From: Mobula hypostoma
Lineage: Eukaryota
NCBI RefSeq assembly: GCF_963921235.1
Contig: NC_086097.1
Location: 53,570,001-53,634,000, forward strand
Direction of reading: 5' to 3'
Length of the DNA: 64,000 bases
This document shows positions 1-64,000 of the stretch, piece by piece. Below the pieces are notes generated by a model that had not been told where the DNA came from, made no database searches, and saw only the letters and a program-made list of their open reading frames with translations. The position numbers and the translations under genes are program-made. Each line of letters begins with the position of its first letter. Position 1 is the first letter of the stretch.

Positions 1-215
1 AAGGCAGCACTGAACAATATTATTATAAGCACAAAATTAAAAGTAAAATTTCTTACTCTGAAAACAACAACGCATTTTGGATGTATTATCCCTGGACCAT
101 GCATCTATGAGATCAAGTAAACAGGAATTTATACATTTATTTTTAGATGTAAACCAGTGTTTTATCTTTTGAGTACATCTCATCCCCCCTGCCGACTGGG
201 GTGTAGGGATTCCAT
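1..215 (-). pseudogene. Probable start of env (leader-peptide region) of the foamy-like ERV
   Basis: Lies just downstream of the integrase C-terminus. Reads RCTQKIKHWFTSKNKCINSCLLDLIDAWSRDN..., then after a frameshift a hydrophobic NFVLIIILFSAA at the window edge. Positional inference. Confidence 0.4.
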
Positions 216-269
216 GGTGGACCCACGTACTGGTCTAATATAAAAGTTCCATTCATTCTGGGGGAAATA

Positions 270-2605
270 AATCCTGCTGGGGCAGGTCTGATGCTGAGGT
301 CTTATTTCTCCTCCTGGTCACGATTACCACAGTCCTATTGTTAATGACCTGGGCAATGAGACTAGACATTTCCATCTACCATGGAAACTAGGGTCAGAAT
401 TATTTTTCTGGAATTTCCTTTCTTGGATCCAGTCTCCTTTTTGAGGTTTCCAAGTTGTCTTGTCAGATCCTTTTGCTTTTTCTTGAATTCCCATAAATTC
501 TCTCAATTTTTGAGGAGAGTTGTATCAGGTGTAGGTGATGGTTGGCCTGAGTTTGTGATCAGGGTGTATTTAGGTGGACATTTTACATTAAGCAATAAGG
601 TACAACATTCTTGTATGCTCCTATTTTTGCAATGGGCTCTTTTGATTACAGACAGTTGAACTTTAGGGACAAGTGTTGCCTACTTTGCCTCCAGAGTAGA
701 GCAGTTTTGCCAGGCCTCCTGACTCTCTCAATTCCTTCACTGCGTTATGCCACTCGATTGCGGCTGGAATGGAGTGCTGTACTTGAGTTGCATTCCTGTT
801 TGTTCACACATGGCTTCGAAGCTCTTAACCCTGAAGGAAGTCTCTTGGTCTACATGTATGCAGGTGGGGTTGCCAGCACATGGGAGTACGTAGTTATGGA
901 GTGCTGTCTCTCTACAAGAAGCCGTGGAGACTAATCAAGTATATCTTTTGCAAAGACCAGTTATCACAAGAAATATACTATTAGGTTTTCGATAAGGTGG
1001 GTTGTCTTTGGCTGACAGAAATAGGCCTATATAATTAACTTCCACACCCGCGTTGGTGCAGTTGGCTTTGTTTGTCCTATAGGAGGTGGTCTTGTGACTG
1101 CTCCTTTACGATAGACCAGACATTCTTTACCATTTGCAAGAAATCGCTTACATAGTCATACTTTATTGATCCCAGGGGAAACTGGTTTTTGTTACAGTTG
1201 CACCATAGATCCTCAGCACATAAAGCCACCAATATAACATGGCTAATTCTACATGAATGTTGAGTCTAATGCCATGACTGTGTACAAATCCTTGGTGGCT
1301 TTCTCAAATCAGTGCTTCCCACTTGTGGGCATGAGGTACTTGCCTCTTATTTCTTTTAGGGCAGCAAACCCAAACATTATCTTCACCATCAGCTTCATGC
1401 TTGTACTGTGTTGGAAATCCTTTGAGATGGGTTTAATAACATCTAGGAGAATGCTTAAACATCATCGTGATTACTCTTTATTTGTTACTTAGTTACAACC
1501 AAAACCCTGGCCTCCTTTAGCGTAGTAAGGTCCATCTGGCAGCTTGTTTTGCTTCTTTATTACCATAGCTGTGTAAGAGGCTTGCAGTTTGTCCCAGGAT
1601 GTATATCACTTGTACTAATGGTCTAACCAAAATACAAACTGTAAATTCATAAATTTTCTTCCATGTGGACAAATGAAGACGGAGTTTACTACTGTGTGTC
1701 CTCCAACCAGTAGCTGACTGGATGAGAAGATCTCTTTCTACCACGTTCCTGACATAATTAAAAGTAGGACTGGTTCTGTTGCGTTCACTTGTTTTGGACA
1801 TAACTCTAGGCATTGGAACCTGATTTTGAACGACTTGAGTTGCAAGTGCATCTTTTTCTAAAACTCTTGCAACTCATGTGGTTCAGAATCCGTTTCCATT
1901 AAAAAAAAAATCCTTTTATAATCAGGAACAGGGATTATGATTGAGTGAATCCTTATTTCTGGATTTTCATTGCTGGTCCATCACAATACCATATTTGGGA
2001 ATAGGTGTTGTCTTGTAAAAGTACACGGTATCTTCCATATCTCGATATGGTAGCTCTCTGTTCATTTGTTAATAATTTGTTATCATTTTTCAAAGCTGCA
2101 ATTTCTGTTTCTATAATAATTGGCTTGTCCCTTTGCAGTGGAATACCATAGTAAGACGTCGTTTTAAGGCAGTAAGTTTCTGTTCTGTTGGGATGAGATT
2201 ATATGAGGCATAGTGTATGGAGGCTTTGTGTTTCTTCTCCCTCATTATAACAGATAGCACCAGAGATTTTTGAAGAAGCATGAATTTGCAGAAGATATTT
2301 TCTTAGGTCTCTTGTCCGGAGGTCTATTGCTTGCTGAATTGCATTCATCAATTTCTTTAGTGTCTCATAATCTTCTGGGGTAAAAACAAAAGGCTTTCAT
2401 TGTTATGGTTTATCACTGCACTATAATGGTTTAACAATGGGGTATCATCAGGTATGAAAGCTCCAGCATAATTCAATTGGCCTAGGGCTGATTGTAAGGC
2501 TTTTAGGGTCTTTGGATATCCTACTCATGTGACTTTTTGTTTAAATTCAGGGGTTAAACCACGTACCTCTTCGGTAATTTTCATACCTAGGAAATGTAAG
2601 ATTTT
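270..2605 (-). pseudogene. pol: Foamy-like pol remnant (RT thumb/connection, RNase H, integrase); protease and RT palm not seen
   Basis: FLGMKITEEVRGLTPEFKQKV..YPKTLKALQSALGQLNYAGAFIP (foamy FLGFNITKEGRGLTDTFKTKL..PPKDLKQLQSILGLLNFARNFIP); IHYASYNLIPTEQKLTALK; RNase H in ORF 1517..1813 (LHLSTWKKIYE..HSYGNKEAKQAA); IN KGFPTQYKHEADG, YWW, IHVDQ, YSTPFQPQSSG (749-781), WKPQKGDWIQER, VINNRTVVI. Confidence 0.88.
1151..1208 (-). mobile_element. Tiny 5'-truncated LINE 3' tail inserted in the ERV integrase zinc-finger region
   Basis: Minus strand reads ...tttcccctgggatcaataaagtatgactatg. catag is duplicated at 1151-1155 and 1204-1208. It separates YWW from CKRFLANGKEC. Confidence 0.55.
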
Positions 2606-2871
2606 TTAATGTTAATTACATAGTCTCTGTCTCTCACTTTCAAGTGGTGGGTGTTACTAGAAGCCACTGGCCATATCTATGCAAAATCTATATTTTACAG
2701 GTCAATTGCTGTATCAAAACGGCAGGGTCAAATTTTGCCAGAGGCATATGGCAAGATGAGACTAGGTATGCCTATATCCTATTCTTCAGCTGGAGCATGT
2801 TGATTAGAGTTGTTGCTGAAATTCTCCTCACATTAACATTAGCCTTCCCCTTCTTTACATTTTGCTTTCCT

Positions 2872-2962
2872 CTACAGGGAAGGGAGTGGATAGGATTTTA
2901 CAGGGAAAAATCCCTGTAAAAGGGAGTGGATGGGATTTTACAGGGAAGGGAGTGGATGGGGT
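2872..2962. repeat. Short imperfect tandem repeat (tacagggaagggagtggatgggattt-like, ~3 copies)
   Basis: agggagtggat and ggattttacagggaa units recur directly in the sequence. Confidence 0.7.
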
Positions 2963-3483
2963 CTCTGAATGCTCCATTTGTCCCAGAAGGAGTATTTTGG
3001 TCTAAGAATTTCTTCCGCAAGGAAAGGGAGTGGAGTTAAAGGTCACTGAATTACACCTAGTGTCCGGCCATCGAGGTTGTGAATGAGTATCCCTTCCTAA
3101 GGCAGGCGGTCTCCAGGGGACTGGTTCGGTTTGTTGAACTGCTGAGGGGCTGGAGTAGGAGAAAGATGTGAATGTGATCGAACAGAGGAATAGGGTTGGG
3201 TGATGACTTTGTTACCTCGAGGGAAAGGAGGAGGACCCAGTCTCAGCGCCTTGTTGCTCTTCAGTGGGAATGAGAGGTAATCCTGCTACCACCATGTGGG
3301 TGTGCAGGATCTCTTCAACAGCCAGACGTCATTCATGTACCGTATGTTGATTATGGTGTAGAGGCTTTCATGGGGATAAAGGTGTAACATCGCAGAATGA
3401 ACTCAGTCCCAGTCTGCCCTTGCCATTTGATCTCCAATCTTATAAGCTGTTATTAAGCCCTGGCTTTCGACTATTTTACTCAA

Positions 3484-4021
3484 TACAGTACTAAGTCCTC
3501 TACATACAGTACTGCGCACACACACACACGCACAGCTAGGGTGCCTGAGATTTTTGCACAGTACTGTATTTGTCAACATGGAGTGGAGAGCGAGTTTGTG
3601 AATCTGGCAGAAACAAAGGATGCTGGGAATGGCGTGGGCGGAGTGTGGGATGGGTGGCAGAGAAGGAGTGCCTGGGTATGGGGGGTGGTGTGGGTACAGA
3701 CACACCCAGACCTGAGACACCAGGCAAGGTAACTTGATTCCAAACTATTGTTTTATTTATTACAGGATGTCTCTGTGGTGCTTCTCACTCCCTTCCCCCT
3801 TTCCCAAGCAGGATTCCCCTCTACCTGCCCCCTTTCCCACTCTCACTCTACATTAGAGATCCATATCAACATTAGGTTTATCATCACTCACAGGTCATGA
3901 AATTTGTTTTTGTTTTGCGGCAGCAGTACAGTGAAATACGTAAACACTGCTATAGAACTTTGAAAAAGTCTGAGGCACCCTACCTATATATAAGTGCTTA
4001 AGACTTTTGCACAGTATAGTA
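3484..4021. mobile_element. Non-autonomous repeat with Tc1-like terminal motifs
   Basis: Motifs resembling Tc1 TIRs (gtgcctgagatttttgcacagtactgta; aaaagtctgaggcacc..agacttttgcacagta) at both ends. Interrupts the gag-like region. Confidence 0.4.
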
Positions 4022-4430
4022 TGTCTGCAATATTTATTTGTTTATAAATTCACACATATATCTGACATGGATTTCCACAAGGCTATTGGAAATAACATTA
4101 ATAAGAATTGCTAAATATGTTGGGCAGTATGACTGGCCCAGAAGGCAGCTAAGCTCCTGGCATTATTTCAGATCAGCCAGATGCATGGTGAATACGGCTT
4201 GCAAACTCTGAATAGTCAAAAGTTCAAAAACTTGATTGGAAGTTCGTACTGGGGAAGCTGCAGTGGCTCCCTGTACAGGAACCTGTCCCTGTATGCGTCT
4301 TTTACTGGTTATAGTCAATCTTCTTATTAATTCTAGTGAATGTTCCCAAGCTCCATTCTCCAGGCTTCATTAGTACTTCTAAACTTTACTAGTGTGGGCG
4401 CTACCTCGCGTGTGCTTGGAAGGAATACAC

Positions 4431-4670
4431 CAGCGGTCCCCACCCACCGGGCCGCGGACCGGTACCGGGCCATAAAGCGTGCTACCGGGCCGCGAGGAAA
4501 CGATATGATTTGGCGATATGAGTCAGCTGCACCTTTCCTCATTCCCTGTCACGCACTGTTGAACTTGAACACACCCCACCCCCCCCCCCCCCCCCCCCCC
4601 GTCAGCGGGTCCTCAAGAACATTGTCAATATTAAACGGGTCCGCGGTGAAAAAAAGGTTGGGGACCCCTG
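4431..4670. mobile_element. hAT (Charlie-type) MITE
   Basis: TIRs cagcggtccccacc / ggttggggacccctg; perfect 8-bp TSD gaatacac (4423-4430, 4671-4678); shares sequence with the element at 61747-62532. Confidence 0.9.
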
Positions 4671-5269
4671 GAATACACAATATCCCCATGCATCGGGATT
4701 AAGCTATGGGTCACTGGGCTCTTCATATGGTCTCCACCCAGATGCTGTTTCTATCTAAAAAAAGAACCAATTTGTAGTCTCCAGGCATGAACTATTACTA
4801 TATTGTTGATATTTTGTACAAATTGTGTTGATCTCGATCAGTAATTTTTATAGTGGTGTTTGATCTGTAATCTACATCATACTCTATGCTCTAACCCTTC
4901 ATCATTCCAGACTCTGACTTGAAGAGTAAAATATTCATCATGTTCAATCTGAGGAACAGTTGGGTATTATCCCTTATTTCTGATATCTTATTCATAATAT
5001 CGACCAGTATTTGCCTGCACAACTGCTGGAAACCAGGATGCTGACCATTTTATAGTACCAGGTAGGGTGCCGTAGCACTTGCTGAGAGCTCTCTGAGTTG
5101 GACTACAGCTAAATAATAATTCTTTCTAAAATAATACTGATATTATTTGAATTAATGTGACCATGTCAGGCACCAACTGTAGTAGAGTAGAGCTACTAGG
5201 ACTTGATGTTTCAATCCCTATGGTAAGTTGGCACTCTCGATGTTGGCAGTGGGTTTGGAGTGGTGACAA

Positions 5270-5833
5270 GGAGGGTAGATACCTCATCGGGGTCAACAGG
5301 TGGGCACCCTCCTTCTTTGACGTTTCGTTGATAAGCCCACGACGTCTCCAGAGGGCTCAACTGTGCTACCTGGCGTCCCAGATACACCCCCCCCCCCCCA
5401 GTTCCATACCCTCCTGTCTTCATCTTGCAGCCCAGTTGTTGTCTTTAGTTTTAATCCAAATCCAATTGCTGCTTCCTTCTGCTGCATTTGACAAGGATTT
5501 GGTTGCTTGTTGGAGGGAGTGACCCCTCACCCCCATCTTCTTCAATAGACTGGTCATAGATGTAGCAACGAATCCCCTGCATCCCACTTCTACAGGGAAA
5601 ATCTTGGTCTTCCAGCCATTCTGGGCAGCTTCATTTGCCAGTTCAGAGTACTTGGTCTTTTTCCTCTCATAAGCTTCTTCGACACCATCTTTCCATGGTA
5701 CTGTCAATTCCACAACATATGCCAGCTTGGCTGTTGTGGACCACAGGACCATGTCTGGCCAGAGTGTTGTAGCTGCAATGTCTGGGGGAAACACATCATA
5801 TTGGGTTTGCTGATTGCGAAGGTCTAAACTCAA
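5270..5833 (-). mobile_element. 3' fragment of a non-LTR retrotransposon with restriction-like endonuclease (HERO/NeSL/R2-like)
   Basis: ORF 5420..5833 contains PDMVLWS..YVVELTVPW..AYERKKTKY..FPVEVGCRG, a typical RLE domain. The 3' UTR boundary is approximate. Confidence 0.8.
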
Positions 5834-8800
5834 ATGATATAAACAGCCACAAGTACTTTCACTAAAGGGAGTTTATACTGTGACTACCCAATCATCAAAG
5901 ACTAGTTCCTTTCCCTGTTTATTCTACATGGTGAGTTTACCTTCCATTACCTACTATTCAAACGGTGGGTTCGCTATCCCTACTACAGAAGTTTAAAACC
6001 TAGTTCATTTATTTTCAATGGTACTTGTTTAAATCCAAACAGCACTCTAAAAAAACATTTAAAACTCACAGAGGATTTCTATCTTAAACATTTCCAAGTT
6101 ACAGACCATTTCTAAAACACAAGCCATTTCCTAAAACATAGGTACAATTCCCATAAACAAAAAAGACATACCATGATGCTGCTGAACAAGTTATCTGTTG
6201 CAGAAACCAAAGCTCGAGGAATGGATTCTCGTTCACCCCATGTTTCTTTCAGGTTTTTTCTTGATGTTCCTTATCCCATTGCTAATAAGCCTGAGCTGCT
6301 CTCTACATTTACACCCTTTCTCTAGCACTTGCATGACTTTAGACATATGATATTTCCCCAGACATCCTCTTAACGCAAACGAAGACATAGACCTCAACTA
6401 AGTCTGTAAGTGTTGTAAAACTAACTTCCTTGAGTACATAAAACCTTCTTACTATATATACATCAGTTATTGATATGCTACAAGATATCTTCCATCTGTT
6501 CTGCAACTTCCTTGAACTAAGCAACTTAAAAGTCGGCTTGGCTATTTGAAACAACACAAAGTAAATAACCCATTGTATAATATTACTCTTTGAGCAGTAA
6601 TAAAGAAGGTGCAGTTACCTACATCTTTTTTTCCCACAGAGTGTGCTATAAACAGAACTCGGTTGCTAAGCTATATTTCAACTTCAACTTGATAACTGCT
6701 TTCCATTTACATTTCAAGAACTGAAGATGAACTCCCATATACGAGCAGAAACTAAACAAACTATTAGTTGGAAGTTTACTTGCATCTGTTTTTATCTCTA
6801 CAAGTGGCAGATGCTGTGTTTAGAAAGCTGAGATTATCAAACATAAGAGAGAGGTCTACTGGCCTAGGACAGTGAACATCCATCACAATCCTACATGATG
6901 GGCCTGTCTGGAATGAGGCTCAAGTCCTTCATTAATATTACCATGAAGACAACAGTTCACCCCAACAAAGTCTTATAAGAAATTTGAATACACAAAAGTG
7001 TATCAGTGTGGAGGCTAACAAAATAAAAATGATTTAAGGAAAAAAAGACCTAAATGCAACTTGTTAATTTGCTATTTAGATTGAATAGTTTATAGAATAA
7101 CCTGCCACTTAAAATTTTGAATGCTGACTCAGCTGAAACATACACATAATAAATGAACAGATTTGGGATTCAGTTGGGAGTTAGTCAGGCTTAATGCCAA
7201 AGTACAATGTGCTGCATATACAAATAAAGGTATTTATTTAGTAATTCTGGATCCTCCAAATATTCTCCACTTCAGTTCTCAGTCAGAGGAATTTATGTTT
7301 TAAAAGTTTGGCTGCTTTGAATTATAAACTTTGCACTCTAGTAACAGCCTCTGGTGATGTGTGGGAGTTAATTTGTATTGTACAGGAATTTTGGCTTCAA
7401 AATGCAGTTTCACAAGGGAAAGAAAACGAACTACTATTTCCAAAGGAAGTAAATTGTTTGAAAAATGTGTTTGTATTTCTTATAAGCAGTTCTAAGTAGT
7501 CTTTCCATTGTACTATGGCAAAATTCTTTCAATCTTTGTCAATACTAGCTTAAAAAAAGTATCATTTATAATAAAGGAATCTGAACTTTGATTTTATGAA
7601 CTTAAGCCTGGCAGTAAGCCATTTATTTATTACTGCCAGTGTTAGAATGAAGGCCATTTGGAAAGGCCAGCTGCAACGAGCACTTGCCTTTCAACTGGCA
7701 ATGTGGTGCTCCATGGCTTCCTGCCACTCAAGCACATTAATTTCATTTGAAATTTTATTTATATTAAGATGAGTTGCAAAAATGTTTTTATGAAGGAACA
7801 ATAGAGCTCCAAACTTTCATAATTTTACAGCAAATAGGAATCTAAAATCATCCTTTTGCTTAAAGGAACAACGTTGATCTCTGTCTATTCAAGTTGAAAA
7901 CTATGTTGTGTTAGTGGACAGGGGTGAGGCAGGAAAAATCAAACTCATGGTTTAAAGTGGTAACATTACCAAAGTAACTATTCTCTTGTTCATTAATGAA
8001 ATACTAAAGCAAGAGAACAGCGCCAAGCATGTACACATTTATTATGCACTTAATGTGGTATTTTAATAATTTTGTTTACAATCATTATAAATAGCTGAGA
8101 TAATGAAATCCAGTCCAAGTACTCCTAGTTTATGGATAATACCAAACAGTGTTGATAATAACAACCAAAATGCAATAATCCAAAATAATCTGGATAGGTG
8201 AGGTTGCTGGGCAGACTGAGATTCATACATAAAAATGTAGTTTCAAAATCTAATTCTGGAATGTTAAGCCTAAGCACTCTACAGACTAAATTGGAAATCA
8301 AAAACCTCAGACTTGAATTGCTAACAGTGTTTGTCTTTTCACCGATGCTGCCTAACATTTTATATCTCACCTGGGGTTCTCTATTGCACTTTTTCCTTCC
8401 ATTAATAGAGAGGGGAGAAAAGGAATTATTAGGGCGAGTACAACATAGGAATAGAAGTCTGATTTTTGAACTTCGAAGACCTGAGACATAAAGTTGTCCA
8501 ATTTGAAAAAATGTAGTTGTAGATTATAGAAACTGAAAAAAAATGTTAATAATTATCATGTTATGGAAATACTGAGAGAAGAGAGGAAGTCCTAAAGAGA
8601 GAATTTAGAGAGCTAGTAGAAAGCTGGAAAACAGGACATCCAGGGTAACCATCTCTGGATTGCTGCTTGTTCCACATGCCAGTGAGGGCAAGAATTCTTG
8701 GCAGCTGAATATGTGTGTGTTCTTGGCAGATGAGTATGTGGCTGAGGATCTGGTGCAGGGGGCAGGGTTACAGATTTATGATCACTGGGATCTCTTCTGG

Positions 8801-9085
8801 GCAAGGTATGACCTGTACAAAAGGGACGGGCTACACTTGAGTCCAAGGGGTGGACCAATATCCCTGCAGACTGGTTTGCTAGAGCCATTGGGGAGGGTTT
8901 GAAGTAATTTGGGAACCGGAGTGATAGGGCTGAAGATAGAGATGTTGGTTTGCAAGCAGAGGTAGTGTACATTAAGACTGTCAGAAAGGGCAGGCAAATG
9001 ATAGGGCAAAGTTGCAGTCAGCGGGATGGTTGCAGTGTAAGGGTGACAAATTCAGGGCTGAAATTGTTATATTGAATGCATGTAA

Positions 9086-9403
9086 TGTTACGACATGCAC
9101 CCATCCAACCAGCTTCCGAGGTTTAAATGCTCTAACTCCCTGGAGTATGGATAGCTGGTGTGGCCCCTTTAAAGATTCAGGACTGTTCCACTAATTGGTA
9201 ATCATGTTTTGAGCTCCAAGGATTAAGCATTTAAAGAGTCCCTGAACTAAGGCTCACTGCTCAATCGTAAGCCTACTCTTGATTTCGTCTAGTATTTGTT
9301 TTGCACTCAGATTCTTGATCCAGCTTGAAGCCATGTCTTGATCCTAGCCTCGGATACTCCAGCATTTGGGTCCAAGCCATCCTTGTCAAGGACTCTCGTC
9401 ACA
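9086..9403 (+). repeat. 5' LTR of the chromovirus
   Basis: tgttacgaca...ctcgtcaca, direct repeat of 15191-15496. Confidence 0.9.
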
Positions 9404-9852
9404 GTACGGTTGAGCCAGCATGGACCCAGTGTGGTATCAGAGTCTTTCGTCCGTTGTGACCAGACGCAGTGAAGATATTGCCTGACAGAGCCTGGAGATT
9501 TTGCAAGGGGGGAGCCAGAGCTGCCTGGGAGAACCTGCAGAGGTTTGACAGTGACCCGGGTTCTTGCTACAGTTTCCTCAGCCATTGTTTGTTAGTGTTT
9601 GAGCTCCAGCCATCCCGGTTCCCTACAGGGTGCGGAAAGATGGCCTTCATCATCTGACTGGGCCACCGCTCATTGGGAACGCAGGTCAAAGATTTGCTCA
9701 GGCTCAGGGGAATTCATGGCCGCCATGAGGAAAGTGTTTCATCACCCCGCCAGAGCCAGCTGAGCCTCAGACCACCTGATGAAGGTTCAACAAGGGGGAA
9801 GTTCAGCGGCCAAATTTCAGACTGTGGCACAGGAGAGTGCCTTGGCCATGCT

Positions 9853-10279
9853 CGTTTGTCGTCGTCGTGGCTATCCCTCGAGGTCAAGGATGATGGTCGT
9901 TGTTCTGAAGAAGTGGCCCACAGAGTGAAGACGCCTGTGCGTGTATTTGTTTAACGTGTACTTGATGTTGCACTCCAAGAAGCACACGATACTTCACAAA
10001 TCAACCAACTGATTCCAATGGCATGGAAACCACGATGATTGGAGCTGATGGATTTGTTGCAGCCTTCATCCGCCTTCACAGCCGTTGAGTTCGAAGTAAC
10101 TTCATCCGCCTGTTCCACCGTTGAGGTCTTGGTTGGATTGTTCTTTGTCAGGGACCTCACCCTCAACCTTACCGCCATGGGTGACCCTACCAGGAGCATA
10201 GCTCCAGACGACATTGCTCTCGGGACCACAGGACCACACAACCTTCTCCACCGCGACAAGGTGACAATCCACAGAGAAG
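9853..10279 (-). mobile_element. Short non-autonomous retroposon, probably RTE-derived
   Basis: 10-bp TSD tggccatgct (9843-9852, 10282-10291); (gac)n tail on the minus strand; no coding domain. Family assignment from recalled RTE 5' sequence. Confidence 0.6.
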
Positions 10280-11625
10280 CCTGGCCATGCTGTACTGCCA
10301 TGGACTCAGAGATAAACTAAAGGATGTCCTTCGGTAATCTCAGATTCCAGGCCTTTATAAACAACGTGCTCTGGGATGTTCTCCATAGGTACGCTTCATC
10401 TTACTTGGATGACATCATAATTTTCTCAAAGTCCACAGAGGAGTAGATCAGTCACTTCAGAGACATCCTAAAGAGGCTTCATGATCATGGAGTTTTAGTA
10501 AAGCTGGAGAAGTCTGAATTTCACGTAACCCCTATTTCTTTTACGGGTTCATCATCTCTAATGGCAATCTCAAGATGAACCCTAGTAAGATACAGGCAGT
10601 TGGAGACTGGCCATCACCATCCATCATCCATTGTGGGATTTGCCAACTTTTATTAAAGGTTTGTCAGAAGTTTTAGCCCCGAGGTGGTTCCACTGACAGC
10701 ACTGACCAAGAGAATCTCGAGCCCTTTCGTTTGGACTACTGAGGCAGAGGCTGCTTTCGCAGAGCTCAAACAGCGGTTCCTGGCTGCTCCCAGTTTGGTT
10801 GCACCTAACCCAGACCTTCCCTTCATCATGGAAGTCAACACTTCAGACGTCAGAGTGTTTGCAGTGTTGTCTCAACGGACGCCTTCGGACAATAAACTGC
10901 ACCCGTGTCTGTTCTTTTCCAGCCGACTATCCTGGGCAGAGGTGAATAATAACATTGGGAATAGAGAGCTGCTCATGGTCAAGTTAGCTCTGGAGGAATG
11001 GCGTCTCTGACTTGAGGGGGTCAAGAACCCTTCTATCATATGGACGAACCACAAGAACCTGGCTTATATTCAGGAGGCCAAGAGACTGAATTTCAGGTAG
11101 GCAAGGTCGTCTCTTTTCTTTAAGTCCTTTAATTTAGTCCTAACTGATCGACTGGCATCTCAGAACCAGAAGCCCGATGCCTTGTCTCGTCAGTTAGACA
11201 AACCCGAACAAGGAAAGCAGCCTACCACCATTTTGCCCCAAGTGAAGGTGATAGCACCAACTTGTTGGGAGATTGACACACTTGTTTGCAGGGCTTGGGT
11301 GCAAGGGGAGATTCCTCAGAATAGCCCTTCGGGTTGGCTGTTCACTCCTAGTCTTGAATGGTCTCAGGTTCTCTGAAGGGGACCTGCATTGAGATTCACA
11401 TCTCACCCAGTGATTGCCATAACCCTCAAGTTCAATAAGAGAAGATATTGGTGACCTGGAATGGTGAGGGAGATCCGTCAATATGTGCTGGCATGCAAGG
11501 TGTGCGTTGGAACAAGGAGACCCATACCCTACCTCAAAGGCTCCTTCACCCTCTGCTTGTTCTGGAAAGACCATGGGCTCATATCTGCATGGACTTTGTC
11601 ACGGATCTTCCTCCTTCCAAGGGGA

Positions 11626-14146
11626 CCTGGATGGTAGTTTGCCTCCCTGAAGCCAGGGTCCGGGATGTTTCTGATCGCGTCCAAGATATCCTGAAGTGGG
11701 AGAGTGAGGAGCCAGCAGTCGTGGTACATATAGGTATCAATGACATAGGTAGGAAAAGGGAAGAGGTCCTGAAAGGAGAATGTAGGGAGTTAGGAAGGGA
11801 GTTGAGAAAAAGGACCACAAAGGTAATAATCTCAGGATTACTGCCTGTGCCACGCGACAGTGAGAGTAAGAATGGAATGAGGTGGAGGATAAATGCATGG
11901 CTCAGGGATTGGAGCACGGGGCAGGGATTCAAGTTTCTGGATCATTGGGACCTCTTTTAGCACAGGTGTGACCTGTACAAAAAGGACGAGTTGCACTTGA
12001 ATCCGAGGGGGACCAATATCCTGGCGGGGAGATTTGCGAAGCCTACAGGGGAGACTTTAAACTAGAATGGTTGGGGAGTGGGAATGAAATTGAAGAGACT
12101 AGGAGAGAGGAGGTCAGTTCACAAATAGAGAAAGCTAGTAGACAGTGTGTGAGGGAGGATGGGCAAGGGACAAAGAATGGGAGTACACAGACCGAAGATG
12201 CAGGGGAGAAGGAAGGAAAAGATAACAAAGTTGTTTGCACCATTAGGGATAAACAGAGAGTAAGAGGTGGAGAATTTCTTAAATCCATCTATTTTAATGC
12301 TAGGAGCATTGTAAGAAAGGTGGATGAGCATAGAGCATGGATTGATACCTGGAAATATGATGTTGTAGCTATTAGTGAAACATGGTTGCAGGAGGGGTGT
12401 GATTGGCAACTAAATATTCCTGGATTTCATTGCTTCAGGTGTGATAGAATCAGAGGGGCAAGGGAGGGGGTGTTGCATTTCTTGTCAGAGAAAATATTGC
12501 AGCGGTGCTTTGGCAGGATAGATTAGAGGACTCGTCTAGGGAGGATATTTGGGTGCAATTGAGGAATGGGAAAGGTGTAGTAATGCTTATAGGGGTGTAT
12601 TATAGACCACCTAATGGAGAGCGAGAATTGGAGGAGCAAATTTGTAAGGAGATAGCAGATATTTGTAGTAAGCACAAGGTTGTGATTGTGGGAGATTTTA
12701 ATTTTCCACACATAGACTGGGAAACCCATTCTGTAAAAGGGCTGGATGGTTTGGAGTTTGTAAAATGTGTGCAAGATTTTTTTTTGCAGCAATACATAGA
12801 GGTACCAACTAGAGAGGGGGAAGTGTTGGATCTCTTGTTAGGGAATGAGATAGGTCAGGTGATGGAGGTATGTGTTGGGGAGCACTTTGGGTCCAGTGAT
12901 CTTACTGAATTTTTTGAAGAGATTACTAGGAAAGTTGACGAGGGTAAGGCAGTGGATGTTGTCTATATGGACTTCGGTAAGGCCTTTGACAAGGTTCCAC
13001 ATGGAAGGCTAGTTTGGAAGGTTCAATCGTTAGGTATTAATATTAAAGTAGTAAAATGGATTCAGCAGTGGCTGGATGGGAGACTCCAGAGAACAGTGGT
13101 GGATAACTGTTTGTCAGATTAGAGGCCGGTGTCTAGTGGTGTGCCTCAGGGATCTGTACTGGGTCCAATGTTGTTTGTCATATATATTAATGATCTGGAT
13201 GATGGGGTGGTAAATTGGGTTAGTAAGTATGCAGATGATACTAAGATAGGTGGAGTTGTGGATAATGAAGAAGGTTTTCAAAGCTTGCAGAGAGATTTAG
13301 GCCAGTTAGAAGAGTGGGCTGAAAGATGGCAGATGGAGTTTAATGCTGATAAGTGTGAGGTGCTACATTTTGGTAGGACTAATCAAAATAGGACATACAT
13401 GGTAAATGGTAGGGCATTGAAGAATGCAGTAGAACGGGGAGATCTAGGAATAATGGTGCATAGTTCCCTGGAGGTGGAATCTCATGTGGATAGGGTGGTG
13501 AAGAAAGCTTTTGGTAAGCTGGCCTTTATAAATCAGAGCATTGAGTATAGGAGTTGGGATGTAATGTTGAAATCATACAAGGCATTGGTAAGGCCAAATT
13601 TAGAGTATTGTGTACAGTTCTGGTCACCGAATTATAGGAAAGGTGTCAACAAAATTGAGAGAGTACTGAGAAGATTTACTAGACTATTACCTGGGTTTCA
13701 TCTCCCAAGTTACAGAGAAAGGTTGAACAAGTTGGGTCTTTATTCTTTGGAGTGCAGAAGGTTGAGGGGGGACTTGATAGAGGTATTTAAAATTATGAGG
13801 GGGATAGATAGAGTTGACGTGGATAGGCTTTTTCCATTGAGAGTGAGGAGATTCAAACAAGAGGACATGAGTTGAGAGTTAAAGGGCAAAAGTTTAGGGG
13901 TAACATGAGGGGGAACTTCTTTACTCAGAGAGTGGTAGCTGTGTGGAATGAGCTTCCAGCAGAAGTGGTTGAGGCAGGTTCGATGTTGTCATTTAAAGTT
14001 AAATTGGACAGCTATATGGACAGGAAAGGAATGGAGGGTTATGGGCTGAATGCAGGTCGGTGGAACTAGGTGAGAGTAAGAGTTTGGCATGGACTAGAAG
14101 GGCCGAGATGGCCTGTTTCCATGCTGTAATTGTTATATGTTTATAT
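11626..14146 (+). mobile_element. CR1 LINE, 5'-truncated and internally deleted, inserted in the chromovirus integrase
   Basis: ORF1 SGNH esterase ([19 protein letters not shown]); APE (YFNARSI, VAISETWL, GDFNFP); RT (GVPQGSVLGP, YADD). Gypsy IN resumes as GKTIIMV after 14146. Confidence 0.93.
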
Positions 14147-15190
14147 GGGAAGACTATTATCATGGTAATTAGATTAGATTAGATCAGATTAGATTATGGA
14201 TCATTGTGGATCCATAATTGCCGGTCATTTTTCAAACGCTTGCAAATTCATTGCCTTGGACAGACTTCCATCTGCAGTGGAGTTGGCCGAGATAGTCCTG
14301 CAGCAGGTCTTCAGGATCCATAGTTTCTCAGCTGACATTGTGTCAGATTGTGGTCTGCAATTTGCATCATGTTTTTGGAGGGCGTTTTGCAAACTTATTG
14401 GGGGCAACGGCGAGTCTTTCCTCTGGGTTTCACCCACAGTCCAACAGCCAGATGGAGCAGGTGAACCAAGATATGGTCTCTGAGAGAGCAAACAAGTGGA
14501 TTGACCATTTGATGTTAGCGGAGGTTGCCTGCATCTCCTTACAACATTCAGTGCATGGGATGTCTCCTTTCGAATGCCAATTTGGGTATTCTCCGCCACT
14601 CTTCCCTGAGTAGGAGGGAGAAGTTGGAGTTCTCGCAGCTGAAGATCTCGTCCGACACTGCAAGGAGAAATGGACTATGGCAAGGGAGATTCTGTTAGCT
14701 TCTACCTGGAAGGCTGAAGTAAAGGCTAACTGCAAGAAAATACAGGGACCAGTTTTGCAACCTGGGAAAGAGGTCTGGCTGTTAACTCAGGATTTGCCTC
14801 TAAGTGGAATTCAGGAAATTTGTGCCCAAGTTCATTGGACCCTTCAGAATTCTCAGGGAAGTAAACCTGATGGCCTGCACTTTGCAGATCCCCAAGACCC
14901 TCAGGATCAATCCCACTTTGTACGTTTGCAAGGTAAAGCCTGTGAACACCAGCCTGTTAGTTCCACAACCATCAGCCCCACCGTCACCCCGGTTTGTTGA
15001 TGAGGAACAGGTATTCACTCACATATTGTTTGAGGCATTCAGCAATATCTCATGGACTGGGAAGGATTCAGACCTGAGCAGTTCTGGGTGCCTGAAAAGG
15101 ACATCTTGGACCTGGCTCTCATCCATAACTACAATCATCGTCTCTCCAAGCAGCCAGGGCCATCAAGAGCCAGCCTTAGGGGAGGGGGCC

Positions 15191-15496
15191 TGTTACAACA
15201 CGCACCCATCCAACCAGCTTCTGAGGTTCAGATGCTCTAACTCCCTGGAGCGTGGATAGCTGGCGCAGCCACTTTGAAGAGTCAGGACAGTCCCGCTAAT
15301 TGGCAGTCATGTTTTGGGTGCCAAGGGTCAAGCATTTAAGGAGCACCTGTATTGAGATTCGGTGCTCAATTGTAAGCCTACTTGTGATTTTGTCTAGTGT
15401 CTGGTTTGTGCTCAGATTGATACTGTGTCTCAATCCTTGCCCCTGGGTGCTCCAGCTTTTGGGTCCAAGCCATCCTCGTCAAGGACTCTCGTCACA
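15191..15496 (+). repeat. 3' LTR of the chromovirus
   Basis: tgttacaaca...ctcgtcaca, preceded by a polypurine tract. Confidence 0.9.
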
Positions 15497-15972
15497 TGCA
15501 GGATATGCATTAAGGTGGGTGATCTTGTAGCACAGTTAGAGATTGGCAGATGACATTGTGGGTATCACAGAGTCATGGCTGAAAGACTATTGTAGTTGGG
15601 AGGTTCATATTCAAAAATACATGATCTATCAAAAGGACAAGCAGGTAAGCAGAAGAGAAGTGATTCTGCTGGTAAAAAATTAAATCAGATGTTTAGAAAG
15701 AGCTGACGTGGGATCGCAAATGTAGAATCCTTGTGGGTAGGGTGAAGAAACCGTAAGGGTAAGAAGACCTTGATGCAATTTATATACAGGCCTCCGAACA
15801 GTAGCCAGGATGTGGTCTACAAGTTAGAGTGGGAGACAGAAGAAGCATGTCAAAAAGTCATGGGGGATTCCAATATGCAAATAGATTGGGAAAATCAGGT
15901 TCAAGAGAAAAAAATTTATTGAATGCCTGTGAGATTACTTTTTGGAGCGGCTTGTCTTTGAACCCTCTAGGG

Positions 15973-16216
15973 CAGTGGTCCCCAACGTCCGGGCCGCGGG
16001 CCGATACGTTGCCGCGAAGAATGCAGCAGTGCAGCGATAGCCGGAACACACCCAGCACATCTTTAAGAAACAAGCTAATTAATTAGGTACCGCCCAGCAC
16101 CTAATTAATTAGCTTGTTTATTTTGGCTTTTTTCTTAAAGGTGTGCCGGGTGCATTTCAGCTATCGCTGCACCACAGCAATGTATCGGTCCGTGGCCCGG
16201 AGGTTGGGGACCACTG
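15973..16216. mobile_element. hAT (Charlie-type) MITE
   Basis: TIRs cagtggtccccaac / gttggggaccactg; perfect 8-bp TSD ctctaggg (15965-15972, 16217-16224). Confidence 0.92.
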
Positions 16217-17394
16217 CTCTAGGGGATCATCAGTTCTGGATTGTATTGTGCAATGAACTGACAGGATTAAGGAGCTTAAGTAATGGAACCCTTAGATAAC
16301 AGTGATCATAATATGATAGAATCCACCCAGTAATTTGAGAGAGAGAAACTAAACTCAGATGTGTCAGTATTACAGTGGTGAAAAGTGAATTGCATAGGCA
16401 TGAGAGAGGAGTTGGCCAAAGATAGTTGGAAGAGAACATTGGCAGGGATGACAGCAGAGCAGCAATGGCTGGATTTTCTGGGAGCAATTCAGAAAGCACA
16501 GGATAGATACATCCCAAAGAAAAGGCAGAAAGGCCGGATGATGCAACCTGGGTTGACAAGGAAGTCAAAGCCAACATAAATTCAAAGGAGGGGACATATA
16601 ATACAGCAAAAATTAGTGGGAAGTTAGAGGATTAGAAAGCTATAAAAAAACCAACAGAAGGCAACTAAAAAAACCATGGGGGAGTTGAAGATGAAATAAG
16701 AGGGTAAGCTAGTTGATAATATCAAAAATGATACCATTTTTTTCCCAGATATATAAGGAGTAAAAGAGAGATGAGAATAGATATTGGACCACTGAAAGAT
16801 GATGCTGGAGCGATAGTAATGGTGTATATGAAAATGGTGGACAAACTGAATAAGTATTTTGCATCATTCTTCACAGTGGAAGAGACCAGCAGGATGCCAG
16901 AAGTTCGTGAGTGTTAAGGGGCAGAAGTGAGTGCAGATGCTATTACTAGGGAGAGGTGCTTGGGAAACTGAAAGATCTAAAGGAAGATAAGTCACCTGGA
17001 CCTGATGGACTACACCCCAGAGTTCTAAAAGGGGTAGCTGAAGAGATTGTGGAGGCATTATTAATCATCTTTCAAGAATCAATAGAGTCTGGCATTGTTC
17101 CAGAGGACTGGAAAATTGCAAATGTCACTCCACTCTTCAAGGAGGCAGAAAGAAGGAAATTACAGGCCCCTTACCCTGATCTCAGTGGTTGGGAAGATGT
17201 TGAATCGATTGTTAAGGATGTGGTTTCAGTGCATTTGATGACACATGATAAAGTAGGCCAAAGTCAGCCTTAGGTCCTTGAGGGAGAATCTTACCTGACA
17301 AATCTGTTGGAGTTCTTTGAATAAATAACAAGTAAGAGAGGCAAAGGAGAATCAGTGGATGTCGTGTTTTGGGATTTTCAGAAGGCATTTCATA

Positions 17395-17830
17395 CCTTTC
17401 ATATCTCACTTTACACCGCACGCTGTCGGAGCAGAGCTGCCAGGATAATCAAGGGCACGACCCACCCAGCCAACACACTTTTCGTCCCTCTTCCCTCCAG
17501 GAGAAGGCTCAGGAGCTTGAAGACTCGTACGGCCAGATTTGGGAACAGCTTCTTTCCAACTGTGATAAGACTGCTGAACGGATCCTGACCCGGATCTGGG
17601 TCGTACCCTTCAAGTATCTGGACCTGCCTCTCGGTTTTTTTGCACTACCTTACTTCCCATTTTTCTATTTTCTATTTATGATTTATAATTAAAATTTTTA
17701 ATATTTACTCATTTTAACTATTTTTAATATTTGATATTTGTAATCCAGGGAGCGTGAGGCGCAGAATCAAATATCACTGTGATGATTGTATGTTCTAGTA
17801 CCAATTATTTGGCGACAATAAAGTATAAAG
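17395..17830 (+). mobile_element. 3' fragment of a Rex1/Babar-like LINE
   Basis: HPANTLFVPLPSRRRLRSLKTRTARFGNSFFPTVIRLLN C-terminal motif, AT-rich 3' UTR ending gacaataaagtataaag. Confidence 0.75.
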
Positions 17831-18725
17831 TGCTGCATAGGCAGCTGCTTAATGTGAGAAGAGCTCAGGGTATTACAGGAAAGATATTAGCCTGGATAGA
17901 TCAACGGCTGACTGACAGGAGGCCAAAGAGCGGAAATAAAAGGATCCTTTTTTAATTGGCCGCAGGTGACTAGTGGTGTTCCACAGGGGTCTGTGTTGGG
18001 ACTACTTATTTTTACGTAGTACGTTAATGGTTTGGATGATGAAGCTGATGGATTTGTGGCCAGTTTTGCAGACAATATGAAGATAGGTTGAGGGTCAGTT
18101 AGTGTAGAGGATGCAGAGAGTCTGCAGAAGAACTGAGACAGATTGAAGGTGGAGCTTAGGAGGAATAACGGCACCAAACGGTTACTCTTCTGCTTGCATC
18201 TTTGTAAACAGCTCCATTTCCACCTGTAGTATCTTTATTTTTCTCTTTCAGGGTTCTTCTGAAGAAGACCCTGACCTGGAATGACACGCAGGCTTCGGTT
18301 CTTTATGGGAATGGGACCCGTTCTCGGGTTTCCACGACTGGCCATTATTCAACATGCCAAGGGCTTGGCCTGACAGTCTCGATCATGTTTGGAAGCCTAA
18401 GATCTCGAGGCTCTGGAGACGGACAGATCGAGGGTAGGTGTCACAGCAGGAGACGTCATCAGGGAGGCCAGAAAATCTTTCGCTGTGGGCCCAAAGACCT
18501 GAGGTCAAAAAAAGCGATGAAATAGAGTTTTAACATTGTAAACCAGTGGGTTGTTGTCTTGTCTCCCACTCGCTGTGAAAATGGGTGGATACCGCCCTCT
18601 CTCTTATTAGGGAGAGAGGGAACCTATGGTTTGTCGAATGTCAGATAAAATGCGAAGCCTTTGGGGTAACTTCTGTCTGTGTCTTTGCTATTGCTTAGCA
18701 CACGCTTGGGCTCGGTGACAGTACC

Positions 18726-18859
18726 TGTGATGTATTGTGTGAGTATTCATAGCGTCAGAGTGCGTATGACATCAGGACATAGAGAAGTAAAAATGGAAAT
18801 CTGGTGAATAAACATGGTTGTTCAATCTACAGCGGTGTCCAAGTCACATCAATATTACA
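18726..18859 (+). repeat. 5' LTR of the second Gypsy
   Basis: Direct repeat of 25356-25489; contains aataaa. Confidence 0.95.
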
Positions 18860-18871
18860 TGGTGTCAGAAG
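18860..18871 (+). promoter_or_regulatory. Primer-binding site complementary to a tRNA-Leu 3' end
   Basis: tggtgtcagaag immediately after the 5' LTR; complement of ...cttctgacacca (tRNA-Leu CAA type, recalled). Confidence 0.75.
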
Positions 18872-19591
18872 AATCGCGAAAAAAAGGAAGAGAAGACAGG
18901 TAAAAGGTGTCACAGTTACAGCTACCGTCAAGTTTAAGCCTACAAGGTAATCTTGCTGAGAATTGGAAAATATGGATCCAGAGGTTTGAGCTGTTTTGCA
19001 CCGCTACCGGCATAGCTGAAAAGACGGAGGAAGTGCAATGTGCTACATTTCTGCATGCGGCGGGGGAAGAGGCAATAAAGGTTTGCAACACGTTTGTCTT
19101 CCAAGATGATGAGCAAGATTAAGTTGAAGTGTTGAAGAAAAAGTTTAAAGATTACTGCGAACCGAGAAAAAACCTACTGTACATCCGACACAGGTTTTTC
19201 ACGAGGGCTCAAGGACCAGTAGAGACCATAGACGCCTATGTAACAGATTTGAAGAGCAAGGCAAAAAACTGTGAGTTCGGACAACTGCATGACTCTTTAA
19301 TACGTGACAGGATTGTATACGGCATACGAGATGATCAAGTAAGAGGCAGGCTATTGAGAGAGGCAGATCTTATATTAGGAAAGGTGATTGATGTTTATCG
19401 TGCCAGTGAGATCACGTCAAGTCAGGTTAAAGTGCTCAATGAAGAGATTGAAGTGCACAAAATAAAAACTGTGAAAACTGACAAGAGTAGGACAAACAAC
19501 AGGAATTCTGCAGATGCTGGAAATTCAAGCAACACACATAAAAGTTGCTGGTGAATGCAGCAGGCCAGGCAGCATCTCTAGGAAGAGGTGC

Positions 19592-19627
19592 AGTCGACGT
19601 TTCAGGCCGAGACCCTTCGTCAGGACT
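19592..19627 (-). ncRNA. Minimal type I hammerhead ribozyme motif (Penelope pLTR)
   Basis: Minus strand: agtc CTGACGA agggtctcggcct GAAAC GTC gact. Confidence 0.75.
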
Positions 19628-19918
19628 AACTGAAGGAAGAGTGAGTAAGGGATTTGAAAGTTGGAGGGGGAGGGGGAGATCCAAAATGATAGGAGAAGAC
19701 AGGAGGGGGAGGGATGGAGCTAAGAGCTGGACAGGTGATAGGCAAAAGGGATACGAGAAGATCATGGGACAGGAGGTCCGGGAAGAAAGACAAGGGGGGG
19801 GACCCAGAGGATGGGCAAGGGGTATAGTCAGAGGGACAGAGGGAGAAAAAGGACAGTGAGAGAAAGAATGTGTGTATAAAAATAAGTAACAGATGGGGTA
19901 CGAGGGGGAGGTGGGGCA

Positions 19919-20926
19919 TTAGCGGAAGTTAGAGAAGTCAATGTTCATGCCATCAGGTTGGAGGCTACCCAGACGGAATATAAGGTGTTGTTCCTCCAAC
20001 CTGAGTGTGGCTTCATCTTTACAGTAGAGGAGGCCGTGGATAGACATGTCAGAATGTGAATGGGATGTGGAATTAAAATGTGTGGCCACTGGGAGATCCT
20101 GCTTTCTCTGGCGGACAGAGCGTAGGTGTTCAGCGAAGCGGTCTCCCAGTCTGCGTCGGGTCTCGCCAATATATAAAAGGACACATCGGGAGCAGTGGAC
20201 GCAGTATATCACCCCAGCCGACTCACAGGTGAAGTGTTGCCTCACCTGGAAGGACTGTTTGGGGCCCTGAATGGTGGTAAGGGAGGAAGTGTAAGGGCGT
20301 GTGTAGCACTTGTTCCGCTTACACGGATAAGTGCCAGGAGGGAGATCAGTGGGGAGGGATGGGGGGGACGAATGGACAAGGGAGTTGCGTAGGGAGCGAT
20401 CCCTGCGGAATGCGGCGGGGGGGGGAGGGAAAGATGTGCTTAGTGGTGGGATCCCGTTGGAGGTGGTGGAAGTTACGGAGAATAATATGTTGGACCCGGA
20501 GGCTGCTGGGGTGGTAGGTGAGGACCAGGGGAACCCTATTCCTAGTGGGGTGGCGGGAGGATGGAGTGAGAGCAGATGTACGTGAAATGGGGGAGATGCG
20601 TTTAAGAGCAGAGTTGATAGTGGAGGAAGGGAAGCCCCTTTCTTTAAAAAAGGAAGATATCTCCCTTGTCCTAGAATGAAAAGCCTCATCCTGAGAGCAG
20701 ATGCGGCGGAGACGGAGGAATTGCGAGAAGGGGATGGCATTTTTGCAAGAGACAGGGTGAGAAGAGGAATAGTCCAGATAGCTGTGAGAGTCAGTAGGTT
20801 TATAGTAGACATCAGTGGATAAGCTGTCTCCAGAGACAGAGACAGAAAGATCTAGAAAGTGGAGGGAGGTGTCAGAAATGGACCAGGTAAACTTGAGGCC
20901 AGGGTGAAAGTTGGAGGCAAAGTTAA
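19919..20926 (-). pseudogene. Penelope RT thumb plus GIY-YIG endonuclease (5'-truncated, frameshift at a poly-G run ~20415-20426)
   Basis: ORFs 20346..21008 and 19919..20812 together give INFASNFHP..FLDL..LRLRRICS..CESAGVIYC..LYIGETRRRL..PDGMN. Confidence 0.88.
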
Positions 20927-21061
20927 TTTGTCCATTCGTCCCCCCCATCCCTTCCCACTGATATCCCTCCTGGCACGTATCCGTGTAAGCGGAACAAGTG
21001 CTACACATGCCCTTACACTTCCTCCCTTACCACCATTCGGGGCCCCAAACAGTCCTTCCAG

Positions 21062-21388
21062 GTGAGGCAACACTTCACCTGTGAGTCAGCTGGGGTGATA
21101 TACTGCGTCCGCTGCTCCCGATGTGGCCTTTTATATATTGGCGAAACCCGACGCAGACTGGGAGACCGCTTTGCTGAACACCTATGCTCTGTCCGCCAGA
21201 GAAAGCAGGATCTCCCAGTGGCCACCCATTTTAATTCCACATCCCATTCGCATTCTGACATGTCTATCCACGGCCTCCTCTACTGTAAAGATGAAGCCAC
21301 ACTCAGGTTGGAGGAACAACACCTTATATTCCGTCTGGGTAGCCTCCAACCTGATGGCATGAACATCGACTTCTCTAACTTCCACTAA
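21062..21388 (+). pseudogene. Second, inverted copy of the Penelope GIY-YIG endonuclease domain
   Basis: FTCESAGVIYCVRCSRCGLLYIGETRRRLGDRFAEH..LEEQHLI..PDGMN. Confidence 0.88.
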
Positions 21389-21679
21389 TGCCCCATCTCC
21401 TCCTCGTACCCCATCTGTTACTTATTTTTATACACACATTCTTTCTGTCACTGTCCTTTTTCTCCCTCTGTCCCTCTGACTATACCCCTTGCCCATCCTC
21501 TGGGTCCCCCCCCTTGTCTTTCTTCCCGGACCTCCTGTCCCATGATCTTCTTGTATCCCTTTTGCCTATCACCTGTCCAGCTCTTGGCTCCATCCCTCCT
21601 CCTCCTGTCTTCTCCTATCATTTTGGATCTCCCCTTCCCCCTCCAACTTTCAAATCCCTTACTCACTCTTCCTTCAGTT

Positions 21680-21715
21680 AGTCCTGACGAAGGATCTCAG
21701 CCTGAAACGTCGACT
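21680..21715 (+). ncRNA. Minimal type I hammerhead ribozyme motif (Penelope pLTR)
   Basis: agtc CTGACGA aggatctcagcct GAAAC GTC gact. Confidence 0.75.
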
Positions 21716-21969
21716 GCACCTCTTCCTAAAGATGCTGCCTGGCCTGCTGCGTTCACCAGCAACTTTTGAGAGTAGGACAAAGCCGGCGCCACAGGATGAT
21801 CAAAAGGAAGTTAACTGCAACAGATGTGGTTATCGACACGGATACAGAAAATGTCCAGCCTTTGGTCAGACATGCAAGTTATGCCAGAAAAGAAATCAAT
21901 TTGCAAAGATGTGCAAATTGAAGGAGCACGCGAGGAAAATGCATGCTGTGGAACGGAGGGCAAGAGTGA

Positions 21970-22615
21970 CATGTTCATTGGCACAGTTGAAGTGGAACAG
22001 GAGGTAAGCATCAAGAAAATTGGCAATGCAGAGATGGAGGATGAAAATGGTTGGACTCAAGATCTGATAATAAACAGGAGGAATGTGACATTTAAGCTTG
22101 ACGCTGGGGCAAAGTGCAATGTAATGTCAGCAGAAACATTCAACTCACTGGACATCAGAGGAAGACTGAGAAAATCCACCTGCAAGCTTGTTGCATGTTT
22201 CGGTCACAAGACGACACCACTAGGGAAAAAAGCACTCACCTGTGTGTACAAAGGTCAAAAATACAAGATTGAGTTTGAATTAGTGCAGCAACATGTTCCA
22301 GCAATACTGGGCAAAGCAACATGCCCAAAGCTAGGCCTGCTGAAGCGAATCTATGGTGTTGAAAAAGAAAATGACATTCTCAAAGACTTTGATGACTTGT
22401 TTTCTGGATTAGGATGTTTACCAGGGAAACACCATATCCTGATTGATGCAACTATTGCACCAGTCGTGCATGCCCCGAGAAAGATTCCAGTAGCTCTCTG
22501 GGATCAAGTAGTGGAGGAGCTACACAGAATGGAGCAGATGGGAGTCATAACGAGACAAATAGAACCGACCGACTGGGTGAATAGTATGGTGACAGTGGTC
22601 ACAGAAAAAAGATGA
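21970..22615 (+). pseudogene. Gypsy protease and RT N-terminus, frameshifted relative to the downstream pol ORF
   Basis: FKLDAGAKCN (DTG-type protease site), ILG, PVVHAPRKIP, TDWVNSMV. Confidence 0.85.
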
Positions 22616-25092
22616 GGATTTGCATGGATCCACAAGATCTCAACCAAGCCATCAAAAGAGAGCACTATCCGCTGCTCACGGTTGAAGAGGTTGTCTCCAG
22701 CATGCGTAATGCAAAATACTTTTCAGTATTAGATGCAAATCAAGATTTCTGGCAGATCAAGCTGGATAAAGAAAGTTCCAAATTACGTACTTTCAACACG
22801 CCTATAGGGAGATATCGTTTCCTGCGTCTACCCTTTGGGATTTCTTCTGCATCAGAGGTATTCCAGAGATCCGTGGCACAAATGATTGAAGACCTGGACG
22901 GGGTGGTCAACATCACTGATGGTTTGCTGATATGGGGTGACACAATTGAGGAACATGATCAGAGACTGAGGAAGCTCCTGGAGAGGGCAGGTGAGTACAA
23001 CCTAAAACTGAACAAAAGTAAATGTCAGATCAGAACTACAGAGATCAAATACATAGGTCATGTACTCAGCGCTGATGGGCTAAAACCAGATGATGAAAAG
23101 GTCAGAGCTGTGGTACAGCTACCACCACCCAAAGACAAGCAAGAACTATTGAGGTCCATGGGCATGATACAGTATCTTGCCAAGTTCATTCCCAACTTAT
23201 CAGAGGTCAGTGCTCCACTCCGAAAGCTACTAGAGAGCAACACTGAATGGCATTGGGAAGATGAACAAAAGAAAAGTTTTGACACATTGAAGCAGTTGGT
23301 TACCAATGCACCAGCACTCAAGTTCTATGATGTCAATAAACTGCTGGCGATGTCTGTGGATGCCATTTCGGAGGGAATAGGAGCTGTTATACTGCAGGAT
23401 GAGAGGCCTGTGGCGTATGGATCACGAGCACTTACGGACTGTGAACGCCAATATGCTCAAATCGAGAAGGAATTACTCGCCATAGTTTATGGGTGTGAGA
23501 AGTTCCACCAATATGTATATGGCAAAGAAATCCAGGTTGAGAGTGATCACAAACCACTTGAGAGCATCTTCAAAAAGCCACTCTACCAAGCTCCTATGAG
23601 GCTGCAAAGGATGCTTCTCAGGCTACAGAGGTACACTCTCACAGTCACCTATAAGCCAGGAAAAGAACTGTACATCGCTGATGCTTTGAGCCGTGCTTAC
23701 CTCAAAGAGCAAAAGGAAGAGTTGCTAGGAAGAGAGCTGGAGGGCAACTGGGTTACACCTCAGCTACCCATCTCTGAGGACAAGTTGAACATGTTCAGGA
23801 AAGTGACTGCAGATGATCCTGAAATGCAAATGCTAAGAGACATTACAATGAATGGTCGGCCAACAGAAAGAAAAGATGTTCCAAAGGAAATGCAGAGATA
23901 CTGTACATTTGAAGAGGAAATCAGCTATGCATCAGGACTAATGTTCAAAACGGCAAAACTCATCATACCAAACCAAATGAGACAGGAAATGCTCAACAGG
24001 ATTCACGAGTCACACCTGGGGATAGTGAAATGTAAAGAAAGAGCAAGGGACATTCTCTATTGGCCAGGCATGTCAACTCAGATAGAAGACATTGTGTCTC
24101 AGTGTGCTGTCTGTAATGAAAACCAAAACAGTAAACCAAGAGAGCCTTTGCTTCCCCATCCACTACCAGGAAGACCATGGGAGAAGACTGACACAGATCT
24201 CTTTCACTACAATGGTGCAGAATATCTGCTTTGTGTGGACTACTATTCAAAATATCCGGAGATCACCAAGTTAAGTGACACGTCCAGTCGAGGTGTCATT
24301 ACCGCAATGAAGTCAACATTCACAAGACATGGTGTTCCAGATATTGTCGTTAGTGACAATGGTCCACAATATGCCAGTGGCGAGTTCAGAGAGTTCTCAG
24401 AAAGCTGGGAATTTCAACATGTTACTTCCAGTCCAGGGCACGCTCGGTCTAATGGACAAGCAGAGAGAGCTGTACAAACTGTCAAGAACATGCTCAAGAA
24501 GGCACAAAGCAGCAATGGTGACCCTTACATTGCTCTGCTTGAATATCACAACACACCGATTGAGGGTGTGGGGTTCTCTCCTGCGCAGCTGTTGATGGGA
24601 CGTTGTCTGAAGTCCAAACTGCTAACATCCACAACTCTACTGACCCCTGAAGGTAACGCTCAAGTACGTGACAAGCAAAAGTACAAGCAAATAAAGCAAA
24701 AGAGCTACTATGACAGACATACAAGACAGTTGCCAGATCTGCATACAGGTGAAAATGTCAGAATACAGAGAGGAGACACTTGGCAACCAGCTGTGGTTGT
24801 GAACAGACATCAGCAACCAAGGTCCTTCATAGTTCGCACGCCGGATGGAAGAGTCTACAGGAGGAACAGGAAGCATCTGCTGAAGACAGGCGAGAGGGAG
24901 TTTCCACGTACAGATGCACAGGACATTTCCACAGATACAGACATGGAAACAAACAACACCAAGAGTGATGCAGACCGCAAAGACACAGAGACCACTCGAG
25001 AGACTGACACGGATGAAAGTCAAGCACAGTCACAGTTGTATCACACACGGTCTGGGAGACAAGTCAAACTTCCAGCTAGATACAGAGACTAG
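22612..25092 (+). CDS. pol: Gypsy pol ORF (RT, RNase H, integrase), 826 aa, probably inactive
   Basis: RLPFGISSA; RT catalytic motif altered to NITDG; DAISEG, YAQIEKE, SDHKPL; HxxH..CxxC; SDNGPQ; NGQAERAV. Confidence 0.85.
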   Translation: MRICMDPQDLNQAIKREHYPLLTVEEVVSSMRNAKYFSVLDANQDFWQIKLDKESSKLRTFNTPIGRYRFLRLPFGISSASEVFQRSVAQMIEDLDGVVNITDGLLIWGDTIEEHDQRLRKLLERAGEYNLKLNKSKCQIRTTEIKYIGHVLSADGLKPDDEKVRAVVQLPPPKDKQELLRSMGMIQYLAKFIPNLSEVSAPLRKLLESNTEWHWEDEQKKSFDTLKQLVTNAPALKFYDVNKLLAMSVDAISEGIGAVILQDERPVAYGSRALTDCERQYAQIEKELLAIVYGCEKFHQYVYGKEIQVESDHKPLESIFKKPLYQAPMRLQRMLLRLQRYTLTVTYKPGKELYIADALSRAYLKEQKEELLGRELEGNWVTPQLPISEDKLNMFRKVTADDPEMQMLRDITMNGRPTERKDVPKEMQRYCTFEEEISYASGLMFKTAKLIIPNQMRQEMLNRIHESHLGIVKCKERARDILYWPGMSTQIEDIVSQCAVCNENQNSKPREPLLPHPLPGRPWEKTDTDLFHYNGAEYLLCVDYYSKYPEITKLSDTSSRGVITAMKSTFTRHGVPDIVVSDNGPQYASGEFREFSESWEFQHVTSSPGHARSNGQAERAVQTVKNMLKKAQSSNGDPYIALLEYHNTPIEGVGFSPAQLLMGRCLKSKLLTSTTLLTPEGNAQVRDKQKYKQIKQKSYYDRHTRQLPDLHTGENVRIQRGDTWQPAVVVNRHQQPRSFIVRTPDGRVYRRNRKHLLKTGEREFPRTDAQDISTDTDMETNNTKSDADRKDTETTRETDTDESQAQSQLYHTRSGRQVKLPARYRD

Positions 25093-25355
25093 ACATACTT
25101 ACAGTCTCACACAGTTTGAGGCAAAGTCACACATGTCATAAGTTCCAAGGTGTGAAATAAACAGTTTATTAGTCTGTATTAGTAAAAGAAAATACACTGT
25201 TGTTAGTATTGTAAGATACAATGCAGAATACAGTACAAGGTAAGATTTTTTTAGGTTACGTCATAGTTGTTGCACTGTAAGAAAGGCATACCTATTGGCA
25301 TTGTTTTAGTAATTCACAGTGTTGTAAAAAGAAAAAAAAATCTTGAGAAGTGGGA

Positions 25356-25489
25356 TGTACTGTATTGTGTGAGTATTTGTAGCATCAGAATGCATATGAC
25401 GTTAGGACGTAGAGAAGTAAAAATGGAAGTCTGGTAAATAAACGTGGTTGTTCAATCTACAGCGGTGTCTGAGTCACATCAATATTACA
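25356..25489 (+). repeat. 3' LTR of the second Gypsy
   Basis: Direct repeat of 18726-18859, followed by TSD gtacc. Confidence 0.95.
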
Positions 25490-27009
25490 GTACCAATGTG
25501 TTTTTTTTTGCTGGTGGGGGGTGGGAGGATCGTTGCTTGCTGCTGCTTATGCGGGGGAGTGGGGAGCTGGGAGGTACTTTAGGGTTCTCATGTCTAACTG
25601 TTGTTCATTCTTTGGGGCACTTCTCTGTTTTTGTGGATGTTTGTGAAGAAAAAGCATTTCAGGATGTATATTGTATACATTTCTCTAACATCAAATTGAA
25701 CCTTTGAACCTTTGATTAGGAAAATGGGCAAGGAGGTGGCAGATGGAATACTGTGTCAGGAAGTGTATGGTCATGCACTTTAGTAGAAGGAATAAAAGTT
25801 TCTATTTTCTAAATGGAGAGACAATTCAAAAATCTGAGGTGCAAAGGGATTTGGTGTCCTTGTGCAGGATTCCCTAGAAGTTATTTTGCAGGTTGCACGG
25901 ATGGTGAGCAAGGCAAATGCAATGTTAGTGTTCATTTCAAGAGGACTAGAATATAAGAGTAATGCTGATGCTGTACAAGACACTGGTGAGGGCTCACTTG
26001 GAGTATTGTGAGCAGTTCTGGGCCCCTTATTTAAGAAAGAATGTGCTGACATTGGAGAGTTCACAAGAATGATTTTGGGAATGAAAGGGTTTTCATTTGA
26101 GTAGAATTTAGAAGAATGAGCAGGGATTCTCAATGAAACTTATTGAATGCTGAAAGACCTAAATAGAGTGGATGTGAAGAGAATATGTCCTTTGGTGGGG
26201 GAGTCTAGCACAGCCTCAAAATAGAGGGATGTCCATTTAGATCAGAGCTGAGGAGGTATTTCTTTAGCCAGATGGTGATGAATGTATGAAATGCACTGTC
26301 ACAGGAGGTCGTCGAGGCCAGGTCTCTGGGTGCATTTAAGTCAAAGTTTGATAAGTTTTTGATTTGTCAGGGTGTGAATGGTTATGGGGAGAAGACAGGA
26401 AAATGTGATTAAGAGGGAAGTAGATCAGCCTTGATGAAATGACAGAGCAGACTCAATGAGCCAAATGGCCTAATTCTGCTCCTATGACTTGTGTCTTTTG
26501 GAGATCTCGTTAAACATGCAAAATTCTTACAGGGTTTAACAGACTGGAAGTAGGAAGGAAGTTTCCCCTGGAGAGAGTGAGGGTAAGGGTCTCAGACCAA
26601 TAGACAGTCTCAGAAAGTAGCATAAACCATTTACTTTTGAGATGAGAACTAGCAACAAACAGCTTATGGCAAGAAATATTAACCCTGTTTCACTCACCAC
26701 AGATTTTTCCTGAATATTTCCAGGATTTTCTGCTTTTATTTTGGATTTCTAGCACCATCAGTCTTTTGGATTTTCATTTACTGGGGAAGAACTTCTGTAC
26801 TTAGAGGATTGGGAAGCTGTGAAATTCTTTATCACAGAAGGCTGTGGAGGTCAAATTTCTGAATGTATTTAAGAATATTTAGCTGGATTTCTAGACATTT
26901 CAATGCACAATTACACTTACTAGCAGAGCAAAGAGCCTGGAAAGCTTACTGCTGCTCCTGTTTTTCTATGTTTCAACATAAAAGGTGCAAAAGATAGGGA
27001 ATATTAAAT

Positions 27010-27811
27010 CATGGCAGATGGAGTTCAACCCAGATAAGTGTGAGGTGGTTCATTTTGGTGGGTCAAGTATGACGGCAGAATATATTATCAATGGCAAGAC
27101 TCTTGGCAGTGTGGAGGATCAGAGGGATCTTGGGGTTCGAGTCCATAGGACACTCAAAGCTGCTACACAGGTTGACTCTGTGGTTAAGAAGGCATACGGT
27201 GTATTGGCCTTCATCAATCGTAGGATTGAGTTTAAGAGCCAAGAGGTAATGTTACAGCTATATAGGATCCTGGTCAGACCCCACTCGGAGTACTGTGCTC
27301 AATTCTGGTCACCTCACCATAGGAAGGACGTGGAAACCATAGAAAGGGTGCAGAGGAGATTTACAAGGATGTTGCCTGGATTGGGGAGCATGCCTTATGA
27401 GAATAGGTTGAGTGAACTTGGCCTTTTCTCCGTGGAGCGACGGAGGATGAGAGGTGACTTGACAGAGGTATACAAGGTAATGAGAGGCTTTTCCCCAGGG
27501 CTGAAATGGCTAGCACGAGAGGGCATAGTTTTAAGGTGCTTGGAAGTAGGTACAGAGGAGATGTCAGGGTTAAGTTTTTTTTTGTTTTTTTTTTTACGCA
27601 GGGTGTGGTGAGTGCGTGGAATGGGTTGCCGGTGGCGATTGTGGAGGTGGAAATGATAGGGCTTTTTAAGAGACTCCTGGATGACTACATGGAACTTAGA
27701 AAAATAGAGGGCTATAGGTAAAGCCTAGGTAGTTCTAAGGTAGGGATATGTTTGGCACAGCTTTGTGGGTCGAAGGGCCTGTATTGTGCTGTATATTTTC
27801 TATGTTTCTAT
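27010..27811 (+). mobile_element. CR1 LINE 3' fragment
   Basis: WQMEFNPDKCEVVHFG..YCAQFWSP..ERVQRRFTRML; ttctatgt tail. Confidence 0.92.
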
Positions 27812-28479
27812 ACTTTATTTATATATATATAGCCTAGAAGCTTTGCTTCCCCATCTCTGAAAATAGGTCATGCAGGAATTTTCTCCTACCTCATCAAATA
27901 TTTCCTAAACTATAGCCTTGGGCAATGTTGATTCATTGCTGAACATTGTGGACAAGCTCTCTTGGCACTAGAATGTGTGTCAACACTTGCTGGCTGCCCC
28001 TACACCTCCTTAGGTTGTGTTGGTTGTTAATATAAATTAAACATTTCATTGTATATGTGATAAATAAATGACTCGGATAAATAACATAACATCATTGTTC
28101 AACAAGGTCAAAGTGTAGGCATATTTGTTTGTGATGACAATCCACATGATTTCACAAAAACGTCTTATTTTAGATACACTTAAAACTACTTTTGCAATAC
28201 TTACTAAGAAGGGTCCTGCAAACCAAATAGTTTCTTAATTATTTATTTGAATGTTTATTCAACCTTATTCAGAACCTCAATTTGATGAATATCACAAAGA
28301 TTCAAAGCACTACCAATTAGAATGGGAACTACTGCAGAGAGGTAGATCTCTCTGGATGCAGGAAGAATTTGAAGTAATTATGATACCAACACAATCGTTA
28401 ATATTGCAACTGAAATTTGGAAAAGCCAATGTTATTCCCTCCCCTTGATGTGAAAAGTAATTCTTCTTTGTATTGATAC

Positions 28480-29165
28480 TCTCGTACATTAGTAATTGTA
28501 TGATTGTTACTGTCTGTGTTTTATCCAATGGGTTTTATAGTAACTGGAGGTCTTAATATGTAATTGGAGGTGCAAAGTGATTGGTGGGATGAATGAGGAG
28601 AGGCGATATGAATTAAAAAGTGCAATTTTACGGAGGTTACAGAAACCGAAGAACCTGGGCGTATTCTATAATAAGCTTGATAGATGGCAGAATAACCCGT
28701 GGCTGTTTAAAAAAAAACAATGGGTTTATTGATTTTATTAAATAGGCATAAAATGTTATATTAAACATTTATAAACCATTTACTGAAATGTTATATAAAT
28801 TTGGATTTCAAGGCCTTCAAGAGGAATCAGAAGAAATTTGCTGATGTGTTGTTAAAGATGTGGAGATACTAGAGAAACTGTGATTGCACTCCTTAACGTC
28901 CAAAAGGTTAAGACAAGATTTGATGAAAGTGCCTTAAAGCATAAGCAGTTTTGACAAAGTATGGAGAATCAACTTTCATCGCCAAAAGTGTTAGCAACCA
29001 CAAGTCATGGTTTTAAGCAAAGGAATCAATTTGCCAGAAGAGTCAAGAGGAAAACATTTTTTTTTGCGCAGTGAACTGTTATAATCTGTGAAGGACTGCC
29101 AGAAATGCTGTTGAATCTGTTTGCATGAGTAACTTTTAAAAGTAAAGCAGATAAATACTTGAACA
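28480..29165 (+). mobile_element. Highly degraded CR1-like 3' fragment
   Basis: Nucleotide resemblance to the other CR1 3' halves in the window (aaaggttaagacaagatttgatg; aggaaaacatttttttt). Confidence 0.5.
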
Positions 29166-29599
29166 GGAGAAAATATAATCAGAATCAAGTTTAATATCAC
29201 TGGTATATGTCATGAAATTTGTTGTCTTGCAGCAGCAGTACATAATATAAAAACTACAAATTACAATAAGAAATAAAAAAATAAATTAAGTACATAGTGT
29301 ATAAAGAGCAAAACAAATAATGGGTTGGTTCATTGTCCGATCAGAAATCTGGCGGCAGAAGGAAAGAAGCTACTCCCCCTTCCGTAGTGGTGCAGAGAAA
29401 GAATCTAGGCATGGGATTAATGAGATAACTTTACAAAAGAGCTGGCAAAAAAAGCTTCTTTCAATGCTTCCCGTTAGGAGCAAGTGCTTACTTCTGCAGG
29501 AAGTTTCACTGGTTACTTACAGTCAAACAAATAACAGAACAGGTAATCATTAATATAACTGAAAGGTGTGGTCGCTTTCTGGAGAACAACTTACCCAGA

Positions 29600-31190
29600 T
29601 GTGTACCTATCTAGCCTATCTACCTGTGAGGCCACTTTCAAGGAATCATAGATCTGTATTTGTAGATCCCTCTGTTCTACCACACTCCTCAGTGACTTAT
29701 CTTTCAGTTGTACCCTGGTTTGTCTTCCCAAAGTGCAACACCTCACACTTGCCTGTATTAAATTCCATCGGCCATTTTTCAGCCCATTTTTCTAGCTGGT
29801 CCAAATCCCACTAGCAGCTTTGATAGGCTTCCTCGTTGTCCCCTACTCTCCCATTCTTGATGTTATGCATCAGCTTACTGATCCAGTTTTTCACATTATG
29901 ATCCACATCATTGATATGGATAACAAGCAACAGAGGACCCAGAACTGATTTCTGAGGTACACCACTAGTCACAGGCCTCCACTTAGTGAGGCAACCATCT
30001 ACTACCAGTCTCTAGCTTCTCCCATGAAACAAATGCCAAGTGACTGAAACTTCTTAGCCAACTTCTCATGTGGGACCTTGTCATAGGCTTTGCAAAGGTC
30101 CATGTAGACAACATCCACTGCCTTTCCTTTACCAACTTTCCTGAAAACTTCCTCAGATACTCTAAGGTTGGTTGGACATTACCTACCACGCACAAGGTTA
30201 TGTTGACCATCCCTAATCAGCCCATATCTATCCAAATTCTTGTATATCCAGTCCCTTAGAATACATTCCAATAACTTACCCAATACTGACATCAGCCTCA
30301 ATGGTGTATAATTTCCTAGTTTATTCTTATTCCATTGTTTAAGAAAGGCTTTAAAAGGCCTTTCTTAAGCAATGGAATAACATTAGCTATCCTCCAATCC
30401 TCTGGCACCTAACACGTGGCTAAAGACAGTTTAAATACCCCTACTAAGGCCCTTACAATATCTGCACTGGCCTCCCACAAGGTCCAAAGGAACACCTTGT
30501 TACGCTCTGGGGATTTATCCACTCTAATTTGCCTCTAGACAGCAATCACTTCCTGCTCTGGCCAAAACCTCTCAGCTGTTTTGCCTCAATTCTGTAGACT
30601 CATTGCCCATCTTCTGAGTAAATACTGATGCAAAAAAATCCATTTAAGATCTCCCCAATCTTTTTTGGTTCCATGCTTAGATGACCACAAGATGACTTCA
30701 ACTTTTTCCCTAGATGTCCTTTTGCTCTTAATATATCTCTTTCACCTTGTCTGCTAGTTTAATCTTATGTCCTCATTTTAGCTTCCTGATTTCCCCAAGT
30801 TCTCTTGCACTTCTTATACCCTTCAGGCACCTAATTTGTTCCTTGCTGGCTACACCTGCTATGCACTTCCTTTCTCTTCTTAACCAGGGGCTCAATAGCC
30901 CTTGAAAGCCAATGTTTCCTAAACCTGTTAACTTTGCCTTTTATTTTGACAGTAGCATAGAAACATTCTGTACATGCATTCTGTACTCTCAAAATTTCAA
31001 TTTGAGGGCCTCCTACTTTTTTTTTTAAACTTTTGACCTCCCAAAGCCCAACACCTTACATTTGTCTGGATTAAACTGCATCTGCCATTTCTTTGTTCAC
31101 ATTTCCAACTGGCCGAAATCCTGCAGAATCCTTTGAAAAGTTTCTACACTATCACAAGTCTGTCATTTTTTTGTCTTCAGCAAATTTACT
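29600..31190 (-). mobile_element. Degraded CR1 RT fragments
   Basis: Reverse complement of CR1 RT motifs (aagtgcaacacctcacacttg..aattccatc; accactagtcac; aaggtccatgtagacaacatccactgcc). Confidence 0.75.
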
Positions 31191-31374
31191 AATCCACTCC
31201 CTACATTTTTGACTAAATAATATATTCAGTTTGCTGCAACCACCCGTAGTCCCTGCAAAGTGTGAGGTCATGAAATTTGCAAAGAGAAATCAAAAGGAAG
31301 ATTATTGCTTGATTGGAGAGAAATTGCAAATGAGCGAGTTTCTTTTGTCAAAACCCTACCTGTTTTTTTCTCTG

Positions 31375-31564
31375 CAACACACATCAAAGTTGCTGGTGAA
31401 CGCAGCAGGCCAGGCAGCATCTCTAGGAGGAGGTACAGTCGGCGTTTCGGGCTGAGACCCTTCGTCAGACCTCTTCCTAGAGATGCTGCCTGGCCTGCTG
31501 CGTTCACCAGCAACTTTTATGTGTGTTGCTTGAATTTCCAGCATCTGCAGAATTCCTGTTGTTT
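31375..31564. mobile_element. Small fold-back Penelope pLTR insertion inside a CR1 fragment (~31250-31900)
   Basis: Inverted arms of the pLTR sequence; 15-bp TSD ctgt(t/c)tttttctctg (31360-31374, 31565-31579); hammerhead core on the minus strand with GTC mutated to GCC. Confidence 0.85.
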
Positions 31565-34500
31565 CTGTCTTTTTCTCTGTTCATCTCAAAAAGTGTTCAG
31601 GCTATTCCAAAAATGGCTTAGAGAGTCAACTGGGATGTTGGCATTTATTACAAAGGGGCTAGAGTGCTGAAGTGTAAAATATTGTCACAATTGTATAGGG
31701 TGTAGACATGGCTATGCCTGGAATACTGTGTACAGCTTTTGTTTCTTTATTAAAGATATACTAGCATTGGAGACAGTCCAAAAGAGATTCCCTTGGTGAT
31801 AACAATGATGTTTTAATGAAAGTGGACAAAGAAGCTGCATATGCTTTCAATGGAGTTTAGAAGAATGTGGGGTGATCTTATTTAATGTCAAGATCCAGAA
31901 GGAGCATTATGGACCCCCTTTCTTCTGGAAGAGGAATAGAAGATGAATGTAAGGGCAGAAAGAGCGTCATGTTGTTGAACTGAGAATGGTAACAATAGAA
32001 GGGAAAGTTGAATCTTTCCCTTCTCAAGATACCAGACATTATTCTCCTCTAGAATCCTCCATCAGGAACTCCAGTGCCATATCAAAAACCTATTCATTCT
32101 CTCCTCTCCATTCAACATCTACCAAGAAATATGCTACCATGTGTTAATCATCAGGCCCGTTCCTCATCCTCAGGGAAATGAACAGTGAACCCACATACGC
32201 TCTTCCTTGAAACTACATCAAAACAGCACATTTGTATGAGTATCTACCATTCAAGTTCAAGTCATGGCACTTAGAGCCAAATATGCATGTTGAAATCAGT
32301 CTTTCAAATTGACATGTATTATCAGTACAGCACAGACATAGTACCATTTTCACCCTTTCACAATGAAGTAATCTCCAACTTCGTATATAGTAATGTTGTA
32401 ATGCTTTAATGAAAATGAACACAATACAGTACTGGATTAGCTAAGTGATTTGGTTTTACACAAAGGTGGAATAGGAACAACACAAAACAGAGTATCTGCC
32501 ATTGTATGGTAATGTAAGGGAATTCCATCAACTGACATATTCCAGGCTGCAGGGTTGTGTACTAAGAAAGCCAGCTCAAAGATTTAATAAGGTTTATAAT
32601 CTAAGGGCCTACTAGACAAAAAGGAGTTGAGGCCTGTATAAAATCTGTTAAACATTTGAATCGTGTATCAAAGTAGCTACAGCAGTAGCAATGTTGCCTT
32701 GAACATAGAATGAGCTAACACTACAATTATATAGACCTGATGATACTATGAATATAAAGAAAGCAAGTACTGGTTTGTATTATTTTTTGTGTATACAGTA
32801 TATATTATGAATAAAGTTTATTTATAAAATAAAGCAGCAATGAAATCAAAGGCAATAAAAATCTGATTAAGTAGAAATGGAGCTCCTTTAGAAAGAAGAA
32901 ATAAATATTATCCAATGCATTCCAAATGAAGTTTGATTAAGTAGAGGTTGTACTTGTTAGTTGCTGAATCAAAGTTCATTGTAATTGTAAATTATGAAAG
33001 GAAGAGCTCCGTTGTAAATGTGGTAACATGTTGCATGCACTAATGCTTGAAACCTCTTTGTAGACCTTCCCAACAGCCTTGTTTGTGGCAGCTATAAAGC
33101 ATCAAATCCAACAAAGGCTGCATACACCAGATGTTTGCCTCTGCTAATATCAAAGGTTCATGGATAAATACACAAAAAAGATCTTTCATGCTTATATTTT
33201 ATGGAACTCAGAGGGGTTTATATAATTCAGTTAACTGAAGTACTCTTACAGAAAATTTAAATCCATTGTGGCAATTACTCAGCTCTGTTAGACCTGGCTA
33301 AAAACATCTGTTTTGTTTTTTTTTGAACATCTGGAATTCAGCAAAGTTGGATCCACCCATTGAACTTTAGAATGCTTTCATCCATTCTGGAGTGAAAGTG
33401 AGTAGCGTCCAAAGTTATATTTGGCAGTGGGCAGGACAAGATGACCTATTACAAACAATATTCCTTCTTGTACAATGTTGAAGAGATGTTGCAGAAAGTC
33501 GGTTCTCTGTAAGATCAAACCTGAAGTGGCATCACTTTAATAACATTGCCATTTAAATCACAAATAAGAAATGCTAAGCTTGAATTCAAGGTTACATGAT
33601 ATTATGAAATACACTATAAACCAGCAAATTTCATGCATAGCTTTTACTGCCCTGGAACTGTTTTTCAGGTAGTGTCGTCACCTGGTACTATTGCAGACAG
33701 ACATCCAAATGCAGAATTAGCTGTTGCATGCAGAATTAAGATTCTTAAAGCACGCAAGAGTCTACTAAAAGAAAATCTGTCTTACAAATGGCACTCAAGA
33801 TCTTTCTATATCATCAGAGCAAAATTCACTAGACATCTGCCCCTAGTTAGTTACCTCCAGCTGCTAACTATTGATATGCAATTTAATATTAAGATTTGCA
33901 TTTTTGTTAAAATTCTTCTTCCAAATTTTATTTGTCCTGAATTTACCAAGGATGTGAATTACTAACACCAATAGCATGCGTCATACTTTAGAACATCTGT
34001 ACAAGAAAAACTTTCTCATTTATGAAACTGACAACTATAAAACTGGAAGTAGTTCACATTCAGAATTGCAGCAGCACTGACAGTTTGTAAAATGGATGAT
34101 TATGATAATTACTTAAGTTTCTAACATTTCTGAGATATTCTAAAGTTAATCTTAGTTTTGTCTTGAATTACTAGTCTCAGTGCGAACTGCAGTGTGCTAC
34201 TCTAATCAACCACAACAAGGAGGAGTTACAGCTAGAGATCTGGCTCTCAATTACTATCCAATGGCTCTTGCTGGAAAATAAGCATAAATGGATATGGATG
34301 TAATCAAATATTGCTATGCCTCTCTCAATACTGAGATAACAATTGACTAGTATTAACCAGACAATGACATGAAATAGAATGAGATATTTATGTGCTATGT
34401 GTAATTCTATCTCAGCAATGGAAATGGCCTACAGAATTCAATGAGAAATATATCTGGAAGAAAAACCTACTAAACACGAACAATTTCATCTTAATTCAAA

Positions 34501-34649
34501 CTCCTAGCACTGCTTACTGTACTAGCATGCACCCATTTCTTCTGGCTTCTCTGAATGTGGTTGACAATTGGGATCCAAACTATGCCAGATTTGAGAGGAT
34601 GTGTACCATGAACAACAACGAATTTTTCTGAAATTAATTAGTCCCACTG

Positions 34650-34935
34650 GTACTCCTCCCCCACCCTTTTTCTTTCTTCCATGGCCTTTTACTAATCAAC
34701 TTCCTAGCTCTTTGCTTCATCCCTCCCTCCAGATTTCGCCTATCACCTTGTGTTTCTCTCTCCCCTCCCACCACCTTTCAAATCTACTCCTCAGCTTTTT
34801 TCCCTCCAGTCCTGCCGAAGGGTTTCGGCCCGAAACGTTGACTGTTGTTTTTTCCATAGATGCTGCCTGGCCTGCTGAGTTCCTCCAGCATTTTGTGTGT
34901 GTCTCTCGGATTTCCAGCATGTGCAGATTTTCTAT
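34650..34935 (+). mobile_element. Penelope pLTR fragment (diverged subfamily)
   Basis: agtcctgccgaagggtttcggcccgaaacgttgact..gatgctgcctggcctgctg..tttccagcat. Confidence 0.8.
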
Positions 34936-36460
34936 TGTTAGTCATATGTATGGCATTCTGGATTGAGTTGGTAGTCCTGGGTCTCAGACAGGATGCAATG
35001 CCAACTCATTGCATCCTGTGAGTTTTTTCAATTGCTTTACTTTGAGTTTATATTTCTTAAAATAGCCCTGAAATGGCCTAAGATACATCACCCAGTCATA
35101 TGTTTGTACATCAGTTAAAGGTCAAGACTTGTTTTATCAATTAGCTCCCAAATAAGTGATTAACACTCTTGATTTCCCTTTGCTGGGAATATGCCTGGGT
35201 TGCTGATAGTCTACACATGCGTTATCATTTTCCTATCATTTGGTACATGCATAATCAATCAGTATAAGAGCCCTGGAGGCTGCTACAGAATTCTGGGAAA
35301 AAATCTTGATCATCTTCGGAAAGGTTCACTAGTACTGACATAAGATGCACTTGACTTTTGACCTCGATTTCAAAGGCACCTGTGTGTGCTTTAAAAATCT
35401 GCTTTGACCAATTATCCACTTTTAACCTAAATTGTTTAAACCCTGGAACACATTAACGGGGCTGACTACACAGACATCTCGTTCTGGACTTGCTGATGTA
35501 AAGAGATCTCTTAACATGGTTAAAAGAGAATGTGGGGATGGGGCATAAGATTAATCAGTTTTCCCTATGACAGCTTCAGACAAAGCAGCATTTCAGCCAC
35601 CTGGTTTGCATCTCACACACCTGCATGGAGGTGGTGGATTGACTCTTTGTAAAGTTACCTTGATCCTTCCATTTAGAAGTATATTAAATTCCTTTATAGT
35701 AATGCCTTCACATACAAGTACCTCAATGAATCGTTGCTAAAAAGTTTTTTAAATTTCATCTTCAATTAAAATCAAATAACACAAATAATAATCAAGAGTT
35801 TTCCATGAAGTGTATATTTTTGATTCACACCCCATTTGCTTTAACCATGCATTCCTATAATACACGTTTTTGTACATAGTTTTTTTCAACACTTTTCATG
35901 TACGCAAGAGCTTAGCAATCAGCCTGAATAAGTTGAGAACAAAAAAGAAAATTGTTTGAAACCAAGCATTTCGATATTGGATTCCAACCTAGGTGTGTAT
36001 AACCTTGTTATAAAAAAAGTTCAGAAAACAGTAAAATAATTTTAATATTTCAAATAATCCATATTATTTAAAAATAGATCAGTCACTTGTTATTCAAAAT
36101 AATTATTAAAATATTGTAAAAGCAGATATCTGTTGCTAGTCATGCCTTTTAAAGATTGATCTTGGAAGTTTTAGAAGTTTTATGAAGGAACTTTTGTAGG
36201 GCCACTTTGCAGAATTGCAGCGTCCGTGCCAGAAAACTTCTCCAGCTTGCTAATGGCTGCTGTGGGCGACACTCTTAACTGCCCAATCCCACCTTCTTTA
36301 CTGACTTCGGATTTGACTCCCTGAATTCCTTGCACTTGGTAACTGTCTGCAATGAGGCTGCGGTTCAGGTGATGGCATGGTAACTTGCCGACTTCACATC
36401 TGCTCTATCTCGAAGGTAATAATAGTGAAGGGACTCAGTGCTCATCACATTGCCCTATTA

Positions 36461-37412
36461 CACTGGACAACAAATAACTTGTTTCCTGAATACTTTTGGG
36501 AGTATCTTATTTGTTTTCGGCTGCTAATCACGAAAATCACCATGAAATTTCCCTATGGTGGACCATTTTTTAAAAAACTCAGATGGTTGTTATTTCAATG
36601 CAAAATTCAAGTCAATTAAAATGTTGCCCACCAAGTAAGCTGAAAAGTTTTCTATCTTGTCCAGACATGCCAGGGCATGCTTGGGCAAGCCGAATGCTGC
36701 ATGGCAGGACAGATTTTAGAAAGGCTATAAATTTCCATGTAGCATTTCAATATTTGAGAGAGATGTTTCCCAGATTAAATGATATCAAGATTAAGGATGC
36801 CATTTTTGTTGGTCCACAAATCAAACAGGTTATCAATGACAGGCAATTCGAAGAACTTCAAGTGGTCTGGAGAAAATTGCATGGAAGGCATTCAAGGATA
36901 TTGAAAATTTTCTTGGCAACTACAGAGCACCAAATTACATGCAGCTGGTTGACAACATGCTTCAAGCATATAAAAGCGTGAAGTGCAACATATTACTAAA
37001 GATTTATTTTCTACATTCACGCTTAGACTTAGCTGCAAACCTTTATGCTGTCAGTGACGAGCATGGTGGAAGATTTCACCAGGACATTGCGGTCACAGAG
37101 AAATGGTACTAGGCAACTGGAATCCATCAATGCTGGCTGATTATTTTTGGACACTTAAACGAGAAGCCTCAGACACTGAGCACAAATAAAAATCACCAAC
37201 AAAACATTTTTTGCTTAGTTAAAGTATTGCAAAATGTTATCACTATTATGCACTTAAATGCATTATATTTAATAAAAGTTAATTTCTTGTTTCTCCAAAC
37301 TCCTACGTGATACAAGTAGTCTGAAATTATATTTGTGTTCAGCTTCAAGGGGTCTATCATAAACAAACTAAAATTCTGAGGAAGCAACACTTTAAAAAAA
37401 TTGTTTTCCATG
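36461..37412 (+). mobile_element. Internally deleted Chapaev3-like (CMC) DNA transposon
   Basis: TIR cactggacaacaaa / ttgttttcca-tg; TTA on both sides; transposase remnants FPRLNDIKIKDAIFVGPQIK, LKIYFLHS, VSDEHGGRFHQDI, MLADYFWTLKR. Confidence 0.75.
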
Positions 37413-39664
37413 TTATCAGCAAACCTAACTTTGTTTAGGTTTGTTTATCTTTATCTCAATTTGCATAGTTTTATGTTATACAAGTCCTAGAATTTCAGTA
37501 TTACATTTTAATGACATTAATGTAAATGCTAAATCTTCAGACAGTTAAATTGATGTGATGCGGAAAGAGACTGGCTGAAAATTTCAGAGGTGTCGTCTGG
37601 AATGAGTACTAATATAACTAATACATTTATTGCTGTATGTTTAGCATTGACTTTCCCCTCCTCTTTTTAGATGCAATTCACCAAAAATGGAAAAAAAGTA
37701 CATTCATGTAGCACTTTTAAGTAGCTTAAAAAGTACTGAGTGTTTCCACAGTTGATAATGTTAGCAACATTTACCAAATGCACAAAGGAAAAGATTCAAG
37801 ATTGCACCCACATTCAGAAAAAATGCAACATTCGCACTGACTACTTCAAAGCTCTGCCCTGTTGCACTAAAAGTGAGAAGGAACGTTCAGGATGATATTG
37901 AGGCTGTTGAGTCCACACAGGGATCCCAACACAACCCTAGCGTAAACAGCAACATGAGGGAGCACCTTCCAGTCTAACAACCACCCCCCCCCCCACTCTC
38001 TGACACGTTTTATTCCAGCTATGGAAGTATCTGTGATTCTCGCAGGTCTAGTCAGTTACTCAAACCCACAAGTCTGGAGAGGAAACTGGTCGCCTTTGAT
38101 TACCTAAGAGGAGGGAGAAGAATCTTCATACTAATGAGGGTAAATTCTGGAACTTTCAAATTAACTCCACTTGATGGTTACCAAATCTCTTATCTGACAC
38201 ATCCTCTCTTGACACCTCTCCTGAACAATAATCTTGCATTTCCTATTCTTCAAAAATGAAGAATCTTGTAGTAAAGCGTGGGCAGGAAAGGGAAGCTGGA
38301 AGTGAAACTACTTACGACGCAAATGTCCAGAAATGAGATCCAGGCCACCACAAAACAAAACCTTTGAAGATACCTCTAAGAATTTATAAAATATTTATGA
38401 TACTGAAAGGAAGATTATAGTTGTTTATCCTCAAGGGCTTTCTCCAAAAGTTGTTTCCAGAATTGAGATGTAGTAACAGCCCTGATAGGCATTTTGATTG
38501 TCAATTTGTTGTGTGTGGAAGAAGAACAGAGGAGGCAATTATTTATTGAGCTAAAATTGGAAAAATCTAGAGATACACAGTATATCAGTCAACACTTGTA
38601 AGTGATTTTCAGTATCTTTTTAGTCTGTAAAAATTTCTTCTATCTTTCCAGATGAAAGATGTCAGTGCCAGTTAAAAATTTCAATTTAAATTATAACATG
38701 CTTGCTGCTACAAGGGCCAAGTTGTTGTGTCAGGCAATGTAATTTTCCATTAGCAATAATTCCCCTTATTTTGCACAGGCCAAATCCAACAGTGTAATCA
38801 ATACTGTTTCATAGTTTTGCAATTTATCTATAATGTTACTCATTAAATTGAGCCTTTAATGTAAAACGTGTATACTTTGAGAAGATTTCTCTACACATGG
38901 GAGAAATGAGTGGCAAGACTCAAACTCAAATAGTCCTTGATGAATTCAATTAGATATTCAGGCAGAACATCTTTATCCAGGGGATGGTTAGAATATGGTA
39001 CATGCAATTGAAAGGACCAGTTACGTTAACTGCACTTATACTTTACTAGGGAAAGTTAGACAAATATCTGAACGAAACAGGAATAGGCTATGTATATTTG
39101 GTTGGATGAAGAAAAGTGGACTGAAAAATCTGCTTTTAAACTCTGAACATAATGCAACAATTTAATAGAATGTAAGATCAAATGCATGCAGATAGACTGG
39201 GAAATAAGTATCTAGCCCTGGAGGGATATAGGGGGGGGGGAAAAAACCCACAATAATAATAGGTTTCAAGAATTTTTTTTCAAAAGACATAAAAGTGAAG
39301 GAGGGAGTTGCAGAAGAGAGGGCTTCAGAACGGAGGTCCAACATACAGAGAAAACACAATCTGCCATCAATAAAAGTTTGTTTTATAGGTTTGATTGTCT
39401 TAATGGGCTTCCCCTACACACATCTCTGCTTCAAACATTAAATGTTTACTCCCTTCACCTTCAGTGTCACTGCGAACAGTAAAATGGCAGTGAAAATCCA
39501 GCACCAGAGCTTGATCTGTTATGCTGAAAGAGGAAGACACATGCCTTTAATTTGAATACTATATGGTATTCAAGTGCAGGTCAAATTAGATTTAGTTAGT
39601 GCTGGGATCCCCTGGCCACTTCAGAGTCCAGCTGAAGTTAATTTAAATATTCAGACAGCTCAAG

Positions 39665-39682
39665 TGCTGCCACCTGCTGGGA
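39665..39682 (-). promoter_or_regulatory. Candidate CTCF-binding motif
   Basis: Minus strand ccagcaggtggcagca closely fits the CTCF core consensus and lies in unique sequence. Motif match only. Confidence 0.35.
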
Positions 39683-39999
39683 GGTTCTAATCACAGATGG
39701 GCAGAGCTCTTTTCTCAAAAGACAATACAACTCCTTACAATTCATAGAGGAATGCACGCAGATCTAGATAATGGTAAGGATTTCTGTTCAGGAGAAAGAT
39801 CATTAAAATTAATAACACAAGTATCACAGATTTTGCACAATACAATGTTCCACGTACAAAACAAAAGAGAAGCACACAAAAGGTACATTGTTTCAATGTC
39901 CCTTCAGCTAAGAAAACCTCAAATAGGCTAATAAAATAATTGCAAAATGGAGAGTTACAATTTTGCCACTTGAACAAAAATCATAAATATGTCCTTTAT

Positions 40000-42900
40000 A
40001 ACTATGAGAAAGAACTCCGAGGTAGAAATGTCTGGATTACTCCCAGTGCCACGTACTAGTCAGGGCAGAAATGGGATGAATGAGTGGCTGAGAAGTACTG
40101 GGGGAGCAGGTAGTGTTTCAGCCGCTTAGATCATTGGAACCACTTCTGGGAAAGGGGTGAACTGAACTGGAATCAATATCCTGGCCAGGAGGTTTGCTAG
40201 TGTTCATAAAACTGGTTTAAACTAGTTTGGCAGGGGATGGAAACCCCTGCACCAGGCCAGAAAGTGGATGGATGGAGAGGAAGATCAGTCAAGGCTGGTA
40301 AAAACAGGTAGGAGCAAAGTAATAGAAACAATAGGAGGCATAGTTCAAAGTGTGCATGTATATTTTAATGCTAGATGTATTATGGGAAAGGAGATGAACT
40401 TCGAGCATGGATCAGTACATGGAACTATGATGTTGTGGCCATTACTGAGACCTTGTTGAGAGAGGTGCTCAATGTCCCAGGTTTTTGATAGTTTAGAAAA
40501 GATAGAGAGGGAAGTAAAGAGGTGTGGGGGGCAGTTGCACTCCTAATCAGGGACAGTATCACAGCTGCTCTCAGAGGGGTTACTGGCACCTTAAAACCGG
40601 TCGCTTCGGGCAGATGGGGCTCGTCAGCCGTTGTTGGCAGTTCATCCAGAGGGATCTCAAAACTCTGCAGCTCTGCGGCTACAGCCACTCATGGGGAAAG
40701 TTTCGGGAGTAAACCAAAAAATCTGAAGTTGGTGTCCCTAAGGCCAATCTGCGTTGAGTTCAACCCTGATTGGCAACTCCTATGACAGCGCTGGTACCAA
40801 ACTATACTGGTCTCTGCCGTTCCTTTGGATTCATCAGCTCCATGGCAACAACCTTCTCTCCATATCATACTGCTCTGGCTTGCCCATCACCTAGACAGCT
40901 GGGCACAACATCCATGGTTGACCCTAACCAAAGGAGGGCCTCAGCTCAGAGGGAACATAATGGAAGGCACATCCACTGAGTCCTTCTGGGTAGAATTCAA
41001 AAATAGGAAGGTGCAATCATCTTTAATTGTATGTAATGGTAATGGACACCCTCCCCCGAAAGCCCCGGGGACATTGAGGAACAGATATGCAGACAAATTA
41101 CAGAAAGGTGTAAAAACAATAGGTTGATGTCATAGGGAACTTCAGCTTCTTTAATATAAACTGGGACCTTCTTAGTGCAAGTGGTTTAGATGGAGCAGAA
41201 TTTGTTAAGTGCATCCTGAAGGCTGTCTTAAATCAATTTGTAGATAGTCCAACAAGAGGAGGAGCAGTACTGAACCTAATGTTAGGAGTGAGTCTGGCCA
41301 GGTGACTGACCTTTCCGTGGTTGAACAGTGAACACAACTACTTAAGTTTTAAGATTGCTATAGATAAGGGGAAATACCTTTGTGGGAGAATATTAAATTG
41401 GAGCAGCTCAAATTAAGAGAGTATTAAGTGGGAACTAGGGTGAGTTAATTGGGAACAGCTGTTTTTGGACAAGTTCACATCTGACATGTGGAAGGTTTTT
41501 AAAGACCAACTGCACAGACTACAGGACAGGGATGGCAAAAGAATCTTGGATGTTGAGGGAAGTGATGAATTTAGTCAAGAAGAAAATGGAAAAGTATGCA
41601 AAGTGTTGGAAGCTAGAATCATAATCCCTGAGGATCATAAAGAAGCCAGAAAAGAACCCAAAGAGGGAATGAGGAAAACCAGGAGCGGTCATGAAAAGTC
41701 CTTATCAAGTAGGATTACAGAGAATCCCAAGGCATTCTATGTATACATCAAGGTGATAACTAGGGTGACGGTAGAACCACCAAAGCATAAGGGGACAACA
41801 TTTGCTTGGATGTGGAAGATGTGGGTGAGGTCCTTAATGAATACTTTACATCAGTATTTACCAATTAAATGAATTGGGAGGCCAATGTTGAGAGTATTAA
41901 TATGCTATGAGATTTTGAAGTAAAGCAGGAAGTGAGTCTCTTAAGACTATTAAGGTGGATAAGTCCCTTGATAGGATATGGCCCAGGTTATTGAGAGATG
42001 AAAGAGAAGAGATTGCAGATGCCTTGACCAATACCCTTGTGTCCTCTCTAGCCACAAGTGATGGCCCAGAGGACTAGTGAGTAGAGATAATCCTGGAAAC
42101 TGTAGACTGGTCAGTCTCATGTCAATGATAGGGAAGTTACTGGAGATACTTCTTGGGGATAGGATTTATGAGCATTTGGAACCCCACGGCCTAGTTGGGG
42201 AGAGTCAGTTAGCTTTGTGTGGGATAAGTCATGGCTTACTAACATTGAGTTTTTTGACAATGGGATGAGGGTGATTGTTGAAGATAGAGCTGTGGATGCG
42301 ATTAATGTAGATTTTAGTAACATTTGACAAGATCCCTCATTGAGGAGCTCATCCAAAAGATGAAGATGCATAGGATCCATAGTGAATTGGTTGTTTGGAT
42401 TCAGAACTGGCTTGCCCATAGAAGACAAAGGGTGGAGGTCAAAGGGACATTCTAGCTGGGGATCTGTGATTAGTGGTGTTCTGCAGGGATCTGTAGTGAG
42501 ACCTCTGCTACCTGTCATGTATATAAATGATCTGGATGAAAATGTAGATGGGTTGGTTTGTAAGTTTGCAGATGATATGAAAATTGGTGGCATTGTGGAT
42601 GGCTTACATGACTAGTTTAAAACACAGCGGGATATGGATCAGTTGTAGATATAGGCGGAGAAATGGCAGATGGAGTTTAATCCGGCCAAATATGAGGTGC
42701 TGCATGTTGGTAGGTCAAATGTAAAAAAGGTAAGCTCTGGAACGGTGTTGCCGAGCAGAGGGATCTTGGGTTCAAGTTCATAGCTCCCTGAAAGTAGCAA
42801 CACAGATTGACAGGGTGGTTTTGTTTTTAAAGAAGGCTTACGGAATGCTTGCCTTACTTAGTCGAGGATTGAGTTCAAAAGCTAGGAAGTTGCAGCTTTA

Positions 42901-43410
42901 TAAACCTCTAGCTGGGTCACATCTGGAGTATTGCATACAAAATAGTCGCCCCATTGTAGGAAGAATAGCACGGCTTTGGAGGGAGTGTGGAAGAGGTTTA
43001 CCAGGAGGTTGCCTGCATTAAAGGGCATATGCTACAACAAGAGGTTGGACAAATTTGGAATGTTTTCTCTAGAGCGGTGGAGGCTGAGGGTGACCTGATG
43101 GAGGTTTATAATGATGATGAGAGGCATAGTAGACAGACAGTGTGCTTTTCCTTGGGGTGAAGTGTCTAATATCAAAGAGATGCATTTAAGGTGAGAACGG
43201 ATCATTTCAAAGGAAATGTGAAGGTCATTTTTTCCCCCACACAGTGTAGTGGCAGAGACAGATACACTAGTGACATGAGTGGGAGGAAAATGGAAGGATA
43301 TAGACATTGTGTAGGCAGAGGGAATTAGTTTAGTTGGCCTTTTGATTGTTAATTTAATTGGTTTGAGTCAACATTGTGACCCAAAGGGCCTGTTTCTGAG
43401 CTATGCTGTC
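40000..43410 (+). mobile_element. Degraded near-complete CR1 LINE
   Basis: Esterase remnant, YFNARCI, ENPKAFY, DNPGNCRLVSL, SGVLQGS..YINDLD..KFADD, CR1 3' end ccaaagggcctgtttctg. Confidence 0.85.
40579..40944 (+). mobile_element. Short non-autonomous retroposon, probably RTE-derived, inserted in the CR1
   Basis: 9-bp TSD ctcagaggg (40570-40578, 40945-40953); interrupts the CR1 APE region. Confidence 0.6.
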
Positions 43411-43994
43411 CTGCAGCTGAATCTCAGAAGGTAAGTACAAAGGCACCCAACACTGGAAAGCCCATTCACAAACTTCTCTTCTCACCTCCTTGCATTCATA
43501 GTTTGCACTAATGGGTGTTCCATTGACTTGGCTGGTGTTACGAGCAACTGAGATTTCCACAAATTATACTGCATTAAAAAAATTTGTGTTTTTTGTTTGC
43601 TTAACATTTTTCTGCTTTAACATACATAATTTATTAAATAACATATGCATGGTTTTATATTTAACTTTTGTGATTTGTAAGTCCGAATATTGTCTTTAAA
43701 ACATTACTGACACTTGACCAGCAATCCACAGGTTTCTGAAGTAAACAGATCTGCGGAACTTGCAAATTTATCTTACAGATGGATCAACTAATTTCACTGG
43801 TCATTTATAAATTTGGATACATTTATGAAAGGAAAGAATGTAGCATTTTTGTCAAATTAGATCATTATGGCCTAGAATTCTCTTGGAATGTATTTTCAAG
43901 TTAATTCTTTTTACAAAGATTCATTGGCCAGTGCCCTGTAGAGGGAGTATTATTTGAGGTTTGTTCATCTACTTGTACCCCCGCAAAAATCATA

Positions 43995-45760
43995 GCAAGA
44001 GAGCAATACAGTACAGAAACAGGTCCTTTAGCCCATCTAGTCTGTGCCAAACTGTTATTCCGGCTAGTCCCATTAACCCTCCATATCCCTCCCAACCACA
44101 TACTTATCCAAACTTCCCTTGAATGTTGCAATCTAATCCACATCCACCACTTCTGCCATCTCATTCCACACTCGCACCATCCTCCGAGTGAAGAAGTTCC
44201 CCCTCAGGTTCCCCTTAAACATTTCACCTTTCACCCTGAACCCCTGACCTCCAGTTCTAGTCTCACCCAACCTCAGTGGAAAAAGCCTGCTTGCACTTAC
44301 CCTATCTGTACCCCTCATAATTTTGTATACTTCTGTCAAATCTCCCCTCATTCTCTTGTATCCCAGGGAATAAAGTCAGAACCAATCCAACCTTTCCCCG
44401 TAGCCCTGTACTCTTGTGGATATCTTTCCTGTAGGTAGGTGGCCAGAGCTTCCCACAATACACCAAATTTGGCCTCTGCAACATATTATACAACTTCAAC
44501 ATAATATCCCTATTCAACACTCTAATTTATGAAGGCCAGTGTGCCTGAAGTTCTCTTTATGATCCTATGTACCTGTGTCTCCATCTTTTTTAAGCAATTG
44601 TGGATCTGTAATCCCAGGTCCATCTGTTCTTCTACACTTCTCAGTGCTCTGCCACTCACAGTGCATGTCCTACCCAGGTTTGTCCTCCCAAAATGCAACA
44701 CCTCACACTTGTCTGCATTAAATTCCATCTGCCATTTTCAGCTTTATTTTGCTGATCCAGTTACAACATTATCATCCAAATAATTTATGTAAATAACAAC
44801 AGACCCTGAGACAATCCTTGTGATACATCACTGGTCACAGGCCTTCAAATAGAGGCAACCATTTAATACTACTCTTTGGCTTCTCCCTCTCAGCCAATTT
44901 ACTACTTCATACTGAATGCCAAGGGCCTGAACCTTCAGGAGCAGCCTCCCACGTGGGACTTTGTCAAAGGCCTTGATGTCCATGTAGACAAGATCCATTG
45001 CCCTTCTTTCATCAACTTCCTGGTAGCCTCCTCAAAAAAACTTCATAAGATTGGTTAGGCAAGACCTACTACACACAAAGCCATGTTGACTATCTCTAAT
45101 CAGACCCGATCTATCCAGATACTTATATCCTCTAGTTAATAATGCATTCCAGTAATCTACCCACTACAGAAATCAGGCCACTGGCCTATAATTTTCTGGT
45201 TTATTCTTAGAGCCTTTCTTGAACCACAGAACAACATCAGCTATCCTCCAGTTCTCCAGCACCTCACCCATGGTTACAGATATTTTAAATATCTTGCTGA
45301 AGAGTCCTGACCTGAAAAGTCACCTGTTTATTCCTCTCCATAGATGCTGCCCGACTTGCTGAGATCCTCCTACACCTTGTGTGTTACTCTGGATTTCCAG
45401 TATCTTGCAATTTATGTACGAGCTGCCTGTCCAGGCCCAGGGACTTTTCCACCCTAATTTTCATTAAGACAGCAAGCATCTCCTCTTCTGTAATCTGGAA
45501 ATGTCCTCACTACTGCTTTGCTTCAGTTCTATAGATTCTGTGCCTTCTCTCAAGTAAGTACACATGCAAAAAATCCACTTAAGATCTCTACCATCCATGC
45601 ATAAATGACCACACTGATCTTCATGAGGACCAATTTTGTGTCTCCTATTCTTTTGCTCTGTATATGCGTATCTATAGAAGTCCTTTGGATTTTCCTTCAC
45701 CTTGTCTCATGCCTTCTTTCGGCCCTCCAGGATTTCTCTCTTAAGTGCTCTCTCACATTT
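43995..45760 (-). mobile_element. Degraded CR1 LINE containing a Penelope pLTR remnant (~45300-45405)
   Basis: ORFs MEFNADKCEVLHFG, MRGDLTEVYKIMRG..RGNFFT, KENPKDFY. Confidence 0.87.
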
Positions 45761-47250
45761 CTTACACATTGTGTAGATTCTGCTGCAAAACCAATGCAAA
45801 TAGCTGGAAGCTCTTAAACTTCCTCAGAATTCTTATGTAATTCAGTCAGATCGGATCCTTCAGCCAAATGTTTCTTGGCATTTTCATGTTGCCCTCTAAT
45901 TTCTGTCATACCAAAACATAATAACACTGAACAATGCAACTTGCTTTGTCACCAACAATAATTGAAGAATTTTATTGGATTTGAATTTCCTTTGGAGATC
46001 TAATGCACCAGGCAGGCACAATCTCATGTCTGTAAGCACCACATACAACCAAAATTGTAACAGTGCTTCTCTCACCCTAAACCTTTAAAGTGCTGTTGTA
46101 AAATGTTCATGATCCTTGCTGGGTCTGGCAAGGTAAGTAATGGGCAAACTGTTATTCTTGATTTCTCATCCATCCTCTTATTCTTGCAGGTTTACTACAC
46201 CTTTAATCTGAGGCTAGTAAAATAATTGCCTGAAACACTACATCTGAAATTCAGGAAATGCTATATTGTATGTATTTAGTGACAATATTTTTGATTCTTA
46301 AAATTACTTTTTTTTTACATTGAATTTTGTGTTCATGAACTAATCTTCTAAACAAACTGATCCCTGCATTTTGGATTTGTCCATGGAGTTCTAAATAGTG
46401 TTGTATGCAACCTCATTCCTTTCTAGTGACAGATTAAACTATAAGAAATGCAAGATATCCACCCCAGTCTGTTGTCAATTCCAAGTAATGATATATCACT
46501 AGTATAAAGTCATTAGATTTTCTCTTTTAGCAGGTTCTTGGAATAGATTAGAACAGTGGAACACATGTCTGTGACAAGATGATTGAAAAAGCACTTCCTT
46601 GTTGAGGAAAGCAGATTTTACTAGTTCTGTTTTATAGCTCTCTCAACTCTGTTGTTCCTTCTTTAAAAAATGCTCTTTGAATTGTCATCTTTTCATACTG
46701 CGGAATGGCATTAGTACTTGATTTAGTAGCCTTCATTTACTGGTTTTGTTGATTTATACAATTCCAATGTTTATTATTTAGAAATTATGGCAGTGGGTAA
46801 AGCTTATTGAGTTACAACAATTATGTTGGGCTGTATAATACCTGAAGTCGTGGGGTCATGCAAGGAGGGCTTCAACTACTATGGAGATTATAGACTACAG
46901 AGTCAAAACAGATTTGCACATCTTATTTGCATTATTGGCCCAGATCTTCTGATTTAAAAGCCCATAGTTCTGCTTGGTACTGCTGCTATTACACCAGCTG
47001 GAATTTCCGGAAAAAGGCAGCCATCTTGAGCATCAACTAAACTCCTCTACTGGATTCTGCATGGAGTCTAGCATGGTAACCAACAGATTTGACTGTTTTC
47101 TCATGAGTGTGGATGGAAACATCTGTTCTGAACTAACTCCAGGTTAACCTGGTACGTTTCCAGTAGGCCCAATGATTTCAGTTGGAAGAAATGGCTATGG
47201 AGGAAAGTGTACGTGCAAAAATGCCTAATACAGGCAAATGGTATTTAGTA

Positions 47251-47822
47251 CACATTCAGTGGCCACTTTGGTAGGTACATAGGTACACAGGTACACCTGC
47301 TCCTTAATGCAAATATCTAATCAGCCAGTCAAGTGGCAGCATTTGATAAAAGCATGCAGACATCATCAAGAGGATCAGTTGTTATTCAGATCAAACATCA
47401 GAATTGGGATGAAATAAGATCTAAGTGGCTTTGACCATGGAATGATCGTTGATGCCAGCTGGGGTGGTTTGACTATCTCAGAAACTACTGATCTCCTGGA
47501 GTTTTCATGCACAATAATCTCTAGTTTACAGAAGATGGTGTGGAATTTTTTTTTTAAATCCAGTGAGTGGTAGTTATGTGGGTGAAAACATCTTGTTAAT
47601 GAGAGAGGTCAGAGGAGACTGGTCAGATGGCTTCAAGCTGACAGGAAGGCAACAGTAACTCATATAACCACACGTTACAATTGTGGTGTGCAGATGAGCA
47701 CCTCTGAATGCCAAACACATGGAACGATGATGTGTATGAGCTACCGCATCAGAAGACCAGAAGCATACACTGTGGCCACTTCATTAGGTGCAGGAGGTAC
47801 CTAATAGTGGCCAATGAATGCA
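47251..47822 (+). mobile_element. Tc1/mariner deletion derivative with transposase HTH remnant
   Basis: TIR-like ends cattcagtggccacttt / gtggccaatgaatg; DLSGFDHGMIV..ISET.DLL; ERGQRRLVRWLQADRKATV. Confidence 0.75.
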
Positions 47823-48723
47823 GATAGGCAAAAAAGTCGGCATGGATATGTTGGGATGAAGAACTTCTTTTCAGTATAGCCCCATGACTAATGTAATTTC
47901 CTGTTTTATATAACTCACTGAACAAATATACGCAAGTCTTGTTAATTGCTTCTTTGTTTTTAAGAGTACTGATTATTCTATTATAACTAGCAGTGATTTA
48001 TGATGAACAGGGCTAGCTATTTTGAAAGTTATGAATATCAGTGATATTCGCATGTATGTAATCTAGCTGAGGAATCGGGTAGGGTTAGTTCTCTTTGGGG
48101 GAAGAAGGCCCATCAGTTTTGACTGGGAAGGCCCTGTGCTGTGACTTTGTTCAGCTGGCAACTGGCTTCCTGGAGAAAGATTGCACCTCAAAAATCAACC
48201 TTCAAGAGCAGCAACAGCTGTCTTCAGTTCCACTCACTGGAAAATGTGGACTAATGTGCTCAGAGTAATTAAGTTCAAGATGGTGTTACAGTCATAGTCA
48301 GAAACATACAGCACAGAAACAGGGTCTTCAGCCCATCTGGTCTGTGCTGACCCATTTAAACTGTCTACTTGCATTGACCCAATGACTTGAATGTGTTCGG
48401 AGTAATTATGTGGAAAGTACAGAATGCCGTTATTTAACTTCGATAGGTTCGAGAGAGTGATCATTTAATTTTGACATGCTGGGAATGTATTTGCTAAAAG
48501 GGGACTTTATTATATTTTTCCAAATTTCTCCACTTCGCTCCTGAAGAGTGATTTATATAACATGGACCTGACCCGCTGTGGCTCTGTTTCATTCGCGTTG
48601 AATCAGTGAGGGACAGCAGCTTTTTGATAATGGATAGTGTTATGGTGAGGACCAAACACATTGTTCAACTGGATAATCAACAAACTGGACAATATTAAAA
48701 GGAATATGATCTTTTGCACATAT

Positions 48724-48856
48724 GTCCTGACGAAGGGTCTCGGCCTGAAACGTCGACTGCGCCTCTTCCTATAGATGCTGCCTGGCCTGCTGCGTTCACC
48801 AGCAACTTTGATGTATGTTGCTTGAATTTCCAGCATCTGCAGAATTCCTGTTGTTG
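48724..48856 (+). mobile_element. Short Penelope pLTR fragment starting at an intact hammerhead core
   Basis: gtc CTGACGA agggtctcggcct GAAAC GTC gac..gaattcctgttg, nearly identical to the reverse complement of 19497-19626. Confidence 0.88.
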
Positions 48857-49409
48857 GCATAGCTCTGTTACATACAGGAGCCTAAGGATGAATATTGCTG
48901 AGTGCACTCAGTTATCTCCGTAAAAGACTTGAAAACTTCTGTCTGTATGGCTTCACACTAGACTGGGAAATTCTTTCATGCAATGAACCATTAGGGAGCT
49001 AAATGAGAAATCATTTTCAATAAACACTTCCCCTCCTGGCTCCTATGCATCACAGTGCTGTTGCTGTCAGTGGTTCCAGCTTTGATAACAGTGCCAGACA
49101 AAGAAGTGAAATTCTCCAATTGAAAAAGAAGTATTTTCCAGGAACCCTCAATGACACCAGCATTGCCATCAGAAATGTTACTGGATGCAAGTTATATATT
49201 CCTGCTGTATTGGACTGCCTCCTCAGTCAAACAGATCAAACAGTAATTAGGGTTCGTCAGTCACAACTTTTGGGGAAAAACTTGCAGCTACATCACTGGC
49301 ATAAACAATATTCATGCAACAAGTTGCAACATTCCAGTGCCATCCACATGAACATAAATTAAGCATAATTTTAAAAAACTTTAAAGACAATCACAACAAA
49401 AATGAGTCC

Positions 49410-49570
49410 ATTTTAATGCAAGTGTTGGTGATAGTGTTGCTAAACTCCTAGTGATTAATGTTACACTGGTTGGGTCAAGAACTGAAGGGAAATGGTTGTT
49501 CTTGAACCTGGTGATGCAGGACTTCAGGCTTCTGTACTCCCTGCCCAATGGTAGCTGTGAGAAGATGCCA
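49410..49570 (-). mobile_element. Rex1/L2-like LINE 3' fragment
   Basis: FSQLPLGREYRSLKSCITRFKNNHFP in ORF 49381..49746. Confidence 0.6.
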
Positions 49571-50219
49571 GGATTTGGGTATTGGGGGTCTTGCCGCCTT
49601 GAGGCAGCCCCTCCTGTAGATACTGCCAATGCTGTGGAAGAATGTGCCCATGATGTGTTGGGTAAAATCTGCTTCTCTCTGCGGCTTAAAGCAAACTTTA
49701 AAAAAAATTTCAATGGACTTAGGTCCAATAAAAAGGCAAGTTCCACAGGACCAGGAATTTTAGCCCATCATAAAGAATGAAAGTCACTAGCAGTATTAAT
49801 TGGTTAAATAGGATGGCACAGTAATGTAGCGCTTTACAAACCTGTGCACATGGAAGATAAAGGGTATAAACAGCAAATTTTTGATTTTGGAGCTAGTCAA
49901 AGGATGAGTTGACTTTGTAAGGTAACCTTAAGATTTTTACCTGACAGTTTTCACCAGCAATCAATTCACCAGCATTTAAACTCCATAAGTTTTCCAGGCG
50001 TTATAAAAAGGAAGGCTTGGCAGCTGCCTGACAATTTGTTTAACAGCCAGCCAATAAATATTCAGATCTCAAATATTTTCTTTCTTCTCACATGGCTGTG
50101 TCTATTGACTACAGGCACCAACACAAAGGTCCTTAGGGCTGTCTTATCAACAAACAAGGAGCAAAGTGGCCTTCAGCAGCAACAATGCTGGATTATACAG
50201 TGTGCCTGTTTCCATGAAC

Positions 50220-50350
50220 TGAGTCCTGAAGAAGGGTCTCAGCCCAAAACATCGACAGTTTATTAACTTCCATAGATGCTGCTTGAGCTGCTGAGTTCCT
50301 CCAGCATTTTGTGTGTGTGTTGCTTTGGATTTCCAGCATCTGCAGACTTT
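50220..50350 (+). mobile_element. Degraded Penelope pLTR fragment
   Basis: gagtcctgaagaagggtctcagcccaaaacatcgac..tttccagcatctgcag. Confidence 0.75.
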
Positions 50351-53300
50351 GTCTTTCTGAAATATTCCTACCTGGTGGTGGAAAACATTGCTAGCTCCCA
50401 AAGTTGATACACTCATAACTGGTGGTGGAAAACATTGTCTGACCAACAAACGAATACCTGCCCGTGTGAAAAGAGATGTCCATGTGCTTGTCTATCACTA
50501 TTTTCTAATCAGAGGTGTTTAGATATGTGGTCAAACTGGCAAGGCATAAAATGATACAGACCTAATGTAGGCAAATAGGATGAACATAGACATACACCTC
50601 GTTGGCATGGATGTGGTAGGCTGAAGGGCCTGCTTCTCTATTGTATGATTATGACTCCGAGAGAAACAGATGGCTTTTAGATCATCTCAGTGCCATAGTT
50701 AAGGCACATCAAGTTCTTCAGCAGGTTTTCATGAGTATAAGGAATGATGCAATGGGATATTACGGAATGGACAGAGTTAAGGGGATGCCTTAAAGGGAAG
50801 TGGTGTGACACAGTGTATCACTCTACAGGGGTCTGTGCAATGAATCTGCAGTACCCTGCTGCTGACGTCTTCAAACAGCTTCAGTCATATGTTTTTATTT
50901 CTGGTACAATGCTAGTTCTTTCTGCAGGAGTAGAATATCTCCCTCCTGCTACTTATTGTACCCGAAAGTGTATCAAGCAATTTGTATTTCATAATTGTTA
51001 AACCCACCCGAATTCATTACAATATTCTTTTGGATTGCTTCCATTCCTAGCTTCTCCAAATTCCATCTTTCCATTGACTTTTTAGATGGTGCCATTGGGA
51101 TCCTTGCATTTGAAGCTATCAAGCAATAACTTCTGCAAACCCAACAGCGAAATCAGATTGAAGCAGCAACAAAAAACTTGCAGGTTCTGAGATCCTGCAA
51201 AACCACTTCTGATCTCTTTAGCACAATGAATCTTCCTCAATTTTCACTGGGGCTCTACCTTTCCAATGCAAAGCTTATGGGGATGGTGGCGAGGGTGTTG
51301 GGGAGGCGGGGAAGAAGTGAAATTGCGACTTTCATTTAAGGTCATGATGAAAATTCAGAGTATGTGATGAGATACAAACTGGTAGATTTGTGTAAATACA
51401 ATTACAACACGAGGAAACTATCTTAGGGGTTCAATAAGTTTTGTTGCTTTGCATAACAGTAGCATGGTAACACCAAAATTGAAAAGTAAGATTTAAAACA
51501 ATGAAAGCTGAAACAAAGCATTGCATCCAAGTCATTGCCCGAATCATGACTTTCACATGTCTGGTTTATTAGTATTGCCTTCCATTCCATTGCGTATTTT
51601 GTATCTGCCTTCATTATGTTAATTGCTTGCTTTTTTAAAAAATTTATTGCCATGCTATCTTTTTAGAAACAAAGGTAGAATTCCTTTCTAAGCCTGTACC
51701 TTTTTATATTGTTTTCATTTGCCTTACACCTAAAATTAGGAAGATAATTGAGAAGAAAATATTCCAAATATTAGTAATGAAAATGATAAACAAAATCACC
51801 TTTTTTTTAAAAAGGAAGCAAGTGGGATCAGCTTCATTTCTAGTGTTATTTTGTTGCTAAAATCATACATAGGGAAGAGACCAAAAAATTAGAATTTGAG
51901 GTTCTGATGACTTTATGACTATGACAACTAAATTCAGCATGCACCTGCCATCAGTTTTATGCAAAGGGAAGATAGTGAAATTTTAACACATTTAGCAAAT
52001 TTAATGTGCGATAAGAAAATAAGGTACTGGCCTTCTCTCTCCAAATTCCATAAATAATTATATTCTATTACAACAAGTTTCCAAATAAGTGAATGGTTTA
52101 TTTCAATCATGTACAGCATTAGGTAGCAGGTACAGTCTCAGTTCTAAACCAATGTCCATCTTCCATAATGTCTAAGGTGGAACTCTTAGCATTAATATCA
52201 TTGATAGTGCTACTCACACTAGTTTACTCCATCATCGGATTCACCATGATAAATTGGCATTTATTTTGTCACTCAACTTATTATTTTGTGGTGGGATTTC
52301 TTTTTAAGCTGGTAAGCTGAAATGTGTAAACAGGATGAGATACACAGAACATAAGAGTACAGCACAGGAATGGGTCCTTCAGCACTTCCCTTTTTGAGAA
52401 AGTTATCTACAGATTAAACAGTATTTATTTTTACAAATCGATTGATCGCATTATCCCATGGCATGTTAAAACAAATTCTGACAGTTTTGCCATTCTTTTG
52501 GGATGACCTGTGGCTAAACTGTTTGCTCATTCACTTAATAACTTTGAATTCTTGCTGTCAAATTGCCTTTTATTTCCTGGCTGCACTGGTGTCTCCTTTT
52601 AACTAGAACCTGGCGTCATTGATATCTGCTTAGTACACTTGTGCAATTTCATTATAACAGGATTGCATGTTCCCACTTTCAAGATTTTCAGATCCAAAAG
52701 CTTTGTCAATGGTGAATCTGTGGCGTAATTTGCAAAGGAATGTCAGGAATATCTAGAAAGATGATGCTCCATTAAAGGTAAGAAAAAAACGTTCAAACCC
52801 CCACTTCCTCTTATTGCATTTATTCCTGATAATCATGGTATTGAAATACTACCGGAGAAAGCTATAGCCCAGGAAAAAAAGGCCACACAGCACTAGTGAC
52901 CCAGTTGCCATCCTATCTCTAGAGCTTACACATTCTCCCTGAAATTGAGGAGCTCCCATTTCCTGTCAAATTTGAAAGGTGTGTGGGGTGAAAGACTACT
53001 TGGCCGCTGTAACTTGCCCCTAATGTGAACGTGAGTTTTAAAATATGGCTGATGAAAGCGTAGGAATTCTAAAGTGGTTTAGTGGTGTGGCAGTAGGGCC
53101 TGTTCCATGCTGTATTTCCAAATAAAATAAAATGTAAGATTAGTCTAAATGGACCACCAGGCCTGTTGCTACACTGCATTACTTTATGATTCTATTATTC
53201 GATAATGCAGTTGGCAATATTGTTAGAAGATAAGTGCAGTTGGGGTCAGCATACCTACCTGAAAAAGAAGGGTGTTTACATATTAAGCTACCATAGTTTG

Positions 53301-56300
53301 AACCATTAAAGTGTTTTGCTTGAAATCCATTTACCTCATGGAGAAAGATCCATTCTTCAAATAGAAAACCCTGCCTACTTAGAATAAACTGCTTGTGAGG
53401 TTTTGTAAAGATCATAATTACATGTAAAACACACATTTTGGGCAAGCATCCAAGTGAAGCTATTTTGAACAAATATTTATAACTAAATTTCTCATAAGCA
53501 GTAGTTGTTCAGAAGTTATGTAAATGATAGCATGGTATTTGCAATTTATACCTCATGGTTTAGTTATTGACATTTAGTGTGGATTGACCTGTGTATATTG
53601 TGGATAGTTAACAGCGTAACATGCAAGCCTGCAGGGAGGATTTTGAACCGATTTCTGCAGTTCCTCCTTCCAGACAACACGTTCGTCAAAACTTTCCTTG
53701 CTTTTCGTTGCACAAACTGCAAAATTTCTGAGTTTGAAATAAAAGCAAAGCAAATAATATTTTTTCAGTGAATTCTGATTAAGTTTGACTTGATGAGTAC
53801 ATTCACAGCAAATGCTACTGAGAGTTCGTATGCTGTACAATGATTGCTGGAATCAGAAGACGCTGGGTAAATAAAAGATTTTGGTAGTGAAAGATTTAAA
53901 ACAAAAAATGATTTAAAATAAAAATATAATTTAAAATAAAAATATTGCTAAGACGTCAAAGGAAATGCCAACTGCATTGTAAAAACAAATGTCGAAAATG
54001 TAATGGAACACTTTAAAATTAGAATTTTTTTACTATCCTATCAGAAGGTATGCTGATCTTTTTATAAGATAATACTGTCTGTTTAAAATAAGTGCTCTCA
54101 ATTCCAAAGATGGGATAAACAATTGGTTTATTCCAACTTATACACCTGGGAACAGAATCACTAACATTGTGACAGTGCCCAAGTTTGTAAAGCCACAGAA
54201 TACTGAAAATGCTCATTAAATATAAACAGTAATTGTGTGCACAAAATAATGGAAAGATTGAAATGATGGTGGTACAGACAAAACATCCGTAGTAAATCAA
54301 ACGTACGCTAACATCTCTCAAAGGAAATGTCTGCTTGTACGAAGTATAAACTTTCCCACAGTAACTTCTGTTTGTGTTATATCTACACCAAATGTATCTG
54401 AAAACATGTTTTGCCTGATTTTTTTTTTAATGTTGAAATTCATTTTATCAGAATTATTCATATACTGACTGAAAGCACGTAAATACATAAAAGAAACAAT
54501 GTTATAAACAGTTTTTGTTACATAACATTTTATAGAATGAAAGCACAGAAACTGAGCATGCTGTCCAACAGGTTCACTTAGTATCATTAATGCTCTGTGT
54601 GAGTATCTCTATCTCAACCTATTAGCATATTGTTCTATTCATTTCCTCCACAATTCTCTTAAGTAGCTTCCCCTTAAACAGATCTTTACTTAAACTCCTT
54701 GCCGTAGTGAATGCCACACTCTAAATGCTTTGAGGGAAAGAAACCCTTCCCAAAATTCTCACTGCATTTATTAGTAGTGGCGTTATTTATGGCCTCTTTC
54801 TGAACTCCTCTCAAAAGGACACATTTCCATGTCTATTTTACCGAATTCCTTCAGAATGTTAAAGGCCCCCAAGTCAACTGTCCTTTTTCTCATTTCCAGA
54901 AGGGGAAAATATCCCATTCAAAGTTTTTGAAAATTGATATAGATACTATCTTAGACTACTCTTCCGTTAATTACTTCAGGTTTTAATATGAAATTTTAAT
55001 TTTCACCATAAAATTCTGTCAGTTATTTTTTTTAAGAACCATCCTTATAAAAACATGTTTGGAATTTAGTGATCCGTTGTTACATTATAGTTATTTACAT
55101 TGATATTTTTATTTTCATTGTTTATTTAGATGCCAAAACAGTTATTTCCTCATCAGTCTTTAATCTGTGATCATTATCTCATAGATACAAGGAAATGTTG
55201 GTCATCCAGTGAGACAACAAACATTGGAGCCACTGTTTCCACAGTCAGCTCCTCTACATTCTCTTATCAAGCTCACTGTTCTACCCGCACTTGTCAGTCT
55301 GTCAAAGCAATGGATGTGGCAGCTCTAAAATCTTGTCAGGGGAGCAGCAGTGATGTGACAGGTCAACCCCACCAGTCAGTTAGCATCTCAGTGGTCCTAC
55401 ATCCCGCAGAGTTTTATGTTTATAGTGTTCATCAGCAGCTGTGTTAGCACAGCTTTTCCTGCTGACAATCCAAGCGTAATAGAGTCATAGTGGCGGCCAT
55501 TCAGAAGGCACTTCAAACCCAAAAGAAAATTGATGAGGCGTGTAACACAGCATAACCTCACAATTAATCACACATTTAAAGGACTAACATCTCCAGCTGC
55601 TTTGTATAGTTAATGCTGGATATGACCAGCATGTCCCAAAAACAGCCTTCTAAAATGCTAATATGAGCTAATTGGTCATGAGCTGTCAACTCTTCAGACA
55701 CTATCATTTAAGCAACTTCCGAAGTACCGTAACGTTTTCTACTTTTAACAAGGATGCAGAAAACTGTCTCATAAAAATTAAATACAAGTGTTGTTCCGTG
55801 GAGGCTTTTTGCTCAACAACACTGAAATGTTTTAATTGTAATTGTGGATTTAAAAGAGTCAAATAGCTGTATCTTAAAAACAAATGGAAGCTTCAATATT
55901 TAAATGTTCTTGTGAAATAAAATTCTCTTGAACTACACAGCATGTTGGAATTGGGCAGTTCAACCCTCAGAGTTATATTTAGGTACATCCCACTTATGCA
56001 ACACATATTAATCTTCAGCATTCAAGTTCAAAGTACATTTATTATCAAAGTATGCATACTATATACAACTTAATCGCAATCCTCAACTAAAAGTCATTCA
56101 ACTTACGGGTATATTACAAATAAACTTGTTCAAAATATTTTGTACACTAACAGTATGGATTGAAATAAGGGTAAAAAATGGGCTTTGGATAACAGCACAA
56201 AATAGATTTATTTCAGGATTCTTCATGAAAAATGGTTCACCTGAGGGATATTGGTAATATTTAACTGGTAAATCCCTTTTAGGCCACAGTTAAAATTGAG

Positions 56301-59300
56301 ACTGCTGTCAAACTTATATACTGTATGTCCTTGCTCTGAGCCTCCAAAATAGAGCAATAGCATGAAATTCACATTGTACTCCACTTCTAAAACATATCTC
56401 CACCAGATTCAATAATCCAGAAGCAGTAGAAGGAGCATACACAATGGATTTACAGTTCATGTTTAACATACAGGCAATTAACTTAGTTTATAAGACACTG
56501 GTCCAGCAATTAGTTGTTCTTTAAACTCTCAAACAGTAGAAATCTTAAATTACATGTATGTTCCTTTATAAATTCCTGTGTCTATCTTTATATAATTCAA
56601 TCAGTTTAAACAGCAAAGAGTATGGATATGCTATAAAAACTAAATGGTTTACCATACCTTTCAGGACAGGAAATCAGTGGTCATCACACAATATAATGCA
56701 ACGTGACTCTTAAGCAATCTTGTGAAGTGTCTAACAAGTTAATCTGTGCTGCTGTAACACTCTTTCATGGCAATTGGGGATGGGAAAATAGGAGCATTTT
56801 TTAAAAATTGTAATTAAACTGTCCTACCAGCGGCAGTGCTGTGGTACCTCAGTTATGTACCCTGAGCTCCTCAAATGGTAGTGTAGGAAAATTCCCACAT
56901 GACAATCAATCCTAAACTCAATTGTTGCATATTTCAATATTTAACTATAGACAATATTAGGTTGCATATAACACATATGGTATGACTTTTCAATACTAAT
57001 TCAATTATCTCCATGGCATGGACCAATTATCCCAAGCCTTCAAGTTCCTCTTCATCTGGAGCCTAACCTTGATATTGACTTCCCGCATGCAAAATTATAC
57101 CACTATGACCACTATTTGAAAAAAAACACTATTGTTTGTTAATTGTATTTTACACAATCTTATACAAGATGCTAATGAAGATTTGGGAAATACTAATTTT
57201 TTCTCATGGCTCATCCATTAAACTGACTCCATTATTACAATCTGGTCAAATAATTCACATTAAAAAGAGATTTAAATATTTAACTTGTGCTGCTCTCAAT
57301 TCTTAACATTAACAGTGATGCCGATGGCTGATGTTAGCACAAAGATTTTTACAAGGCGTATTTCCTTTATCTTTGTGGAACCACCATTCTAGGTAAAAAT
57401 ACTAAAGGGCTAATACTAATACAACAAGAACATAATGGCCCAGCAATTTGTTATAATTTTTAATGATGCTGAAATGACATTGTATGTCACCCTAACAGTT
57501 TATGGAGACCCCATATTGATCAAGACCTTCAACTACAAATTTCATGGAACATGGGTTGTTTCCCTGAGTAAAGTCACACTGTATCATCTTCAGCACAGTG
57601 TACTCGGTTTTCTTTCATAGCTATCAGCATTTACCCTTGCAGGTGGAATCTCTGCTTTTAACGAAACAATAACAAAAATGGAAAAAGCTCTGTTATTATC
57701 ACCAAGGAGGAGGGTAACTTGGAGAGAGGGATGTTCGCTACATAGAATGAATGTTGCAAAGGGAGGGGATACATAAATGCTGGGGGATGGGTCAAACAGA
57801 CCTGCATGAGATCAATGCTCAAGTGGGCTGTGTTCACTGATGTTCTTTGTGCATGAGAGATCCCCAGGGCAAGTACCAGATGAATCTAGAAGAGGATTTG
57901 ACAGGGAAGTTTCTAAAGAAGAGTATATGCATGCAATTTACAAACATTTGCACTTTTGGGAAGCCTGAAATACAGGCAAACCTTTGTCCACCCTCCTGTG
58001 GTTGAAGGAAAAATAAATGTTTTCTCTCCTTCAGTGTGGCACGTAAGTGATTTTCCTAATGCAACAGTAAGCAGCAAGCAGCATCAGCAGCGGAAAATGG
58101 AGATCGACGATGACCTTGACCATCATGGCCAAAGCACATACACAAGGCTGAATTCAAGGTGACAGCAATGAATGGATTGCTTTTATCCCTTTAAGCAGTA
58201 TGGTTTCAGGGGAAACAGATTGAGTTAAACCTGAATAATGTGGCTAAATAAGAATGATTGTTTTTCAGGCCAACGAGATTAAAATACCTGCTGGAACAGA
58301 ATTCTTCTTGTTGCACTATTTTTGATGCACTTGGGTGTGTTTTATCTAGTCTGATATTTCCCCATATAAAAATCCAACTAGAAAGTCCAGGGTTGAATTT
58401 TCCAATGGCATTAATATACTTAGAAATGGTTGTGGTACTGTATTGGATCTGAGCTAAGTCGATCTTCAAGTGCACAACATTTTTGGAGCCACGTGAAGGA
58501 ATTCCTAGACCATTAATATGAATATCAAGCTTCCAAAAGCTTTCCAGTATTTTGGAGAATTACTGCTAGAAGTTCCAATTAATCACAAAGCAACTGAGAA
58601 GCCTGCAATGCAGGCACTCGTGTGAGCTAAGGGAAACATATGCGTTATTCATTGCTGATCCTTGAAAGTAACTATCATCAAGCAGGATTTCATATTTTCT
58701 TGCGTTTTAAAACATTGTCTTTGTGGTCTTTCTATGCCCATGTTTGAAAATAAAGAACTGTCATAAATTTGTAGAAAGATCACTATGCAATGGAACTGAA
58801 TACCTGGTTTAACGTTTTAGTATTCCATTCTTGTTTTTTTCCTCAATCATAAAATCTAAAATGAGGAGCCATATGTGGAGCCCTGCAACACATTTCAGTT
58901 TTACAAATGCTGTGGCACTGGCAAGAAAAAATTTTGTTTAAAAAATGTGATTGTTGATGACAAATTATTAGTATAGTTCATAAGGTTAGTAAAAAAACAG
59001 TTTCTCTCTTGTAATTTATTTACAATCTGAGGCTTAATATTGGCCAAGATATTTAAGCTTACTTTCACATTGTGTGTAGGTTACAGGTCAAAAGTGCGGC
59101 AGCACATTAAATTAGAGGCATTTAATCACTTTCCTGCCATTGCCTTTCTGCAGGTGCTCTATGTGACAGACTGTGTACACCTTTCTGTCATCAAAGAGCT
59201 GACAAGCAAAAGTAGTGGGCAGCAATCAGATTGAGCTTTGTGGGATAGTTCAGGTTGCCATGTTCTTTCTGTTTGTTTATGTTTCACTAAGAAATCATGT

Positions 59301-61599
59301 GACCAGTCAGTACATTGTTATTGTTAGAGGTTTAATGATGGGGTTTCAATTTTCAGGAGGACTAACATGGTTTGTTTAAACAGAGAAGGTCCCACTAAGG
59401 TCAGAGCATGACAGCTCATTAAGAAATTGTATGTTTATCCATAGGAAAAAGGAAACTGGGGGTTCCAGTTCAGCTTGTCCTTCCTGGTGCATAAGCACTG
59501 AGGACAGCTCAAAAAACGTTATTGCTGGAAAATGCTCAGTGCTTTCATCTTCAGCCTAGACTTTAGGCAGTTGTTCTTGGAATTTTTAAGTAATGACTGC
59601 CCTGTCAGCCACTTTGAACGTTAAATATGTAGCCAGTCTTTAGGGATGGAAAGAGATCTTGATATACAAGCTTCCATTTATAGGCAACACTGCTTTGCCT
59701 AAGAAGTTATCAATTCACGACCTAGGATATCAATTGGGAGTTCGTATTGTTCCCAATAGGTACCATTAACAAGTTTGCACTGTGAAAATACTTTGCATTT
59801 CAGAAATTTGAAAAGACAAAATCAGGTTCATTATCACTGTCTTATACAACATGAAATGTGTTGTTTTGTAGCAGTAGTACAGTGCAAATACACAAAATTA
59901 CTATAAGTTGCAAAATAAATAGTTCAAACAAAAATGCCCAAGGAACAACACAAAAGGTAAGCGTATACCCAAGCAGCTAAATTTGACTCATTTCACCTTA
60001 TGCAAGTCAGTAAATTTCCAGTTACTTTTAAATGTGAAACTCATTGCCAATTCTTAGTTTAAAAGCAAGGTTTATGTTTTACATACACCACCTAGTTTTT
60101 GCTTTAACTTTTAAAGACAGCGTGGTTTTTGCAACTGATGTACAACTTGTTTTTAATTAACAAGCAAACTAGAATGAAAGGCTCACCACGTTGTTGCAGA
60201 TGAGGAATACATATACGCCGTGAATGCTTGTGGTCTGGCAGGTCGGACACAAAAAGATACTCCAGCTATTTGTTGCATGGGAGCTGAAGCAGATGTTGGG
60301 GCTCTGGGTTGGCAGAAGCCCCAGATGCTGGCAGGGAGTCATTCCACACAGGCTGCAGGGTTCAGAGGAGGGGCATCCAGAGACCATTTGTTCATAAACA
60401 CAGCTGAGGGCCAACAACCTGCTCTATGCTTTCCCTCTGCTCTGCTGTAGGACTTTTTTTTTTGCATGCAATCTCTCAAGGAGACAAAAAGCAGGCACAC
60501 AGGGCTTCTGCAGCCTACACTTTCTCGAAGTAATTAAACAGTTTTGTTTAACGCTGTCATGTGCTATTTTCTTTCTTTGTACACTACTTTGGAATGTGGG
60601 AATGCCTGAAGCTGTTCTGCTGGGCTGTGGATTTCAGCTTTAATTAAAATGGAACTTTGTAAGGAATTCATAAAATGTTTATGAGGGAAAATTCTGGTTT
60701 ATTGAAATCATTCTATTTTAGAGCTATTGATTCCTAATGATTACAATACAGAACTGATAACCTAAATGATCCAAAGATATGATTTCAGATCCCACAATGA
60801 TAGATAGGAAAATACACATTCAGATAATTAAGTAATTCTGAATCAGAAATGGTGACCAATAAAACACTGCACTATTCTCAAATTTATCTGATTCACCTGG
60901 ACTTGTCTTTTTTTTATCCTCATCTGAACCCAAAGAGAAATGATTGACTCCGACCTTTCCAATAAATCATGTAGCTTGCCTTTAATAGTACCATTCCTGC
61001 TGCATGAATCTGACAACCACCCTGCACAGACCCTGGCTCTGTGTTTGGACTTGGCCAGGATACTCTGAACTAAAGCAACCTCACAAAAATCCTCTAACAA
61101 GTATATGGGAATGAGTCAAACCAGTCAAACAAAACCCCACATGGCCATAATCACAAATTCCTACATTCTAACCATTGTCCCTGAATGCTTCATTACCATT
61201 GCAAACTATGTCAGAGGCAGCGGTTCGAAGGTCCAGAGTCAGGAAGGGGTGTTCCTGTGAGTCATAGAAACATAGAAAACCTACAGCACAATTCAGGCCT
61301 TTCAGCCCACAAAGCTGTGCTGAACATGTCCTTACCTGAGAAATTACCTAGGGTTACCCATAGCCCTCTATTTTTCTGAGCTCCATATACCTGTCCAGGA
61401 GTCCCTATAGTATCTGCCTCCACCACCGTTGCGGGCAGCCCATTCCACGCACTCACTACTCTCTGCGTAAAAAACTTACCCGATATCTCCTCTGCACCTA
61501 CTTCCAAGCACCTTAAAACTGTGCCCTCTCGTGCTAGCCACTCCAGCCCTGGGAAAAAGCTTCTGACTATCCAGACGATCAATGCCTCTCATCATATTA

Positions 61600-63038
61600 C
61601 AGACATCCCACCTCTCCCAGAAGTTCCGGGAGTCTCCCGCATATTGATAGTGGCTCCCTGATGCCCGGAAATTATATACCATATCCTGGAAATCGATTTT
61701 TTGGAGAGGGAGAGCGAGCATCCTGACTGGTCTCTCTTCATGCTAAGAGTGGTCCCCAACCACCGGGCCACAAGGAAACAATACGATTTGGCAATATGAA
61801 ATGATATGAGTCAGCTGCACCTTTCCTCATTCCCTGTCATGCCCACTGTTGAACTTGAACGCACGCGAGGTCACTACCCACGTGTCATCTATAGCAGCGC
61901 GGGAAGAAGATCATCTCCTCGAGTTTGCAAATGACGGTGGGCTGAAAAGCATGTTTGACATAACATCTCTGCCGGCATTCTGGATCAAAGTCAAGGCTGA
62001 ATATCCTGAGATAGCCACGAAAGCACTGAAAACATTGCTTCCATTTCCAATATCATATCTCTGCGAAGCGGTGTTTTCTGCAATGAATGCAATGAAAACT
62101 AAATTGCGGAACAGACTGGACATCAGGAACCCCCTTCAAGTATCGCTGTCTCCCATCACCCCTCGATAGGACTGTCTTGTTGCAGGGAAACAAGCCCAGG
62201 GCTCCCAGTGATATTGGTGTGTTGCAATGATTTTATATGTTCATACGAGGAAAATATGCGCTGTGTGTTTAATATCCAAACGTTACTTAAAATGTTGACT
62301 TATCACTATATTCATGCGAGGAAAATATGCACTGTGTTTAATATTAAATTCATTAGATAAACCCTTTTAGAAATGAAATTGAGTGTATTAGCCACTTATA
62401 ACTGACTTATAGTTGACTTATCACCTATATTCCGGACGTGATTAACACACCCCCCACCCCGGGTCGGCCAGTCCGCAAGAATATTGTCAATATTAAACCA
62501 GTCCGTGGTGCCAAAAAGTTTGGGGACGCCTGCTAAGTAGACCTATCAGTTTTCTCTGTGGGTGGGCTTTACAGTCGATCTCAAGAATAATGACAGTGTT
62601 GCCCGCTGCTCTGTTTGCTACAGTGACTTTTCTATTGCCCATGGTGGGTTAAAACGTAAAAGACATGTTGAGATGAGTTTAACAGGTGTCATTCGTTCAT
62701 TAGCATAGCTAACGTTATTTAAACTAGCTGGCTGGCTGGCTGCTAAGGAGCTACTCTATTGATGTCCTACGTGATGAGGCCAAACTCCCTGTAGACTTGC
62801 TTAAAGTTGTAATAGAATGAACATGATAATATAATACAAGTACATATTTTAATGTCACATTTTCTGCATATACCCAACTTGGTTTACAGATTAGACAAAA
62901 TCACTAAACAAAGCATTACATACACCCTTGGACGTTGACCGGGGGTGGGGGTGGGGGGGGGGAGATATGGGGATATGGGGTTGCAGGGGGAGGGGGTGCT
63001 ACCTCCCTGAAATGAGTTTTTGCAGGGTGGGATGTCTG
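61600..63038 (+). mobile_element. Non-autonomous hAT-like DNA transposon with BED-finger remnant
   Basis: 13-bp TIRs cagacatcccacc / ggtgggatgtctg; catatta duplicated (61593-61599, 63039-63045); ARCSVCYSDFSIAHGG..KRH at ~62600-62670. Confidence 0.8.
61747..62532 (+). mobile_element. hAT Charlie/Buster deletion derivative carrying the transposase C-terminal dimerisation domain
   Basis: TIRs agtggtccccaac / tttggggacgcctg; ORF 61849..62169 FWIKVKAEYPEIATKALKTLLPFPISYLCEAVFS..KTKLRNRL. Confidence 0.9.
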
Positions 63039-63413
63039 CATATTATACACCTCTATCAGGTCACCTCTCATCCTCCGTCGCTCCAAGGAGAAAAGGCCGA
63101 GTTCACTCAACATGTTCTCATAAGGCATGCTCCCCAATCCAGGCAACATCTCTGTAAATCTCCTCTGCACCCTTTCTATCGTTTCTACATCCTCAGCATC
63201 AGTGGATTCCATGAAGCCTTGTGCTCCCAATTACAGCAATGGAATGAAATTTATTTTTCTAGATGGCATTAATGCCTATCACAAATATTTACTTCTAGGC
63301 ACCATAATGGACTCACCTGAGTCCCAGATTAGGCGAACGGCAAATGATGAGAGAATCAAAATGGGGAAACATTATTGACCTCATCCTCACCAAGCAGTTG
63401 GGTGCTAATGCAT

Positions 63414-63621
63414 GCAACATACATCAAAGTTGCTGGTGAACGCAGCAGGCCAAGCAGCATCTATAGGAAGAGGCGCAGTCGACGTTTCAGGCTGAGTCCT
63501 GACGAAGGGTCTCGGCCTGAAACGTCGACTGCACCTCTTCCTATAGATGCTGCTTCGCCTGCTGCGTTCACCAGCAACTTTGATGTATGTTGCTTGAATT
63601 TCCAGCATCTGCAGAATTCCT
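63414..63621. mobile_element. Small fold-back Penelope pLTR insertion with an intact hammerhead core
   Basis: Inverted arms of ~80 bp; gttgggtgctaatgcat duplicated at 63397-63413 and 63622-63638; agtc CTGACGA..GAAAC GTC gact at ~63495-63530. Confidence 0.9.
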
Positions 63622-64000
63622 GTTGGGTGCTAATGCATCTTTTTTTTATATATAAAAGAAATACCATGGCTCTTGAAGGGACAAAAATCTCTTTTTCACA
63701 TCGAGGATACCCTTGTGATAGAGGGCATCAAGACAATGGTGAATGAGTTGAACCCAGCAGTTCAAAAATACCCACAATACACTGTGAGTTGACATCAACA
63801 AACAACTTAGGACCATTACACTACCTAGCTCCTCAAGCTTGTTCTGCCATTTAGAACATACAACAGTACAGCGCAGTACAGGCTCTTTGGCTCACAATGT
63901 TGTGCCCATCTCTGAGCTATTCTGAGATCAATCTAACCCTTCCCTTCCTTCCCCTGTAGCCCTCCAGTTTTCTTTCATCCATGTGCCTAAGAGTTTATTA

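Follow-up and report, generated by a model that had tools for sequence, protein, structure and literature searches.

Foamy viruses (Spumaretrovirinae) are set apart from all other retroviruses by the hallmark of a separate, spliced Pol. According to the available part of PMC7828637, the Spumaretrovirinae, mammalian foamy viruses among them, make Pol separately from a spliced mRNA and package it through RNA. The arrangement of gag, UAG and pol in one frame is described as the gammaretrovirus layout in the available part of PMC4178896.

Foamy-like endogenous retroviruses (FLERVs) have been described from cartilaginous fish. CmiFLERV comes from a chimaera (Callorhinchus), as the earlier note on the locus studied here had stated, and the accessible sections of PMC5512871 place the chimaera FLERVs outside the tetrapod/lobe-fin clade. 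In the accessible sections of PMC10699275, ERV-Spuma.0-Sca from Scyliorhinus canicula groups with teleost FLERVs; two skates and a sawfish were also screened, and no element is listed from them in those sections. Among the openly accessible papers listed by literature searches, neither a ray FLERV nor read-through in any FLERV was found. Further literature drawn on, each in its available part, comprises PMC5210030, PMC6001957, PMC6955096, PMC4422223, PMC3386198 and PMC8227577.

The locus described here lies in a 64,000-nucleotide stretch of the genome of the ray Mobula hypostoma (NC_086097.1, positions 53,570,001 to 53,634,000), referred to as the window. Coordinates are those of the window unless a locus is named, and all viral features are on the minus strand.

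A Decayed Foamy-Type pol

The earlier note, made from the sequence alone, had read positions 270–2605 as the broken pol of an endogenous foamy-like retrovirus. All 11 motifs that it quoted were recovered from the minus strand in the order it gave; they are distributed among three frames and run from 2593 to 322. The prototype foamy virus motifs that it cited for comparison hold up as well, with six of seven verbatim in the human spumaretrovirus Pol P0098 and the remaining one in P0097 and P0004. The pol is real, but the span covers only its 3´ two-thirds and the provirus is larger: upstream of the span come RT motif A (2677), the protease site (2715), gag, the primer binding site and a 5´ LTR, and downstream of it comes env.

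In the direction of transcription, the start of the protease is fused by a deletion to RT motif A, after which a second deletion removes motif B and YxDD, the centre of the RT (2630..2778). The RT thumb and connection follow (2003..2630), with about 100 bases missing at 2003 from this copy alone, and then a decayed RNase H (1540..2003). The integrase (290..1470) retains a foamy-type N-terminal extension, the HHCC region, the core and the C-terminal domain; a short host repeat is inserted at about 1152–1225, and two of the three catalytic positions are lost. With 16–19 stops and 6–10 frameshifts counted over pol by frameshift-aware alignment, the window copy is dead and has no likely function.

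In the same frameshift-aware alignment, the window pol scored 387–453 against four foamy-type Pols and 83–175 against ten other retroviral or Gypsy Pols; eight shuffles gave 46–65, and the wrong or reversed strand 37–48. A search of the PDB with one window frame, carrying X at stops, returned foamy Pr125Pol as the top match (E 7e-12) and the PFV integrase second (E 2e-8), with the HIV integrase far lower (E 2e-4); a second pol frame had no match there. Among 1.84 billion protein representatives, feline foamy virus Pol was the best of ten matches in total (E 1e-21), and four others were Gypsy-like or unnamed integrases (E 1e-5 to 6e-4). The window frame had no match among 2512 candidate long proteins, and a search of viral contigs returned no relative.

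The Surrounding Provirus

Mapping against nine widened sibling copies gives the order 5´ LTR, tRNA-Lys primer site, gag, pro-pol and env. The 5´ LTR (5799..6887, about 1.1 kb) matches both ends of C68, a two-LTR copy, as well as solo LTRs, and is disrupted a few bases short of its own 3´ end by a LINE insertion. This insertion (5180..5798, minus strand) is the 3´ piece of an unrelated, non-viral non-LTR retrotransposon, absent from the sibling copies and of very high read depth. It gave no Pfam match at E<0.1, and we take it to be HERO/R4-like, with a restriction-like endonuclease motif. The primer binding site (5161..5175) complements the 3´ end of the host tRNA-Lys(CTT) at 11 of 15 bases, and over 16 copies a mean of 10.6 of 15 positions match. 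The family thus has the tRNA-Lys1,2 primer that characterizes the Spumaretrovirinae, apart from positions 16–18, which are mismatched with the host tRNA-Lys.

The gag region (2782..5000) is broken and its start codon is not fixed; it is colinear with that of the siblings and interrupted by host repeats at about 4450–4670 and 3510–4020. Gag_FV_central was detected at about 3349–3498 with an E of 2.5e-4, under the Pfam cut-off; the domain was not detected in nine gag frames of three siblings, making one match in 15 gag-region frames overall. No Cys-His box (CCHC) was seen in the gag of five decayed copies. The 5´ part of env, including a hydrophobic leader, occupies positions 1..260; further pieces of the gene are scattered over the 10 kb preceding the window (L021 10000–9830, 8316–8197 and 7600–5780). 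Homology to foamy Env comes from the sibling L031, whose env frame matches Foamy_virus_ENV with an E of 6.7e-9 (34.5 bits, cut-off 27) and the window-locus env (L021) with 58% identity over 62 residues. This was the one match among 15 env frames (1 of 12 in siblings, 0 of 3 at the window locus). The same 15 frames contain no detected Ig-like domain, and two PDB searches with env frames returned nothing.

A search of the 30 kb beyond the window revealed neither a 3´ LTR nor an accessory region of the window copy. Sibling copies have in common a Cys/Tyr-rich region of 1.3–1.5 kb from env to the 3´ LTR (L023:2600–3900, L035:8050–9560, L054:2550–3734), a candidate site of accessory genes that has no Pfam match in six frames. 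The family LTRs end in an 8-base inverted repeat, and the LTR is preceded by a polypurine tract. Out of 30 LTR loci fetched, both ends could be called in 18, of which six have an exact 4-bp target duplication and none one of 3, 5, 6 or 7 bp; mean identity at 4 bp was 0.57, compared with at most 0.46 in shuffles. The family as a whole has the build of a provirus, with LTRs, a primer site, a polypurine tract, a target duplication and gag-pol-env.

Phylogenetic Placement

Trees from two parts of Pol were compared. In a quick RT tree of 94 rows, 11 family rows group with seven foamy viruses, the Logan protein P0005 and a catshark fragment (SH-aLRT 99). A careful RT tree of 33 rows joins the family to the mammalian foamy viruses at 100/98, and the teleost elements branch next to this group; six copies were read in it against a teleost-type guide, which biases against a foamy placement. 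Within that tree the family forms a clade with P0005 and P0008 (Scyliorhinus torazame GCB66461.1) at 91/91, and P0005 is sister to the family at 87/75. The RNase H–integrase tree, of 33 rows and with the window copy included, places the family with P0005 (98/96) as sister to newt and mammalian foamy sequences (100/98); its copies were read against P0005, so the pairing with this protein is open to guide bias. The teleost rows were taken to be FLERVs from their hosts and tree position.

The family thus lies with the foamy viruses and away from the teleost foamy-like, class I and Gypsy sequences. The proposal in the earlier note of a spumavirus-lineage provirus is borne out by the RT and RNase H–integrase trees and by the foamy Gag and Env signals in Pfam, although the gag–pol layout differs. 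Membership of the foamy lineage, comprising foamy viruses and FLERVs, is almost certain. It is scarcely credible that a Gypsy, class I, ERV-L or lokiretrovirus-type element merely resembles foamy viruses here. The four Gypsy-like or unnamed integrase matches speak for such an element, as does the make-up of the trees, which include no named ERV-L or lokiretrovirus rows. However, the unnamed rows that may represent these groups or snakehead-like elements fall outside the foamy clade in the 94-row tree, and the alignment scores, the trees and the foamy Gag and Env matches oppose this reading and largely refute it. Membership of the Metaviridae would imply an RT grouping with Gypsy and no retroviral env, and the family shows neither.

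Copy Number, Age and Deletion Classes

Searches were run over the 3.48 Gb genome of the host. One globin exon of this genome scores 87 bits against PDB 1cg5, a stingray chain, 61 against 1gcv, a shark chain, and no more than 55 against other single chains, as suits a ray; the six entries ranked higher are fused human constructs, with two stretches of some 46 bits each where displayed. In the first search for the family, 40 of 1570 candidates were scored and yielded 40 loci, the other copies being mostly 68–79% identical. The second used the protease-RT region of a sibling as query; of 119 candidates it yielded 40 loci, three of them common to the first. By hand count over both searches, the family has at least 77 internal loci, in addition to many solo LTRs.

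The window locus was recovered at 98–99% identity in runs of a second organism label, with one contig spanning the LTR–host junction, and in a third label one piece spans the LINE–LTR junction. Because these junctions occur in them, the insertion is older than the split of these organism labels. Three LTR pairs differ by K2P distances of 0.20–0.24, compared with 0.22–0.27 among LTRs of different loci, and none of the pairs has a confirmed target duplication; the date from C68 is doubtful because its flanking target duplication is mismatched. At the rate of 0.5e-9 assumed in the available part of PMC10699275, the insertion would be, loosely, some 200 million years old, or 50–80 million at a rate three to four times faster. 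A tree of 24 copies is star-like, and differences among copies are flat over codon positions (0.24/0.21/0.25), a comparison in which no purifying selection among them was seen. Together, the tree and the flat codon positions indicate a single burst followed by neutral decay.

Comparison of the copies shows two amplified deletion classes, one lacking gag and the other, to which the window copy belongs, lacking protease and RT sequence. Motif B and YxDD are missing, between identical breakpoints, from seven of 11 loci compared at the RT centre, the window copy among them; one locus keeps both and three are uninformative. The protease Asp lies 38–70 bases from RT motif A in five of these seven, as against 686–716 in four RT-bearing copies. 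The RT-less class clusters more than in any of 500 shuffles, yet it has no branch support in the 24-copy tree. In 19 of 30 RT-bearing loci a single junction links early gag to the protease site, as it probably does in two more; four keep gag, four are uninformative, and one combines a different gag deletion with a deletion of the RT centre. Because a search most readily picks up the copies that resemble its query, these counts are not genome-wide proportions. Copies of both classes keep env, which others have lost.

The gag-less junction lies about 20 codons past the TAG that ends gag, in a short repeat present on both sides, such as template switching would leave. Splicing was ruled out as its source, the junction being devoid of GT-AG signals. 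It is in frame in 6 of 13 loci measured, the commonest length being 123 bases.

The gag–pol Boundary

In the window, gag is separated from the protease by an in-frame TAG (2779..2781), in the same frame as the protease. In a probe of the fetched loci, TAG occupies this boundary in 8 of 10 distinct loci and another codon in two, and a G follows it in most copies. Five of nine loci measured have the protease Asp in frame 75 bases past the TAG (63 in the window), and in three damaged loci of the nine it is out of frame. No common start codon for Pol was found, an in-frame ATG being present in two of nine loci, at differing places. The 120 bases upstream of the TAG contain six stops in the gag/pro frame, whereas the other two frames have 30 and 25; codon positions directly upstream of the TAG gave no coding signal. 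A conserved hairpin past the TAG was unsupported in eight copies, with z-scores from −0.9 to +0.7.

The single frame with its TAG, the lack of a common Pol ATG and the likeness to the gammaretrovirus layout are the reasons for preferring read-through as the source of Pol. At the sequence level the family does not appear to have a separate Pol made without a Gag–Pol fusion, as the Spumaretrovirinae have, and for this reason it is kept out of Spumaretrovirinae proper. As far as its sequences tell, it is foamy-like rather than a textbook spumavirus, differing in gag–pol layout.

Origin and Propagation of the Family

The account that we consider probable is that of an old, multi-copy foamy-lineage retrovirus with one burst, gag-UAG-pol read-through and two deletion classes copied by helpers. 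As sequence comparison shows, a family organized as LTR-gag-pro/pol-env-accessory region-LTR entered the germ line of an ancestral ray, multiplied in a short burst and has decayed neutrally since. Pol was most likely produced as a Gag–Pol fusion by occasional read-through of the UAG at the end of gag, as in gammaretroviruses, and not from a spliced mRNA. During the burst, template switching probably produced both a gag-less form, in which the first part of Gag is joined to the protease, and the form of the window copy, devoid of protease and RT centre; complete helpers would then have copied both in trans. Against this account stand the missing hairpin, the two loci of ten with no TAG and the want of a coding signal just upstream of it. 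So do the single open gag–pol frame of P0005, the closest relative found, the foamy Env and Gag signals in 1 of 15 frames each (that for Gag under the cut-off), deletion classes that are not supported clades, and trees that include no published shark, coelacanth, reptile, ERV-L or snakehead references.

The prevalence of the gag-less form, the commonest among RT-bearing loci (19, probably 21, of 30), would also suit a tight stop at the TAG, with Gag supplied by TAG-bearing copies and Pol by the gag-less class. In that class the stop is lost with the deleted sequence, so that a short Gag start runs into the protease, and its Pol would be packaged with neither capsid nor nucleocapsid, as in foamy viruses. 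The 6 of 13 in-frame junctions, the absence of a read-through structure and the packaging of foamy Pol through RNA (in the available part of PMC7828637) agree with such a division of labour. However, the other seven junctions are out of frame, four loci (L140, L142, L160 and L167) have gag, protease and RT and are possible helpers, and with no read-through the parent virus would have had no Pol before the deletion arose. We regard this scheme as unlikely, and give the same standing to the wider idea that the family, placed just outside the tetrapod foamy viruses, records the step from fused to separate Pol while propagating as two complementary halves. A spliced Pol mRNA as in true foamy viruses, with TAG-G as the 3´ splice site and an upstream exon giving the start codon, is also unlikely. 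The G after TAG in most copies fits an acceptor, and Spumaretrovirinae as a rule make Pol from an mRNA of its own by splicing (PMC7828637, available part), but a pyrimidine tract is absent by eye, a splice would not require gag and pro to keep the same frame, and the gag-less junction follows no AG and sits in its short common repeat well past the TAG. It is very unlikely that the parent had one open gag–pol frame and that the TAG is a lesion of a master copy spread by an unrecognisable helper. Such a frame does exist in P0005, which both trees make the sister of the family (87/75 and 98/96); nevertheless, the TAG is found in complete-type and RT-deleted copies alike, exactly at the gag/protease boundary, and no gag-bearing class lacking it was found.

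Comparison with Described Elements

Mammalian foamy viruses (FFV, PFV, SFV) provide the best named Pol matches, at about 31–34% identity over some 650 aligned residues. The ray family resembles them in its Env domain, in a Gag domain signal under the cut-off, in its Lys primer and the order of its genes, and in having further sequence after env and before the 3´ LTR; no Cys-His box is visible in it. It differs in the common frame of gag and pro, interrupted by a TAG, in the want of a shared Pol ATG, in an env that seems shorter (700 codons by rough estimate), in an accessory region with no Pfam match, and in being endogenous and dead.

Like the ray family, CmiFLERV and ERV-Spuma.0-Sca are multi-copy, decayed foamy-like elements of cartilaginous fish, as far as the available parts of their descriptions go. 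Unlike them, the ray family falls with the tetrapod foamy viruses in a group that leaves out the teleost elements. It is likely an undescribed lineage, as the earlier note had suggested for a ray host, set apart from the chimaera and catshark elements by their partly available descriptions only. P0005 and P0008 share its clade in the RT tree and are only about 31% identical to it. P0008 is fragmentary and is joined to a predicted host gene. P0005 is a foamy-lineage Gag-Pro-Pol in an uninterrupted frame of 1687 residues, with an ordinary retroviral protease domain and not one of the foamy A9 type; an atlas search with its Gag gave a top score of 0.85, taken as a lead only.

Read-through in Moloney murine leukaemia virus is stimulated by a pseudoknot, which is not detectable in the ray family. 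That virus belongs to a different subfamily and has the same one-frame gag-UAG-pol with a G past the stop (PMC4178896, available part). If this layout truly holds in a foamy-like ray lineage, it would date the separate Pol to after the split from the viruses of cartilaginous fish. It would also hint at how early foamy viruses made their enzymes, which is testable in younger relatives. The family further fills a gap, the rays, in the hosts available to studies of virus–host co-divergence.

Other Elements in the Window and Genome

Decayed pieces of Gypsy-type LTR retrotransposons occupy 10500–11600, 14800–15260 and 19120–25090 of the window, including an 835-codon Gypsy-type RT–RNase H–integrase frame at 22585–25092. 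The pieces at 11600–13875, 19919–21388 and 26982–27611 are taken to be of two kinds, CR1-like LINEs with a GDSL esterase frame and Penelope-like elements in inverted arrangement.

Elsewhere in the genome, loci L108–L137 belong to other retroviral families, whose pol frames are open over as many as about 1400 codons, in at least four clades outside the foamy group. The loci from a search with feline foamy Pol were rejected as family members: none of 30 was similar in DNA, and the 13 placed in the tree fell outside the foamy clade. The RT of the sibling L024 (G000:C12:128.61 Mb) contains a young repeat of about 870 bases (6625–7500). L024:6300–6900 was discarded as a family query, its search of the host genome having returned only this kind of unrelated young repeat. 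The searched part of the L024 repeat is 98–100% identical at 39 other places, several of them paired about 4 kb apart, as the LTRs of a recently active element would be. Finally, more than 20 globin exon matches at G000:C36:102.3–103.2 Mb mark a large haemoglobin array.
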